Assembly: GCA_963801355.1 (NCBI GenBank) | Contig: CAWDEM010000008.1 | Location: 1,216,001-1,280,000 of the forward strand | DNA from: Ignavibacteriota bacterium | Lineage (GTDB): Bacteria > Bacteroidota > Ignavibacteria > UBA10030 > UBA6906 | Length of the DNA: 64,000 nt | Reading direction: 5' to 3' | Shown here: positions 1-64,000 of the stretch, in pieces | How positions within the stretch are numbered: position 1 is the stretch's first letter | How the letters are laid out: every line of letters starts with the position of its first letter | Notes under the pieces: model-generated | The model's database searches: none | The model's input: only the letters and a program-made list of their open reading frames with translations | Told to the model about the DNA's origin: nothing | Position numbers and translations under genes: made by a program

Positions 1-1570
1 GACTTGTCGCCCCTCCGCCCTCGCTGTTCACTGCAATGCACTCCACGGTCTTATTGGTGAGGCCCACGTTGGCCTCGGCCCAGCTCATTCCGTGGTCGGT
101 GGAACGAAAAACTCCCCCGCTCATAGTGCCTGCAAAAACGGTCGGCGTCCCCGAGCCGCTTGTACTAACGGCAAGGCTACTGAGCGTCACATCTGACAGA
201 CCCGAGTCGGACATTGTCCAGCTCGTTCCCTTGTCGGTGGACCTGAAGACCCCCAGTCCGAGCGCGGCGACAAAGAGATTGGCCCCGCCGGTCGCAGTCG
301 AACAAAAGGCAACTGCGTAGACATAGTTCCCCGTAATCCCCCAGTCTCGAGACCAGCTTCCCCCGTTGTCTGTGGAACAGTAAGCACCACTTGGACCGGT
401 CCCGGCGAAGAGCTTAGTTTGGCCTGAACCCGCCGGAACGACAGCTAGGGAGAGAATATTCGTGTTCGCCAAACCCTCGTTGACCTGGGTCCAGGATGCC
501 GCGGTGTTGGTGGAGCGAAAGACTCCCCCGCCTACTGTGCCGGCGAAGAGACACGGTATGCCTCCCCCCGGCGGAGGCGTGCCGTCAGTGACGGCCGCAA
601 GCGACCGGAAATTCCAATTGGCCAGGCCTGAGTCGGCAATGGTCCAGCTTGTCCCGTGGTTTGTAGATAGCCTGAGCCCGGCGGTGGTCCCGGCGAAGAG
701 ATATGTTTTGCCCGCGCCATCGGTGCAAGCCGTTAGACAATAGGAGCGATAGACCTGGTACAGACCTCCGGTACCGGACGGAGCCCAGGTCGCACCGAAG
801 TCGGTGGAACGAAACACGCCTCCTGCCCATGTTCCGACAAAGATGTTCCTCCTCTTCGCCCCCCCTGAGTCTGGCACTTCAGATGTCGAAGCGAAACATA
901 CGGCATCCAGGTTTGTCAGCCCCGTGTTCATTGGCGTCCAGCTCGAGCCGTAGTCTGTGGAGCGGAAGACTCCTTCTCCCCACGTGCCTGCAAAGAGATA
1001 TGTCTTGACTGTGCCTGACGGATCAGAACTGTCGGCAAAAGCATCAATGCGAGAGAGTTCCTTGCTCCCCATGGTTGTGTCAACCACGCTCCAACTTGTT
1101 CCGTTGTCCGTCGACAGAGAGACTCCCCTCGTCGTCCCGGCGAATAGATACGTCTCTCCGGGGGCCGCGCCGGGGCCCATGGCAAGCGACTTCACTTCCA
1201 GGTTCGAGGCGCCCGATCCGGCTTGAGCCCAGGTTGCGCCGTGGTCAGTGGAAAGGAACACGCCGCGCGGAAACGTGCCGGCGAAGAGTCGTGTAAGCCC
1301 GGGACCTGGCAGCACGGCAAAGCAGCGGATGTCCATGACACCCGGGGCAGGGTAAACGCGAGTCCAGCGTGTTCCGTCGTTGGTCGATCGGAAGAGGCTT
1401 CCCTGTTGCGTTCCGGCAATTAGATACCTTCCTCCACTTCCATCGGAAGTCGTGGCCAGACACTCGATGTCGCCGGCGTATGGTCCGTTGGCCTGCACCC
1501 ATTGTGCGTCGGCAACTTGTGTGGAGAGCAGCGCGACTGTGAAAACGCAGATGAGCGTGGGCAGCCTCAT
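1..1570 (-). CDS. Secreted BNR/Asp-box repeat beta-propeller protein (partial, runs off the window start)
   Basis: Absent from the ORF track, consistent with no stop inside the window. Read manually from ATG at 1570: MRLPTLICVFTVALLSTQVADAQW (signal peptide), then repeated YLFAGT..GVFRSTDxGxSW units. The + strand ORFs 36-320, 462-743, 957-1226 and 1380-1598 are its antisense shadows, all in one frame. Confidence 0.88.
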   Translation of the reverse strand, partial: MRLPTLICVFTVALLSTQVADAQWVQANGPYAGDIECLATTSDGSGGRYLIAGTQQGSLFRSTNDGTRWTRVYPAPGVMDIRCFAVLPGPGLTRLFAGTFPRGVFLSTDHGATWAQAGSGASNLEVKSLAMGPGAAPGETYLFAGTTRGVSLSTDNGTSWSVVDTTMGSKELSRIDAFADSSDPSGTVKTYLFAGTWGEGVFRSTDYGSSWTPMNTGLTNLDAVCFASTSEVPDSGGAKRRNIFVGTWAGGVFRSTDFGATWAPSGTGGLYQVYRSYCLTACTDGAGKTYLFAGTTAGLRLSTNHGTSWTIADSGLANWNFRSLAAVTDGTPPPGGGIPCLFAGTVGGGVFRSTNTAASWTQVNEGLANTNILSLAVVPAGSGQTKLFAGTGPSGAYCSTDNGGSWSRDWGITGNYVYAVAFCSTATGGANLFVAALGLGVFRSTDKGTSWTMSDSGLSDVTLSSLAVSTSGSGTPTVFAGTMSGGVFRSTDHGMSWAEANVGLTNKTVECIAVNSEGGGATS

Positions 1571-1854
1571 TTCACACCTCCGAGAGGAATGGGGTTAGGG
1601 CAAATGGTTTGAACCCGCTATTGTGATGGTCTGGAGCAAGGTACATAACGCCCAAGCACCTGGCAATCACGCAAACACGTTATTTTCTGGTGGCCGACGT
1701 ATTTTTCCTGCAACTTCGTCAAAAATGTCGCAGCCACATTTTTGGACTGAAAGTCTTCGAATCCAGCGCGTATTCGCCAGTTCCGGATAATTCCAGGCCC
1801 GATTTCGCCAAACTGCGACAAAAAAAAATGCTGTTCACGGGACCACTCTGATGC

Positions 1855-1862
1855 TATATTTG
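1855..1862 (+). promoter_or_regulatory. Bacteroidota-type -7 promoter box (TAnnTTTG) for the 1889 operon
   Basis: TATATTTG lies 27 bp upstream of the ATG, with an AGGAGG RBS between them. Confidence 0.55.
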
Positions 1863-1888
1863 TCCCCGTTCAGAAAAGGAGGACTACA

Positions 1889-2881
1889 ATGGCATGGATC
1901 GAGAGTCACCAAGGGCTTCTTCACCACCCCAAGACGCGCAGACTGACGATACTCATGGACTGGTCTCAGTGGGAGACCGTCGGACGGCTCCAGAGCTTCT
2001 GGTGGTGGTGCATGGAATATGCCGAAGACGGAGACCTCCGCAGTTTCGAGATCTCAGAACTCGGCGAGGCAGCCGGTGTACCTGCGGAGCTGTCTCAACA
2101 GTTTGTGGATGCGATGAAGGCAACAGACTGGCTGGATACATCGCCGTACCTTCGCGTGCACAACTGGTGGCGGTACGCGGGACCCTTTCTCCGTTCCAGG
2201 CACAGGCAACAACCAGCAGTGTGGAAGCGAGTGAAACAGCTTTACAAAGATGTTGGCAACACAAACGACGCGACTTCCCGTGCACCGGGCAAAACTCGCC
2301 GCAAGCCAAAGACCAAGCAGAGTCAGAGGAAAACTAAACCCCGCCGCACCGTGACACCTAACCAAACCAAACCTGACCTAACCAGGTCTGACCATATCCA
2401 AAAAAACCATCATCAACATCAACAGCATGGTGTTGATGATGTTTCGCCGCAATTGCATTTCGCAAACCCGGGCCGGCACCAGCAACAGTCCTCAACCAAT
2501 CACCCGACTGCAGACGGACCTGTGGCTGACCATGCCGGCTCGGGAAGTGTCGCCCGCTCTGGTGAATCCACTCGCCGGGAAGATGTTATCCTGAAGACGC
2601 CCGAGCACGAACTGGAGCGGATCATTAGCGACCGCATCAGCCGCAACACGATGCTGTCGCGTCTGGATCTGCTAAACATGCAAACGCTCAAGAACAAGCA
2701 TGGGTCGAAGTTTGATGATGCCTGCAATATGCTCCACGGTGGAGTAACAAACCCACTGGCCTACCTCCGTGCAATATTGGAACCCGAATCCACCACGGAA
2801 TTACTGGCTGCGAAGCTACGGCAGTTCGTCCTCGCGCAAGACAACTCTCCGTATCCGGCAATGGAGGGCACCTATGGATGA
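1889..2881 (+). CDS. Phage-type replication initiator / replisome organizer-like protein
   Basis: N-terminus MAWIESHQGLLHHPKTRRL...VGRLQSFWWWCMEYAEDGDL...VHNW resembles phage initiator N-terminal domains. A low-complexity linker carries a pentamer-repeat tract, and the C-terminus has a DnaD-like NPLAYLRAIL. Strong RBS. Confidence 0.7.
   Translation: MAWIESHQGLLHHPKTRRLTILMDWSQWETVGRLQSFWWWCMEYAEDGDLRSFEISELGEAAGVPAELSQQFVDAMKATDWLDTSPYLRVHNWWRYAGPFLRSRHRQQPAVWKRVKQLYKDVGNTNDATSRAPGKTRRKPKTKQSQRKTKPRRTVTPNQTKPDLTRSDHIQKNHHQHQQHGVDDVSPQLHFANPGRHQQQSSTNHPTADGPVADHAGSGSVARSGESTRREDVILKTPEHELERIISDRISRNTMLSRLDLLNMQTLKNKHGSKFDDACNMLHGGVTNPLAYLRAILEPESTTELLAAKLRQFVLAQDNSPYPAMEGTYG
2356..2441 (+). 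repeat. Iteron/ori-like tract inside the initiator gene
   Basis: Pentamers ACCTA ACCAA ACCAA ACCTG ACCTA ACCAG GTCTG ACCAT, then an A-tract, then a perfect 11-bp inverted repeat CATCATCAACA (2408-2418) / TGTTGATGATG (2431-2441). Confidence 0.6.
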
Positions 2882-3293
2882 ATTCAGCGCATTCGCAGCG
2901 CACTTCCAGGGGCTCTGCCATGCCTTTCGTGAACCGGTAAACAGCGACACGCTGAACCAGTATTACGACGCATTCAAGGATCTGACCGACGCACAGGTAC
3001 ATCAACTTTTCACCTGGGCCATCCAGAACGTTGAGACCTCATTTCCGAAAATCGCAACGCTCAAACGCTACGCCACGGCGCAGGATTGGTACAGGCGGCG
3101 CCGAGTGGCCTCAGCGTGCGACCAAATCATCGTGGTCGTCTGCCCGGAGTGCCGCGGCAGTTTTGCCGTCAAGCGCACTGAACTCGAACGGCACGCCCGG
3201 GAGGGAAGATCGTTTATCTGCGTGAATGCCAAGTACTGGAAATGTCCGACTGTCTTTTCCGCACAAACCATTCTCGAGAACGAATCGCCATGA
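2874..3293 (+). CDS. Helicase loader/inhibitor-like protein with C-terminal zinc ribbon
   Basis: ATG 2874 with GGAGGG RBS overlaps the initiator stop. TLNQYYDAFKDL...FPKIATL resembles the small helical proteins that follow phage initiators. CPEC...CVNAKYWKC is a likely Zn site. Confidence 0.55.
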   Translation: MDEFSAFAAHFQGLCHAFREPVNSDTLNQYYDAFKDLTDAQVHQLFTWAIQNVETSFPKIATLKRYATAQDWYRRRRVASACDQIIVVVCPECRGSFAVKRTELERHAREGRSFICVNAKYWKCPTVFSAQTILENESP

Positions 3294-3997
3294 GATGCCC
3301 ACCTTCGCTTCCCGGGATGCCGAACCTTCACCGCTGGCGCGTGATGCAGCGCGACGCGATGATCATAGCGCGATTCGCAATTATGACCCAGGTGCACGCG
3401 ATCGCACTCCTGCTCCTTGTCGCACAAGGTGTGCGAGCTCAGCCGCCGCTCCAGGATTCCCTGGAACTGAAACTCCTTGAGTGCGACATCGAACAGGCAC
3501 GCCAGAAGGCAACGCAGAGCGATTTCTGGCACCGCCTGATTCCCCGCATCAGCCTGACCGCAAGTCTCGGCCTCAGGGACGTCCTGTTTCTCGATGGCGG
3601 CTCGGGGCTTCCGTATATGCTTCCCAGAGACGCGTACCGTCTTACGGTGACGCTTTCTCTCTCGGATATGCTTGACGGTTCGCAACATGGTGTGGACCTG
3701 ATTCAGATTCGGCGGCTCCGGGTCCAGTATGCCAGACTCATTGACCGGCAACAGCGCGACAGTCAAATCCTCAGGAAGAAACTCCTGACGCTGGACGAGG
3801 AAAGCCTGCACCTGCGCACAAGGGTCGGGTTGACCGAGGATGTATTGCGATTCAGGCAATTGCTCTTCGAACAGGGGAAGATTCACTACGACGAATTGAT
3901 CCGCGCGAAGCTCGACCTGCTCGAGGCCCGGGAGTCACTCAACCGACTGGGCGTGCAGCAGCTGGAGCTTCAGTTGCGGAACGGGAGAACGCAATGA
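3290..3997 (+). CDS. Short TolC/outer-membrane-factor-like protein (single OEP repeat)
   Basis: ATGA overlap; alternative start at 3383 gives signal peptide MTQVHAIALLLLVAQGVRA. LIPRISLTASLG, YRLTVTLSLSDMLDG and LFEQGKIHYDELIRAKLDLLEAR match OEP-repeat motifs. Confidence 0.65.
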   Translation: MRCPPSLPGMPNLHRWRVMQRDAMIIARFAIMTQVHAIALLLLVAQGVRAQPPLQDSLELKLLECDIEQARQKATQSDFWHRLIPRISLTASLGLRDVLFLDGGSGLPYMLPRDAYRLTVTLSLSDMLDGSQHGVDLIQIRRLRVQYARLIDRQQRDSQILRKKLLTLDEESLHLRTRVGLTEDVLRFRQLLFEQGKIHYDELIRAKLDLLEARESLNRLGVQQLELQLRNGRTQ

Positions 3998-4905
3998 TCA
4001 GAGGCGCCGTTGAAATATTCGGGGAAATTCCGGCTGTTTATCTCAACCCCTTTCTCGTAGCCGAGTCACAGGAAGAGGCAATGCGCGGATTCATCGTTGT
4101 TGCTTACCTCCCGGAGGAAGATCTGAAGCGCTACGACCTCCTCTTCCTCCGGGGTCCGGAAGTGTACGAATGCATCTCGCTTGATGAAGTCCGCCGTGCG
4201 CGAATCAACATGGATGCGGCCCACGGCCGGTTCAAGAGCTATATCAAACAGGGGCACACACTCATATATCTTTTCGAGGCCGGCGAATCCCTCACGCAGC
4301 ACTTCATATCCACCGTGTACACTGAACCGATCATCAAAGTAAAAGTCGAAACCCTTTCGAAGCAGCAGATTCAACGCCTCCTCCGTTCTGCCGGCTGCGC
4401 CCGCCCCCTGGCTGAGCGGATCGACTTCTCCAGGAAACTCCCGTCGGTTGAGATCAGGGAAATCGACCCGCTCTCCCCCGGGCTCGAATTCCATATCGGC
4501 TTCAAGCAAGGGGGATTCTTCCTGTACGACCTGGCTGACATGGCGGTTCGTCCGGCGGCAACAGCTCCCGTGTCACAAGCCGTGCAGACGGAACTGGCAT
4601 TCGAGCCGATCGTTGCTGCACGTACGTTTCAAGCGGTATGCACGGATGTGGCGCAGCTGACAAACGGGGTGACCTCCCGGGAAGGCGTTCAGGAGCCTCT
4701 TCCCGGGGCAGATCGGGAACCTGTTGATGAAGCGGATCAGGAGAGAGGCCGGTGTGCCGGCAGGAATCGCGATCGGTTAAGCCCCGATCGATTGCGCAGG
4801 AGGCCGGACGGGAAGAAGAGGTCTCAGAAGGCCACCCGGGCACATCAGCCGGATGTACAAGCGGCAGGTCTCCAACCGGATGCAGAGCGGGAGGTCTTCG
4901 ATTGA
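3994..4905 (+). CDS. Hypothetical protein
   Basis: 303 aa, ATGA-coupled to the previous gene. Globular N-terminal part and a charged, low-complexity C-terminus. Confidence 0.7.
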   Translation: MIRGAVEIFGEIPAVYLNPFLVAESQEEAMRGFIVVAYLPEEDLKRYDLLFLRGPEVYECISLDEVRRARINMDAAHGRFKSYIKQGHTLIYLFEAGESLTQHFISTVYTEPIIKVKVETLSKQQIQRLLRSAGCARPLAERIDFSRKLPSVEIREIDPLSPGLEFHIGFKQGGFFLYDLADMAVRPAATAPVSQAVQTELAFEPIVAARTFQAVCTDVAQLTNGVTSREGVQEPLPGADREPVDEADQERGRCAGRNRDRLSPDRLRRRPDGKKRSQKATRAHQPDVQAAGLQPDAEREVFD

Positions 4906-5327
4906 AGGCGTCATCGGCAGATCCCCAACAGGAAGCGCTGGCAGAGACTCAGGAGCATTTGTCTGGAGACTTGCATGTGAATGAAGAGGAGTTCGTGCGG
5001 GTCCTTGACCGCCTGTACCGCTCCTTCCGGCAACACGCATACGGATGCCTTGGCAGGAAATCCGAAAGCATCATTGCGAAGTCCGAACGCCGGCTGCAGC
5101 TTCTCAATCCGGAGTTCTCAACAGGCTCTCTTGATGAGTCGACTGCACCTCTCGTGCTGGATCTCATCGATGACGTCATCAAACACGCGCCGTGGCTGAG
5201 ACGATCGAAGCTTCGAGCTGCCGCGCTCACACTCGTGGCCGATCTTTTCACGAAACAGTACGAACTCCTTGAGCGACACAGAGCCGTAGACAAGGTGGAA
5301 CAGATTTACTACCGGATGAAACAATGA
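4902..5327 (+). CDS. Hypothetical alpha-helical protein
   Basis: TTG at 4902 with GGAGG RBS overlaps the upstream TGA. The longer ORF-track start at 4752 is unlikely. Confidence 0.65.
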   Translation: MKASSADPQQEALAETQEHLSGDLHVNEEEFVRVLDRLYRSFRQHAYGCLGRKSESIIAKSERRLQLLNPEFSTGSLDESTAPLVLDLIDDVIKHAPWLRRSKLRAAALTLVADLFTKQYELLERHRAVDKVEQIYYRMKQ

Positions 5328-5430
5328 AGGCATGGGGCGTTGGGCGCTGGGCACTGGGGGCCGGGATGTTGTGCAACAGCATCTACTTGTTTCCTCGTGC
5401 CCAGCGCCTGACGCCCGGTCCCTAAATGCA

Positions 5431-7086
5431 ATGACCGCTCCCACGCATATAGCATTTGCCGAACTTCTCTATCTGCTCATACTGACGACGACAGGCGTCG
5501 CACTCAGCGTCCCCAATGCCCTTCTGATTGCCGTGTCGTCCGTCCTCCCCGATATCGATACAGGCGCGAGCAGAATCGGCAGGTTCCTCCCGTTTGTCTC
5601 TTTCACACTGGAGCGCCGGTTCGGGCACCGGACATTTACGCACTCCTTCGCATGCGTGTTCCTTCTCTCGATATTCCTGAGCCCCCTCTGCCTGATCGGG
5701 AGGGACATCTACACCTGCATTGTGATGGGCTATCTTTCGCATCCGCTGCTGGACACGGGTACCGTGAACGGCACAAAACTCTTCTATCCGTTCTCGGGAG
5801 TGAGATGCGTCTTTCCGCTGGAGGCGTCCCGTCCGCAGCGCTATCGCATTCAGACGGGATCCCGCAATGAAAAAGTGCTGGGTATCATTTTCTTCGTCTG
5901 CTGCATTCCGACATTTTACGTTGCCTCCCAGGGATACGAACGATTTATCCGCGTGACGCAGCGAAGCATCGAGGCCGCCGTCCGCGACTACGAACAGTTC
6001 TCGCGGGACCACTTTGTGATGGCCACCTTCGATTCATACGACATGTTGACGAAGCAGACGTTCAACGGATCATACGAGATCGTCGGCGCTATTAACCCGC
6101 ATACGCTGGTCTTCAAAACATCCGACGGACGCCTGCACACCATCGGCAAAAGCTTCGAAGCTGATTATGTAGCCGAATCCATCGTGTGCCAGAAAGCCCG
6201 CCCGGCATTTGCATCCGTCCGCACAGTGGATATGAGCAATCAGCTCCTGGCGCAGTTGACCGCGCTCGTAGATACATCCGTCGAAAACTACTTCTTCGGG
6301 GATATCACCACGATTGACAAGGTCTCTCTGCCCGAGAATATTCACCTCTTCAGTCCGGTCACCGGATCGGGCGGCGTGATCAAACTGAATTTCGCCACAC
6401 CGAATGACATCAGAGAGTACAACCTGGAGCGTGTATTTGTTACCAAGGGGATACTCACCGTTAAGTCGATATCCCCTGCCCCCGCGCCCGGGGATTCTTC
6501 ATCCCCGGGAGGCTCTCCGCCGAAGTTCGACAGCTACTCGCAGCTCTCGTATCTCATCGAACCCAGGGATTCCGTGGTCCTCATCAAACACAAGGGGGAC
6601 ACGATCAGGCAGGGGGAAATCCTTGCAACAAAGACGACGATCTCATTTTACGAGGAGGAGCTGACAGTAAACGAAGAAAAGCGTGATGCGCAGATAAGCC
6701 AACAAACCGCCTCCCTGGAAGACTTCGACCGGAGGATAGCCGCCGCCGAGCTGGCCGTCGCACTTGACTCAGCGGACTACCTGCACGCGCGCACACTTCT
6801 GAAGGGCGGATTTCTATCCCCGGGTCAGATCTTCTCCTATGAGCTGAAGTTGCGTAAGGAGAGAGCTGCATTGCGCAAACTTCAATCGGCAAAACGCGCG
6901 CTGGCCAGGCAAATGGCACTTGATATCGCCCGTTTTCACCTGCGCGAGTCTCAGCTGCGTGAGAAAGCAAGAGGCGCCCGGCTGCAGTCTGAAATACGCT
7001 CTCCTGTGGGCGGCGTCCTGCTCGAGGTGCGCCAAATGCCGCAGGACAACAAGACCCGGCTCGTGTTTATCGTAAAACGGCATTGA
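5431..7086 (+). CDS. YdjM-like membrane metal-dependent hydrolase fused to an HlyD/MFP-like hairpin-lipoyl domain
   Basis: MTAPTH..LPDID..GHRTFTHS..GYLSHPLLD are YdjM-family motifs. The C-terminus has KGDTIRQGEILA, a coiled-coil with YLHARTLLKGGFLS, and EIRSPVGGVL (lipoyl half-motifs). Confidence 0.8.
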   Translation: MTAPTHIAFAELLYLLILTTTGVALSVPNALLIAVSSVLPDIDTGASRIGRFLPFVSFTLERRFGHRTFTHSFACVFLLSIFLSPLCLIGRDIYTCIVMGYLSHPLLDTGTVNGTKLFYPFSGVRCVFPLEASRPQRYRIQTGSRNEKVLGIIFFVCCIPTFYVASQGYERFIRVTQRSIEAAVRDYEQFSRDHFVMATFDSYDMLTKQTFNGSYEIVGAINPHTLVFKTSDGRLHTIGKSFEADYVAESIVCQKARPAFASVRTVDMSNQLLAQLTALVDTSVENYFFGDITTIDKVSLPENIHLFSPVTGSGGVIKLNFATPNDIREYNLERVFVTKGILTVKSISPAPAPGDSSSPGGSPPKFDSYSQLSYLIEPRDSVVLIKHKGDTIRQGEILATKTTISFYEEELTVNEEKRDAQISQQTASLEDFDRRIAAAELAVALDSADYLHARTLLKGGFLSPGQIFSYELKLRKERAALRKLQSAKRALARQMALDIARFHLRESQLREKARGARLQSEIRSPVGGVLLEVRQMPQDNKTRLVFIVKRH

Positions 7087-8105
7087 CGGCATCTCCCATG
7101 GACAGCACCGATCTCCGGCAGGACCAGGTGTTCTTCGGAAGAAGCGATGAGCTGTACGAGCTTACGCGAAATCTTCAGCGGGGCAGGCACACGCTGCTCA
7201 TCGGCGAGAAAGGGATCGGAAAATCGCGGCTTATGCTTGAGGCAATCAGGATACTTTCAGGGAAGGTGCGCTCCATCGAATTCTCCGCCGGGGTCACGGC
7301 GCGTCTCCGGGGTCAGCTCGCCTCCCGGTTGAGTCCGGATTACTACAACATTCTGTACGTCCGGCATCCCACGCCGATGGGCGATTGCGTCAAGGAGATT
7401 GCGGAACAGCTGCACAGCCTGGAAGTGCTCCGCCTCGACGGGAACAAAGACAAACAAGATTGGCCGACAATGCAGCGACATATTGTAAAGCTCGGGAGCG
7501 TGAAAGCGCAGGCATTCATCCTGGACGGGATTTCCCGCTCCGATCGCCATCATCTGGTGTTCTTTGACAACCTTGACAGGATTTCCCCTCCGCATCAGGC
7601 ATTTCTGGAGGCACTGCTCAGTATCGCGGTGGTATGTGCGGCGGTGGTGCAGATGAAAGATCAGTTCATATTCAAACGGATCTGGGCGTCATTTGCCAGG
7701 ATTGAAGTGAAGCCGTTCGGTCAAGCGGAATCGCTTCAAATCATCAATCACTACCTTGAGCATTACCCTATCCGTGTCATCGATCGGGAACTCTATCGTC
7801 GTGAGGTACTGAAGGCCGCGAACGGCAACCCGTTCCTCATCAAGAATCTTCTCTGGCATACCTCATGCGAGCGTCATGTGGGCCTGGATGACATCCGGGG
7901 TCTCCGGCGTGTGGAAGACGGACCGTTTTTCAATATGGGCCCGATCTACATCTTCGTCGCCAGCATGTTCACGATATTCAAGATCTTCTCGCTGGGAACG
8001 AACAACTCCGAGTTCTACATCTACTTCTCCGCCCTCGGGTTCCTGGTCTATCTCACGTTCCGCATATTCAGGACATTTTTCTTGTTCCGGCCACACCACA
8101 GGTAA
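7083..8105 (+). CDS. AAA/P-loop ATPase with two C-terminal transmembrane helices
   Basis: FFGRSDEL, Walker A GEKGIGKS, Walker B LVFFDNLD, and a GNPFLI motif. The C-terminus has hydrophobic segments IYIFVASMFTIFKIF and FYIYFSALGFLVYLTF. Confidence 0.8.
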   Translation: MTASPMDSTDLRQDQVFFGRSDELYELTRNLQRGRHTLLIGEKGIGKSRLMLEAIRILSGKVRSIEFSAGVTARLRGQLASRLSPDYYNILYVRHPTPMGDCVKEIAEQLHSLEVLRLDGNKDKQDWPTMQRHIVKLGSVKAQAFILDGISRSDRHHLVFFDNLDRISPPHQAFLEALLSIAVVCAAVVQMKDQFIFKRIWASFARIEVKPFGQAESLQIINHYLEHYPIRVIDRELYRREVLKAANGNPFLIKNLLWHTSCERHVGLDDIRGLRRVEDGPFFNMGPIYIFVASMFTIFKIFSLGTNNSEFYIYFSALGFLVYLTFRIFRTFFLFRPHHR

Positions 8106-8108
8106 ATC

Positions 8109-8174
8109 GGGGTCAGACCCCTGTGCGCCCCTGTGCGCATAGGGCCTGACCCCTGAATGACTCCCCTGAATGAC
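8109..8174. repeat. REP-like palindromes (GGGGTCAGACCCC / GGGCCTGACCCC) with short tandem duplications
   Basis: Palindromes at 8109-8121 and 8142-8153; CCCCTGTGCG x2 and CCCCTGAATGACT x2. Confidence 0.7.
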
Positions 8175-8179
8175 TTGGA

Positions 8180-8422
8180 TTAGCTGGGATCCCGCGCGTA
8201 CTGTGAGGCGTAGTGGTCAAGGAGGCTCCGGATCATCTTCTGGTATTGCGTCCGGTTCTGCTTTGCCATGCGCTTGAAGAACCTCACGCTGGATTTGCTC
8301 AAGGCAATCGTAATCTTGACCTTGTCATCCCGCAGCACCAGCTCATGGGGGGGAGGCAGGAAGTCCTTCACCACCTGAACGGGACCCATGTTCTCATCCG
8401 TGTACTTTATTCGCTTCCTCAT
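8180..8422 (-). CDS. BrnA-like / CopG-family antitoxin
   Basis: MRKRIKYTDE...DFLPPPHELV...VKITIALSKSSVRFFK...YQKMIRSLLDHY (ribbon-helix-helix antitoxin family). Confidence 0.8.
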   Translation of the reverse strand: MRKRIKYTDENMGPVQVVKDFLPPPHELVLRDDKVKITIALSKSSVRFFKRMAKQNRTQYQKMIRSLLDHYASQYARDPS

Positions 8423-8491
8423 ATAGCCTTTTTCCCGATTTTCACGGTCTTTGTCTTCATCCCACTCGAACCGGACTGTTTGCTTAGACAT
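8392..8491 (-). pseudogene. BrnT toxin remnant with internal deletion
   Basis: The N-terminus MSKQTVRFEWDEDKDRENREK abuts the toxin C-terminal tail GKRLYEEANKVHG* in another frame. The core of the gene is missing. Confidence 0.7.
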
Positions 8492-8619
8492 TGTACGAAA
8501 TTATATGGATAAATAGCAATTATTTTGTATGGCTTGATACTATTACATTCAAGCCGAGGGATTTTCGAAAGCTGATCTGGAGAAATTCCTGGAAGGCTGC
8601 CCACTGGCAAGGCCCGGGC

Positions 8620-8676
8620 CAATTGTCAATAGTCAATGGACTATCGACAATCGTCAATCGGTTGGGGCCTGACCCC
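8620..8676. repeat. Six 7-bp CAAT(T/A/C/G)G(T/A/G)-type units plus a GGGGCCTGACCCC palindrome
   Basis: caattgt caatagt caatgga ctatcga caatcgt caatcgg (8620-8661), then the palindrome at 8664-8676. Confidence 0.7.
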
Positions 8677-8795
8677 TGCGTCACTTGAAGAATCATTGTT
8701 TTCAAGCTATATTGGGCTACAGGAATCCCTGGACGTTCCCCCCCTTTGGCAACCACCGGATCGTCTTCGTTCTTACGATTGCATCGGACTACCAT

Positions 8796-10997
8796 ATGAA
8801 TGCTCTTTCACGCAGAAAATTTCTGAAGATCTCCGGGGCGGCAGTGGGCGCCGCTGCGGCCGGAACGGCAGCAATGCGGGCTGCAGGGCCGATCGCCTCG
8901 GCCACTTTGCCAACCGCGAAAGGCCTGCAAAAAGTCCCGACATTCTGTGACATCTGCTTCTGGAAATGCGGGACCATCGCATACGTCAGGGACGGAGAAC
9001 TCTGGAAGGTGGAAGGCAACCCGCTCGATCCCCTGAGCAATGGCCGGTTGTGTCCGAGAGGCACTGGAGGTGTCGGAGCCCACTACGACCCCGACCGCCT
9101 CAGAGCACCGCTGGTGCGCAAGAACAACCGCGGCCAGGAGGAATGGTTGGAGGTGACGTGGGACGAGGCATTTGCGTTCATTGCGGAAAAGATGCAGGCC
9201 ATCAAGACACAGTACGGACCGGAGTCCGTCGCCATGTTCAGCCATGGCATCGGCGGGAATTTCCTGAAGCATATGCTCAAGGCGTACGGGAGCCCGAACA
9301 TCGCCGCCCCGTCATTTGCACAGTGCCGTGGACCCCGTGATGTGGGGTTCCGGCTCACCTTCGGCGAGGATGTCAGCTCCCCCGAACGCACGGATATCCG
9401 CAACGCCCGCTGCATCGTTCTCCTGGGAAGCCACCTCGGGGAGAACATGCACAACACCCAGGTGCAGGAATTTGCTGACGCCGTCGGCGCTGGCGCATCG
9501 GTAATTGTCGCAGACCCCAGGTTTTCCATCGCCGCCGGAAAAGCAAAGTACTACCTCCCGGTGAAACCGGGGACGGACATCGCCCTCCTCCTCGCATGGA
9601 TGCACGTGATCGTCACCGGGAAGCTGTACGATCATGAATATGTTGCGAAGCACGGTTTTGGATTCGAACAGTTCGCCGCCTCCCTGACACCGTTTACTCC
9701 GGAGTGGGCATATCCCGAGACCGGCATCGAACCGGCGGTGATCGAAGCCACCGCACGCGAGATGGCAGCGTACAAACCCGCAACGCTCGTCCACCCCGGA
9801 CGCCACGCAACCTGGTACGGTGACGACACACAGCGCAGCCGCGCCATCGCATTGCTGAATGCGCTCCTGGGCAGCTGGGGCCGCAAGGGCGGCTTCTATA
9901 CGCCCGTCAGCATGGATCTGCCCGGATACCCCTACCCGGAATACCCCGCAAGCAAGCTGGGGAAGGTCGACAATCCCGACCACAGATATCCCTTCGCTCA
10001 CGAAACCATCACCACCGGCATCCGGGAAGCCACGATTACCGGCAACCCGTACCCGATCAAGGGATGGTGGGTGTATGCCACGAACCTCATCCACGCACTT
10101 CCCAATGAATCGGAAACAATCAAAGCAATTCAGAACCTGGATCTCATGGTAGTTGTGGATGTGATCCCGAGCGAAATCGCCGGATGGGCCGATGTAGTGC
10201 TTCCGGAGTCGGTGTACCTTGAGCGGCACGACGATCTGAACGTAGAGTGGTTCCGCGAACCGTTCATCGCCCTCAGACAGCCCGTTGTCGCGGCCCCTCA
10301 TGAACAGAAGCCGAACTGGTGGATCGCAAAGAAGATGGCTGAACACCTCGGCCTGAGCGCATACTTCCCGTGGAACGATATTGAAGAATACCTCCGATAC
10401 CGCCTTTCCGCCGGCGGCATTGACTACGAGCGCCTCAAAAAAGACGGCATCATCAGGGGACCCGCACAGCCCATCTATTACGAAGAGGGTCTTCCACCGG
10501 TGTTCCCCACGCCCAGCGGAAAGATTGAATTCTACTCACCGCAATTGCAGAAGGCCGGTTTCGATCCGGTGCCCGTATATCATAGACCTCCACCCGGTCC
10601 GCCGGGGTACTACCGTCTCCTGTACGGACGGGCACCAGTCCATTCGTTCAGCAGAACCCACTCCAATCGTATTCTCTCTGACATGATGGAGGAAAACGAA
10701 ATCTGGGTCAACACGCAGACCGCACGCCATCATGACCTGGTGCACGGCCAGTATGTGCGGCTCAAGAATCAAGATGGCGTTGTCAGCAACCGCATCAAAG
10801 TAAAGGTCACGGAACGTATACGTCCGGAGTGCGTCTACATGGTCCACGGCTTCGGCCACAACAGCCGGATGCTCAGGCATGCCTTCGGGAAGGGTGCGAG
10901 CGATGCTCAGCTCATCACGCGTTATACAACCGACCCGTTGATGGGCGGCACGGGAATGAGCAACAACTTCGTCACCTTTGAATCCGTGGAGGCCTGA
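8796..10997 (+). CDS. psrA: Polysulfide/thiosulfate reductase catalytic subunit (molybdopterin oxidoreductase)
   Basis: Tat signal SRRKFLK; CDICFWKC...C [4Fe-4S] motif; Cys ligand in SFAQCRGPR; MGD-binding motifs; C-terminal molybdopterin dinucleotide domain. Confidence 0.88.
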   Translation: MNALSRRKFLKISGAAVGAAAAGTAAMRAAGPIASATLPTAKGLQKVPTFCDICFWKCGTIAYVRDGELWKVEGNPLDPLSNGRLCPRGTGGVGAHYDPDRLRAPLVRKNNRGQEEWLEVTWDEAFAFIAEKMQAIKTQYGPESVAMFSHGIGGNFLKHMLKAYGSPNIAAPSFAQCRGPRDVGFRLTFGEDVSSPERTDIRNARCIVLLGSHLGENMHNTQVQEFADAVGAGASVIVADPRFSIAAGKAKYYLPVKPGTDIALLLAWMHVIVTGKLYDHEYVAKHGFGFEQFAASLTPFTPEWAYPETGIEPAVIEATAREMAAYKPATLVHPGRHATWYGDDTQRSRAIALLNALLGSWGRKGGFYTPVSMDLPGYPYPEYPASKLGKVDNPDHRYPFAHETITTGIREATITGNPYPIKGWWVYATNLIHALPNESETIKAIQNLDLMVVVDVIPSEIAGWADVVLPESVYLERHDDLNVEWFREPFIALRQPVVAAPHEQKPNWWIAKKMAEHLGLSAYFPWNDIEEYLRYRLSAGGIDYERLKKDGIIRGPAQPIYYEEGLPPVFPTPSGKIEFYSPQLQKAGFDPVPVYHRPPPGPPGYYRLLYGRAPVHSFSRTHSNRILSDMMEENEIWVNTQTARHHDLVHGQYVRLKNQDGVVSNRIKVKVTERIRPECVYMVHGFGHNSRMLRHAFGKGASDAQLITRYTTDPLMGGTGMSNNFVTFESVEA

Positions 10998-10999
10998 CC

Positions 11000-11539
11000 A
11001 TGGCACGCTACGGAATGGTGATCGATACGGTGCGATGCGTGGGCTGTATGGATTGTGTCGTGGCCTGCAAGACCGAAAACGGCGTTCCCGAAGGGTACGA
11101 CAGAGACTGGATTGTGTACGACTCGAAGGGACAATTTCCGGATCTGCATATGGAGATCCGGAGTGAGCGGTGCAATCATTGCGACAATCCGCCCTGCGTC
11201 TATTGTTGTCCCTGCGGCGCCAGCCACATCCACGAACGCGGCGGTGTCGTGCTGGTGCATCATGACAAATGCAGCGGCTGCAAGGCCTGCATCGCCGCCT
11301 GCCCGTACGACGCCCGTTTCATTCATCCCGAGGGATACGCCGACAAATGTACGTTTTGTATCCACCGCGTGGAAAAGGGCCTGGACCCCGCATGTGTCGC
11401 CGTCTGCCCGACGCACTGCATGCACTTCGGCGATCTGGAAGATCCCAACAGCAACGTCAGCCGCCTGCTGGCTTCCCGCAAGCACCACGCCCTGTTGACG
11501 GCGGCAGGGACGGAGCCGCAGATATCGTATCTGGACTGA
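11000..11539 (+). CDS. psrB: 4Fe-4S dicluster electron-transfer subunit
   Basis: CVGCMDCVVAC, CNHCDNPPCVYCCP, CSGCKACIAACPY, KCTFC...CVAVCP. Confidence 0.9.
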   Translation: MARYGMVIDTVRCVGCMDCVVACKTENGVPEGYDRDWIVYDSKGQFPDLHMEIRSERCNHCDNPPCVYCCPCGASHIHERGGVVLVHHDKCSGCKACIAACPYDARFIHPEGYADKCTFCIHRVEKGLDPACVAVCPTHCMHFGDLEDPNSNVSRLLASRKHHALLTAAGTEPQISYLD

Positions 11540-11566
11540 TAACCGAACAAGGAAACGAGTGACACG

Positions 11567-12518
11567 ATGCGTGAATTGGTGACAACACGAGCGAATCCGA
11601 TGATCGACCCTGCCCTGTACATCTGGGGATGGGAGATACCGGTGTACCTGTTCCTCGGTGGATTGGTTGCCGGGATGATGATCATCTCGGGATATTTTCT
11701 TTTCAAAGGACGCCAAAAGGAGATGTCCTGTTCCTGCCTGACACTTCCCTTGCTGAGCGTCGTTCTCCTGAGTCTGGGTATGCTGGCTCTCTTCCTTGAC
11801 CTTGATCACCGCTGGTATTTCTGGCGGATGTACACGACGTTCCAGCCGGCATCGCCGATGTCGTGGGGATCGTGGATCCTCATCCTCGTCTACCCCGTGC
11901 TCCTTGCGAATGCGCTCATACGTACGCCGGCCTGGCTTCGAGAGACGTGTTCCCCTGACGACGACGCTGTCAGAACGCTTGCAGGCACACAGTGCGACGG
12001 TGAAGTTCATCGGTATCATGAACATGGCGCTGGGTGCATCCCTCGGGATTTACACGGGAATCCTGCTGAGCGCACTGGGGGCACGGCCGCTCTGGAACAG
12101 CTCCATACTCGGTCTCCTCTTTCTCACCTCCGGACTCTCTTCCGCAGCCGCGTTCGTGCACCTGGTGGCGTCTGACCCGTATGAACAGAAGCTTCTTGCA
12201 AGAGCCGACATCGGGTTCCTGTCAGTCGAACTCGTCCTCATTGCGATGTTCTTCATCGGACTCGTCACCAACACGCAGGCACACATGGAATCAGCTCTCC
12301 TGCTCCTGAGCGGCCCGTATGCCCCGGTGTTCTGGGTGTTCGTAATCATCCTCGGCATTGTTGTGCCGCTCATTGTGCAGTCGATGGCGGTGAACAACAA
12401 AGTCGCCCACACGCCGGTTGCCCCCGTTCTTGTTGTTCTGGGAGGATTGATACTCCGCTTTGTGGTCGTCGAGGCGGGTCAGGTAAGTCACTGGACACGT
12501 ATACTTCAATCGAACTAG
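11567..12518 (+). CDS. psrC: NrfD/PsrC membrane anchor, split by a frameshift near 11937
   Basis: WGWEIPVYLFLGG, LDL, and SPMSWGSW in ORF 11567-12175; YTGILLS..ARPLWN..RFVVVEAGQ in ORF 11796-12518. Removing one base joins them. Confidence 0.85.
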
Positions 12519-12534
12519 GGAGATCTCTTTATGC

Positions 12535-13113
12535 ATGAAGATGCACAATCATTTACCGCTGAGTATGGCCGGCACAGAGCGTCACCAGACCGTGCGTCAC
12601 GCACCTCAGCCGTACACGCACCCGTACCTTGCGGGGTTCGGACTCGGACTGGTTCTCCTTGCATCGTTCGTCATCATGGGTCGCGGCCTCGGCGCATCCG
12701 GCGCATTCAGCTCGCTGGTCGCAGCCGGTGTCGACGCTGTCGCACCGGAGCATGCCCGCTCGAACGTGTTCTATGCGGAATATCTTGGCGACGGATCCAG
12801 AAGCCCGCTGATGGACTGGTTGGTCTTCGAGGTGGCTGGCCTTTTTGTCGGCGGGTTTCTTTCGGGCATTCTGGCCGGGCGCGTACGAAAAGGAATTGAA
12901 CGAGGCCCATCGATCACCAACCAGGGGCGACTGCTCCTCGCATTTGCCGGGGGCAGCCTCATGGGGATCGGCGCGAAGCTTGCCAGGGGTTGTACAAGCG
13001 GCCAGGCCATGACGGGCGGAGCCTTACTGAATGTCGGAAGCTGGGCGTTCATGATGTGTGTGTTTGCAGGTGCGTACGCAATGGCGTATTTCGTGAGGAG
13101 GCAATGGCTATGA
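12535..13113 (+). CDS. YeeE/YedE (TsuA-like) sulfur-compound transporter, half 1
   Basis: HPYLAG, GLGASG, LARGCTSGQAMTG; several TM segments. Confidence 0.85.
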   Translation: MKMHNHLPLSMAGTERHQTVRHAPQPYTHPYLAGFGLGLVLLASFVIMGRGLGASGAFSSLVAAGVDAVAPEHARSNVFYAEYLGDGSRSPLMDWLVFEVAGLFVGGFLSGILAGRVRKGIERGPSITNQGRLLLAFAGGSLMGIGAKLARGCTSGQAMTGGALLNVGSWAFMMCVFAGAYAMAYFVRRQWL

Positions 13114-13712
13114 GCGCACCCTTCTACAAATTCGGCTTGTTCGGCGACAATGTGAGCCTGATCGTCGCATTCGTCATCGGGATCGGGTTCGGATTCTTCC
13201 TTGAACGGGCCGGCTTCGGCAGCGGCCGGAAACTGGCAGCCCAGTTCTATTTCACCGATCTCACCGTGTTCAAGGTGATGTTCACTGCCATCATCACGGC
13301 AATGCTTGGACTATTCTACCTGTCATGGCTCGGGTTCCTCGACCTCCCGCAGGTCTACCTCACACCTACATACCTCGTCCCGCAGATTGCGGGCGGTGTC
13401 TTGCTCGGCATAGGGTTTGTCGTCGGCGGGTACTGTCCCGGAACCGCATGTGTGGCAGCATCCACAGGCAAGCTCGACGGCGTGGTAAATCTTCTCGGCA
13501 TCATCTCGGGGATTTTTGTGTTCGGCGAGCTGTTCCCCATGATAGAAGGGTTCTTCTATTCAACGCCGATGGGACAAATTACGCTGCCGCAGCTCTGGAA
13601 CATTCCCTACGGAATCATCGTGTTTCTGGCTGTGCTGATGGCCATCGGAGGATTCTCCGGGGGGACCTGGGTTGAAAAGAGGATGGCGGCACGAAAGGGA
13701 GGGCATTCCTGA
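13110..13712 (+). CDS. YeeE/YedE family transporter, half 2
   Basis: GFGFFLERAGF, DLTVFKVMF, GGYCPGT; ATGA overlap. Confidence 0.85.
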   Translation: MSAPFYKFGLFGDNVSLIVAFVIGIGFGFFLERAGFGSGRKLAAQFYFTDLTVFKVMFTAIITAMLGLFYLSWLGFLDLPQVYLTPTYLVPQIAGGVLLGIGFVVGGYCPGTACVAASTGKLDGVVNLLGIISGIFVFGELFPMIEGFFYSTPMGQITLPQLWNIPYGIIVFLAVLMAIGGFSGGTWVEKRMAARKGGHS

Positions 13713-14371
13713 TGAAAACCCTCATCAAGAATTTGAAACCGACCCATAAGGCCGGGCTCCTGGTGGGCCTCCTCGCCCTGATCGCGGCATTCGCAGGAAG
13801 CCCGTACCAGGGAACCCGGTATACGATCGATGAGCAAGAGCTGGCCCGCATTGTGGAGGGAACCACCGACCATGTCAGCCCCGAAACATTGGCCGACTGG
13901 CTCATCCAGGGCAAAACGGATTTCCGGCTGATCGATATCCGTACAGACAAGGAGTACGCAGCATATCACATTCCCGGAGCAGAAAACGTGCCGTTGACAG
14001 CCCTGCCGGAGTACGGCCTGCAGAAGGCGGAAAAGATCGTGATCTACTCGGAGGGGGGCATACATTCAGCCCAAGCATGGTTCCTTCTGAAGGCGAAAGG
14101 ACACCGCGCCGCCTACATGCTGTTCGGCGGACTCGAGGAGTGGAAGGATAAAGTGCTCTTCCCGTCCCTTCCCCCGAACGCGAGTCCCGCACAACTTGTG
14201 GAGTTCGCGAAGATGAAAGAAGTGAGCAAGTTTTTCGGAGGAACTCCACAGACAGGACCGGCAGAGCCATCGCAACCCCCCTCGCTGACAATGCCGAAGC
14301 TGGAAATGCCGCAGGCAGCACAGGCTGCCCCGGGCAGCACTCCGAAGAAAAAGAAAAAGGAAGGATGCTGA
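13712..14371 (+). CDS. Membrane-anchored rhodanese-like protein (active-site Cys replaced, C-terminal Cys)
   Basis: LIDIR, HIPGA, LFGGLEEW. The active-site loop reads VIYSEGGIHS, and the protein ends KKKKKEGC. Confidence 0.8.
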   Translation: MKTLIKNLKPTHKAGLLVGLLALIAAFAGSPYQGTRYTIDEQELARIVEGTTDHVSPETLADWLIQGKTDFRLIDIRTDKEYAAYHIPGAENVPLTALPEYGLQKAEKIVIYSEGGIHSAQAWFLLKAKGHRAAYMLFGGLEEWKDKVLFPSLPPNASPAQLVEFAKMKEVSKFFGGTPQTGPAEPSQPPSLTMPKLEMPQAAQAAPGSTPKKKKKEGC

Positions 14372-14985
14372 AAGACCCTCGCACTATCAGCGGTGCTGTG
14401 CTTGCCGGTGGATCCGGCAGGCGTGTGAAAAGCGACAAGGCGCTGCTGACCTTGAACGGCACGACACTTCTTGAACGGAGTATCGGGATCCTGATGCCCG
14501 CTGTCAGCCGCGTGGTCGTGGCTGTAGGCATGGCGAACCGCTACACCGTTCAGGACGTTGAATTCATTGGCGATCCCATTCCCGCATGCGGCCCTCTCGG
14601 TGGAGTGCTCGCCGCACTAGAGGAATCCACTGCTGATGAGGTGTTCGTTCTCGCATGTGACCTTCCTTTCATCACTACCGATGTGATTCGCTTTCTCATT
14701 GAGGCCGAACCCGGGTGTGCAATCGTTGTTCCATCTTCAGAGGGCGATGTGCAGCCGCTCTGCGGACGCTATGCTGTATCCCTGAAGGGCGCCCTTCGCG
14801 GATTTCTGCAGGGCGGCGGAAGGAAGGTGAGGGATTTTGTCGCTTCCCTGCCGAACAAAGTTGTTGACATCGCGCCGGGTCATTTCCTGTACCGTCCATA
14901 CCTGCTTTCGAATGTGAACACCGACGAAGAACTGAAGTTCGCAGAAGCGTTCATGAAGATGGGAAGAAGTGGACGTGCACCATGA
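14365..14985 (+). CDS. mobA: Molybdenum cofactor guanylyltransferase
   Basis: VLAGGSGRR..DKALL, GPLGG, ACDLPF, QPLCGRY, NVNT. Confidence 0.9.
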   Translation: MLKDPRTISGAVLAGGSGRRVKSDKALLTLNGTTLLERSIGILMPAVSRVVVAVGMANRYTVQDVEFIGDPIPACGPLGGVLAALEESTADEVFVLACDLPFITTDVIRFLIEAEPGCAIVVPSSEGDVQPLCGRYAVSLKGALRGFLQGGGRKVRDFVASLPNKVVDIAPGHFLYRPYLLSNVNTDEELKFAEAFMKMGRSGRAP

Positions 14986-15065
14986 CCATTGGAACACGTG
15001 CACCATGACCATTGGAACTCGTTCACCATGAACATTGGAACACGCTTATCATGAACATTGGAACA
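14974..15065 (+). repeat. 4 x 23-bp tandem repeat
   Basis: CGTGCACCATGACCATTGGAACA-like units back to back with no spacers, diverging toward the 3' end. Confidence 0.85.
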
Positions 15066-15081
15066 TAGTAGCATTTGCCTG

Positions 15082-16359
15082 ATGGACACATCACACAACA
15101 CTGGTCCCGACCTTTCTCCCCTCTCTCTTCGCTGGCAGCGGGCTGCGATGCTGGGGAGCCTCTGGGCCGCAAACGAGATCGTACTGGGCAGTTTTCTGCA
15201 CAACGTTGGGATTCCTTTCGCCGGCACCATCCTCGCATGCATTGGCGTGACTCTGCTTGTTGCCGGCCTCTGCCTCTGGGATGATCCAGGTGTCATCTGG
15301 CGGGCGGGCGTGATCTGCTCGCTCATGAAGTCCATCTCCCCAAGCTCGGTGATTCTAGGTCCGATGATCGGCATTCTCACCGAAGCGGTGCTCATCTATT
15401 TCTTCGTGGTTGCCTTTCGCCGCACTTCACTTGGATGTATCCTCGGTGGCATTGCCGCTGCCGTCACTCCCCTTGTGCAGAAAGTCATCAGCATCATCAT
15501 TGCCTACGGCATGGATGCCGCACGGATGTACGAGAATCTGTTCTCACTCTTCTCGGAGAGGCTGCAGTTCCGGAGCCTGGATGCGCGAGAAGCCCTCCTC
15601 CTGCTGATAGCGGCACAGGCGGTTCCCGGGGCGCTGGCAGCGGTCGCCGGTATTGCAATCGCGCGTCGAGCCCGGAGTGTCCCTCCCACCCAGGTTTCCG
15701 AAATAGAGTCGGGGAGTGGGGACTCAGCCGCGTTCCAGGCATCCTCCCAACGCTACTCGATTCCCGCGCTGTTTCTGCACTTTGCGGTGATTCTCGCCGG
15801 GCTTGCACTGATACCGGCCCTGCCGCAGCTTCTCACACCCATCCCAGTGGCAGTTTACCTTCTCGCGGTCCTCTACTGGTATCCTGGTGTGCGTCCGAAA
15901 TTCAAACGGGCACGACTATGGCTGGAATTTGCCGGTGTGGCCATTCTCGCAGGTGTGCTGCTGGGAGTCCTCGCGCCAGGCGGAAAAAGCACATGGTGGA
16001 CGGGGCTGCAGAGCGGCGTTGTTATGGTCTCCCGGGCCACGCTCGTCATCACGGCCTTCAGCGCGATCAGCATCGAACTGCGCAACCCGGTTGTGGTCAA
16101 CTGGTTTCTCGAGCGCGGACTGGGTACCGTTTCAGCAGCGCTGCACATGGCGTTTCGCGCCCTTCCGGCGATGACGCAGTCCCTCAATCAGGGCCGCGAA
16201 TGGGCGCGGCACCCCCTGAGGGCATTCAGCTCAATGCTTGCCTTCATGCTCGCACAGCTGGGGGAAACGCCCCGGGACGGGACACTCGAGAATTCCCGGG
16301 GAGGGACACTGGAGAATTCCCGGGTCTCAACCCCCTCCAACGGCCCTGCTTCAACCTGA
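15082..16359 (+). CDS. Polytopic membrane protein
   Basis: Many TM segments. N-terminal [18 protein letters not shown] resembles ECF S-component-like membrane proteins. Start uncertain (15058 or 15082). Confidence 0.7.
16271..16324 (+). repeat. About 2.25 x 24-bp tandem repeat at the 3' end of the membrane-protein gene
   Basis: CCCGGGACGGGACACTCGAGAATT / CCCGGGGAGGGACACTGGAGAATT / CCCGGG, encoding GTLENSR twice. Confidence 0.75.
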
Positions 16360-16463
16360 TTTTCTGCTGTTTCGTCAGAAATTCTTTCGTAATACCCCCG
16401 GACGCGATTATTATTCATAGATTTGCCGAAGCTCTTCTCGGTTCCCTTAGCCTTGATGCAACT

Positions 16464-19400
16464 ATGCTTCAGACCGGGATCGACATAGGCTCCACGACGG
16501 CCAAACTTGTTTTGCTGAACGAGCAGCAGGAGGTCGTGTTCTCAGCCTACCTTCGCCACAATGCCCAGGTCCGCCAGACTCTCGCCGCGATGTTGCGTGA
16601 TGCACAGCATTCGCTCGGCGACAGGGTTGTCCAGGTCTGTGTTACCGGTTCCGCCGGGATGGGTATCGCGGAGCGTTGCGGCATACCGTTTGTCCAGGAG
16701 GCAGTCAGCTCTGCGGAGGTAGTGCGCCGCTTCTATCCCAACGTACGGACGCTGGTCGATGTCGGCGGAGAAGACACGAAGATGATCTTCTTCGATGACC
16801 GGAAGAGACCCGACATACGGATGAACGGCAATTGCGCCGGCGGCACGGGGGCCTTCATCGACCAGATGGCTTCATTGTTGAATATCTCCATTGAAGAGCT
16901 TGACCGCCTCGCCTCCACGCATCAGCACCGGTACCCCATTGCCACACGTTGCGGCGTCTTCGCGAAGACAGATGTGCAAAATCTGATCAGCCGGCAGATT
17001 CCACGGGATGACGTCGCCGCAACCATCGTACAAGCCGTTGCGCTCCAGACAAAGAACACACTTGCCCGGGGTACCACCATTGCGCCACACGTTTTGTTCT
17101 GCGGCGGCCCCCTGACTTTCTTCCCCTCTCTCAGACAGGCTTTCGTCGAGGTTCTTAAGATCTCGCGGGAAGAAGTGATCCTTCCTGAGAAATCGGAGAT
17201 GTTCCCTGCCCTCGGAGCGGCAATGACACCCGTAAAAGCCGCCCTGGAAACGACGTTCGGAGAACTGATCCACCGCGTGGAATGCAACGATCGGGCGAAG
17301 GACAGCGGCTCCGGAACGCTTTCGCCCCTCTTCAATGGAGAAACGGAATTCCGGGAGTGGCTTCAGGCGAATGCTGAAGCATCCGTCGAACACATCGATC
17401 TCTCGCGGCTGAACGGTTCTCCCTGTTTCCTGGGCGTGGATTCAGGTTCGACCACAACGAAAGTCGTTGTGATAGACTCGTCGGGCAAAATCGCTTTTGA
17501 GTTCTATGCCAACAACAAAGGTAATCCGATCGGGGCTGTGAGAGAGGGAATCGCCAAGCTTCGGCAGCTGGCAACGGAGACAGGGACTGCACTCTCCATT
17601 TCCCGGAGCGCGGTCACAGGATACGGCGAAGATCTCATTCGCGCCGCGTTCGGGTTCGATGAAGGCATCGTAGAGACGCTCGCCCATCATAGGGCCGCCA
17701 GGCATTTCCGGAAGGACGTCACGTTCATCCTGGATATCGGCGGACAGGATATGAAAGCCATCTTCATCGAGGATGGATTCATCAAGAACATCGCGATAAA
17801 CGAGGCATGCTCCTCCGGATGCGGTTCATTCATCGAAACATTTGCGGAGTCGCTTGGGTACCGCGTGTCGGATTTTGCGCAGAGTGCCTGTGCTGCCCCG
17901 CATCCATACGACCTCGGAAGCCGTTGCACGGTGTTCATGAATTCACGGGTGAAACAGGCGCTCCGGGAAGGGACTTCCATCCCTGACATCGCCGCCGGCC
18001 TTGCGTATTCGGTTGCCAGAAACTGTCTCCAGAAGGTCCTGAAGATCAACGACACAGAGCGTTCTCGGAGATGCGGTCGTCGTACAAGGAGGCACATTCC
18101 GCAACGCGGCGGTGCACCGTGCGTTTGAGATTCTCCTCGGGCGCAAGGTGATCTGCTCCAGCATCCCCGAACTCATGGGTGCCTACGGTGCGGCCCTTAC
18201 GGCACTCGATTCCCAAAACGCCATGGATGTGCCGGGCCGTCCCATCGCTCTCTCTGCGCTTGAGAACGCCGAAGAAACCTCCCGCAAAACCTCGACGTGC
18301 CGCGGATGCGAGAACAATTGCACAATCACGACTCTCGTGTTCCGCAACAAGAATCGATTCCACACCGGGAACAAGTGTGAAAGAATGTTCAGCAACACCG
18401 GGGCCGGTCGTCCGCAGGGGTGCAATCTGGCTGAGGTGCAGCTCCGGCTGCTTTTCGACCGCCCGCTCGTTCCTGCGGCAAAGCCCGCAATGCGCATCGG
18501 GATACCGCGGGTATTGAATATGTACGAGGACTTCCCGTTCTGGTGCACGTTGCTCGTCGGTTGTGGTATGCAAGTTGAGCTTTCTCCCGTATCCACAAAT
18601 GAAGTCTGCGACAAAGGGTGCGGGACGGTCATGTCTGACAATATCTGCTTCCCGGCCAAACTCGTGCACGGACATGTGCAGAGTCTGGTGGATTCCGGAG
18701 TCGACCGCATATTCTACCCCATGGTGTTCTTTGAGCAAGACGAACATGGAGGCTCATCGGATTCCTGGAATTGTCCGATCGTTGCCGCGTACCCGGACGT
18801 TATTCGCAGCGCAATGAATCCTGCGCGGAAACACGGCATCCCCTTTGATGCGCCCACCATCTCGTTCCGCAACGTTTCGCTTCTCCGGGAGGCATGTTAC
18901 CAATACCTGCACACCCTGGGCGTCACACGGAAGACATTTGCACCTGCGTTCCGTCGTGCCCTGAAGGCACAGCACCAGATGAAGGAAGTCCTCCGTGAAA
19001 AGGCTCGTGCTGTGCTCGAAGAATCGGCAACAGGCAGGCCGCTTGTGGTTCTGGCGGCGCGTCCATATCATCTTGATCCACTGGTAAACCACAAAATACC
19101 CGAAATACTCGCCGGTCTTGGGGTGGATGTTGTGACTGCAGATGCACTCCCTGTGGCAGCTGTTGCGCAGGCCGGCGAGGTCCAGGTCCTTGCACAGTGG
19201 AGCTATCCGAACAGACTTTATGACGCGGCGCGATGGGTGTCTGCGCACCCGGGGGCCGAGCTGGTTCAGCTCAACTCGTTTGGATGCGGGCCAGATTCCG
19301 TTGCCGTGGATGAAGTGAAATCGATTCTTGCACAACACGGAAAGAATCATACGGTACTTCGGATAGATGAAGTGACCAGTCCCGGTTCCGTGCGGCTCCG

Positions 19401-20718
19401 CTTACGTTCAATGATTGAATCGTTGCACTTGGAGACTCCTGCGGTGCCGCACGAGGTAACGGAGAGAACAACGACCCGGCTGTTCCTTCAGGAGGACAGA
19501 AGGAGGACAATTCTGATCCCTCACTTCTCTCCGTTCTATTCCGCATTCATCACCGGCGCTCTGGAAGCGAGGGGATATTCGGTAGCCGATCTTCCTCCCA
19601 CAGATGCGGAATCCGCGCGGCTGGGTCTGCGCTACACAAACAACGAAATCTGTTACCCCGCCATTCTGGTGGTTGGCGACATGATCAAGGCCCTGCAATC
19701 GGGGCGCTACCGGACATCCGATGTTGCCGTCGGGTTGACACAAACGGGCGGGCAATGCAGGGCGTCAAACTATGCCCCGCTGATCAAGAAAGCGTTGATC
19801 TCCGCCGGATTTGCGGATGTACCGGTGGTGACAGTGTCAACCTCCGGTCAGTCGCAGAACGAACAACCGGGTTTCTCTCTGAAATTGCGACAGTTCCTGG
19901 TTGACGGATTCTGGGGGATTGTCTCCGGCGATGCCCTTTCTCAGATGTATTACTCCACCGCCGCCCGTGAACTGCGCAAGGGGGATGCGATCCGCGCAGC
20001 GCGGAAGTACATTACGATGGCTGACAATCTCCTGCAGCATCACGAAATCCACGGCATACCCGCGTTGCTGGGGTCGGCTGCAGAGGAATACAACCGTATC
20101 CCCGTGGACGACAGCCCGCTGCCACGCATCGGCATCGTTGGAGAGATCTATGTGAAGTACAACGATTTTAGCAACAACTCCATGGTTGAGTGGCTGCACG
20201 ATCATCAGGTCGAGGTCGCGCTGCCGCCGTTGATCAATTTCTTCATACAGGGGTTCGTCAACGTTGATTCGGACACGAGGCTGCATCTGGCCCGGAAGGA
20301 TTTCTCCGGGCTGATTGCCCGCCTGGGCGAGAAGGTGGTGCGCAGACAACTCGAGCGCGTCGATGATGTGCTTCACCGGTACAAGCGCTATGTACCCCAA
20401 TCGCCGATCCGCGATCTTGCAGCAAGGGCATCCCGCATCGTCAGCCTGGCTGATCAGTTCGGAGAAGGGTGGCTCATCCCGGCCGATATCAGCGAGCTTG
20501 CGGAGCGGGGTGTACACAACGTGTTGTGCCTCCAACCTTTCGGCTGCATTGCCAATCACATCGTTGCAAAGGGTGTTGAAAAGAGATTGCGGGAGCTCTA
20601 CCCGCAGCTCAACCTGCTCTATCTTGACATGGATCCGGGCGCCGGTGAGGCGAACCTGCTGAATCGCCTGCACTTCATCGTCCAGGGTGCGAAGGAATGC
20701 GCGGAAAGCGCCGCGTGA
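16464..20718 (+). CDS. 2-hydroxyacyl-CoA dehydratase activase-like protein (two BadF/G ATPase domains plus DUF2229-type region), frameshift near 18057
   Basis: [44 protein letters not shown]; then [25 protein letters not shown]. Removing one base restores [24 protein letters not shown] promoter box upstream. Confidence 0.85.
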
Positions 20719-20768
20719 TCTACCCCGGTATCCAAACATTTCGTATATTTCCGGTTGATGCTGCGGAG

Positions 20769-21821
20769 ATGCCCTTGACGTCCGATCGCAAAGTCGGGAT
20801 TGGCGCTTTCTTTCTCGGTTCCCTCCTGGTGTTCATCCTCAAGACCACGGTTGAGCTCCTCAATCCGGAATTCATGTCTCTCCTCCATCCCGCCCTGCAT
20901 ATCGGATTCAACCTGATCGATGCGGTGACGGTTAACCTTATCATCGGCGTGATCACCAACTGGCTCAACATAGGCCTCGAACTTCACCTCTCGTGGCGCG
21001 CGGTGCCTGTGAAACGCTTTCTCGTTCAAGCGCTCATTACCGGTCTGTTGGCATTTCTTGTCATTGCACTCATCGCTCCCCTGGCGTTCAATTTTGTTGT
21101 CCCGTATGCCGATCCGGCCGCTGCGCGGCAACGGACGTTCATCATCGGGACTATCACGGCGATGATGATGAGCAGCTTCTACACGGCGGTCTACTTTTTC
21201 AATCAGTGGGGCCACTGGGCGGCGGAAGCGGAGAGGCTCAAGCGAGAGAATCTGCACGCGCAATTCAGCACCCTGAAAACTCAGGTCAATCCCCATTTCC
21301 TGTTCAACAGTCTGAGCGCGCTTGCCGACCTGATTCCCGAGGATCAACGGAAGGCCGGCGAGTTTGTGCACAACCTTGCGAGCGTGTACCGCTATATCCT
21401 GCAATCGATGGAAGATGACATTGTCGATCTCGGCACGGACCTGGACGCAATGCACGCATACGTGTTCCTGCAGCAGACGCGGTTCGGCGAGAATCTCAAG
21501 GTGGATGTGCATATACGCGATGAGTATAAGACTCTTGGTGTCGCGCCGCTGACACTCCAGATGCTTCTGGAGAACGCCATCAAGCATAATATTGTCTCGA
21601 CCGAACAGCCCCTCACGATCGACGTCACAGCAACGGAAAACGAAACGCTTGTCGTGAGGAACAGGATACAGAAGAAGAGTTCCGTGGAAGAGACGACGCA
21701 ATTGGGCCTGCGAAACCTCGTGAACCGATACGCGCTGCTCGGCAGGAAGACGGTCGGAATTCTTGATACCAGTGCGGAGTTTGTTGTGACCATTCCCCTC
21801 CTGGATCGCGGGACCGTATGA
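20769..21821 (+). CDS. LytS-family sensor histidine kinase
   Basis: N-terminal TM helices, QVNPHFLFNSL, LLENAIKHN, LGLRNL. Confidence 0.88.
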   Translation: MPLTSDRKVGIGAFFLGSLLVFILKTTVELLNPEFMSLLHPALHIGFNLIDAVTVNLIIGVITNWLNIGLELHLSWRAVPVKRFLVQALITGLLAFLVIALIAPLAFNFVVPYADPAAARQRTFIIGTITAMMMSSFYTAVYFFNQWGHWAAEAERLKRENLHAQFSTLKTQVNPHFLFNSLSALADLIPEDQRKAGEFVHNLASVYRYILQSMEDDIVDLGTDLDAMHAYVFLQQTRFGENLKVDVHIRDEYKTLGVAPLTLQMLLENAIKHNIVSTEQPLTIDVTATENETLVVRNRIQKKSSVEETTQLGLRNLVNRYALLGRKTVGILDTSAEFVVTIPLLDRGTV

Positions 21822-22585
21822 ACATTCTTATCGTGGAAGACGAACCGCGCGCCGCCCGCAACCTTCAGGGCATGTTGCAGCAGATCGATGCGTCCATCGA
21901 CGTGCCGGCGCGCCTCGAGAGCATCGCGGCAACGGTCCGATGGCTGCAGCAACACCCCCCGCCGGATCTCATCTTGATGGACATACAGCTCGCCGACGGT
22001 CTGAGTTTCGAGATATTCAACCAGACCGAGGTCAATGCACCGGTGATATTTACCACGGCATACGATGAATATGCGATCCGGGCCTTCAAAGTGAACAGCA
22101 TTGATTATCTTCTGAAGCCGGTGAGGCGGGAAGACCTTGCCAGGGCATTGCAGAAGTGGGAGAAGCTGAAGCATCAGTATGCCATGGGTGGCGGGATGCA
22201 TGCGGTTGAGTCGATGCTGGCGGATCTGCTGCAGAACCAGCATCGGTACCGATCCCGTTTTCTCGTCAAGTCCGGTCAGACATTCGTCAGCGTTCCGGTG
22301 AAGGAAGTTGCCTACTTCTTCACTGACCGGAAGCTCACCTTCCTCATGACGCAGCAAGGAAAGAAACATATCGTCGCAGACCCATTGGACAGGTTGGGAG
22401 AGCAACTCGATCCGAGGCGTTTCTACCGGCTAAATCGTGGATTCCTGGCGAGCCTCGATTCCATTGGGAGCGTGTCAACGTATTACACCGGCAAATTGAA
22501 GCTGCGCCTGAAACCGCCTGTTGAGGGTGATGTGGTGGTGAGCCGGGAGAAGGCTACTGCGTTCAAGCAGTGGCTGGATCAATAG
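21818..22585 (+). CDS. LytTR-family response regulator
   Basis: IVEDE, MDIQL, FTTAYDEYA, YLLKP; LytTR domain FYRLNRG, VSRE. Confidence 0.9.
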   Translation: MNILIVEDEPRAARNLQGMLQQIDASIDVPARLESIAATVRWLQQHPPPDLILMDIQLADGLSFEIFNQTEVNAPVIFTTAYDEYAIRAFKVNSIDYLLKPVRREDLARALQKWEKLKHQYAMGGGMHAVESMLADLLQNQHRYRSRFLVKSGQTFVSVPVKEVAYFFTDRKLTFLMTQQGKKHIVADPLDRLGEQLDPRRFYRLNRGFLASLDSIGSVSTYYTGKLKLRLKPPVEGDVVVSREKATAFKQWLDQ

Positions 22586-22590
22586 AGTGG

Positions 22591-22686
22591 ACGGATTGAG
22601 GGGCGGATTGAGGGGTCAGACACCGCGACAATTGTGGATTGTGAATCGACTATCCACAATTGACAATCGGTCCGTGTCCTGACCCT
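22591..22686. repeat. REP-like palindromes plus six 7-bp units
   Basis: CGGATTGAGGGG x2; GGGGTCAGACACC at 22612-22624; heptamers at 22629-22670; GTGTCCTGACCCT at 22674-22686. Confidence 0.7.
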
Positions 22687-22759
22687 TACGGGGTTTGACT
22701 GCATCTCATCATCACGAATCCATACCCTTAACAGTCTTCACAAACCTCAGGAATTGCAC

Positions 22760-22969
22760 ATGAAGAAGAACGTGGGCACCGCCGACCGGGCCATCCGCAC
22801 ACTTGCGGCAATTGTCTTGGCCATTCTGATACTCACCGGCACAGTGACCGGCACGACTGCGATCGTGCTGGGCGTGGTGGCTGCCGTGCTCCTTCTCACG
22901 AGTATGGTGAGCATCTGCCCCCTCTACATGGCGCTCAACCTTTCGACGAACAAGAAGCCGCAGGCGTAG
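22760..22969 (+). CDS. DUF2892 / YgaP-like small membrane protein
   Basis: MKKNVGTADR..R..CPLY..L.LST signature. Confidence 0.88.
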   Translation: MKKNVGTADRAIRTLAAIVLAILILTGTVTGTTAIVLGVVAAVLLLTSMVSICPLYMALNLSTNKKPQA

Positions 22970-22989
22970 GCCTGCAGTCGGGGGGAGTC

Positions 22990-23049
22990 GGGGCCTGGCC
23001 GGGCCTGACCCGACCAGGTCCCGATTATGTAGACATGGGGTCAGACCTC
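22990..23049. repeat. REP-like palindromes
   Basis: GGGGCCTGGCC, GGGCCTGACCCG and GGGGTCAGACCTC. A further variant, GGGTTAAGACCCC, lies at 23310-23322. Confidence 0.6.
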
Positions 23050-23110
23050 TTTGCACGTCCGTCTGTTCCCATGCAAGATTACGATGACCAGAAGCTGGAG
23101 GCAATAAGGG

Positions 23111-23308
23111 ATGAAGAAACCCACACTGAAGCAGGTCGCGTGGATCGCCGCAGGCGCGGTAGGCGGGTTTGCATGGTATTACTACGTCGGCTGCGTCACG
23201 GGGACCTGCCCTATCAGTTCAAACCCGTACATCAGCACGGGCTATGGAGCCCTGGTAGGAGCACTCGGCTCGGGGGTCTTCTCACGGCCGGCCAAAAGAA
23301 CAGAATGA
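23111..23308 (+). CDS. DUF6132-like small membrane protein
   Basis: GGFAWYYYVGCVTGTCPISSNPYISTGYGALVG signature. Confidence 0.8.
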   Translation: MKKPTLKQVAWIAAGAVGGFAWYYYVGCVTGTCPISSNPYISTGYGALVGALGSGVFSRPAKRTE

Positions 23309-23487
23309 TGGGTTAAGACCCCAGCCGCCTTTCCTGCATCTCCTCAAGAAAGCAACTCAGGATATTCACTGTTCCTGAGATGCAGGCTTTCTTAGCGCTC
23401 GGCGCTCCTTGACTTTGTCTCAAGCACCCCCAATATTGAACCTGACTCAAGTCTCTGATCCCCCCAACCCAGACTACAGAGACATCA

Positions 23488-26379
23488 ATGTCCAGGGCGC
23501 GTTCCACACACTCCCATGTTTCTTTCGCCGTGGGCGTGCTCGTTGCGGCCGCCCAATTTCTCGCATCCCTCGTCTACACCCAGACATTTCCTTTCCAGAA
23601 GTACACAACTGCTGAAGGCCTCAGCCACGCAGCCGTGCGGAAGGTCTTTCAGGATTCCCGCGGGTTGCTCTGGTTTGGCACACAGAGGGGTGTGGACAGC
23701 TATGACGGGCGAAAGTTCACAGAACATCTGCAAAGCGGTTCGATCCCCTGCCCGGTGCACGACATTTTTGAGGACAGATCAGGTTCGCTCTGGATTGCCA
23801 CATATGGGTCCGGCCTGCGACAACTCCTTCCTGCGGGTCCGCGGAACCTACTGCAAGCGTACTCCGACAGCTGCCTGCAACACAATGTCACCGCGATTGC
23901 CGGTGATTCACTCGGCAACATCTGGATCGGATCGGATGACGGCCTGTTCGTTCTTCCCCACGACAATCGGAGGTTCCACATAGAAGGCTTCGAACAGGCA
24001 GGTGAGATCTATGCCATCGCCGTCGATGCCAACCGCACCGTCTGGGTCGGTGCGCAAGGTGGTCTGTACACCGGACACGCCGGGTCCACCCCTGATGTGA
24101 CATTTCGTATCATTCTCCGGAGGCCCACACGTTCACTCCTCCTGCTGCGGAATGGGGATATGCTTGCGGGAGCGTCCGGGGGCAATGACGACCGGTATGG
24201 ATTTGTATGTCGCTTCCGTGGAGGAACACACGACACTCTTCTCTCCTATCCAATGACGAAGAGTCTCATCAAGCCACAGAGCCTGTTGGAAGATGTTGAG
24301 GGAACACTCTGGATCGGGACCGAATACGGACTCTACATGATCAAAGACCGGAAGGTTACGCACCTCCGGACACAGAACGGACTGCAGAACGAAAATATTT
24401 ATGATATCATGCAGGATCGTGAAGGCACTATGTGGTTTGGTACGGAAAACGGCGTGCTCAAACTCGCCCGGCCCATCGTCATCAACTACGGCATGAAGGA
24501 GGGGTTGACAGGGTACGTTGTTCTTTCGGGACTCAAGTCCCGCGATGGCGCACTCTGGTGCGGGATGTGGAACGGACTGAATCGCATCGATCCCCAGGGG
24601 CTGGTCAGTCATTGGGATCAGGCAAGCGGGCTGCCACACCATACGGTGCGCACAATCGCCGAAGAACGCGGCGGCAGAATACTGGTCGGTACGCTCCGTG
24701 GCCTCGCGACAGTAACCGAACAGCGCGTGTCGCGTGTGCGGATCAAAGGATTGCCTGAACCGCTGGATGTCTGGTCCATCTACTGCGAATCCGACAACAC
24801 CACCTGGATCGGCGGCAGCGGAAGGCTGTTTAAAACCGGCGCAGGCTCCCTTGAGTACGAAGTGAACTTCGGAGAAGGCGTTGAGGCCGAGGCCGTGCAG
24901 GTGCAATGCCGCGACAGGAGGGGCCGTCTCTGGGTCCTGGCAGACGGCCGCCCGGCCTATCTCAGTACAGATGGAGAGGTGGCATTTGTGGCGAGCACCG
25001 GTGATTCACTGCGTCCACCGATCCACTCAATTTACGAAGACACGAGAGGGACGCTCTGGTTCTGTGGTAGCACTGGGGTAGCACTTCTGGAAGGCGACTC
25101 GCTTCGCCACCCTACCAGCACCGAGTCTCCACCCATCACTAATCCCGTCTACTTCGTTCTCGAAACAAGCGGCTGCAGATGGTTTGGAACCGATCACGGC
25201 GTCCTGTCATGGGACGGCGAGAGTGCAAGACAGCTCACCGCTGCAGATGGGCTCGCGTCGGACATCGTGCGCTTTGGATGGAAGGGAGAGGACGAGACTT
25301 TGTGGCTCGGCACCCACGGCGGGGTCTCGGTGCTGGACTCCGCCAGCGTGTCATATGTAGCCCCGGTACCCGACATCTATCTCGATTCAGTGCTTGCTGG
25401 TGATGGCACCCAACCCCTTAAGGAACAATCTGCAATTCCGTACGACGATCGCACGGTCGTCTTCCGCTTCAATGCCCTCAGCTACATCGCAGAGCGCGAG
25501 ATGCAGTTCCAGTGGATGGTGGAGGGATTTGACAGAGGTTGGCAGGAGCCGCGTAAAGAGCGCCAGGTGAGATACACGAACCTCGGACCGGGTTCCTACA
25601 TTTTCAGCGTGCGCGCCGCCAACAGAAACGGGCAATGGTCAACCCCTGCCGGCTATGCCTTCGTGATTCAGCCACCTTGGTGGCGCGCCTGGTGGTTCAT
25701 CGCGCTTTGTATGATGGTTGCCGGATCTGTGCTGACGGTGGCATACCGCTTCCGTGTAGAACAGCTCCTGAAGATGGAGCGGATGCGGAGGCGCATTGCT
25801 GCAGACCTGCACGACGACATCGCATCTTCGTTGTCCAGCGTAGGCATTTATGCCTCCGTCATCCAGCAGCAGCTCCGGGAAATTCCTGCAGAGATGAGCG
25901 TTTTGCTGGATCGCATCCGGGAGCTCTCTCGCGAGAGCATGGAAAACATCGGGCTCATTGTCTGGTCAGTCGATCCACACCGGGACGAGTTGACCGAGGT
26001 CTTCCGCTTTTTCCAACGCTATGCTGCACAGCTCTGTCAGGCGGCAGGAGTTGAGTTCTCAACGAAGCTGCCGGAGGGAGTGACGTCGGTTCTTCTCACA
26101 CCGGAACAGAGACGCACAATCTTTCTCGTCCTTAAGGAATCATTGAACAACGCTTTGCGCCATTCCCGCTGCACCAGGATCGATTTCGTCTGTTCACTTG
26201 ACGGACACTCCCTGCGACTCGCGTTAACAGACAATGGCTGCGGGTTCAGCGGTACTGCAACGGGGGGGCACGGGTTGCACAACATGCGCTCCAGGGCGGA
26301 ATCTATCCGCGCCCATGTTGAGGTCACTTCTGCTCCCGGTGGAGGTACCACCGTCGCACTCACGCTCAGAATAGCATAA
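23488..26379 (+). CDS. Ligand-binding sensor histidine kinase (Reg_prop propellers, Y_Y_Y, HisKA_3)
   Basis: Repeated QDSRGLLWFGT-like blades, YTNLGPGSYIFSVRA, a TM helix, IAADLHDDI, ESLNNALRHS, DNGCGF, GHGL. Confidence 0.9.
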   Translation: MSRARSTHSHVSFAVGVLVAAAQFLASLVYTQTFPFQKYTTAEGLSHAAVRKVFQDSRGLLWFGTQRGVDSYDGRKFTEHLQSGSIPCPVHDIFEDRSGSLWIATYGSGLRQLLPAGPRNLLQAYSDSCLQHNVTAIAGDSLGNIWIGSDDGLFVLPHDNRRFHIEGFEQAGEIYAIAVDANRTVWVGAQGGLYTGHAGSTPDVTFRIILRRPTRSLLLLRNGDMLAGASGGNDDRYGFVCRFRGGTHDTLLSYPMTKSLIKPQSLLEDVEGTLWIGTEYGLYMIKDRKVTHLRTQNGLQNENIYDIMQDREGTMWFGTENGVLKLARPIVINYGMKEGLTGYVVLSGLKSRDGALWCGMWNGLNRIDPQGLVSHWDQASGLPHHTVRTIAEERGGRILVGTLRGLATVTEQRVSRVRIKGLPEPLDVWSIYCESDNTTWIGGSGRLFKTGAGSLEYEVNFGEGVEAEAVQVQCRDRRGRLWVLADGRPAYLSTDGEVAFVASTGDSLRPPIHSIYEDTRGTLWFCGSTGVALLEGDSLRHPTSTESPPITNPVYFVLETSGCRWFGTDHGVLSWDGESARQLTAADGLASDIVRFGWKGEDETLWLGTHGGVSVLDSASVSYVAPVPDIYLDSVLAGDGTQPLKEQSAIPYDDRTVVFRFNALSYIAEREMQFQWMVEGFDRGWQEPRKERQVRYTNLGPGSYIFSVRAANRNGQWSTPAGYAFVIQPPWWRAWWFIALCMMVAGSVLTVAYRFRVEQLLKMERMRRRIAADLHDDIASSLSSVGIYASVIQQQLREIPAEMSVLLDRIRELSRESMENIGLIVWSVDPHRDELTEVFRFFQRYAAQLCQAAGVEFSTKLPEGVTSVLLTPEQRRTIFLVLKESLNNALRHSRCTRIDFVCSLDGHSLRLALTDNGCGFSGTATGGHGLHNMRSRAESIRAHVEVTSAPGGGTTVALTLRIA

Positions 26380-26389
26380 ATATGCCATA
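26370..26389. promoter_or_regulatory. Putative response-regulator operator (imperfect 9-2-9)
   Basis: AATAGCATA-AA-TATGCCATA, similar to the perfect copy at 27131. Confidence 0.4.
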
Positions 26390-26444
26390 GCATTGGATGG
26401 CTCCCATGGGTATCTTGCCGTCACACACCAACAATCCCAGAGCG

Positions 26445-27083
26445 ATGAGCCCAATAGAAGTAGCTGTCGTGGAAGACCATCCGGATCTCCGGAAAAGCCT
26501 CAGCTTGATTCTTGCCGCAACGCCCGGCTATGCGTGCGCCGGCAGCTACGAACGTTGCGAGGAGTTGCTCGGTGAACTCCCCTCCATTCACCCTCAAGTG
26601 ATCCTGATGGACATCGGGCTTCCGGGAATGTCGGGCATCGAGGGGATTCAACGCGTTAAGGCCCTGCGGTCCGAGATCAAGATCCTCGTTCAGACGATCT
26701 ATGAGGATGACAAGAATGTCTTCCAGGCAATCTGTGCAGGGGCTGACGGGTACGTATTGAAGAAAGCCCCTCCGCTGGAGCTGCTGCAGGCGATCGAACA
26801 GGTCGTAGAAGGAGGAGTTCCCATGAGCCCCTCTATTGCGCACAATGTTATCAAAATGTTCAAGGATTTTGCGCCAAAACAGGAGCAGGGTGTGGGCCTC
26901 ACGGCACGCGAACATGAATTGTTGAAGTCCCTGGCAGATGGGCTGGACTACAAGCAGATCGCCGAGCGTCACTACATCAGCACTGACACTGTCCGTAACC
27001 ACATCCGCCACATCTACGAGAAGCTGCACGTCCATTCCAAGTCGGAGGCCGTCGCCAAGGCCTTCCGCCGACACCTGGTCTAG
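26445..27083 (+). CDS. NarL/LuxR-family response regulator
   Basis: VVEDH, MDIGLPGMSG, GADGYVLK, LTARE..YKQIA..TVRNHIRHIYEKLHV. Confidence 0.92.
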   Translation: MSPIEVAVVEDHPDLRKSLSLILAATPGYACAGSYERCEELLGELPSIHPQVILMDIGLPGMSGIEGIQRVKALRSEIKILVQTIYEDDKNVFQAICAGADGYVLKKAPPLELLQAIEQVVEGGVPMSPSIAHNVIKMFKDFAPKQEQGVGLTAREHELLKSLADGLDYKQIAERHYISTDTVRNHIRHIYEKLHVHSKSEAVAKAFRRHLV

Positions 27084-27130
27084 CACCTCCTCCCGCATAC
27101 CTCCGACTCCTCCTCCAATTATTGACGAGA

Positions 27131-27179
27131 AATGGCACATCTGTGCCATTGTGCGTCCATACACTACATGCTACCTTTG
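27131..27179 (+). promoter_or_regulatory. Perfect 9-2-9 inverted repeat plus TAnnTTTG promoter box
   Basis: AATGGCACA-TC-TGTGCCATT at 27131-27150; TACCTTTG at 27172-27179. Confidence 0.6.
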
Positions 27180-27229
27180 ATGCGTCATCAAGGATGTGAG
27201 CCTTTTTCTTCTTCGTCGGGAGGTGTGTC

Positions 27230-29245
27230 ATGAACGCACCACTGCGCGGGTGGAGAGTCACGGCGTGCGTGCTGATTTGTATCGCCGGCATCGGACAAAG
27301 CTCTCATGGAACGGATGATCCGGTGCTGTATTTCTCCGATATCGCGAGCGGACCTCGCACCGGCAACACCGATGTCTCACTCGGTCAGATCTCCGGCCAG
27401 GACGGCGCGATTGTGACGATTTGGGGTAGAAACTTTGGTGCTCCCGGAACGGCCACGGTCACCTGCAACGGCGCAACAGCGGCATACTATTACGCACAAG
27501 AGAATGCCACACGGCCGGCCAATCTCACGACGTACCATCGCATGGAGATGATTTCTTTCCAGATCCGGAATACAGCACAGGACGGGTTTGGCTCCATCAC
27601 CGTTGTCGTAAACGGCAAACAATCCAATACCCTCCCCTTCACCGTCCGTCCGGGAAATATCTACTATGTGAAAAGCACAGGGAGCGACGTAACGGGAAAC
27701 GGAACGTGGGCGAATCCGTGGCAGACCATCGCCGCCGCAAAGGACTCCATCGTGCCGGGAGACATCGTCTACGTTTGCAATGGCGTGCATCAGGTGACGG
27801 AGACTGAATACGGCGCATGCGTGAACCTCGGCACACATGGTGAACCCGGAAAGCCAAAGGCGCTCGTGGTGTATCCCGGTGCAACAGCTATGGTTGGCAA
27901 CGACTCTCTCTATTATGCCTTCCAGTCATTCTATGCGGATACCGGAGGGAGTTCGCGCCACTGGGTTGTCGCCAAGTTCACAGTCCGGACTGCAGGCGTG
28001 AGCGTTCCCGCGCAGACCGGATATCGCGTGATCGGCAACCTGATGACGGCTCCGAACGGCGACGGAGCCGATGCCGCCATCACCGTGGAAGGTGACAGCG
28101 TAGTCGTCGCCGGCAATGAGCTGGACAATGTGGGGAGACCGGACTGCGACAAACTCTACCACGGGATTTACGGCAAAGGATTCCGCACCGATGTGCCTCC
28201 CCGTGCGCCGACAGAATCCGAACGGGAGATCGCATGGAACTACATTCACGATTGCCAATCCGACCGCGCCATCGACCTCTACAGCGAACAGCCATTCTCT
28301 GCGTTTATACAACGGCACAGAATCCACGATAATGTCATCATCAATCAGCATGGCGACGGGATTCTGATCGGCTATTACGTCGTCGGGGAAAACTGGATCT
28401 ACAATAACCTCATCGTGAGGGCGGGACTTGGCCCGGAGTGGGCCGGCGGTGAGGCATCTTCTCACGCGGGAATCCGGATCGATTGCGGACACGAAACGGG
28501 GCCTGCCACTACTATCTATTGCTACAACAATACGCTCGTTGCGTGCGGATGGCCGGGTGCGGTCTGGCATGAGGAGAGCGGGCACTTGTACGTAAGTCCT
28601 CTTGCACTTTCGCGCGCAACAACAGTGGACTTCCGGAACAACATCATCCTCTCCGGAGGTGAACCGTACGCCGCAGAAGCCTCCGGCACGATGCCATCCG
28701 GAAACCACAATAACTGTTGGTACGGTGCGGGGAGCGCCCCACCGTGGGACCTCAATGCCATCAATGCCCCTCCTGTGTTTGCAGACACCAACACCAGCGA
28801 CTTTCGCCTGGCCCCCGGAAGCCCGTGCATCAACACTGGACAGGATGTCTCAACGGTGGTGGGGCGGGATCTCCTGGGAACGCCGCGTCCGCAGGGCCCT
28901 TCGTTCGACCTCGGGGTCTACGAATCTGAATCCGCCGTGGCAGTCGGCATGTCCGGAAACGACACGGAAGCGTATCTCCTCACACCGTGCTATCCGAATC
29001 CGTTTAATCCGTCTACAACGATTTCTTTTGCGCTGCCTCAACGGACCCGCGTTCAGCTCTCGATCGTCGATGCAATCGGGCGGCTGGTCCGGACACTCCT
29101 CGACGACAATCGATCAGCGGGAACACACACCGTCGTATGGGATGGCAGCAACTCACAGGGCGTCCCAGCCGCAGCCGGCGTCTACTTCTGCCGCATGCGT
29201 ACCGGCAGCTGGCAGGCCACAGAACAATTGCTCTTGATCCACTGA
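27230..29245 (+). CDS. Secreted beta-helix (pectate-lyase-like) protein with Ig/IPT domain and T9SS/FlgD-type C-terminal domain
   Basis: Signal peptide; IVTIWGRNFG; NPWQTI..PGDIVYV; parallel beta-helix repeats; DFRLAPGSPCINTG..FDLGVYE; YPNPFNPSTTI..WDG..GVYF. Confidence 0.85.
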   Translation: MNAPLRGWRVTACVLICIAGIGQSSHGTDDPVLYFSDIASGPRTGNTDVSLGQISGQDGAIVTIWGRNFGAPGTATVTCNGATAAYYYAQENATRPANLTTYHRMEMISFQIRNTAQDGFGSITVVVNGKQSNTLPFTVRPGNIYYVKSTGSDVTGNGTWANPWQTIAAAKDSIVPGDIVYVCNGVHQVTETEYGACVNLGTHGEPGKPKALVVYPGATAMVGNDSLYYAFQSFYADTGGSSRHWVVAKFTVRTAGVSVPAQTGYRVIGNLMTAPNGDGADAAITVEGDSVVVAGNELDNVGRPDCDKLYHGIYGKGFRTDVPPRAPTESEREIAWNYIHDCQSDRAIDLYSEQPFSAFIQRHRIHDNVIINQHGDGILIGYYVVGENWIYNNLIVRAGLGPEWAGGEASSHAGIRIDCGHETGPATTIYCYNNTLVACGWPGAVWHEESGHLYVSPLALSRATTVDFRNNIILSGGEPYAAEASGTMPSGNHNNCWYGAGSAPPWDLNAINAPPVFADTNTSDFRLAPGSPCINTGQDVSTVVGRDLLGTPRPQGPSFDLGVYESESAVAVGMSGNDTEAYLLTPCYPNPFNPSTTISFALPQRTRVQLSIVDAIGRLVRTLLDDNRSAGTHTVVWDGSNSQGVPAAAGVYFCRMRTGSWQATEQLLLIH

Positions 29246-29275
29246 TCAGGCTGTGTCAATATGAACGGAGGCATC

Positions 29276-32200
29276 ATGGTCCGCACAACGGTGGCCTTTC
29301 GATCGAGCATATCCGCAGTTCTCATTCTTCTTTGCGCATTCGCTCAGGCGCAGACGACAGTCACTCTCGTCCCCTCACAAGACGCCTATGTCAACGACTC
29401 CTCCCCCACCACTAACTTCAACACCTCGTTTCTTGTGGTGGGACGGAGCAGCACGGAATTCCTTCCAAAATACAGGACGTACATCCGCTTCAACGTCGGC
29501 ACCATACCCGCCTCCGCGGTGGTGACAAGCGCCCAACTCCGCCTCTCCCTTCAGGCGTTGGAGGGGACCAGCGCAATGACGATGGATGTGCGCAGAGCCC
29601 TCGCCACCTGGACGGCCACCACGGTCACCTGGGACAATCAGCCTCAGAACAGCACGCCGGTAGCCACCGTGAGCGTCGGATCAACCATAGGAAGCACCAC
29701 CTCGATCGCACTCGATTCGGTCGTGCAAGATTGGGTCAACGGCTCGACGGTGAACTACGGCATGATGCTCATGCTATCAAACGAATCCTCCACGGGCCGG
29801 ACACGGACGTTCGCGAGCAACAACCATGCGACGACGGGCATCAGGCCGCAGCTGGTGGTCACGTATTCCCTCCCCGCCGATATTGTCGTCAGCCCGCTTT
29901 CCCTATCCTTCGGCAGTCAGATCGTCGGCGAGCTTTCCGCATCGAAGATCGTAACGATGCAGAACACGGGAGGGCTCAACCTGACGGTGTCAGGCATTAC
30001 GAGCACAAGCGGCAATTTCCTCCTTGAGGGAATCCCGTCACTTCCGGCGGTCATTGCCCCGGGAGGCAGCACGGCGTTCAAAGTCCGCTTCAAGCCGCTG
30101 ACAACGGGTATCAAATCCGGCTCCATTCTCATTGCCAGCAACGACGGGGACGAAAGCACTGTCCCGGTATCGTGCACCGGCACGGGGGTGGCACCGGAGA
30201 TTGCTGTCACGCCGACCTCTCTCCTGTTCCCCGATCAGCTTCTGAACACGACTTCGGCTGATCAGACCATCAGAATCAAGAACGAGGGAACTGCAACGCT
30301 GACGGTCAGCTCACTCGTGAGTTCTGCATCGGAGTATGCTCTCGCCAACCTTCCGGCTCTTCCTGCCTCCGTCGCATCGGGGGTGGAGATCTCTTTCAAT
30401 GTCCGTTTTACTCCCACGGTGGCCGGGAACCGGAGCGGGACGATTTCCATTTCCAGCAACGACAGCGACGAAGGCCTTGTTACCGTTGCGTGTTCCGGAA
30501 CGTGCGTTCTGCCAAGGGTGACTATCGCGCCTGCGTCGCTGATCTTCGGCAGCCAGGTCATGGGCGCTTCCTCCCAACCGCTGACTGCAACGATAAAGAA
30601 TGAAAGTGCGGTGCAGGTGACGGTAATCAGCATTTCCAGCGGCGACAACGATTTCCTTCTGTCGAGTCCGCCCGCCCTCCCAGCACCCGTCGCGGGAGGA
30701 GGCCAGCTTCCCTTCAGCGTTGTCTACCGCCCTGACAGCGTAAAGAGCGACAGCGGGGCCGTCAATGTCGCCGTGCGCATCAGCGCCTGACAGCGTCAAA
30801 GTCATCTCCCTCCCCGTGAGCGGCATCGGGGTCGCTCCCCAGATTGACCTCCCACTTGTACCCGAACAGATGGCCTACCGCTGGGACCGTGTTGCCGTGA
30901 ATACGCTTTCTACGACTCAGGCGGTCGTCCTCAGGAATCCCGGGACAGTTGCGCGAACGATCACAGATATCCGGGCCGGGTGTGACGCAGATTCCGATCG
31001 CTGGAACATCCTCAACAGCGTGTCATTTCCTGCTGTAATTCCGGGGGGCGGTTCACTCAAGGTCGGTGACGTTCAATTCGCACCAACGAATGTGCTCACG
31101 TCCCTTGACGCGATCGAGATCACCACCAACGCCCCCGTCAACCCGACGGTCAGAATCCGGTTGGAGGGGAGGAGCATCGACCCCTCCACGCCGGATTTCT
31201 ACACAGACCTCCGTGCGTACAGAGTTGAGTTCGACAAACTTAAGTATGCCGACGGCGAGCAGATCTGGATACGGTTTCTGCCGGCGAGCGGCAACAATCC
31301 CGGCAGCGAAGCGACTGTGTACATCGTCTCCCCGCAACAGAGCGATATTGAGCGTATCATCCTCAAGAACTCCGGGGTCGGGACACAGGACTACGGGCAG
31401 GTCAACACCATCAGGACCACCGGGGCTACCTCTTCGCAATTTGACGGCAAGCTCTCGGCGCAAACCGGGGAATTCTTCTTCTTGTTCTACCAAGGTCCAA
31501 ACGCGCTTCCTACGGTGGGCGGCACCATTGGGGATTTCGCCTTCATGAAGGGGGGAGTGCCACGAGGCCTTTTCTCATTGGCAAGTGACAGCGCGGTGAC
31601 ACCGAAGACTCCCTCTGTGCCGGGACGCCCAGGGGAAACATCGCGCGGGTTGGTTGCAGTTGCAAGGTCAAGTCCACTGGCCGGCATCGCAGGTGACGAT
31701 CAGATTATCATTCAGCCGCGCGACATGACCGAGCTGAACGACTTCCTCCAGCAGTACAACGGCCGGGTGGTCGACGATGGCACGCGCGCGGGTGCAGGGT
31801 CGTTCGCCAACAGGCACTATTATCTTGTGCGCCTCAGTCCGGACAGTGCAGACCTGACCGACTTCGCATTCACGGCAGAGCTGGCGGGAGTGCACGGGAA
31901 CCTCCGGTCGTCCGCAACAGCGAGGATCAGCCAGCTCTTTGCCATACTGGCAAACGAACAGCTCGAGAGCCGTCGGGTTTCCCTCAATCCGCGCGTCCAA
32001 TACTTTGACCGTCCCTCAACCGCGGAGGCAGCGAACCTGGTGCCCGGCGGTGCGGATGCGTTCCAGCTCGAATATGTTCGTGATTGTGTACAGAAGGTGA
32101 ATCGCGCATGGATGTACGTTGCGATGCAGGACCGGGATCGCGCAGCCGGAACGAGCGTGCGTCTGGCCATCATTGACGACGGATTCTGCATCAATCCCGA

Positions 32201-34856
32201 TCTTTCAATGGTCGCGGGAGAGGGACGCGACATTGCCAGGAATGATTCTGTTCCGACCGGCGCGCGCATCACTGACGACGGACTCGACTGGCACGGTGCG
32301 AGTCTGGCCTCCGCAGCGGCAAGCTTGCACAACAACGGTCTCGGTTCAGCGGGAAGCGGCGGCCAGGTCGCCGACCTGATGTTCTACCGTCTTGCCAACA
32401 CGGATTTCCTCTTCGAGGTTGGCACTGCGATCGACCTTGCAGTGGCGAGAGGTGCGAAGGTCATCAACATGAGCTTCGGAGTCCCCTGCCGCGTTTTTGG
32501 GAGTCCGACGTTCTGCAACTACGAAGACCTTGGCTACTTTATCAATCTTTTTCTCTGTCCGTTCGTCGACGCGACTTTGGAGGCCGCGCTGGCGATAGTA
32601 AGGCCCTTCTTCCCTGTACAACCGGTGTTTCCTTGTTGGACCCTGATGGCCACGCTCACGACTGCACGAAGCCGGATGGCGTCGAGCATTGAAGATGCCC
32701 TCGCAGCCGGCGTTTCGCTTGTGGCCTCAGCGGGAAACGCGCGTGATGTCCCGCCCATCCCGCCTTCAGATATCGCCGACTTCGAGATCATCCCGGCGTC
32801 CATCAGCGGCGTGATCGCCGTGGGGGAGATGGACAATACCTACACGAACACCCAGTTTTACGGCAATCGCGTGGATGTCTGGTCAATGGACCCGGTGCGG
32901 GTCTACACGCAACCATCTTCAGCCAACGATTGCGGTGTTGCACCTCACCTCGATGATGTCAGCGGCACATCGATCTCCTCTGCATTCATCAGCGGCGTGG
33001 TGTGCATGATGTATGCAGTGAATCCCGCATTGACCCCCGGCGAGGTTCGTGCGATTTTCCGGAGCCTCCCCCCCGGACCAGCCGATGCAACGGTACAGCG
33101 TGCGTTAGACGCATATGCGGTGGTACGGGAGGCGGGCACCCGTGCCGGTCTTCCCGATCTCGCCATCACGTCAGCGAGCCTCGGCTTCGATGAGAACCGG
33201 ATGGATATCGAGGTATGCGGCGGCTGGCCCGCGCATAATCACTTGACGGATGACACGCCGGGCACCGCCAATCAGCTCTCCGTAGGCAACAGCGATTTTG
33301 CCGACCGGGCGATTCACGCATTCGTTCCAGGGGGAACCGTCGAGGCGGACAACTACGTATTCGAAATACCGGAAAACCTTCCTGCGAACACCACCTTTGA
33401 CGTTACCGTGAGCACGTTCTATCCCACCGCGGCTGGCGCAGTCGTCCCCCGGCCCGACGCAACCATCGTTGCTCTCCATGGACTACTGGAGGGATTCTCA
33501 AGGGCAACATGGCAGAATTACGGCCTCTTCCTCGACGATGATCTCGCCTTCCAGGTTCAGGGAGTCGCAGCCAACCAGGCCGAATGGGACAACGTCTACG
33601 AGCTGACAGCAGGGATCAGCCAGCACACGATCCTCCCCGACCGCTACGACAGCGCCCCGCTTGGAGAGCCGCCCAACAACACCTTTGCCGACGCTACGCG
33701 TCTGCCGAATGTCGCAGGCGGTGACGGTTACGGCTACGAGAACAACGGACTCGCAAGGGTCTGGCAAATTCAGGCACGCGATCTGAATTTCCACATGCCC
33801 GGCGACGTTGACTTTTTTCAACTCGATCTCCCCGACTCGGCGGGAGATGATTGCAGCTCCGGCATCCCGGACTGTCCGATTCCGGGAGTCACGGCATTGA
33901 ACAATGGTTTGCTGGAGATCACTGTGAAAGGCGCCCGGCTGATCGTCGCATATGATGCCAAAGGGAACGTGCTCCGACAGGACGAGAACTGCATCCGGTA
34001 CACCTGTCCGCGCAGCTGGAGCAACGACATTGTGTACTTCGAGGTAATCGGAAGCACAACGGAATGGCTTGAATATGCCATCTCGATCACCTACTCCGTG
34101 CCAGATCCCGGCGCGGCGCAGAAACTTATTGATCTCTGCAATGCAAAGGGCGATCCATACTCACCGGATCCCTATGATGATGATGATACCTACAGTTTCA
34201 TCAATCCGGGGGCCAGGGAAGCGCAGCAGTTCATCTTCGGCGCGCCGTGCAACCCGCTCGTCTGCGACCCGCCGAAACATGACTATCTTGTCTTCAACTG
34301 GAGGAACCCTGCACAGTGCACGATCGGTTTCGAGCATCCCACAGGTGCAGCGTTCAACTACCAACTCCGGGACAACACGCTGAAGCTCATAGCCACAGCA
34401 CATCCTTCAGGTGCCCGCACGAACGAGACTGCGGCAATAGATTCCGCGGAACACCAGACGATTGAGGTTGCCACACTCCCAGCAGGTCTGTATGTTCTGC
34501 GCATTGACAGCGCGCAGATCGGAACACCGTACACTGTGGCATTCCTGACACAGGTGGACGTGAAAGACAATGGTATGGTGCAGGATGTGCCAACACACTT
34601 CTATCTTGAGCAGAATTATCCGAACCCGTTCAATCCGACAACAGTTGTCAGTTACCAGTTGCCGGTCACCAGTGAGGTGAGGCTCCTTGTGTACGACCTG
34701 CTGGGGCGACAGGTGGCGGTGCTTGTCGATGAGACGAAAGGACCCGGACACTACACAGCGACATTCAATGCATCCGGGCTTTCGAGCGGAGTGTACTTCT
34801 ACCGGCTGTTCGCCGGGGATTTCGTGGCAACCAAACGGCTGATGCTGATGAGGTAG
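29276..34856 (+). CDS. Large secreted S8 subtilase with DNRLRE domain, tandem ASH/choice-of-anchor-D Ig domains and T9SS CTD; frameshift near 30783
   Basis: QDAYV..RTYIRF..TWDNQP..RPQLVVTY; repeated LSFG..NTG..F.P..G Ig units; catalytic LAIIDDG, WHG, SAGN, SGTS; QNYPNPFNP CTD. Split into ORFs ending 30790 and 34856. Confidence 0.82.
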
Positions 34857-34890
34857 GGACAATAGATCGGGGCAAGGCCCGTTATGTAGC

Positions 34891-36351
34891 TTACGGCAGA
34901 GCTGTCATGCCGTACGCGGATCCGTGCGACAGCATGATGGCACGGAATTCTGCAAGGAGATTGGGTGCGAGAATCGGTTCGGCACTCCCTTCAAGCAGGC
35001 GTTTGCGTTCTGCGGCAGCTCTGTCAGCCAGCGTAGGTTTTCCTGCATCGATCCACTCCCCTGCTCCGCCCCTGTCAATGATCTTCGGATACCAGTGCTC
35101 CGTCCGCATCCATCGCACGGTATGCACATGGCTCATGAACTCCTCCCCCCGCAGGATATCGGCAAATAGTCCGAGCGCCATCGGTTCGTCCCGCTGTGTA
35201 ATCCCATCCAGAAGCCTGTAGGCCATCCGTGCAATTTCATGATCGATGATGAGTTTCTCGGGGCTGATGCAATTCTCGTAATCCATCATCCCACCCCCTG
35301 AGACAACGTTGATCCCCGCAAGTGCGGCCAGGATTGCGCCGATACCGGTTTCCAGGCCCGCCTGAGCATCCACACATTTTGCGTCACTCAAACCGATATA
35401 CGCATGCGTCGGGAGACCCAGCGATTTGCCGATCTGGCTCGCCGCCATATCAAGCATCATGGTCTCGATTGCACCCATGGGGGGCGTGCCCTTCCGGTGG
35501 TCGAAGGCTGCGGGAGAGCCTCCGAAGACGACCGGGGCGCCCTCGGCGGCACTCTGCGCAATGACGAGGCCCGAGAGATTCTCGGCGACGTGTTGCACCA
35601 GTGCACCCGTCAGAGTCACAGGAGCCGTTGCACCCGTGAGCGGCATGGCAACGAATTCAGAAGGAATCCCTGCCCTGGCGCATTCAATAACGCTCTGTGC
35701 GGTAAGAGTGCTCCATTTCAAAGGAGGCGAAGGACAGGCGTCGAAGATCGCCAGAGGGTGGGCGCGTAGTTCTCTGGCACCGCCGCGAAGCGCGACCAGC
35801 ATCTCCAGCATGGGTCTGAAGCCGGCGAGGATGAATGTGCCGGTAACGATTGGCTTTGAGCAATGCTGGAATGCAATGAACAGTCGATAGCAGTCTGCCA
35901 CTTCGCGTGGAACATCGCTGCTTGTCAGCGCCGTGCTCTGGAAATGAAAGTGTTCAAGCTTCTGTGTGAGCCGGGCGAGATCGACAAGGTCCGGCGTGTG
36001 GGCCTCACGCTCGGCCTGGGCCGCGTGGTCGAACACGCGCAACGCGGTGGAGCCGGGGTCGAAGTGCATTGCATCGCCGCCAACGTGGAATGATCGTTTT
36101 GACGGCACGTCCCAGAGGTTGAACGCATGAGGTGTTGCGGATAACGCATGTTCAACGAAGGATCGTGGAATCAGGACCCGGCCGGCCGCACTCTCTTTCG
36201 CCCCGTTGTCCAGCAGCAGTTGCCTGGCTTCAGGGTTCTCCACAAGAATACCGATCGAAGCAAGAACTTCAAAGGCTTCATTGACGATCCGTTCAAGGAG
36301 CGCAGGGGCCAGCACTTGGGTCTGTGGGCGGAGGCGGTCAGAAGATTTCAT
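34891..36351 (-). CDS. Trimethylamine methyltransferase (MttB) family protein, non-pyrrolysine
   Basis: SPPLKW, GATAPVTLTGALVQHVAE, GAIET, SDAKCVDAQAG.E, EKLIIDHE. No in-frame TAG. Confidence 0.85.
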   Translation of the reverse strand: MKSSDRLRPQTQVLAPALLERIVNEAFEVLASIGILVENPEARQLLLDNGAKESAAGRVLIPRSFVEHALSATPHAFNLWDVPSKRSFHVGGDAMHFDPGSTALRVFDHAAQAEREAHTPDLVDLARLTQKLEHFHFQSTALTSSDVPREVADCYRLFIAFQHCSKPIVTGTFILAGFRPMLEMLVALRGGARELRAHPLAIFDACPSPPLKWSTLTAQSVIECARAGIPSEFVAMPLTGATAPVTLTGALVQHVAENLSGLVIAQSAAEGAPVVFGGSPAAFDHRKGTPPMGAIETMMLDMAASQIGKSLGLPTHAYIGLSDAKCVDAQAGLETGIGAILAALAGINVVSGGGMMDYENCISPEKLIIDHEIARMAYRLLDGITQRDEPMALGLFADILRGEEFMSHVHTVRWMRTEHWYPKIIDRGGAGEWIDAGKPTLADRAAAERKRLLEGSAEPILAPNLLAEFRAIMLSHGSAYGMTALP

Positions 36352-36518
36352 CAGGAATATCCCCGGAGTGTGCGGCACGTGGTGGCGGTTAGCGTACCAG
36401 CGACCACCGACAATCGACTGTGGGCAAAGTAGTGATATCAATTGCGAGCCGCAATAGCTATTCTGACTTGCATCTGAGGGCCCGCGGTGGTACTATTTCC
36501 TACACCTCAAATTCCGTC

Positions 36519-37280
36519 ATGAACGACTTCCGCAATTCAGTGGATATAGATCTCCTTCGGACTGATCCCCACAAGCTTCTCCTCCGGTATCAAGAAACCA
36601 TCGGCATTATCGTTAAGACATATATTCGCAGCGGCATGTTTCGTGCCGCGGAGTTCGAAGATATTGTCCAACACGTCAACAAGGACCTTCTCGAAAAACT
36701 CCCCCGGATACGCAGGCAGTACAACGGAATGAGCCTTTTCCGCACATATCTCTCAAATATTGTCCGGCATTCATGCCTGAGTCTCAAGGCGAAACGGCAG
36801 AGCGAACCGGTGGTTTTCGATCTCGAAGACTCATACATATCCCCGGACTCTGAATCACCCGAGCGGCAACTCCTGATTGAACACGACATCCTTGTCCTAC
36901 GCGCGATCATAGAGCAGTTCCACACGGAGCGTTTCAAGCTGTTACTTTGCCTCAAGCTCTTCTACAGAATTCCAATCACCCGCCCGGATGTGCTGCAATG
37001 GTGGCCTGAGTGCCCTGGAAACGAGATTGATACCCTTGTGTCAGCCACAGCCACGCAAGATCGAAAACTGACAGACAAGGAGGTCTTTGCCCTATTTCAA
37101 CCATTGGTGAACAAGGCCGAGAAGACCTCGAGCTCCGCAGATTCCATCCGGCGGTGGGCTGATCAGCGGATTCTGAGGATATTGGAACTGTTAAATGGAA
37201 GTCCGCCGACATCAGCCCACAATAGGGATACCCTGGGGATACTTATTGAAGACTATTTCGCTCCGTTCTTGCTGAAATGA
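36519..37280 (+). CDS. ECF-like sigma-70 factor
   Basis: Region 2 EFEDIVQ..YNGMSLFRTYLSNIVRHSC, followed by an atypical region 4 with an insertion. Confidence 0.72.
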   Translation: MNDFRNSVDIDLLRTDPHKLLLRYQETIGIIVKTYIRSGMFRAAEFEDIVQHVNKDLLEKLPRIRRQYNGMSLFRTYLSNIVRHSCLSLKAKRQSEPVVFDLEDSYISPDSESPERQLLIEHDILVLRAIIEQFHTERFKLLLCLKLFYRIPITRPDVLQWWPECPGNEIDTLVSATATQDRKLTDKEVFALFQPLVNKAEKTSSSADSIRRWADQRILRILELLNGSPPTSAHNRDTLGILIEDYFAPFLLK

Positions 37281-37330
37281 TAGTATATATCTTCAGATGC
37301 AGATGAACATCCAGTAACTTGGGGGTGAGT

Positions 37331-38095
37331 ATGCGTACGTGGCAATTCAGTCATTTTTGGCTCAAGGAGGCACATCTTTCCGAAGAAGCTGTGTCATTGT
37401 ATGTTGATGCCCTCAAATTGGACCGTGTCGACCAGCTCCCCCCGCGAACTGTCGAACATGTCAGACGCTGTCCGGAGTGCCAGAAAGAAATTACGGGGCT
37501 GTTTTCACTCCTTGCAGAGGAAGACTACTCGAAGACCGGACCCCACCCGTTCTTCGATAACCCGGCCAGAGCAGTGCCGAGAGAGCCGCTTCCGATCCTG
37601 AGGATCGCGGCAATCTTGGTGGCGGCGGTGGGAATCGGCATCATAGTGTACTGGATATTCCTCCGTGCCCCTGAGGACGATCACCGGACACAATCCGTAG
37701 CGGTCGGTACAAATATCGACACGAGCTCTGCACGATCGCAAGCCGACGTCACCCACGCGATGCCGACAGTCCGACAAGAACAGATTGCAGATCGTTTCAC
37801 CACATCCCCCGAACTCGAAGATTTGATGCGCAGTTCTGTCCGTTCTGCCGAAACGGAAGTGCAGTCGCCCGGTATCGGCGGCACGGTGCACGCCGGATCG
37901 ATTTTCCGGTGGACCACGTCGGCTCAGCCTCCGTTCGATCTCACGATTCTGGACAACACGGGCTCTGTGCTAACAACGCACAAGCTTCGTGCGAGTATGT
38001 TCATCATCAACGATTCACTGCAGGCTGGTCTGTACTACTGGAAACTCGTGGCCCAGGACAATCTGCTTCACGTGGGAAAATTTGTCGTGCGGTGA
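37331..38095 (+). CDS. Zinc-finger membrane anti-sigma-like protein
   Basis: HLS..HVRRCPEC (ZAS-type motif), a TM helix RIAAILVAAVGIGIIVYWIF, and a C-terminal beta domain with GLYYWKL. Confidence 0.7.
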   Translation: MRTWQFSHFWLKEAHLSEEAVSLYVDALKLDRVDQLPPRTVEHVRRCPECQKEITGLFSLLAEEDYSKTGPHPFFDNPARAVPREPLPILRIAAILVAAVGIGIIVYWIFLRAPEDDHRTQSVAVGTNIDTSSARSQADVTHAMPTVRQEQIADRFTTSPELEDLMRSSVRSAETEVQSPGIGGTVHAGSIFRWTTSAQPPFDLTILDNTGSVLTTHKLRASMFIINDSLQAGLYYWKLVAQDNLLHVGKFVVR

Positions 38096-38107
38096 GTGCC
38101 GGTGCGG

Positions 38108-40993
38108 CTACTGTCCGATAAGGGTAAACCCGGCCCAGCTGAAAGGAAACGCGGTCCGTTCATGCGAGAGCAACTGCAGCTTGGCCATCTGCAGGGCCTT
38201 TCCGAACCGCCACCCCTTCAGCACGCCGTCGTAGAAGAGTTGCATGAGTTCACTCGTATGATGGTCCATCACTTGCCATAGCGAGTAGACGATGTTGCGC
38301 GCTCCTGAATGGAGGAATCCGCGCATCAGTGCGTACACTCCTTCGCCGGTTACGTACCGGCCGATCCCGCTTTCACAGGAGCTGAGCACCACGAGGTCCG
38401 CATGAAGATCCAGGTTGTATGCCTCCGCGGCATACAACACCCCATCGTCTCCATTAACAGTATCACCGGGCTGCGCGAAGACAAGCGCCGAACGGCTTGG
38501 ATCATGTTCGTTTACCAGTCCGTGTGTTGCGACATGAAGGTAGGCGTAATGGGGTGCGTTGCGTTTGAAATTCTCTTCGGTGGCCATGCCATTGACAAAT
38601 GCGCGTGCCTGCAGATCCCGTTTTGTGAACTCGCTCGCAATACCCATAACTTCCGCATCGGAAAAACTCAACTCGCGAAAACGCCTTCCATTGACGCTGA
38701 TGGAGCGGAGGTGTGTGGTGTCCAGACTGTTGGCGAACCGGTTCGAGGCGAGGATCAGACCCGTCTGCGTCGACTCGCGAAACACCGGCGCAAAGCCTGC
38801 GAAATTCAGATCCTCACCCTGTTCATACATATGGGGACTGCCTGATTCACAGAAGAGCCGGGCCGAAGGAGACATCGCAATCTCGTGCGATTTGATGAGG
38901 AATGGCAGGGATGAGAAACTCCGGCGGTTGCCGGTCGTGCCGCCCTCGGGCGGGAGGAGTACCTCAAACGGAACGCGCGCAAGGTCCTTGTCGGGAACAA
39001 CGATTATGCGTGCATATGAAGCGAGCGTGTGCGCGAACGGGGTGATGACCAGCGCATAGAGGCGGCGTGCAGCCCCGGCGAATCCTTCCCGGTCCACGGT
39101 ACGAATCGAGCGCATCAGGGTTCCGGTTGCGGAAATGATGCCTGTGGGAGACCGGAGGACGTACACGTCCGACTTCTGCTTGCCGATGACAAAGACGTAT
39201 CCCGTCCTGTCGCCGAGAAAATACTCGACAAGCAGTGTGCTGTCGTCCAGCGCATGCTGCACGTTCTTCATCAAGGCAAGGGTGTCGCTAGCAAAAAGGC
39301 GCGTATAGGAAGGTGACGTCCTCCGAAGCTGTTCTGTCGCCAGGCGCAGTTCTTCCCGCAACGAAAGCGCATTCCATTGGAGCGTCTGCACTCTCGCAGA
39401 GTCAATCGCCGGCAGGTCCAGTGCTTTTGAGAGCTGCAACTCCGTTGCCGTAAGCCGGGTCTTCAGCGAACGTACATTCAGGAGGAGATTACGCGGAACG
39501 CCGGCAAACTCTCTCACACGCGCATCGCGGATGCCTTCCAGAAGGATCCCGGCCTTGTTGAGCTCTGCAAAACAAAAGGCCGATTCCAGATACTCCTCGC
39601 GCTGCGTGAGCTTTCGGAGTCTCAATGCAACGTCAATACCCTTCTCGAAGATATCGGAGAACTGCTCCAGGAGCCGGAACTTGGATCCTTCGGATTCGTA
39701 ACTCGACCGCAACTTCAGCAATGTTTGGCTTGCCTGCCGGTAAGCCTGCAATGCAGAGCCCAATCGTTCGACCACCGAGCCGGTGTCGTGCGAACACTCA
39801 GCGAGACAGATCCCTTTTTTGCGAAGGACCCTCAGCAGATGAACGCCGCGCACAAGATCACACGGAGTGTCGCTGATCACCGGCAGTGCTGATACTTCCC
39901 GGCAGAACGAAGCTATGGCGGCATCGTATGCGGCCACTGCCGCCGCCGGCGAATTTCGTGCACGATGGATATCGCCTTCCACCTCGTGTATCCGGGCCAG
40001 GAGCAGAGGGTTGTTTTGAGGAGATTCTCGGACGGCGATCGATACCCGTCCCACTACGGCGGCAGCGCTGTCCAGTCGGCCCATTCGCCGGTAAGCACCG
40101 GCCATTTTGACCATCAGGTTGGCAAGATCGGGCCTGCTTGGTCCGCCAGGCACGAGAAGTCTGATGCGGAGGGCTTCGCGGAGGTGGGCAAGGGCTCCGG
40201 CGTAGTGGCCGGTTCCCTCCTCCACTTCGGCAAGCACTTCACGCGCAGCAGCAAGATCGGGGTGATCCTTCCCCAGAGCTGTCGATTTGAGCTGCAGCGC
40301 CGCCATGGCATGCGTGCGCGCGGAGGCGAAGTCCTCCTTCTCGACGCAGGCGGAAGCCGCAAACTGATGGATTTCCCCGATGCTGGCCGGAGTGCCGAAG
40401 TGGTACTGCCGGGTCCTGAACAGTCCGTCATTGAACGCATCGAGGGCGCGGTCGTAATCGCCCATCTGTGCGTACACATTTCCGACGCTCGTACGTATAC
40501 TCACAAGAAGGGTCTGGTTGTTTGGATCCACCACCTTTGCGAGAGCTGCCGCAGAGTCGTAGAGCGAGACGGCAAGAGTAAACTGGCCGGCCTCTGCCTG
40601 ACACGCAGCGAGATAGATCATTCCGGTGATCATCGAATGCGAATGTTCCAGACCGAGCATCCGGAGGATCACCAGGGAGCTGTCGAGGCATCGTGTAGCT
40701 TCAACATATTCTGCCCGCTCTCGAAGGACATTTCCCAGGAGCATGAGGATACTTGCAGTGAGAGGAGAATGCTCGGAACTTCGGAATAGAGTCGAAGGGC
40801 TTCGTGAAGTCTCGACGGCCTCGCTATACAAGCCCATCTTCCGAAACGCCAGGCCAAGCGAATAGTAGTTCCCTGCAAGAAGCGGATGATCGGATCCGAG
40901 AATGCCCGACGGATCTCCAGACTCCGCGATATGGCTAATTGCGGAGTCAGGTCGATCGTGGTAAGACTGGAAATATGAAAGATAGGATAGGTC
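38108..40993 (-). CDS. TPR-repeat CHAT (caspase-like) protease, main part
   Basis: TPRs (GKDHPDLA, GSDHPLLA), LVEYF, IVVPD, catalytic YLHVATHG and LVVLSSCESG, SLWQV, WAGF. The frame stays open upstream of the ORF-track ATG (40837) as far as the TGA at 40994-40996. Confidence 0.85.
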   Translation of the reverse strand, partial: DLSYLSYFQSYHDRPDSAISHIAESGDPSGILGSDHPLLAGNYYSLGLAFRKMGLYSEAVETSRSPSTLFRSSEHSPLTASILMLLGNVLRERAEYVEATRCLDSSLVILRMLGLEHSHSMITGMIYLAACQAEAGQFTLAVSLYDSAAALAKVVDPNNQTLLVSIRTSVGNVYAQMGDYDRALDAFNDGLFRTRQYHFGTPASIGEIHQFAASACVEKEDFASARTHAMAALQLKSTALGKDHPDLAAAREVLAEVEEGTGHYAGALAHLREALRIRLLVPGGPSRPDLANLMVKMAGAYRRMGRLDSAAAVVGRVSIAVRESPQNNPLLLARIHEVEGDIHRARNSPAAAVAAYDAAIASFCREVSALPVISDTPCDLVRGVHLLRVLRKKGICLAECSHDTGSVVERLGSALQAYRQASQTLLKLRSSYESEGSKFRLLEQFSDIFEKGIDVALRLRKLTQREEYLESAFCFAELNKAGILLEGIRDARVREFAGVPRNLLLNVRSLKTRLTATELQLSKALDLPAIDSARVQTLQWNALSLREELRLATEQLRRTSPSYTRLFASDTLALMKNVQHALDDSTLLVEYFLGDRTGYVFVIGKQKSDVYVLRSPTGIISATGTLMRSIRTVDREGFAGAARRLYALVITPFAHTLASYARIIVVPDKDLARVPFEVLLPPEGGTTGNRRSFSSLPFLIKSHEIAMSPSARLFCESGSPHMYEQGEDLNFAGFAPVFRESTQTGLILASNRFANSLDTTHLRSISVNGRRFRELSFSDAEVMGIASEFTKRDLQARAFVNGMATEENFKRNAPHYAYLHVATHGLVNEHDPSRSALVFAQPGDTVNGDDGVLYAAEAYNLDLHADLVVLSSCESGIGRYVTGEGVYALMRGFLHSGARNIVYSLWQVMDHHTSELMQLFYDGVLKGWRFGKALQMAKLQLLSHERTAFPFSWAGFTLIGQ

Positions 40994-41419
40994 TCAGCGA
41001 TCCTGAGACTGGCTCTCAGGGACAAACTGCGGGGCAGCGACGGTGAAAGCTGATCTGACCAGATGCTCTGCAGAGTCTACGTTTCCTTTAGCGATGAGCG
41101 ACTCTGGATTTGTAGTTTGCACAGTAAGATAGGATTCCCATTCCTTGCCTTTGAACAGCCGGGAGGCCTGATCGCAGAAGGAGTAGGCGCTGTCATATGA
41201 CTCGCGCGTGAGGAATTCCAGCCCTCGCTGGAGCAGCGCAGTTCCGATCGAAACGGAATCATCCCGGGTTTCGGCCGGCGACTGGCATTGGGCTGCCACA
41301 ACGAGGAGCGGGAAGAAAGCGGCCCACAGGAAGAATCGACTGCGGAATTGTCGAACCCGTGGCTCCAAATTCGCGTCCTCAACAGTAGATACAGATATAG
41401 TTCCGGACGATGAGACCAT
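40994..41419 (-). pseudogene. N-terminal signal peptide/TPR part of the CHAT protein, cut off by an in-frame TGA
   Basis: Same frame as 38108. Signal-like FFLWAAFFPLLVVAAQC. TPR-like text (SLRIAETY, RSLEIRRA) appears locally in an alternative frame, suggesting compensating indels. Start uncertain. Confidence 0.6.
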
Positions 41420-41472
41420 CGATCCGGTCGTAGATCCATGCCCCAATCACACACAACACATGGAAGGTCGCA

Positions 41473-41571
41473 ATGAAAACAAAAGCAGCGTTGACCCTTG
41501 CAGCAGCCCTGATTCTCCTTTCGTCAGTCGGAGCAGCAAACTGGGCATCGGGTGCAGCAATCAGCTGCTGA
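41473..41571 (+). CDS. Small secreted-peptide-like ORF (32 aa; may be longer if frameshifted)
   Basis: GGAAGG RBS; MKTKAALTLAAALILLSSVGAANWASGAAISC has a classic signal peptide. Divergent from the CHAT gene. Confidence 0.5.
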   Translation: MKTKAALTLAAALILLSSVGAANWASGAAISC

Positions 41572-41623
41572 CAACTCAGCAGCGGTACACGAACGGCTGA
41601 CCCTCCAACCCTCACCCCCACCG

Positions 41624-41740
41624 CCGCCTCTACGGTCATAGCTGGCAGGTGTGGACCCGATACTGCCTCTGCGGTCGTAGTGGACAGGTATGGACCTGAT
41701 ACCGCCTCTGCGGTCATAGCGGACAGGTGTGGACCTGATA
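41624..41740 (+). repeat. 3 x 39-bp tandem repeat
   Basis: CCGCCTCTGCGGTCATAGCGGACAGGTGTGGACCTGATA-like units at 41624, 41663 and 41702. Confidence 0.88.
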
Positions 41741-41873
41741 CGGCACAACTCAGTTGTGCAATAATACACATTCGTATCACCAATCGCAAAGGGTCGGTGT
41801 AATTTCATAAAATACAACGAATTGGCGTGATCCGAAAACCCCCAAAGAGGAGTAAATACACTCAAACAGGTGT

Positions 41874-42302
41874 GTGGCGGAGATCTACATCAAATTTTGG
41901 CCAAACCAAGCAAAGGCCCCCAAGGACTTGTCTAACATGGTGGTGAATATCGTTGATCCAGAGGGGAAAGAGTTTCAGAGGGTCGTTCTCTCCGGCAAAG
42001 CCCCCGATGACACCGGGTGGCTTTTGCACCACGAGATACTGGAAATCCTCCGGAGCGGCAAAGGGAAACGGCTTCTCATAGACATCACGGCCGTCCAGGG
42101 ACGCTCAAGCATCGTCGATGCCATATATCAAGCTGAGACTGTGAGAGGCGAAGATCATATCCAGAGTCACCGGCTTGCCGTGCTCGAGCTTCTCGAAAAT
42201 CAGAGCAATGCCCGGGATGAAGAAGTGGTGCTGGCCAATCGGGGAATTCCGGTGAGGTTCTTTTTCAGCGAAGCCGGAGCAATGGAGTGGCTCGGGGAGT
42301 AG
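41874..42302 (+). CDS. SpoIIAA/STAS-like hypothetical protein
   Basis: RLLID, RLAVL and a C-terminal NRGIPVRFFFSEAGAMEWL pattern. Confidence 0.6.
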   Translation: MAEIYIKFWPNQAKAPKDLSNMVVNIVDPEGKEFQRVVLSGKAPDDTGWLLHHEILEILRSGKGKRLLIDITAVQGRSSIVDAIYQAETVRGEDHIQSHRLAVLELLENQSNARDEEVVLANRGIPVRFFFSEAGAMEWLGE

Positions 42303-42339
42303 CGGGCCGAGAGCAGAGCTGAAGCGCGGATACCACAAA

Positions 42340-42555
42340 ATGCAACCCTTGTCAGCGCAGGACACGTTTTCTGTGTGGTTCAGGAAACTCAACCAACGGG
42401 AACAGAGCGCGACACTGCGGTACATCAGAGATCACTATTTTTCCAGACCCTCTCCCCCGTTCACCATGGAAACCACGAAACCGCCGGCAGCAAACTTTCT
42501 CGCCGATCCAGGTGAACAGCAACCTGTCTGCCCAACGTGCAAGCGTAAATACTAG
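42340..42555 (+). CDS. Small hypothetical protein with C-terminal CPTC
   Basis: 71 aa, downstream of and co-oriented with 41874. Confidence 0.5.
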   Translation: MQPLSAQDTFSVWFRKLNQREQSATLRYIRDHYFSRPSPPFTMETTKPPAANFLADPGEQQPVCPTCKRKY

Positions 42556-42658
42556 TTACCCTCCCACCATCTCTTGTTGCGAACGAGGGAGTACAGTCCA
42601 CGTCACAACAAGGATCCTCCGGGTTTTTCGCTAGCATACGAGTATCGGGACGGCACGT

Positions 42659-43306
42659 TCAATCTCTAGGCTGGAACGCTACCAGGGCGCCGTTTCGCTC
42701 CACCAGCTCGCGTATTCTTTCTTCCGCGCTGCGGTTCACTTCCTCAAGCATCCCTGAACTCTCCGCTTTCTCGCGCGCAATGGACTGGAGAGTTGTCACT
42801 ACGTTGGTGCGGTCTTCCTCCGTCAGGCGGTTCCACCATCCGTTCTCATCACGCAGCACGGCAAACGAATCCATCTGCATCGACAGCACTTCTGGCCGGG
42901 GCAACCGCGCCGTCACGCTGAGAGGCGAAGGTGTGACATCAATCGCAAACGGCTTCGTGAGATCGTAGCCCGCCTTCGCGGTAAAGACTCCGCGGACACG
43001 AAGGGTTTTTGTGCTCCCGAGCCACGTGTGCGACCATTCGTGGTCCACCATCAGCGGGCGGGAGATCGTGGCAACTTCGAGGATGGGAGAGGTCTGCTCG
43101 ATGATCACGGTTTCGTTGATGGTCACACGCGGGGTCACCTGGAAGAGCGACCGGAATCCGTCTGCCGCGGCGTGCGCAAGTCTCGTGGGCGCCTGGATGA
43201 GCAGACGATAAGCTGTGAATGTCCCGCCGATAAACAGCAGAATTCCCAGGATACCTATGATGGTGACCGCACGGAAGCCTTTCGATTCCGGACCGGACGG
43301 ATTCAT
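42659..43306 (-). CDS. DUF4230-like protein
   Basis: N-terminal TM; AKAGYDL..LPRPEVLS pattern. Confidence 0.75.
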   Translation of the reverse strand: MNPSGPESKGFRAVTIIGILGILLFIGGTFTAYRLLIQAPTRLAHAAADGFRSLFQVTPRVTINETVIIEQTSPILEVATISRPLMVDHEWSHTWLGSTKTLRVRGVFTAKAGYDLTKPFAIDVTPSPLSVTARLPRPEVLSMQMDSFAVLRDENGWWNRLTEEDRTNVVTTLQSIAREKAESSGMLEEVNRSAEERIRELVERNGALVAFQPRD

Positions 43307-43671
43307 CACTTCCCTCCCAGGGACCGGAGTCCGGCGAGGCCGAGCGCAATTGCGCCGACCGCAGTTCCCATGATCGGCGTCGGTACGGCGGCAAGAACAC
43401 CCAGCGCGGCTGCCACACCAAATGCTTTCCCGGCGGAATCCTTCTTCAACAGTTTCTGGATCAAGAATGTCGGGATTGCAACTGCGAGGAAGCACGCCGG
43501 GATCGTCACGATCCATGCTATCGCCGCCATGTCGGGGAGCGTCCAGAGCGCATCTATGACGATCAGGAGGAGTGCTGACACTGGGTGGATGAGCGGCGCG
43601 TTTCCAGAAGCAGCGGCGGCTGGTCCTTTCTGTTCAGTGCCTTTTGGAGGAATTTCCGGTAGGGATGTCAC
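43306..43671 (-). CDS. Small membrane protein
   Basis: 3-4 TM segments, AAVPTPIMGT motif; coupled to the DUF4230 gene. Confidence 0.7.
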   Translation of the reverse strand: MTSLPEIPPKGTEQKGPAAAASGNAPLIHPVSALLLIVIDALWTLPDMAAIAWIVTIPACFLAVAIPTFLIQKLLKKDSAGKAFGVAAALGVLAAVPTPIMGTAVGAIALGLAGLRSLGGK

Positions 43672-43812
43672 GAAATACCTCGTCGGTTCTACTGATGCCT
43701 TGAGCTATGCTCAAATGATACGCCCGGGAAGGGGGATTGTCAAGCAACGGATTCCGCTACGTCCTGAGTCCTTGAACGTTGGACCCGAACGTTGTGAACA
43801 AGGCATCGATAT

Positions 43813-44208
43813 TCAGTCTTCGACAACAGCGCGCGGCTTCAGCCCCTGCGATTGGAGAAATTCATCTATGTCATCCTCCGGGAAGAAGCCTTCGTGGCGC
43901 ATCAGTTCCCTTCCGCTCGCATCCAGGAACACCTGTGTAGGAATGAGCCGGATTTTGTACTTCACAGCGTACTCTCGCTGGTCATCCTTCCAGACATCAT
44001 AGAAGATGACTTGAAGCTGGTCCCCGAATTTGTCCTCCACTGCTTTCATGACCGGCTGCATCCTGCGGCAGGGAACGCACTTTACGGAGCCCAGTTCAAC
44101 GAACGTGATCCGGGGGGCGGGCGACTGTCCGGAATCTTTCTTGGTTTGTGCTGTGAGCGGTTCGATGAATACGGCGCATACGCTCAGGAAAACGATCAGC
44201 GATTTCAT
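43813..44208 (-). CDS. Exported thioredoxin-family protein
   Basis: Signal peptide; ELGSVKCVPC, IPTQVF, RHEGFF. Confidence 0.88.
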   Translation of the reverse strand: MKSLIVFLSVCAVFIEPLTAQTKKDSGQSPAPRITFVELGSVKCVPCRRMQPVMKAVEDKFGDQLQVIFYDVWKDDQREYAVKYKIRLIPTQVFLDASGRELMRHEGFFPEDDIDEFLQSQGLKPRAVVED

Positions 44209-44271
44209 GGCAATCTCCCTGAGTGACATTCAATTGTTGGAGTGCTTCAATTGTTTTCTACTTCTTCGAGG

Positions 44272-45414
44272 TCAGGATGGAGCTTGTCTTCCAAGAGCCC
44301 CCCTGAGCGCTATAAAACCCAAGAGCCCGGCGAGGAAAGAAGCGATCAGAATCGCGATCTTGGATTGCTGCACGATGACAGCATCTTGGAACGCAAGCAA
44401 AGTTATGAAAATCGACATCGTGAATCCAACTCCGGCAAGTATCGATACTGCGGCGATATGCTTCCACTTCAAGTCGCCCGGCAAAGCCAGTATCTTCAAC
44501 CTGGCCCCAGCGAGCGAAAACAGCGTGATGCCAATCGGCTTCCCGAGCATCAAACCAAGCGCAATGCCGATACTGTTGGGTTGCAGCAACGTGGCGTACC
44601 AGCCGGGTGCAATCGTCAGACTCGTATTGGCCAGTGCAAACAATGGCAGGATAACAAATGCCACGGGATAGTGCAAGTAATGCTGCAGGCGATACGAAGG
44701 GGACGTTTCATCTCCTTTGCCGAAGGGTATGAGAAATGCAAGGACAACACCGGTTATCGTGGCATGAATCCCCGAAAGGTGAATGACGTGCCACAGAATG
44801 ACGCCACCGACCAGATAGACAGCCAGATTGTTGATCTTCAGCCGATTGCACGCGAAGAGCACGGCCACGATGAACAGTGCAATTGACAGATGGATCATGG
44901 AGAGGCTGCCTGTGTAGAAGACCGCGATGACAATAATCGCCCCGAGATCGTCGATGATTGCCAGCGCGGTCAGAAACACTTTCAGACTGAGCGGAACACG
45001 GGTGCCAAGAAGGGACAGTACTCCCAGCGCAAAAGCGATATCCGTAGCCATCGGAATGCCCACGCCCGCCTGGGCACTCGTTCCGGCATTCATGGAGTAG
45101 TGCACTAGCGCCGGCACCATCATGCCGCCAATCGCTGCGACGATCGGCAACAGCGCTTTGCGTGGTTGCGAGAGCTCACCTGCGTAAATTTCACGCTCTA
45201 TCTCGAGGCCGACCAGGAGAAAGAATACTGTCATCAAACCGTCGTTGATCCAGTAGGCTATGTTGTGGCCAAAGAACGGGGTTTGCCAGATCGATGAGTA
45301 CAGTGCCACCAGAGGGGAATTCGCCAGTGTCAGTGAGACCACTGTGCTTGCGATAAGAATCATCCCCGACGCTTTTTCGGTCTTGAAAAACTCAGTGAAG
45401 AGTCTTGTCATCAT
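44272..45414 (-). CDS. nhaA: Na+/H+ antiporter NhaA
   Basis: WINDGLM, GLEIERE, PMATDIAF, LAIIDDLGAI, GKPIG, GVGFTMSIFI. Confidence 0.93.
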   Translation of the reverse strand: MMTRLFTEFFKTEKASGMILIASTVVSLTLANSPLVALYSSIWQTPFFGHNIAYWINDGLMTVFFLLVGLEIEREIYAGELSQPRKALLPIVAAIGGMMVPALVHYSMNAGTSAQAGVGIPMATDIAFALGVLSLLGTRVPLSLKVFLTALAIIDDLGAIIVIAVFYTGSLSMIHLSIALFIVAVLFACNRLKINNLAVYLVGGVILWHVIHLSGIHATITGVVLAFLIPFGKGDETSPSYRLQHYLHYPVAFVILPLFALANTSLTIAPGWYATLLQPNSIGIALGLMLGKPIGITLFSLAGARLKILALPGDLKWKHIAAVSILAGVGFTMSIFITLLAFQDAVIVQQSKIAILIASFLAGLLGFIALRGALGRQAPS

Positions 45415-45522
45415 GGGCGCTCGCCTGCCATGCATCTTCTCTCCGTATGAAACAGCGTAGTATGAATATTACTCGAAAGAGCTGGGATTTCCGAGGGCAT
45501 CCCTGTTTGTCCGACCGACGCT

Positions 45523-45750
45523 TCAAAACAGCCCAAGTACTTTTCCCAGCAGCATAAGAACACTTAGACCGATCACCACGAGCACAAAAAGGGGCTGCCA
45601 CGTCAATCCTCGTTCCTCACCTTTGTGGCCTGGAGGTGTGGCCTTCTGAGATACGGGAGACGATTTCTCCGGTGATCGGGATTCAATGACTGGATCAGCA
45701 GTCTGCAATCCTTCAGTAGTCTCGCGATGGTTCTTGCGTTTGTTTGACAT
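45523..45750 (-). CDS. Small protein with C-terminal TM helix
   Basis: GAGGAG RBS; hydrophilic N-terminus and hydrophobic C-terminus. Confidence 0.55.
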   Translation of the reverse strand: MSNKRKNHRETTEGLQTADPVIESRSPEKSSPVSQKATPPGHKGEERGLTWQPLFVLVVIGLSVLMLLGKVLGLF

Positions 45751-45883
45751 GATGCACTCCTCGTGTATTGAGCACTCCGGCACAGAGGATCAACGCCGCA
45801 CGGACAACAACGCACGCAGCGGTAGACCTCCGGGCACATGAGGCCAGTTGTACTACATTGGCATGCTTTCTTTTACCGGATAC

Positions 45884-46225
45884 TCAATAATGAGGAGGGG
45901 CCCTGTCAGAACAGGACACCGGGCAAGCAGTGAGAAGCGGAGAGGAAAAACAGGTGTAGGAAACTACTTGAAATTCTTCGACGTGCTCGAATTGCGGTAC
46001 ATCCACAGCGTAGAGGGGTGAAACGACAACAGACTTGACCAGAGGAATATGCCGGCATTCCGTGATTGTCGGGTGAACCGGATCTGTAGCCTTCCCCTGG
46101 AAGTGGTCTACCGCGTTGTTTCCAGTTCCGATAATCGGGAAAGCGGCGCCGGAAAGATGCCCGTACATTCCTCCAAGGTAGAGGAGTGCAAGCATCACTA
46201 TCGCCATGATTCGCACGGTTTTCAC
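45884..46225 (-). CDS. Hypothetical leader-like protein ending in RAPP
   Basis: N-terminal hydrophobic segment and C-terminal CPVSCSDRAPPHY. Start uncertain. Confidence 0.5.
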   Translation of the reverse strand: MKTVRIMAIVMLALLYLGGMYGHLSGAAFPIIGTGNNAVDHFQGKATDPVHPTITECRHIPLVKSVVVSPLYAVDVPQFEHVEEFQVVSYTCFSSPLLTACPVSCSDRAPPHY

Positions 46226-46420
46226 AGACTCGTTATCATTCCATTGTTCACAGTTCAAGTAGAGTTATTGCCGGGAAAATGTCAAGGCCAATCGTAGTCT
46301 CCCACAGATGGCGAGTCGGACATCCGCTGGGCGCTCAGTTCCTACTCCGGGTCTGCCCTTTTCGGATTGCGCACGACTTTTCACCGAGGATCGATGTCTC
46401 GCCAGAACACTCTTCACAGG

Positions 46421-46741
46421 CTATTCTGGACGCTCAATTCTTACCCGCAGTCTCTCGATTATATCGGCCGTCGAAGGAAGTGCCGGACGGTAGTATCTGC
46501 ACGACGGCTTTGATGGAACCGTGGGAGATTCCATACCAAAAAGGTCACGACCATCCACGAGAATCGTTGGGGAACCGAACCCGGAGCGAGGGTCTCCGGC
46601 CTGACTAAGCAGCTCCAGGTCGACCTCGATGGGCGTGACAGTCTTGCCGAGCACACGAAGAGCTTCTTCCAATCTCTGGCGCATGACCGGCGCATGCGGA
46701 CACCCCTTGAAGGCAAGAAATTCAACGGCGATGTCCCTCAT
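46421..46741 (-). CDS. Thioredoxin/glutaredoxin-fold protein
   Basis: FKGCPH, GFGSPTILVDGRDLF, SCRYY; ATGA overlap with the CDF gene. Confidence 0.72.
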   Translation of the reverse strand: MRDIAVEFLAFKGCPHAPVMRQRLEEALRVLGKTVTPIEVDLELLSQAGDPRSGFGSPTILVDGRDLFGMESPTVPSKPSCRYYRPALPSTADIIERLRVRIERPE

Positions 46742-47634
46742 ACCAATCCTTTCGTCCGGCACGAATCGCACTCAAACTGCAGTGTCGTGTGATTGATATC
46801 ATACTTGTCGTGTAAGCATCGTTCAATCTCAGCGCGTATAGAGGCCGTACGGCTCACTGGGAGATCATCCACATCAATATGCGCCTCAAAATGCGTTTCA
46901 GTATCGTTCATCTTCCACAGGTGCACGTGGTGAATGTTCATCACGCCCGGAATTGCCTCGACTGTTTGCTGTACCACGTTGATGTCAATATCGGGGGGCG
47001 TGGACATCATAATGACGTCAACCGATTCCTTGACAATCTCATACGTCTCTTTGAGGATGTACAGAGAAATCAGAATCGTAAGCGCCGGGTCGATCCATGT
47101 GATGTCGAGGATCATGATAAAGACAGCGCCGATGATGACCGCAAGACTGGAGACGGCGTCGCTTAAAAGATGGAAGTAGGCGGCGCGTATGTTGATGTTG
47201 TCCTTGGACCCTCTCTTGAGCAGCATGGTTCCGGCAACATTAGCTACCAAACCCACGACCGCAACAACAAGCATGAGGTTTCCGGTGATCGGAGTCGGGT
47301 TGGAGAACCTTCCGATCGCCTCCTTGATAAGGAAAAAACTGATGATAATCAGCGTGCTTGCATTGATGATCGCCGCCAGAATTTCAGCTCGTTTGAGGCC
47401 GAAGGTGTATCTCAGGGTCCGCGGCCGTTTGCTCAGCCGGATCGCAATGTAGCTGACGATGATCGCGATGCCGTCGCTGAAGTTGTGCATCGCATCAGAC
47501 AAAAGCGAAAGACTTCCGGAAACAATCCCGCCCACAACCTCAATGACGGTGACAAGGAAGTTCAGGAGCATCGTGATGAGGAGGTTCTTCGTCAACAGAT
47601 TGCCCGACTCTGTCTGAGTGTGATGATTTGCCAT
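46738..47634 (-). CDS. czcD: Cation diffusion facilitator (CzcD/ZitB-like)
   Basis: SLSLLSDAMHNFSD, TFGLKRAE, NIRAAYFHLLSD, HHVHLW, HTTLQFE. Confidence 0.9.
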   Translation of the reverse strand: MANHHTQTESGNLLTKNLLITMLLNFLVTVIEVVGGIVSGSLSLLSDAMHNFSDGIAIIVSYIAIRLSKRPRTLRYTFGLKRAEILAAIINASTLIIISFFLIKEAIGRFSNPTPITGNLMLVVAVVGLVANVAGTMLLKRGSKDNINIRAAYFHLLSDAVSSLAVIIGAVFIMILDITWIDPALTILISLYILKETYEIVKESVDVIMMSTPPDIDINVVQQTVEAIPGVMNIHHVHLWKMNDTETHFEAHIDVDDLPVSRTASIRAEIERCLHDKYDINHTTLQFECDSCRTKGLV

Positions 47635-47754
47635 TTCTTACCTTCGTGCGTAGTGTATTACGCACCGAGAGATGCTGACGCGTTGAACGCGAACACTGTC
47701 GGCGCAGTCGGCGTTAAGCGGGACCTCGGCCTACCCTCCACACCTCGTCTACCA

Positions 47755-48135
47755 TCAGACGGAGGTTTGGCTTGGTTTCTCGAACGCGGTGGCGACCTTC
47801 TTCATTGCCTCTTCGGTCGGCAAATTACGAAGGTCGAGCGGAATAACCTGTTTGTCGAAATCCACGCCAACCGCGGCCAGTGCCTCCTTGTACATCTTAC
47901 GCTGCATCTTCGGATCGCAGCCGCCGACGACGTAGGTCACGCCAGGTTTGGCCACGTCTTGCCAGAAGCGATCGCCATCGTCGACGCACAGTTGTGGATG
48001 AACAATAGTATATTCCACATCCAGCTCGTTGCGAACATAGTTGACAAGGCTCCAGACGTTCAACTGGGAAAAACCCGGGCAATCCCCCCGGCACATGCAC
48101 TGCACAAAGCGTGGCAACTGTTTCTGTTCAGACAT
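47755..48135 (-). CDS. Stand-alone HdrA N-terminal-like domain protein
   Basis: VQCMCRGDC, HPQLC, VVGGCDP, LDLRN. Confidence 0.65.
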   Translation of the reverse strand: MSEQKQLPRFVQCMCRGDCPGFSQLNVWSLVNYVRNELDVEYTIVHPQLCVDDGDRFWQDVAKPGVTYVVGGCDPKMQRKMYKEALAAVGVDFDKQVIPLDLRNLPTEEAMKKVATAFEKPSQTSV

Positions 48136-48158
48136 GATTCACTCCTTGAAGGTGTAAG

Positions 48159-48461
48159 TCATTCGGTTGGTGGGTACTGCTGTCGCAGCTCCTTGATGAC
48201 GAGTTTGATCGCCCTACGATCTGGGAACGAGATCGCGCCCACCGGGCACTGGAAACGGCAACTTTCACAATACACTTCGCAGCAATACGGGTCGGCAACG
48301 ACCACCCGTCCAGATTTTTCACTGTACGCATACGTATCGTGCTTGCATGCCTTGACGCATATGTCGCAACTGCTGCAGAGTTCCTCGTCAATCGTCGGAT
48401 ACCAGGGAATTAGCTTGCGTGGAATACCCAGGTAATCCTTGTAGACCGCTGTCTCTGCCAC
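48159..48461 (-). CDS. 2x[4Fe-4S] ferredoxin-like protein
   Basis: IPRKLIPWYPTID, CSSCDICVKAC, CEVYCESCRFQCPVGAI. Confidence 0.85.
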   Translation of the reverse strand: MAETAVYKDYLGIPRKLIPWYPTIDEELCSSCDICVKACKHDTYAYSEKSGRVVVADPYCCEVYCESCRFQCPVGAISFPDRRAIKLVIKELRQQYPPTE

Positions 48462-48822
48462 GTAGCTAGTCCTTTCTTGCTTAGAAGAAGAGTCCCATTA
48501 GCTCAGCGCGCACATAGGATCGGCGCTCCGCCAGCACTCAATAGTTGTGATCCTGAGGCCACAGTGCCCCGACTGTTTATGCATCACTGTGTTCATGCGA
48601 TAGTCGATCGCCGTGAACGGGCAACGACGTCCTTGACATGCGAGCATCTAGTCTGGGGACGAAAACAGTGTTATCTTCTTCAACAGTTGTCACACCATCC
48701 GGTCGACAGTTGCCGCTGCTTATTTACGGTAGATGAACTCCACACTCTGCGCATGAACCACCAGAACTGTTATTACAATTCCGACGATGCCAAGATCGAA
48801 GAGGCTGTACGTAGATGAGCTC

Positions 48823-49605
48823 TCACACACATCTCAACTTCGCATAGAGCGGCTCCAGCGCCTTGCGGTAGTATTCCCGGATCGAATCCTCGCAAGAGGC
48901 CAGTGGGCGTACGGGGATGAGATCCATCACCTGCGCCGCTGTGAGCCCGGATTCGAATAGCGTTCGTCGCGCACCGTTCGCCATAACCGACACCGCACGT
49001 GTTGCATCGGCTTCCGGGAGGCCGAACTCCATCCCCAGCCGCTTCAGTTCTTCAAGTTGGAACCAGAGGTAGGTCGGACCCATCGCCGCAATCACCGCAT
49101 ATGCCTCGAGGTGGGATTCCGGAACCTCGGGCGCGCTACCCAGGACTCCAAAGAACTCACGCATCGCGTTGCGTTCTGCTTCCGATATTTCCTGTGCGAA
49201 GCAGAACGGGTTATACCCCTGGCCGATGACGGATGGGGCATTGGGAATCATCCGGATGATCCTCCCAAACCCGCCAAGCGCCTCTGTCATGGCAGCAATC
49301 GTGACTTTGGGCGCCAGCGATACCAAGATCGAAGTCCTTCTCAGGTGAGGGAGGAGCGAAGGCAGCACTGCTTTGTACGCGGGAGGATGAATGGCCAGGA
49401 AAACGAGAGACGCTTTAGACACCTCTGCAACGTCTCCCTCACGCATCGGCAATCCAGGCAGGGACAGCTTCAGCAATTCCCTTGCCTCGGGAGCCGGATC
49501 AGCAACAATGATTTCCGAGAATTGTACTCCACCGCGCCGGAACCCCTCAAGCAAGATGCGCGCTACGCGTCCCCCACCGACAAATCCTATTGAAAGGCTG
49601 TTCAT
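48823..49605 (-). CDS. Pyrroline-5-carboxylate reductase-like NAD(P)-binding protein
   Basis: IGFVGGG, RMIPNAPS, AMGPTY. Confidence 0.8.
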   Translation of the reverse strand: MNSLSIGFVGGGRVARILLEGFRRGGVQFSEIIVADPAPEARELLKLSLPGLPMREGDVAEVSKASLVFLAIHPPAYKAVLPSLLPHLRRTSILVSLAPKVTIAAMTEALGGFGRIIRMIPNAPSVIGQGYNPFCFAQEISEAERNAMREFFGVLGSAPEVPESHLEAYAVIAAMGPTYLWFQLEELKRLGMEFGLPEADATRAVSVMANGARRTLFESGLTAAQVMDLIPVRPLASCEDSIREYYRKALEPLYAKLRCV

Positions 49606-49640
49606 GATTTCTGTCTCCGGAGAAGAATCAATAGTTGAAC

Positions 49641-49919
49641 TCATTTCCCATACTTTGTGCGAAGCTCGCGGAGCGTTTGGACAAATTGCTCCATATCCGG
49701 AAATCGAATTGCCCCGGGAGCGCATTTCGTCTCGCACTGACTGCAGCCGACGGTGCATTTATAGGGTAATACGACACGCGTCTGCGCGTCGACCAACGCG
49801 TACACGCTGTTGGGGCAGAAGTCGATGCAAATCCCGCAGTTTGTGCACAAATGCTCATCGATCGTCGGAAACCACGAGATTTCTTCCCGCGGGATGCTGT
49901 CATTCATTCCTTCTGACAT
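49641..49919 (-). CDS. 2x[4Fe-4S] ferredoxin-like protein
   Basis: IPREEISWFPTID, CTNCGICIDFCP, CTVGCSQCETKCAPGAI. Confidence 0.85.
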   Translation of the reverse strand: MSEGMNDSIPREEISWFPTIDEHLCTNCGICIDFCPNSVYALVDAQTRVVLPYKCTVGCSQCETKCAPGAIRFPDMEQFVQTLRELRTKYGK

Positions 49920-50091
49920 TATATGCACTCCTTCATGCTCTGAATGTCTGTTATTTATTCCTTTCCCCTATTGGGACACCTCATGCCACATCCTGAGGAA
50001 GGGGAATTCAGCGAATGTGGTTCTCACACTTCTTGATCCAATGGGTTTTGCTCGACATGCACCCGCCGTGAAGGACCTCCTGAGCCATACA

Positions 50092-50793
50092 TCAGAATGC
50101 CGTATAGATGTAATACACGCCGGCCAGGATGACAAGTACCCCTGCAACCCGCTTCAGATATGTTGCACCCTTTGACTGTTCCGTCCATTTGAGATACTTC
50201 TGCACCGTTCCTGCAGCACCTCCGGCTCCCACAATCACAGCGCAGTGCCCCACTCCAAATGCGGCGACAAGAGAGAACGCCTGCAGCATGCTTGCCGTGG
50301 CCACACTGAAGGCTACGCCGAGCACCGGCGCCATATAGGCAAAGGTACAGGGACCCAGGCCGATTCCAAAAATGAGGCCTAACAAGAGGGCCCCTTTCCA
50401 GCCTCGAGCAAACGACGTCCGGGGGACGATCCCACCCCACGGCAGATTAATCACATCCATGAGGTAAAGGCCCACGACAAAGAACACACCGGCGACAATG
50501 AAGTTGCCCCACATCCCGACGTCACCCATCATCCTGCCAATGGATGCGGTGATCGCTCCAATCAATCCGATGGTGATGAGAATCCCGATCGCGAACACGA
50601 AAGAGAGCAGGTATGATCGTTTCACTCCTTCCTGTCCCTGACTGCTGATATAACCGATAACCAGCGGAATGCTTGAGAGATGACAAGGGCTGAGAATAAT
50701 GCTGAGAACGCCCCATCCAACTGCAGCAAGAAGAGCGATCCCGAATGTCTCGCTCATCGCCATCGTCAGCCACGTGAAGAGCTCATCGAGCAT
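50092..50793 (-). CDS. ccdA: CcdA/DsbD-family transmembrane electron transporter
   Basis: LSPCHLSSIP and GPCT motifs, about 6 TM segments. Confidence 0.85.
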   Translation of the reverse strand: MLDELFTWLTMAMSETFGIALLAAVGWGVLSIILSPCHLSSIPLVIGYISSQGQEGVKRSYLLSFVFAIGILITIGLIGAITASIGRMMGDVGMWGNFIVAGVFFVVGLYLMDVINLPWGGIVPRTSFARGWKGALLLGLIFGIGLGPCTFAYMAPVLGVAFSVATASMLQAFSLVAAFGVGHCAVIVGAGGAAGTVQKYLKWTEQSKGATYLKRVAGVLVILAGVYYIYTAF

Positions 50794-50796
50794 GGC

Positions 50797-51216
50797 TCAA
50801 CCCCCGACGCGGATTTGCAGGCCGCGCTTCTGGAGAAGTTTGTCGATTTCTGCCTCAGGGAAGAATCCCTCATGCCGGAAGAACTCCTTGCCGTCCTTAC
50901 CAAGGAAAACTTGCGTCGGAATGACTCGTATGCCGTACTTTTCCGCATACTGCCGTTGATCGGGCTGCCACACATCGTAGAACACCACATTGACCTGCTT
51001 TCCATACTTCTCCCCGATGGCCTTCATGACCGGCTGCATCTGTCGGCAGGGGATGCATTTGACCGATCCTAACTCGACAAATGTCACGAGTGGCGGTGCA
51101 TCTTTGACCGCATTGTTTGACTGGGTACTGCTCTCTCTCGATTGAGCCAACATACTTGCCACAGCCAGAACGCTCACGGCAACCATGAACACGAGAACTC
51201 GATTATGCTGGTGCAT
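50797..51216 (-). CDS. Exported thioredoxin-family protein (paralogue of 43813)
   Basis: Signal peptide; ELGSVKCIPC, IPTQVF, RHEGFF. Confidence 0.88.
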   Translation of the reverse strand: MHQHNRVLVFMVAVSVLAVASMLAQSRESSTQSNNAVKDAPPLVTFVELGSVKCIPCRQMQPVMKAIGEKYGKQVNVVFYDVWQPDQRQYAEKYGIRVIPTQVFLGKDGKEFFRHEGFFPEAEIDKLLQKRGLQIRVGG

Positions 51217-51457
51217 TGCTCTGTTCCTTCAGCCATTGTAAGAGTTGTGAATCTTTGGGTATAGTTCCGACGCTCTTCAGTTCGCCGTCGATAACCAGTC
51301 CGGGTGTCATCATGATCCCATAGGAGATGATCTCATCGAGATCGGTGATCTTGATGAGATCAAAGTCAAGCCCGTGCGCGACCTTCAATGCCAACAGTCG
51401 TTGTTCGAGCACCTTGCACTTTGAACAGCCTGATCCGAGCACCTTGATGGTCTTCAT
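51203..51457 (-). CDS. Small redox-active disulfide protein (MTH895-type thioredoxin)
   Basis: IKVLGSGCSKC, YGIMMTPGLVIDG. Confidence 0.88.
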   Translation of the reverse strand: MKTIKVLGSGCSKCKVLEQRLLALKVAHGLDFDLIKITDLDEIISYGIMMTPGLVIDGELKSVGTIPKDSQLLQWLKEQSNAPA

Positions 51458-51468
51458 GGCATTGTCGC

Positions 51469-52587
51469 TTATAACAATTCGCCGAACAACCACCCGGCGA
51501 CCACCGAGAGCACCATGATTGTGAGAATGTAGGCGGGCGCTTGCTTTTTCCCCATGACATTGAACAGCACGATCATACTTGGGAGACTGAGAGCATTACC
51601 CGTAAGAAACAGTGTGAGTGCCGGACCACGTCCCATGCCAAGCCCCATCAGTTTCTGTATGATCGGGACTTCGGTGAGAGTGGCGAAATACATGAATGCA
51701 CCGAACGTCGAAGCAATGGCGTTGGAGAGGATGGTATTCTGCCCCACGAGGCCCGTCACGACTTCCTGTGGGACCACCACTTCGATAATGCCTGCGATAA
51801 ATACCCCAACAAAGAGATACGGCAAAATCTTTTTCGTCAAATCCCACGTCTCGCGCAGCCATTCGAGGTTGTGTTCTTTCTGAAACTTGAAGAACACAAT
51901 ACCCAGGATCATCGCAACCATGACAACAATCAGAACAGCCTTGAGTATCGGGGCAATCGACAAGCCGAAGACCACGAGGACCGCAAGTTGAAGCAAGAAG
52001 AAGAGAAGGATCGTGAAGTTCGAGTAGGGCACATCTCCGGGCATTCCCGCGGCAAATGTGCCGTTCGCATTGTTTCTGTCATGGTCGCGAAAAAGGAATG
52101 CCATGAAGAGTCCTGCGATCACCGAGATCACCATTGCAGCGATAAGCCGGCCTACCGCGAAATCCCACCCAAGGACACTGCCCGTCAGAAGGATCGCCGT
52201 GATATTGATCGCGGGTCCCGTAAACAGAAAGGCAACTGCAGGGCCAATACCCGCCCCTCGCTTGTAGATACCTGTAAAGAGTGGAAGGATGGTGCAGGAG
52301 CAAACGGCCAGAATTCCACCTGAGACACTGGCAATCGGATAGGCAATGTACTTCTTGGTGGTCGGTCCGAGAAGCCGCAACACAGCGTCTTTCTTTACGT
52401 ACACGGCGATAGTGCCGGCAATAAAGAACGCCGGCACGAGACAGGTCAGCACGTGCAGGCGTGCGTATTCGTGCAGTAGAGCCAGCCCCGCCGAGATCGA
52501 CTGCAGGACAATAGGTGAATCAATGGGAGCAAAATAGAAGATTGCAAATGCGACCGCAAGCAGTACAAACTTCAGCCACTCTTTCAT
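51469..52587 (-). CDS. ArsP/DUF318-family permease
   Basis: CLVPAFFIAG, LAVCSCTILPLF, FLFTGPAIN, MYFATLTEVP. Confidence 0.85.
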   Translation of the reverse strand: MKEWLKFVLLAVAFAIFYFAPIDSPIVLQSISAGLALLHEYARLHVLTCLVPAFFIAGTIAVYVKKDAVLRLLGPTTKKYIAYPIASVSGGILAVCSCTILPLFTGIYKRGAGIGPAVAFLFTGPAINITAILLTGSVLGWDFAVGRLIAAMVISVIAGLFMAFLFRDHDRNNANGTFAAGMPGDVPYSNFTILLFFLLQLAVLVVFGLSIAPILKAVLIVVMVAMILGIVFFKFQKEHNLEWLRETWDLTKKILPYLFVGVFIAGIIEVVVPQEVVTGLVGQNTILSNAIASTFGAFMYFATLTEVPIIQKLMGLGMGRGPALTLFLTGNALSLPSMIVLFNVMGKKQAPAYILTIMVLSVVAGWLFGELL

Positions 52588-52835
52588 TCGTTCACCTGCA
52601 TGTTGGCCGCTACCAGCTCTTTGACTTTCTCCACTGTCGGCACGCCCCCTTGCCATACCAATTTCTCGTCGATGACCAAGCCCGGTGTTCGCATCACCCC
52701 GTATGAAGCCATACCGTTGAGGTCGGTCACCTTTTCCACGCTGGCCTGAACATTGAGTTGAGCGAGCGCATCAAGTGTGCGCCGCTCCAGTGTGCGGCAG
52801 TTTGAACAGCCGGGTCCAAGTACTTTGATTGTCAT
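52584..52835 (-). CDS. Small redox-active disulfide protein (MTH895-type thioredoxin)
   Basis: IKVLGPGCSNC, YGVMRTPGLVIDE. Confidence 0.88.
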   Translation of the reverse strand: MTIKVLGPGCSNCRTLERRTLDALAQLNVQASVEKVTDLNGMASYGVMRTPGLVIDEKLVWQGGVPTVEKVKELVAANMQVNE

Positions 52836-52853
52836 GGGAAATTCGTCCTTTTG

Positions 52854-53186
52854 TTATGCTTCCTGTAATGCTTCTGCCTTCTTTGCGAAATCCTGTCGTG
52901 CAATGGCCGCAACGATGTCGAGCAGTTCAAAGATACGGACGTCCGCGACCTTGAAGTTGACACGCAATCCTTCCTTCCAGGAGAGCAGAATGCCCGCCTG
53001 GACAAGAATTTTCAGGTGGCGCGAGAGATTGGATTGTTCAAGTCCGAGGACTGGAGCGATTTCGCAGTTGCACTGAGAGCCGTTGCGGAGGGATTCCAGA
53101 ATTCGGACCCTGTTTGGATGTGCCAGTGCTTCAAGGATCTCGCTTTTCAACTCTGCGGCAGTGGTCTCCATCGGATGAGACTCCAT
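52854..53186 (-). CDS. ArsR/SmtB-family regulator
   Basis: ALAHPNRVRIL, CNCE, QSNLSRHL. Confidence 0.88.
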   Translation of the reverse strand: MESHPMETTAAELKSEILEALAHPNRVRILESLRNGSQCNCEIAPVLGLEQSNLSRHLKILVQAGILLSWKEGLRVNFKVADVRIFELLDIVAAIARQDFAKKAEALQEA

Positions 53187-53197
53187 GATTAATTTAT

Positions 53198-53219
53198 TAT
53201 ATGAGCATGTATGCATATA
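53198..53219. promoter_or_regulatory. Putative ArsR operator
   Basis: TATATG-N10-CATATA inverted repeat immediately upstream of the arsR start. Confidence 0.55.
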
Positions 53220-53340
53220 GTGTGCCACACAATTTCGCCCGAAACGACCCTAAAAAAAAGGCCCCTCAAGGGATGGTACTTCTCAAGAACTGGAAAGAGG
53301 TTACCAGATTCGAAAAATGCCTGGCAGCAGCAAATCTCCC

Positions 53341-54393
53341 TTATGCGGTTTCACCGGCAAGGAATCTTCTCTTGAAGCGAAGCGCCACGTTCACGAGCAA
53401 TATCAGTACCGGCACCTCCACCAAAGGGCCGATGACAGTTGCGAATGCGGCTTGAGAGTTTATCCCGAACACGGCGACAGCCACTGCAATGGCCAGCTCG
53501 AAGTCGTTACTCCCGGCCGTGAAAGAAACGGTTGTCGTCTTTTCATAGCTATATCCCATTCTCTTTGCAACAAAGAAGGTAACGAAGAACATACCGGCGA
53601 AGTAGAACAAGTACGGAATGGCCACTCGGACGACATCAAGGGGCAGCTCGACTATTTTTTCGCCTTTGAGCGAAAACATAACAAAGATGGTGAAGAGTAG
53701 CGCAATTGGTGTGAGTATAGAGATCTTTGGAACGAATATCTTGTGATACCACTCCTTGTCCCTCGCTTTAATTAGTGTCGCACGGGTAATCATTCCTCCG
53801 AAGAATGGTATGCCGAGATAAATGAGCACAGTAATTGCGATTTCCCGTATAGAAATTTCTACTAGGGCTCCCTTGAATCCGAATAGCGGAGGAAGGACCG
53901 TTATGAACACATACGCATACACTGAATAGAGAAACACCTGAAAAATCGCATTGAAGGCAACGAGACCCGCTGCGAGTTCCGAATCGCCTTTTGCCAGGTC
54001 GTTCCACACCAAGACCATTGCAATACAGCGGGCAAGTCCCACCAAAATGACACCTATCATCATCTCTGGTTTATCCGGCAAGAAGATCATTGCCAGGAAA
54101 AACATTACCAGCGGCCCGACAATCCAATTTTGCACTAATGATAGTGAAAGCAGCTTTACATTCTTAAAAACGACCGGAAGCTCTTCATATCTCACCTTCG
54201 CAAGGGGGGGATACATCATCAAAATCAATCCGACTGCAATTGGAATGTTGGTTGTCCCAGAACTCAGCGAATCCCAAAAACCGGCAATGCCCGGAAAGAC
54301 TGATCCGGCAGCCACACCTAAGAACATGGTGGCAAAGATCCATAGCGTCAAATACCTGTCAAAAAATGACAATTCCTTTGATACTTTTGCCAT
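53341..54393 (-). CDS. acr3: Acr3-family arsenite efflux transporter
   Basis: [54 protein letters not shown]. Confidence 0.95.
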
Positions 54394-54403
54394 AGTGTCA
54401 CCT

Positions 54404-54832
54404 TCACGTCGTTGTTCGAATGTCCGTATAGAAGGAGTGCATGTCTCGTTCTATTTCATCCCGCACCTTTCTGAAGACAGAAAGGATCTCTTCATCCGTT
54501 CCGGTCGCATCTGCCGGGTCTTCAAACCCAATGTGCAATCGCTTTCCCACTTTACCCATAAACACCGGGCAGGTTTCCTGCGCATTATCGCACACGGTAA
54601 TGACATAGTCAAATGAATCACGTACGAATTGGTCCACCATTTTCGGATGGTGTCCCGAAAGATCAATGCCGACTTCCTTCATCACTTGAATTGCTTTGGG
54701 GTGGACTTGCTTTGAAGGATTTGTGCCCGCCGAATACACTTCCAAATCGGAATCAAAAGACTTCACAAACCCTTCTGCCATCTGACTCCGGCACGAGTTA
54801 CCCGTGCAGAGAATGAGAATCTTCCCCTTCAT
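54404..54832 (-). CDS. arsC: Thioredoxin-dependent arsenate reductase
   Basis: [24 protein letters not shown]. Confidence 0.93.
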
Positions 54833-54854
54833 TTCGTGTACCTGCAATAGTAGA

Positions 54855-56735
54855 TCATACAGTTGGCTCTTCTGCATAACTGTATGTTTCATTCTTGAAC
54901 AGCTCCCCAGCTGTACGTTTGACCATCGCAAGTCCCTTGATCTCCGTTTCCAGCAAGGGCATTACTGCCATGGGTAGGTGGAAGCGCGTTCTGATTTCCA
55001 TGAGGTATTTTGCCTGCATTGCCTGTCGGCGAGCGAAGTACTCGTTCGTGCAGTATTCGGCTGATAGGACCTGATTTGCCACAACGAACTGGGTTGGAAT
55101 TCCCGCAGCCTTCAAATCGAGCATTGCACGGTATGCCTCCACCACCGGCGTCGATTCCGGATAAATGACGAAGGCAAATACTGAGCGCTCGGGGTCTTTC
55201 ATCCGTGCAATAATGCGATCGAATCGTTGCTGTGTCTCCGACTTTGCTGTGGCGCTCCTGTCCGTTGTTGTCACCATCAAGCTGACTTGATCGCTGTAGT
55301 CAAACGGGAGTTCAAGCAGACGGAGGGTGTGTCCGGTAGGAGCCGTATCGAACACGACAACATCAAACTCCTCGCTCTCGACATAGTGCATAAACTTGTC
55401 GAAGGCCGCCATTTCTTCGGTGCAGGGAGACTCCAGTTCCTCCCGAATGGCTAGGAGCATGTCTGGCGAGTACTTTGACTGCGCGTCAGCAAGAATGCGC
55501 CGCTTATACTCTTCCGTCGCTTTTCGTTGATCGATGATCGTCGCAACAAGGTTCTTGACACCGTTCACCGGCTGGATGGTGTCCCCGACATGCTGCGAAA
55601 GCACTTCGCCAATATGTGAGGCTGGGTCAGTAGTCAGCAAGAGCGTTTTGTAACCCTCTGAGGCGAGCTGAACTGCTGCAGCACACGATATCGTTGTCTT
55701 ACCGACGCCTCCTTTGCCCGTGAAGAAAATAGCTTTTGTTAAGCCGTTGGGCCGCATGAGTTCAAGAATATTGTCGGCAACGAGGGGCGGCGGGGCTTTC
55801 GCAACATTTCCTGCCGAACGATGCAGACGATATGAATCGGCTCCTTCCGTAGGAGAGAATAGATCCCGCCCAATGTTACGGAGAGCATCGAACCCCTTGA
55901 TTTCACCGTCCCGCTGTAGCATGCGGCGTTGTGGTACCGGAAAGAGTGTCGTGATTTCTGCAAGATGCTTCTGTTGCATCTCGAACCGCTTCTTGAAGAA
56001 CGGATGTTCACAGACTTCCTTCGGAAGAATACCATTCACTATCAACTCAATCCTTTTGACGCCGATGGTTGTCAATTCCTCAGATGAGCGCTTTGTTTCA
56101 AAGAGCGACGTTGCTTCAGGTTGTAGTACAAAGATGAATGTGGTACGTTCCGGATCACCGAGGAGACGGGTCGCTTCATCGTATTTCACTTTGTTTTCCT
56201 GAATCGATGCTACAGGTCCGATGCAGGTGTTGCCGCCACCCTTGGCGCTCTCTTCGATGTGTTTGCTCCAATCCACAGGAAGCTCAAGCAAACGGATGGT
56301 GTGTCCCGTGGGAGCGGTATCGAAGATGACCACATCATAGCTTTCGCCTTTGCCTTCCTTTTCCGCAACCATGAAATCAACAAAGCGGTCGAACGAGGCG
56401 ATTTCCGTTGTGCAGGGAGAGTTGAATTGCTCCTCCAGCACCTTCATCACATCAATCGGCATCACCTCACGCATGGGAGCGAGGATGCGTTCCCGGTATT
56501 CCTGAGTAGATATGTCCGGATCGATTTCCATGCCCCAAAGGTTCGGAATACCGAGTGGGGTGATTTTGTGTCCGATTTCCGTTTCGAAAACATCGGCAAG
56601 ATTGGATGCGGGATCAGTTGTGATGATCAGCGTCTTCAGACCGTTCTCGGCATAATGCACTGCAGTCGCACAAGCCATCGTGGTCTTGCCTACGCCGCCT
56701 TTGCCTGAAAAAAACAAATAGCGTGTCTGTATCAT
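54855..56735 (-). CDS. arsA: Arsenical pump-driving ATPase (two domains)
   Basis: Two GKGGVGKTT, TDPAS, SPCT and DTAPTGH motifs. Confidence 0.92.
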   Translation of the reverse strand: MIQTRYLFFSGKGGVGKTTMACATAVHYAENGLKTLIITTDPASNLADVFETEIGHKITPLGIPNLWGMEIDPDISTQEYRERILAPMREVMPIDVMKVLEEQFNSPCTTEIASFDRFVDFMVAEKEGKGESYDVVIFDTAPTGHTIRLLELPVDWSKHIEESAKGGGNTCIGPVASIQENKVKYDEATRLLGDPERTTFIFVLQPEATSLFETKRSSEELTTIGVKRIELIVNGILPKEVCEHPFFKKRFEMQQKHLAEITTLFPVPQRRMLQRDGEIKGFDALRNIGRDLFSPTEGADSYRLHRSAGNVAKAPPPLVADNILELMRPNGLTKAIFFTGKGGVGKTTISCAAAVQLASEGYKTLLLTTDPASHIGEVLSQHVGDTIQPVNGVKNLVATIIDQRKATEEYKRRILADAQSKYSPDMLLAIREELESPCTEEMAAFDKFMHYVESEEFDVVVFDTAPTGHTLRLLELPFDYSDQVSLMVTTTDRSATAKSETQQRFDRIIARMKDPERSVFAFVIYPESTPVVEAYRAMLDLKAAGIPTQFVVANQVLSAEYCTNEYFARRQAMQAKYLMEIRTRFHLPMAVMPLLETEIKGLAMVKRTAGELFKNETYSYAEEPTV

Positions 56736-57076
56736 CTCACTCTCTCCTTGATTGCCAGTCTCAGTTCATCATAGGTCGGATAGGACTTTTGCTTGACAAT
56801 CTTCCCGTTGAGCATGGTGATCGGCAGAACCGAAACGCCTTCGCGTTTCAAGAGTGTGAGAACATCAGGGACCTGCATGAACTTCTGTCCCTGCTGGCTC
56901 AGTAGATAGCGCTCGACCTCCAGCGTACCCTCCAATTCTTTCTTGAGTTTCAGAATCGCTTCGTTGATATCAAGCAGGGCAGGATCAATGGCCGGACCAC
57001 ACATCCCACCCGGACAGCACATCGGCGGGTCGAAAATCTCAAGAGTCATAAGAGCGTTTGCCGTGTTCGTATTCAT
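56732..57076 (-). CDS. arsD: Arsenic metallochaperone
   Basis: EIFDPPMCCPGGMCGP, LPI..NG..YPT. Confidence 0.9.
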   Translation of the reverse strand: MNTNTANALMTLEIFDPPMCCPGGMCGPAIDPALLDINEAILKLKKELEGTLEVERYLLSQQGQKFMQVPDVLTLLKREGVSVLPITMLNGKIVKQKSYPTYDELRLAIKERVR

Positions 57077-57257
57077 AAATCGTTCTCCATCCTATGTATT
57101 GAGTATTGACAGTCGTGGTCCACAGCCTGCCGTTTGTGCAGGAAGCCCAGCTCGCCGCGCAGTTTGAAGCGACAACCGATGAATTGGTGTTCAGTTGACA
57201 GCGTACCCATGATCACAAGCTTTCACATTCTCCAGTCGCCACCTGGAGTGCAGAAGC

Positions 57258-57920
57258 TCATAACGCACATACCTCCCCATCAACTATCTTCACAGATCGA
57301 TCGGACAATCTTGCCAAACTCGGGTCATGAGTGACGAGCACAATCGTCTTTCCTTCTCTATGCACTTCCTTAAGAACATCTATTACCTCCGAAGCTGTGA
57401 CAGGATCAAGGTTACCCGTGGGCTCGTCTGCCAGTATCAATTGCGGTTCCTTGATCAACGCCCTAGCCAAAGCAACACGCTGTTGTTGCCCAACGCTCAA
57501 TTCGCTCGGAAGATGTTCCAGACGATCCGATAGTTTCATTCCCTCCACAATGCGCAGAATGTCTTTACCGTTCCTTCCATTTCTCGCAGACAGATCCAAA
57601 GATATTCTCACATTATCATACACATTGAGATAGGGCAGCAAATTGAACGTTTGAAAAACAAAACCAATTGTCTTTCCTCGCCAATCGGCTCGTTTCGTTG
57701 AATTCCAGTCATAGATTGGTTCATTATTCCAGAACACTTTGCCAGACGTGGGAGAACTCATGCCGCCGAGCGCCAGGAGCAGCGTGCTCTTCCCAGAACC
57801 ACTCGGACCGATGATGCTCAAGAATTCACCTCTTTGTATTTCCAGAGAAATGTTTTTGAGCGCTTGGACGTCCTTGTGTCTGCCGGCAAAGACCTTACTC
57901 ATATTCTCGACTCGTATCAT
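57258..57920 (-). CDS. ABC transporter ATP-binding protein (LolD/MacB-type)
   Basis: GPSGSGKS, IGFVFQ, LSVGQQQR, ADEPTGNLD, VTHD. Confidence 0.92.
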   Translation of the reverse strand: MIRVENMSKVFAGRHKDVQALKNISLEIQRGEFLSIIGPSGSGKSTLLLALGGMSSPTSGKVFWNNEPIYDWNSTKRADWRGKTIGFVFQTFNLLPYLNVYDNVRISLDLSARNGRNGKDILRIVEGMKLSDRLEHLPSELSVGQQQRVALARALIKEPQLILADEPTGNLDPVTASEVIDVLKEVHREGKTIVLVTHDPSLARLSDRSVKIVDGEVCAL

Positions 57921-57924
57921 CAGG

Positions 57925-59142
57925 TCATTCCTCCTGCATAATAACATGGGGGTCGACTTTGGTCGCTCTGACGATAGGCCAGATGCTCGCCGTGAGAGAA
58001 ACGAGCACAGAGAGAACCAACCCGTACAGGGCCAACATCGGCATTGGCAAAACCGGAATCTCAGCCAGCCTGGGGCCCAAAACAACGGCTATTAATGTCC
58101 CCAAAATGTACCCCAGGACTCCGCCTGCAATACCGATGAAAAGAGACTTCAGCAAGAATAGTCTGACGATCCAACCCGGTCTTGCGCCCATGGCCATCAG
58201 AATGCCTATTTCACGACGACGTTCGTACACATTGGCAAACATGTAATTTGCGATGCTGGCGCCACCGATGACAACGATGATGATCAACAAAAGGAGAGAC
58301 AAATTGTTCATCATCTTGTTCGTGTTAATCTGCGTGCTGACGATTTGCGTGATCGTGACAACTTTGGCGTCTGGCAACAACTTGTTCAACTTCTGGATCA
58401 GACCCTTGGAAATCTCCGAACAGCAACCGACGATTTCAATGACATTCAACACCGCTTTGCGGTTGCTCAGTCCCTGGACGGTGTAGAGATGGGCGAAAAT
58501 TCTGTTGTCATCCACTGTGCCTGTCACTGGCAGGACCGCATCAACGACAAATGCTCGATTCAACAGGCGGAGCGAATCTCCTGACTGCAGCTTGAGCGTC
58601 TGTGCTATGTCACCTCCGACCAGAACGGCATCTTCCGCCAAATCATCGACCACGCGTTTTCGCACTTGCGTCTTCTTTGAATCGGTGAGACCCGGAATGT
58701 TGGGCACCGTGCCGCATCCCTCCGGCCTGGAGAAGACTCCTAATGTTCCTTGCCATGTCGCCTTGGATTTGAATTCGTTTTTCGGCAGAATCCCGGTCAA
58801 TACTGTCTGTTGCCCAGCCACTTCGACCGGGATGCTCAGCTTCGGAGACAAATTGTCGAGCCCCTGAATATCCGAATTGACGAGAACGTCTACATAATTT
58901 TCCGGTATCTCGTCCTCTTGAAAATCGGCACTGTAATAATCTTGGACTGTGGCCGATTTCGGCAAGATGAGGACGTTTGCCCCCAACGCGTCCAATTCCC
59001 TGGAAACAGCTTTTTCTGAGTAAACACTAATGTTTTTGATGCCCACAATAACTGCAATACCCAGAGTAATGGCGGTCAAACTGGACACCAATTGGTTGCT
59101 ACGTTGAAAGGTTTCTTTAAAGACTAATCTGTTAAGTTTCAT
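57925..59142 (-). CDS. ABC transporter permease (FtsX/MacB-type)
   Basis: LGANV, periplasmic domain containing GCC, ERRREIGILMAMGA, RATKVDP. Confidence 0.9.
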   Translation of the reverse strand: MKLNRLVFKETFQRSNQLVSSLTAITLGIAVIVGIKNISVYSEKAVSRELDALGANVLILPKSATVQDYYSADFQEDEIPENYVDVLVNSDIQGLDNLSPKLSIPVEVAGQQTVLTGILPKNEFKSKATWQGTLGVFSRPEGCGTVPNIPGLTDSKKTQVRKRVVDDLAEDAVLVGGDIAQTLKLQSGDSLRLLNRAFVVDAVLPVTGTVDDNRIFAHLYTVQGLSNRKAVLNVIEIVGCCSEISKGLIQKLNKLLPDAKVVTITQIVSTQINTNKMMNNLSLLLLIIIVVIGGASIANYMFANVYERRREIGILMAMGARPGWIVRLFLLKSLFIGIAGGVLGYILGTLIAVVLGPRLAEIPVLPMPMLALYGLVLSVLVSLTASIWPIVRATKVDPHVIMQEE

Positions 59143-59154
59143 GTGTCATCGTTC

Positions 59155-59997
59155 CTATTTGGGGCAGCAACCACCGCCGGAACATGAGACCAGACAGGTA
59201 ATCAGAGTGTCTTTGGTAATTTTTCCCGAATAGACACCGCCAATCTTCCCCGGGGGGACTATGACCACCGTGGCAGCTTCTTTCATATTCTGATCAACCC
59301 TGCATTGTGAAAGGAATTCTTTAATCTCATTGTCGTGAGGATCTTGTCGTATGATGTCCACATAACCCTTGAGACGTTCATCTTTGGACAATTCATAAGC
59401 CGCGGCTGACGCTTCAGTATTGAATTTTGTACCTTCGTCCTGCAGGGAAACCAACGCGACTTTCCCGGCCTGAACGGACTTTAGGATATTCATCACCAAT
59501 TTTGGCACTAGGCACTTTGAAAGTTGTTCATCTGTGACCTTTGCGGGAAATCCGCCTGTAACAGCACCATTTGGTGCAAACACGAGCAGGAGTGGGAGGG
59601 GGGCACCCTTAACGCCATACTTTTGAATCACATCTGATTCCTTGTTGTCGGTCGTCAGAGCCACATACGCTTTCATGGCTTTCGGCGACCTTTTTGAAAA
59701 TGCTCGCACGATCTGCTGCATTTCTTGAAAAGAATTATCCTTCTTTTCGTAGAATAGGATGGCCAGATAATCGCCGTTTTGCTGTGCCTCTGCAATTGCT
59801 TTACTCGCCGATACGAGAGCAACGCGTGTCTCCGAAGATGTTTTCGCTATGGCCTGCTTTTGCGTGTTCGACTGGATTGCGGCTTGCACTTGCGAATTTG
59901 CATCATCATTCTTCATACAGATCACAAGGATGAGAAGTACGAAGTGCATCCCTAATGTTCCGCGGTAATGTGGGTTCAAGAGATTCTTCATCACCAT
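59155..59997 (-). CDS. Exported thioredoxin-fold-like protein with Cys-rich tail
   Basis: AGGGAG RBS; N-terminal hydrophobic segment; APLPLLLVFAPNGAVTGGF; ends CLVSCSGGGCCPK. Confidence 0.65.
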   Translation of the reverse strand: MVMKNLLNPHYRGTLGMHFVLLILVICMKNDDANSQVQAAIQSNTQKQAIAKTSSETRVALVSASKAIAEAQQNGDYLAILFYEKKDNSFQEMQQIVRAFSKRSPKAMKAYVALTTDNKESDVIQKYGVKGAPLPLLLVFAPNGAVTGGFPAKVTDEQLSKCLVPKLVMNILKSVQAGKVALVSLQDEGTKFNTEASAAAYELSKDERLKGYVDIIRQDPHDNEIKEFLSQCRVDQNMKEAATVVIVPPGKIGGVYSGKITKDTLITCLVSCSGGGCCPK

Positions 59998-60044
59998 TTT
60001 CTCCCTTTTATGAGCATCCCTTGCCAAGGGAACGAAATGTTGTT

Positions 60045-60383
60045 TTAGCAGCACGTATTCTGATTGACTTCTTTCTCCATCTCGAGAACGAACTTCCCTA
60101 CTATCTGCGACAAACGATGAATTGCTTCTCTGTTGACCGCATAACACGACATAGGGCCTTGTTGCGTACGCGTGACCAACTTTGAAGTGACCAGGACTGC
60201 CAGGTGTTGTGACACTGTGGCCTGTGCAAGAGGAAGCTCTTTGACAAAATCTCCGCAGCTGCACCCCTTGACGCTGGCAAGTTTCTTGAGGATTGTCACC
60301 CTGACAGGATGCGAAAGGCTCTTCGCGAGTGACGCCAGCTCCCTAACAGAGCCGTCAACAAGTTGATCTTTGTGATGCTCCAT
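60045..60383 (-). CDS. ArsR-family regulator
   Basis: SLSHPVR, CSCGD, LPLAQATVSQHL; C-terminal CC. Confidence 0.88.
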   Translation of the reverse strand: MEHHKDQLVDGSVRELASLAKSLSHPVRVTILKKLASVKGCSCGDFVKELPLAQATVSQHLAVLVTSKLVTRTQQGPMSCYAVNREAIHRLSQIVGKFVLEMEKEVNQNTCC

Positions 60384-60428
60384 GTTTCTGCATCCTTTCG
60401 GCTGCGCCCATCATCTGGCTAGCGCCCG

Positions 60429-60803
60429 TCACCCGCAGCACGATTGACGCGCCGCTGCCGAAGCAAAATCAAATCCCAACTCTTGACTGAGCCCGCGGTT
60501 GCATTCCTGCAGTGATGCCACCAGGCTCTGCCGGGCCTGAATGTACCGGGCAGTGGCCGGGTGAGTGTTCACACTGCTCTGTAATGCCCGCAACTCGTCG
60601 ATCTCTTCTTGCGACAGCGCTCCTGTCGATTGCTTGGTCTGCAACTCCGTGGACCGTTCGTTGAAGTGTTTTCGAATCGCACGCAACTCTGGGTCGCCCT
60701 GGAATTCAGTTCGGGTTCGTGTAAAAGCATCATACACATCCGATTGTTGTACGGCAGCAATAAAGGCTTCAGCAGCATCGTGAAGTTCAGTATTCAGCAT
60801 CAT
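60429..60803 (-). CDS. YlbF/YmcA (Ric)-family protein with CCG tail
   Basis: AEAFIAAVQQSDVY..DPE..HP..YIQA..N..LS pattern; AAGGAG RBS. Confidence 0.72.
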   Translation of the reverse strand: MMLNTELHDAAEAFIAAVQQSDVYDAFTRTRTEFQGDPELRAIRKHFNERSTELQTKQSTGALSQEEIDELRALQSSVNTHPATARYIQARQSLVASLQECNRGLSQELGFDFASAAARQSCCG

Positions 60804-60813
60804 CTTCTCCTTG

Positions 60814-61218
60814 TCATGAACAGCAACCACTTCTTGGCTTTGTCAGCCCAGCAAAATCCAGATTCAGCCGCTCGCTGAGAAACTCGTTTAGTTCCCGAAG
60901 CAGGGTGACCAACTCTTCTTGTGCGCTGAAATAGTTCTTGAGCGTCTGGTTCGCCTCTATTGCGCGCTGCAAGTCCTCCATCCGTTGCGCTTCCTCACGT
61001 GTGTCGCTTCCGAGTTGCCGCGATAGTTGTATCGTCCGCTGGGCATCCTCATATCGAGCGAGCAGTTCCCGGGCCTGAACGTCGTTCTGGTAGCTCTGCT
61101 CCGCTGTACTGTATGCACAGTATTCAGCAGTAGCAACAATGGCAGCGCCAAGCCTTGTGCTGACTTCGCGGGCGCTTACCCTTATCCGAGGTGCTTGTCG
61201 TGTGATTTCGTTGTTCAT
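60814..61218 (-). CDS. YlbF/YmcA (Ric)-family protein with GCCS tail
   Basis: LGAAIVATAEY..NDVQARELL..NQTLKNYFSAQEEL..LN pattern. Confidence 0.72.
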   Translation of the reverse strand: MNNEITRQAPRIRVSAREVSTRLGAAIVATAEYCAYSTAEQSYQNDVQARELLARYEDAQRTIQLSRQLGSDTREEAQRMEDLQRAIEANQTLKNYFSAQEELVTLLRELNEFLSERLNLDFAGLTKPRSGCCS

Positions 61219-61547
61219 GTATCATTCTCGCCTGTTTGAGTATTGGAGACTTCATCCGCGTCTCGCCGTTCAAGCTCCTGCACAATCCTGCGCTCCGAAA
61301 GCTTCCCGCCCGACTGAATGAGCCTGCCGTCAATGGTAACAAACGGGGGCGCCGCTCCCTCCTGGAGAAGCTTCGTGATGTGCTCGAACTCGAACGACTC
61401 GGGCGAATACAATTCAACATAAGTTGTTCGTATGGTGCTACCATACCTCGACTGGAGTCGTCGACCAATCAAGTCTGCTGCCGCCTTCCATGTCTTGCTG
61501 GGATCGCAGGCTGCTATTGGTAGGCCGAAGATGTGAATTGTGGACAT
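61215..61547 (-). CDS. Thioredoxin-fold protein, distantly ArsD-like
   Basis: IHIFGLPIAAC, PPFVTIDGRLIQSGGKL. Confidence 0.6.
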   Translation of the reverse strand: MSTIHIFGLPIAACDPSKTWKAAADLIGRRLQSRYGSTIRTTYVELYSPESFEFEHITKLLQEGAAPPFVTIDGRLIQSGGKLSERRIVQELERRDADEVSNTQTGENDT

Positions 61548-61549
61548 AG

Positions 61550-61942
61550 CTAGTTCAACTCCAGAGTTGCAGGGATGTTCATCGGCTTGAACACGGAATA
61601 TGCCGTGCAGGACCCCCGCTTGATCTTCTGGGCGAGAAGCTTCGCATCCCGTTGTGCCACCGGATTGGCCTTGAGTGCTTCAGCTATGGCCTCCAGTAGA
61701 TGCTTTTGGGCTTCGCTCTTCGGCTCGGTAACGGAATACAGCATCCATAGACCCATCCTGCGGTCTTTGACTAAGCCGGCACGTTTTAGGTATGCGAGAT
61801 GGCGGGAGACTTTTGTCTGGGAAAAGTGCAGGGTTGCCTCGATATCACATACGCACAGTTCACCGGAGGTCAAGAGGATCCCGTAGATTCGCAAACGAGA
61901 TTCGTCAGCGAGCGTCTTGAGTGTCGCTGCCAGGTTCTTCAT
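61550..61942 (-). CDS. arsR: ArsR-family regulator (ELCVCD type)
   Basis: LADESRLRI, ELCVCD, SQTKVSRHLAYLK, R.GLWMLY. Confidence 0.9.
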   Translation of the reverse strand: MKNLAATLKTLADESRLRIYGILLTSGELCVCDIEATLHFSQTKVSRHLAYLKRAGLVKDRRMGLWMLYSVTEPKSEAQKHLLEAIAEALKANPVAQRDAKLLAQKIKRGSCTAYSVFKPMNIPATLELN

Positions 61943-61954
61943 GAGTCGCCTCTG

Positions 61955-61994
61955 TATGTGCTTACCCAAATATATATATGTGTGTAGACAAATG
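61955..61994 (-). promoter_or_regulatory. Tandem putative ArsR operators overlapping a TAnnTTTG box
   Basis: TATGTG-N6-CAAATA (61955-61972) and TATGTG-N6-CAAATG (61977-61994), 22 bp apart; TATATTTG on the minus strand. Confidence 0.55.
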
Positions 61995-62297
61995 CAAGTG
62001 GATGCCCCAAGATGCTTCAGTCCAAAGGAACAAGCATACCTCTGGCTCAGAACTTCGCCCCTTTGCAGGAGATGCAGACATCACAGTCGGGTGCCGACTG
62101 CCGGCAGACTTGGCGGCAAACGTGAGGGTACTCAGCGACTGCGGACGAGACGCCGCGAGGACCGCGGTAAGTGAAGGTGGGCAGGCAAGTGCGACAGATT
62201 CGGGGAACCGTGATACATCACGAGTGCACCTCGGACGGTGCACAAAACACACACAGTCTGCATCCTGAACCAGGGGGAAAGCCTAAAAATCGTACTA

Positions 62298-63035
62298 TCA
62301 TCGCGAGGAAAGCCTGTTCAGCATTCCCCGCGCAGAATCCAGATCTTCAATTGTGTCGATCTCGATACACGCAAGCGAACCGGTATCGACAGCAAAGGGC
62401 CTGTGCCCCTTGTCGATAATTCGTTGAAATGCAGCCTCGTAGAACACCTTGACCTTTCCTTCGACTTGAATCATTCGCTCAAGTTCCGCGAACAATTCCT
62501 CTGTGGACTTCCGCCCGAACTTTTCGATGCCTATCGATTCGCCGAGCGCGACTTCGGGGTGGACTTCTTTGCCGATTTCCATCACCCTGCCGAGGATATC
62601 CACCCGCACTTTGATCTCCTCGTGTCCGAGAGAAACGCCCGTTTTCACCGCAAGGCAGTCTTCATGCCCGGATTCCAGCAGCAGGTCGATGATGTTCCCA
62701 TCGAAGATGATATCACTGTCGAGCAAGAGGATGCTGTGACCCCGGATGAGGTCCCGTGTCATCCAGAGCGAATAGATATTGTTCGTCGACGCGTAGAGCT
62801 CGTTTGAAAGGAACTCCACATTCATCTGTGGAAAAGTCTTCCGGACAAAACGGCGGATGCGCCCCTCCAGGTATCCGGTCACGAGGACCACGTCTTTAAT
62901 GCCATGGTCCTGCAGATTCTCCAGCGCCCTTCCAAGGATTGTCTTGCCACCCACATCGAGCAGGCACTTTGGAATCTGGTCTGTGAGCGGCCTGAGGCGG
63001 GATGCAGTTCCGGCGGCGAGAATGATGGTTTTCAT
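62298..63035 (-). CDS. Phosphocholine cytidylyltransferase (LicC)-family nucleotidyltransferase
   Basis: IILAAGTASRLRPLT..PKCL, TNNIYSL, DSD, GESIGI, EIDT.EDL. Confidence 0.88.
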   Translation of the reverse strand: MKTIILAAGTASRLRPLTDQIPKCLLDVGGKTILGRALENLQDHGIKDVVLVTGYLEGRIRRFVRKTFPQMNVEFLSNELYASTNNIYSLWMTRDLIRGHSILLLDSDIIFDGNIIDLLLESGHEDCLAVKTGVSLGHEEIKVRVDILGRVMEIGKEVHPEVALGESIGIEKFGRKSTEELFAELERMIQVEGKVKVFYEAAFQRIIDKGHRPFAVDTGSLACIEIDTIEDLDSARGMLNRLSSR

Positions 63036-63916
63036 TGTGTTCCGTACAGATTCATGGAGCGGTCTTTCAGGCGTTGCGCAATGATCAGGAAGCCGGCCAG
63101 GACGTTTCCCACGCCCGCGATGCCCCAGAAGTAGATGTCCCATCGATTGAGAAATGCACACACCACCATCAGCGAGAATTGCGTGGTAGGGCCCAGGTAC
63201 GTCCAGAGGCGCATGAGCCACCTTTGCTCACGGGCGAATACCTCTGGGCTGATGTTCAGCACTCTGCCCGTGGTCTTATGATCTGAGGTGAATCGCTGCT
63301 GTACCGCCGAATATTTGAGGTAGATCCAGAGAAGCGCCCTCTCCATGAAGTGCCCCCGCCGGCCACGCAGCTGGGCATACCCCTCCTCAAATGCCTTCTG
63401 ACCGTCCACGAGCACGCTGGTCCGGTTCAACGTGACGTCCAGATAGCGGTTCCGGTAGAAATCGAGGAGGCTGGCTTGAAGCACGTTGCTCACGGCAACG
63501 AAAGCTGTCACTAGCCACATGATCAGCGGCTGTGACGAAGCGGAGGCGTATCCGATCCCGATGCCCAGATACGCTGAGAGCGATGAGGTATAATCCGCGA
63601 GGCCGTCCAGGATCCTTCCCACCGGTGTCCCGCTCTTCTTCATGCGGGCAAGCTGGCCATCGCTGCAATCGACCACATCGCAGATGATGAACGAGATACC
63701 GCCCAGGCACCACGAGAGCGGAGTACCGAAGGCGAAGCACACTCCTCCGAGTATCCCAAAGACCATTGAAACAAACGTGAGCTGGTTTGGAGTAATCGGT
63801 GTGGAGTACACCCCCTTCACGAGGAGGAACGCAAGAGGACGATAGAAGATCAGGTCGAGAACTTCTTCAACCGCGGTAGATTTGAGACCTTGCTTGTACT
63901 CCTGGACAACGCTCAT
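63032..63916 (-). CDS. CDP-alcohol phosphatidyltransferase
   Basis: ITPNQLT, DCSDGQLAR..GRILDGLAD. Confidence 0.9.
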   Translation of the reverse strand: MSVVQEYKQGLKSTAVEEVLDLIFYRPLAFLLVKGVYSTPITPNQLTFVSMVFGILGGVCFAFGTPLSWCLGGISFIICDVVDCSDGQLARMKKSGTPVGRILDGLADYTSSLSAYLGIGIGYASASSQPLIMWLVTAFVAVSNVLQASLLDFYRNRYLDVTLNRTSVLVDGQKAFEEGYAQLRGRRGHFMERALLWIYLKYSAVQQRFTSDHKTTGRVLNISPEVFAREQRWLMRLWTYLGPTTQFSLMVVCAFLNRWDIYFWGIAGVGNVLAGFLIIAQRLKDRSMNLYGTQ

Positions 63917-63926
63917 CGGGAGTCCA

Positions 63927-64000
63927 TCAGGCGTAGAATGCCTTTATGGCATTGATGACCAGGCGGTTTTCTTCCTGCGTACCAAGGGTGATCCGCACGT
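63927..64000 (-). CDS. 3' end of a class I/II (HisC-like) PLP aminotransferase (partial)
   Basis: Reads VRITLGTQEENRLVINAIKAFYA*. Confidence 0.55.
   Translation of the reverse strand, partial: VRITLGTQEENRLVINAIKAFYA

Follow-up and report, generated by a model that had tools for sequence, protein, structure and literature searches.

A half-TolC, YdjM hydrolase-adaptor and membrane AAA+ ATPase set in a family of small mobile replicons

Why would genes that resemble a phage replication module run directly into genes that resemble an envelope exporter? This question is raised by positions 1889-8105 on the + strand of the 64-kb stretch of DNA that we analyzed (hereafter, the window), where a first-pass annotation had proposed either an element carrying its own envelope conduit with a membrane AAA ATPase or a chromosomal operon. 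We find that the interval is a stripped-down, recombinase-less copy of a small mobile element. The explanation that we favor, with a probability of about one half, is that its family of mobile replicons encodes a trans-envelope conduit driven by the membrane AAA+ ATPase.

Gene content of the locus

The seven co-oriented open reading frames (ORFs) originally called are all present, with their coordinates, orientation and overlaps upheld, and they amount to six genes, since g4 and g5 count as one, as in relatives (Table 1). Read directly from the sequence, the g1 stop codon (2879-2881) overlaps the start of g2 at an ATG at 2874. An in-frame ATG of g3 at 3290 overlaps the g2 stop at 3291-3293 (ATGA), the g4 ATG at 3994 overlaps the g3 stop (ATGA) and a TTG at 7083 opens g7 within the g6 stop (TTGA). 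The start codons of g2, g3 and g6 are probably to be reassigned to 2874, 3290 and 5431; the longest ORF of g6 begins at 5332. Bacteroidetes-type promoters have the -7 consensus TAnnTTTG, and a possible box of this kind precedes g1; a sigma-70 promoter scan returned nothing at 1855..1882.

Table 1. Features of the interval and the basis for each
Feature	Coordinates	Strand	Description	Basis
Upstream signals	1855..1882	+	Candidate -7 promoter element TATATTTG (1855) and candidate Shine-Dalgarno sequence AGGAGG (1877) upstream of g1	Motif positions
g1	1889..2881	+	Phage-type replication-initiator-like protein	phrog_9474 match
g2	2874..3293	+	139-aa orphan with four conserved Cys (CPxC...C...C)	Alignment, homologue search
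g3	3290..3997	+	Secreted single-repeat OEP ('half-TolC')	Pfam OEP; longest ORF from 3242
g4	3994..4905	+	N-terminal alpha/beta domain and linker of g45	G002 comparison
g5	4752..5327	+	C-terminal helical domain of g45	Homologous part from ~4981
g6	5431..7086	+	YdjM metallohydrolase membrane domain, beta domain, adaptor (MFP)-like lipoyl domain and alpha-hairpin	Pfam, AF2, Foldseek
g7	7083..8105	+	AAA_16-type P-loop ATPase with C-terminal two-helix membrane anchor	Pfam, alignment

On the replication side, g1 has no match in a Pfam search and is identified as initiator-like, as first called, by its match to the phage family phrog_9474 ('replication initiation protein') in a PHROG search (E = 6.4e-24). 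It has 51 homologues, three of which carry PF09524. An alignment shows a conserved N-domain of ~125 aa and a conserved C-domain joined by a low-complexity linker, and paralogues exist away from the module; the most likely role of g1 is to initiate element replication. Two further replication assignments were not sustained. The supposed helicase-loader-like Zn-ribbon gene, g2, gave only sub-threshold Zn-ribbon matches and one PHROG of unknown function (E = 0.0012). In a search of 5.8 billion proteins it has two close homologues; its four cysteines are conserved in all three sequences, and its only sites (the window, the relative G002 and another contig of its own genome) are always beside g1. 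The supposed iteron tract within g1 likewise lacks support: the sole repeat array, (ACCAA)x5.8 at 2356-2384 (TRF score 30-44), codes for a low-complexity peptide motif, TPNQ..KPDL, that is kept in g1 paralogues.

The two ORFs described as hypotheticals, g4 and g5, correspond to a single gene of 358-491 aa in relatives, g45, which in G002 is one ORF of 458 aa. Indels within a disordered linker have split it here, and the two frames overlap at 4752-4905. The g5-type domain stands alone in L011/L068. An AF2 model of the G002 protein reaches a pLDDT of ~90 over residues 1-185, with which a fold search found no significant match.

The three envelope-associated proteins were recognized correctly at the outset. 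A canonical TolC-type outer membrane factor has two tandem OEP repeats and ~420-480 aa; g3 and its relatives, proteins of 190-290 aa, depart from this architecture in having a single OEP stretch. g3 matches Pfam OEP (PF02321) at 23.6 bits (cut-off, 22) over profile positions 9-171 of 187, and 15 of 30 family members match as well (best E, 3.4e-11). Its N-terminus is hydrophobic and signal-like in the alignment, and a search of the g3 profile against PDB sequences found nothing.

The fusion protein g6 begins with a YdjM domain (PF04307; 96 bits, cut-off 29, E = 2.4e-27) in its N-terminal 190 residues. Across 44 sequences, D41, D43, E61, H66, H71, H104 and D108 are invariant and H6 is present in at least 90%; 16 of the 17 invariant residues lie within the hydrolase domain, the exception being A322. 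g6 carries the metal-ligand-type residues of YdjM, and catalysis is predicted. The C-terminal half has an adaptor fold in the AF2 model (pLDDT 85.9), where lipoyl halves flank a 110-residue hairpin (adaptor elements at 369-402, 407-519 and 521-550). Its best Foldseek matches in the PDB are EmrA, HlyD, MacA, AcrA and MexA (E = 5.8e-6 to 1.1e-2, probability 0.99-1.00, with low TM-scores of 0.09-0.34), led by EmrA 4tko at E = 5.8e-6. Among adaptor profiles, NCBIfam EmrA scored 11.6 bits against a cut-off of 390.8 (E = 0.098), and no Pfam adaptor family matched at E <= 1.

The last gene, g7, matches AAA_16 (PF13191) at 38.1 bits (cut-off 32.6, E = 2.8e-9). G44 and G46 of its Walker A motif are invariant, K47 is found in at least 90% of sequences and the hydrophobic C-terminal transmembrane hairpin is conserved across 41 aligned sequences. 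Secondary Pfam matches are a weak nSTAND1 and, on the P-loop, ABC_tran at E = 0.14; profile matches in the PDB fall mostly on the Walker A region. g7 is a generic AAA_16/STAND-like ATPase, for which a pore or translocase role is only putative. Complex prediction weakly supports binding between g7 and residues 1-200 of g6: the score was 0.46 (best control, 0.00), in a range (<=0.60) where the passing pairs comprised just 7 of the 80 solved complexes and both passing mismatches. Runs agreed in at least 75% of contacts, with a partner pLDDT of at least 68; of the 80 solved complexes, 58 pass the mark that we used, as do 2 of the 110 mismatched pairs.

A constant envelope set in a mobile context

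In Ignavibacteria-type genomes, g3-g45-g6-g7 is the constant backbone of one-strand elements of ~8-12 kb. g7 is present in 35/35 such loci with at least 2 kb of sequence downstream of g6, and among those with at least 4.5 kb upstream, g3 is present in 28/28 and g45 in 27/28. These loci were found by g6 itself, so its own constancy is by construction, and related genomes are not independent. The full array reads, on one strand: recombinase, two lipoproteins, g3, g45, initiator, pol-beta-like gene, g6, DnaB_C/KaiC-like ATPase, g7 and integrase. Many of these elements have tyrosine or large serine recombinases adjoining tRNA genes, and a tRNA gene follows g7 by 0.1-2.3 kb in 12 of 23 loci.

The first-pass annotation had suggested checking whether initiator and loader accompany the export genes elsewhere; an initiator, mostly of another family, does so. 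An initiator-like gene occurs in 22 of the 28 loci with sufficient upstream sequence, with none detected in six. The usual one (Lin1244_N / phrog_2562) belongs to a different family from g1 (hhalign probability, 0.2) and sits at a different position in the array. An independent search with initiator family Y gave eight matches in 301 genomes, each lying no more than 1.4 kb from a g6 gene. Replication and envelope genes, thus, co-occur elsewhere, and OEP, initiator and HlyD/EmrA-like fold matches were all obtained, contrary to the outcome by which the first-pass annotation would have judged its proposal wrong.

In other phyla, 17 of the 19 loci that have 3.5 kb or more of upstream sequence contain g7. 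A single-repeat OEP gene adjoins g6 at seven loci (two from one contig) in Thermus and Trueperaceae, and such a single-repeat gene also adjoins g6 in Omnitrophica (E = 1.2e-21, profile positions 1-187), Rubritalea and Rokubacteria. Outside Ignavibacteria-type genomes, an OEP-like neighbor accompanies g6 at 11 of 16 loci where it has at least 430 aa, compared with 1 of the 20 loci where it is shorter. The trio of ATPase, half-TolC and hydrolase-adaptor is found again on plasmids of Thermus and in four or more additional phyla. The family is united by domain identities, a conserved gene order and an association with plasmids, recombinases, replication genes and tRNA sites. In keeping with its patchy distribution, it is best read as small mobile replicons, which are integrated in Ignavibacteria-type genomes and exist as plasmids in Thermus and other diderms.

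The window copy itself shows none of the marks of an integrative element (recombinase, attachment repeats, tRNA gene), whereas relatives have the recombinase and the tRNA gene. Three recombinase queries and a recombinase HMM found no match in the window, in agreement with the initial remark that no integrase is nearby; a tRNA search of the 64 kb found none, and the borders of the copy share no 10-mer and have no border repeats. Because dN/dS against G002 is 0.09-0.27 (0.09 for g4 and g6, 0.18 for g3, 0.23 for g1 and 0.27 for g2), the window copy is under purifying selection.

A possible conduit and its alternatives

How might these parts work together? The backbone would comprise a secreted OEP (g3), an inner-membrane hydrolase-adaptor (g6), a hairpin-anchored AAA+ ATPase (g7) and a cytoplasmic two-domain protein (g4|g5), of which g3, g6 and g7 may assemble into one conduit. 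Six copies of the half-TolC could form the equivalent of a TolC trimer, and these would dock on a hexameric adaptor, itself above a hexameric AAA+ ring. Such a conduit might move a macromolecule across the envelope, either the DNA of the element or a protein, while, at the inner membrane, the YdjM hydrolase would process a lipid or a nucleic acid. The window copy would be immobile by itself, and it is still selected for function. Against this reading, no cargo, relaxase, coupling or coat protein was identified among the proteins scanned, nor did their Pfam matches include a VirB4-type ATPase or type IV secretion. The generic character of g7, the low TM-scores of the adaptor matches, the empty PDB search with g3, the weak complex support, the six loci with no initiator detected and the missing mobility marks of the window copy also weigh against it. 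Of the original proposal, the export-like parts and their company with replication genes stand; the satellite, the loader and the iterons lack support.

We also considered a wider reading, in which the trio is an unrecognized machine that transfers the DNA of small plasmids and integrative elements in diderms with neither type IV secretion nor relaxase, the P1-nuclease/PLC-like domain processing DNA or opening the membrane at the channel entrance. This is speculative, and we regard it as quite improbable.

An unlikely alternative is a defense or exclusion module, in which a STAND-like g7 senses infection or incoming DNA and triggers membrane damage by a PLC-like g6 (abortive infection), or the set blocks entry. 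The weak nSTAND1 and AAA_16 matches of g7 suit this idea, as does PMC8557891, which by profile comparison relates YdjM to alpha-toxin phospholipase C and P1 nuclease and describes it as a toxin module. Many gammaproteobacterial loci consist of g7 and a short g6 alone, without OEP, on plasmids and near integrases, resembling two-gene defense cassettes, and the distribution is patchy (11 of 41 relatives; 21 of 301 genomes and 12 of 136 genera of the class). However, PADLOC 2.0 (library of 2023) returned nothing below E 0.005 for the seven ORFs (best, 0.0053 for mad8, then 0.016), and an adaptor hairpin with an OEP partner is hard to reconcile with a suicide effector. Moreover, it is the envelope set that stays constant and the genes for replication and integration that differ between elements, opposite to the pattern of typical cargo.

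Alternatively, the set could serve envelope maintenance, bridging the membranes for lipids or other envelope components under envelope stress, with mobile elements merely as carriers. In one relative (L016/L061), g3-g6-g7 follow a co-oriented pair of ECF sigma and anti-sigma genes and no mobile genes were detected, a context that would suit a role in the cell's own envelope and that counts against the conduit of a mobile element. The window copy is chromosomally fixed and under purifying selection, and the hydrolase domain is phospholipase-C-like according to PMC8557891. We consider this distinctly doubtful, as the set occurs in just 21 of the 301 genomes and most copies are plasmid-borne or lie among recombinases and replication genes.

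A virus-like lifestyle, as a phage satellite or a filamentous-phage-like element with g7 as membrane assembly ATPase, would suit a small one-strand genome with integrase and replication initiator, the matches of g1 and initiator Y to phage replication PHROGs and a g7 layout (N-terminal P-loop, C-terminal membrane anchor) somewhat like that of inovirus pI/Zot, but it is very improbable: no Zot or capsid family is among the Pfam and PHROG matches (for g7, 15 Pfam families were listed at E <= 1, and Zot is not one of them), g6 has no relative in IMG/VR, just two records of a phage collection match, through the YdjM domain only, and a filament would not fit through the lumen of a TolC-type channel. 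The satellite option finds no support in the capsid and IMG/VR results, and phage-satellite helper-redirecting genes had no PHROG or Pfam match among the seven ORFs and eight proteins of a full element. What the relatives resemble is not a phage-like genome; they are plasmids or integrative elements.

Comparison with known systems

The relatives resemble tRNA-targeting integrative elements and integrated plasmids in combining tyrosine or large serine recombinases with replication genes; the window copy differs in lacking the recombinase and the tRNA. With YdjM/DUF457 hydrolases, g6 shares the PF04307 domain and the His, Asp and Glu residues invariant in 44 sequences. According to PMC8557891, YdjM is usually stand-alone or coupled to a beta-sandwich, whereas g6 continues into a lipoyl domain and hairpin of the adaptor type.

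A counterpart outside the class is the Thermus plasmid pL4C (NC_010878.1), which, with similar 19-25 kb Thermus plasmids, shares the trio, annotated there as ATP-binding protein, TolC family protein (236 aa) and metal-dependent hydrolase (544 aa), with ParA adjoining. The accessible text of PMC4599208 mentions pL4C and reports no function for the operon, and no description of the trio or the element family was found in the literature searched. In contrast to the window, pL4C is a free plasmid with ParA; its ATPase gene comes first, small hypothetical genes replace g45 and the hydrolase has ~28% identity to g6.

Finally, the set recalls the tripartite exporters HlyBD-TolC, MacAB-TolC and EmrAB-TolC, in which an OEP is likewise paired with a lipoyl and alpha-hairpin adaptor and an inner-membrane NTPase is encoded alongside. 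The OEP here has one repeat rather than two, and a YdjM hydrolase of several helices anchors the adaptor. The place of the NTPase is taken by an AAA_16 protein whose membrane part is just a transmembrane hairpin. A Pfam scan found no ABC, RND or MFS transporter among the seven ORFs, and the absence of capsid, relaxase, ABC and RND genes extends to the two flanking genes. Unlike those exporters, the set described here is the backbone of mobile elements.

Operon layout and encoded proteins

The genes of the operon (g1 to g7) are co-oriented and overlapping, as the first-pass annotation had it: with starts revised by alignment with relatives, stop and start overlap by 8 nt at g1/g2, as ATGA at g2/g3 and g3/g4, and as TTGA at g6/g7.

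Operon genes, flanking features and related copies (positions in the window unless another sequence is named)
Feature	Position	Strand	Remark
BNR/sortilin-repeat gene	1-1570		5' neighbour, divergent from the operon
g1 ORF	1889-2881	+	
(ACCAA)x5.8 array	2356-2384		sole tandem array in g1; TRF score 30-44
g2 ORF	2769-3293	+	likely start 2874
g3 ORF	3242-3997	+	likely start 3290
g4 ORF	3994-4905	+	
g5 ORF	4752-5327	+	
g6 ORF	5332-7086	+	likely start 5431
g7 ORF	7083-8105	+	
BrnA-like ORF	8180-8491	-	103 aa
GGGCCTGACCCCTG-like repeats	~8141 and ~8665		on both sides of the BrnA-like ORF
Dispersed element	8610-8684		65-75 nt; CAATCGT/CAATCGA heptamer repeats
TAT-signal molybdopterin oxidoreductase gene	8685-10997		
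Unrelated ORF	27200-29242		weak match to lipoprotein A
Second array, own genome	C5 (L027 6957-11132)		11-kb contig
Lone g1 paralogue, own genome	C4:821098-822048 (L029 9060-10148)	-	
Lone g1 paralogue, own genome	C6:16071-16448 (L028 10072-10497)		N-domain only
ECF-sigma-linked g3-g6-g7	L016 6888-11699		
ATPase and short hydrolase pair	L108, pALVIN01 7973-11174		Allochromatium vinosum

No Pfam family matches g1, and its residues 1-180 match phrog_9474, 'replication initiation protein' (E 6.4e-24); three of its 51 homologues in a large protein search carry PF09524, which we take to be a phage replication-protein C-terminus. The iteron-like tract once proposed within g1 is a single ACCAA array that encodes the motif TPNQ..KPDL, kept at the protein level in paralogues, and we read it as low complexity within coding sequence rather than as iterons. 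Nor do we retain the label 'helicase loader' for g2 (139 aa), whose zinc-ribbon matches are all sub-threshold and which has two close homologues in the large protein search; its four Cys are kept in all three known copies.

A single OEP repeat, barely over the Pfam cut-off, was matched in g3, and 15 of 30 members of its family give an OEP match (best E 3.4e-11). The family alignment has a hydrophobic, signal-like N-terminus followed by ~180 conserved residues, and its profile matched no PDB sequence at E up to 0.1. In relatives, one protein (358-491 aa) aligns to g4 and g5 taken together, and the pair is here called g45. Compared with the 458-aa gene of a same-genus genome, G002, the window copy carries six indels, including one of 2 nt, in a Pro/Arg/Glu-rich linker, with the result that g4 and g5 appear as two overlapping frames. 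Since the split is located in the linker and the C-domain stands alone in some relatives, it may be tolerated; alternatively, it may have arisen in assembly. The AlphaFold2 model of an intact homologue has two confident domains with ~150 disordered residues between them, and neither Foldseek nor a wide structural search returned a significant fold match for it. The best Foldseek candidate had E 0.043 at probability 0.13 (beta-clamp rows, 0.07 or less), the wide search peaked at Z 7.6 with generic helical bundles throughout, and the best ESM Atlas score, 0.81, is below the useful range, leaving PatA_N/DUF4388 as a mere lead; the g45 profile had no hit among PDB sequences.

The hydrolase-adaptor fusion g6 matches YdjM with 96 bits. 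Its AlphaFold2 model (44-row alignment, mean pLDDT 85.9) comprises a helical membrane domain (residues 1-190), a beta domain (194-350) and beta strands (369-402 and 521-550) around a hairpin of two helices of ~55 residues each. The top Foldseek ranks are EmrA, HlyD, EmrAB-TolC, MacA, AcrA and MexA, at E 5.8e-6 to 1.1e-2 and probability 0.99-1.00, with low TM-scores of 0.09-0.34. Adaptor proteins carry a hairpin-tip motif, RxxxLxxxxxxS, which is absent from g6. Across 44 sequences from several phyla, 16 of 17 invariant columns fall in the hydrolase domain (D41, D43, E61, H66, H71, H104 and D108 among them), A322 being the exception. The last gene, g7, matches AAA_16. Across 41 sequences it keeps the Walker A motif and, at the C-terminus, a hydrophobic hairpin of two helices with basic residues after it. 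Complex prediction weakly supports binding of g6(1-200) to g7, with a score of 0.46 where the best control scored 0.00.

A mobile array in Ignavibacteria

For our census, one genome per species was scanned with a pattern, which yielded 77 loci, and ORF calling and iterated HMM searches followed; 41 of the loci are of an Ignavibacteria type. Gene g7 was present in all 35 of these with at least 2 kb downstream; among the 28 whose upstream DNA extends for 4.5 kb or more, g3 occurred in 28, g45 in 27 and an initiator-like gene in 22 (Y in 19, g1 in 3), with none detected in the other six (L045, L048, L052, L058, L061 and L068). By hhalign, g1 has no detectable homology to Y (probability 0.2). The commonest array holds eleven genes on one strand, in the following order: a tyrosine recombinase of ~290 aa, lipoproteins A and B, g3, g45, the initiator Y (Pfam Lin1244_N; phrog_2562 'replication initiation protein', E 3e-12), the pol-beta-like Z (DNA polymerase beta thumb; its match to the palm is weak and sub-threshold, E 0.0077), g6, the KaiC/DnaB_C-like X (phrog_26214, E 2.8e-53; phrog_19 DnaB-like helicase, E 2e-19), g7 and a 3' recombinase. 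The last is a tyrosine integrase of 270-387 aa in six loci, and in seven others its position is taken by an ORF of 580-650 aa, a large serine recombinase in all three scanned. Of 23 loci scanned, 12 have a tRNA gene, of variable species, 0.1-2.3 kb after g7. Profiles of A and B matched PDB sequences no better than E 0.2 (A against the FlgD Ig-like domain, E 0.27). Two loci, L056 and L065, have a compact variant: Int, g1, g3, g45, g6, g7, Int.

That replication genes travel with the envelope set, which the first-pass annotation saw joined in one operon, was borne out by a search that started from the other side. When 301 genomes of the class were searched with the Y alignment instead of g6, eight matches were obtained in seven genomes, and each had a g6 match 0.6-1.4 kb away, on the contig and strand that it occupied; g6 itself was found in 21 genomes of this set (12 of 136 genera). 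The g1 gene is less faithful to the module, with off-module copies in the window's own genome and a related genome, G004, that has it and no g6 match.

Among 41 related genomes g6 occurs in 11, or 9 of 36 genera, and closer kin do not have the more similar copies: a g6 from another family is 53% identical, one from the same genus 48%. Genes g3, g45, g6 and g7 are collinear in the eight loci compared, of which G002 alone shares g1 and g2. The own genome holds a second, diverged array at 42-64% amino acid identity, in the order small tyrosine recombinase, g1', g2', g3', g4', with the contig ending inside g4'; its assembly contains no second g6 or g7. It also holds two lone g1 paralogues, one of them (on C4) between GT2 glycosyltransferase and FAD oxidoreductase genes, and neither has a g2 match or adjoining envelope genes.

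The window copy has the g1-type compact layout without either recombinase, and when all its ORFs were searched locally, neither a recombinase nor B, X, Y or Z turned up in the window. Against G002, dN/dS is 0.23 for g1, 0.27 for g2, 0.18 for g3, 0.09 for the g4 N-domain and 0.09 for g6 (flanking BNR gene, 0.29), and all parts, g1 and g2 included, have therefore been under purifying selection. Synonymous divergence from G002 is 0.50-0.90 in the element genes (1889-7086) versus 0.25 in the BNR gene, and this higher value may indicate that element and flank have different histories.

On the 3' side lie the small ORF, whose BrnA antitoxin match is below threshold (E 5.9e-4, 20.6 bits versus a cut-off of 26.1), the dispersed element and the oxidoreductase gene. 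The element resembles a REP/MITE-type repeat; blastn gave 15 hits to it in the own genome and 21 rows in G002, and G001, G003 and G004 have copies as well. The oxidoreductase gene had no match in four same-genus genomes (E up to 1e-50), an empty-site comparison found synteny of the BNR gene in G002 only, and the whole neighbourhood may vary between genomes. The operon borders share no repeat of 10 nt or more, the window has no tRNA gene, and a sigma-70 promoter and terminator scan gave counts near shuffled expectation, with nothing at the operon ends. Among sequencing runs, none of RNA was listed for the window and nine of DNA had word shares of at most 0.23; in four runs, taken as short contigs of low depth, neither a joint nor a piece across the region was seen.

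Distribution beyond Ignavibacteria

In other phyla, g7 occurs together with g6 in 17 of 19 loci with enough upstream DNA. On the Thermus plasmid pL4C the order is ATP-binding protein, hypothetical, TolC family protein (236 aa), two hypotheticals and metal-dependent hydrolase (544 aa), with ParA adjoining, and the TolC-like protein recurs in seven Deinococcota loci. Three of ten neighbouring ORFs scanned were single-repeat OEP genes next to g6, in Omnitrophica (210 aa, matched along the whole profile at E 1.2e-21), Rubritalea and Rokubacteria contigs. Searched with an HMM that pools the OEP sequences, 11 of 16 loci with g6 of at least 430 aa had an OEP-like neighbour, versus 1 of 20 in which g6 is shorter or a fragment, figures to be read knowing that the HMM was built from the positives, that many contigs are short, that L097 and L098 are one contig and that kin are not independent.

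A tblastn search of plasmids returned 374 records, mostly YdjM-only matches in Bacillus and Clostridium, with hydrolase and ATPase pairs in Thermus, Allochromatium, Gloeocapsa and Stanieria. In Allochromatium, a gene with a CHAP domain (cell-wall hydrolase) comes after the pair, which lies among phage-like genes (Gp157, SSB). A 15.6-kb Thermus thalpophilus contig, L087, carries the ATPase, TolC-like and hydrolase set, and the coverage in its name, ~999, suggests a high-copy replicon. A phage collection gave two matches, both YdjM-only, and IMG/VR none to g6. In 1.84 billion representative proteins, the fusion-family profile had 584 matches at E up to 1e-30; with the limit relaxed to 1e-10 there were 4159, a set that takes in YdjM-only relatives. 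Many of the top 150 cover all 550 positions.

A candidate envelope conduit and its relation to known exporters

The comparisons establish the domain identities, conserved order and mobile context of the set. TolC is a trimer with two repeats per subunit, adaptors are hexameric and AAA+ proteins mostly so. By analogy with TolC and adaptor structures, six g3 subunits would form one TolC-like channel on which six g6 hairpins would dock, and g7, provided that it too is a hexamer, would lie beneath on the cytoplasmic face. The basic residues after the g7 hairpin and before the last g6 membrane helix are consistent with this topology. Because YdjM is linked by a profile comparison in PMC8557891 with alpha-toxin phospholipase C, HET-C and S1-P1 nuclease, the fused enzyme could act on lipid or nucleic acid.

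The envelope set stays constant while integration and replication genes are swapped around it, and on this ground we favor a role for g3, g6 and g7 as a conduit that serves the element. That the conduit would be a new route of DNA transfer seems quite improbable to us. The two-gene forms and an ECF-sigma-linked copy leave room for two other readings, a defence module, which we hold to be unlikely, and a role in envelope maintenance, which is slightly less likely still. In the ECF-sigma-linked locus, L016/L061, genes for an ECF sigma factor and a zf-HC2 anti-sigma factor immediately precede g3-g6-g7 in the same orientation, and no g45, replication or recombinase genes were detected.

If the three proteins form one complex, a membrane-anchored AAA+ ATPase would be a fourth energizer of TolC systems besides ABC, RND and MFS, and a TolC channel could be built from single-repeat subunits. 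We know of no mechanism for the spread or persistence of these elements; the set may serve either, since small replicons in at least five phyla have it as their constant part. The fusion family has many members, and its presence in cultivable Thermus makes it open to testing.

We found no description of the set in the openly available main texts searched on YdjM, DUF457, pL4C and Ignavibacteria integrative elements. To judge by its genes it would work like the tripartite exporters, but it misses their two-repeat OMF and has no ABC, RND or MFS transporter. The unstudied Thermus plasmid operon, by contrast, is the same system as the set in the window.
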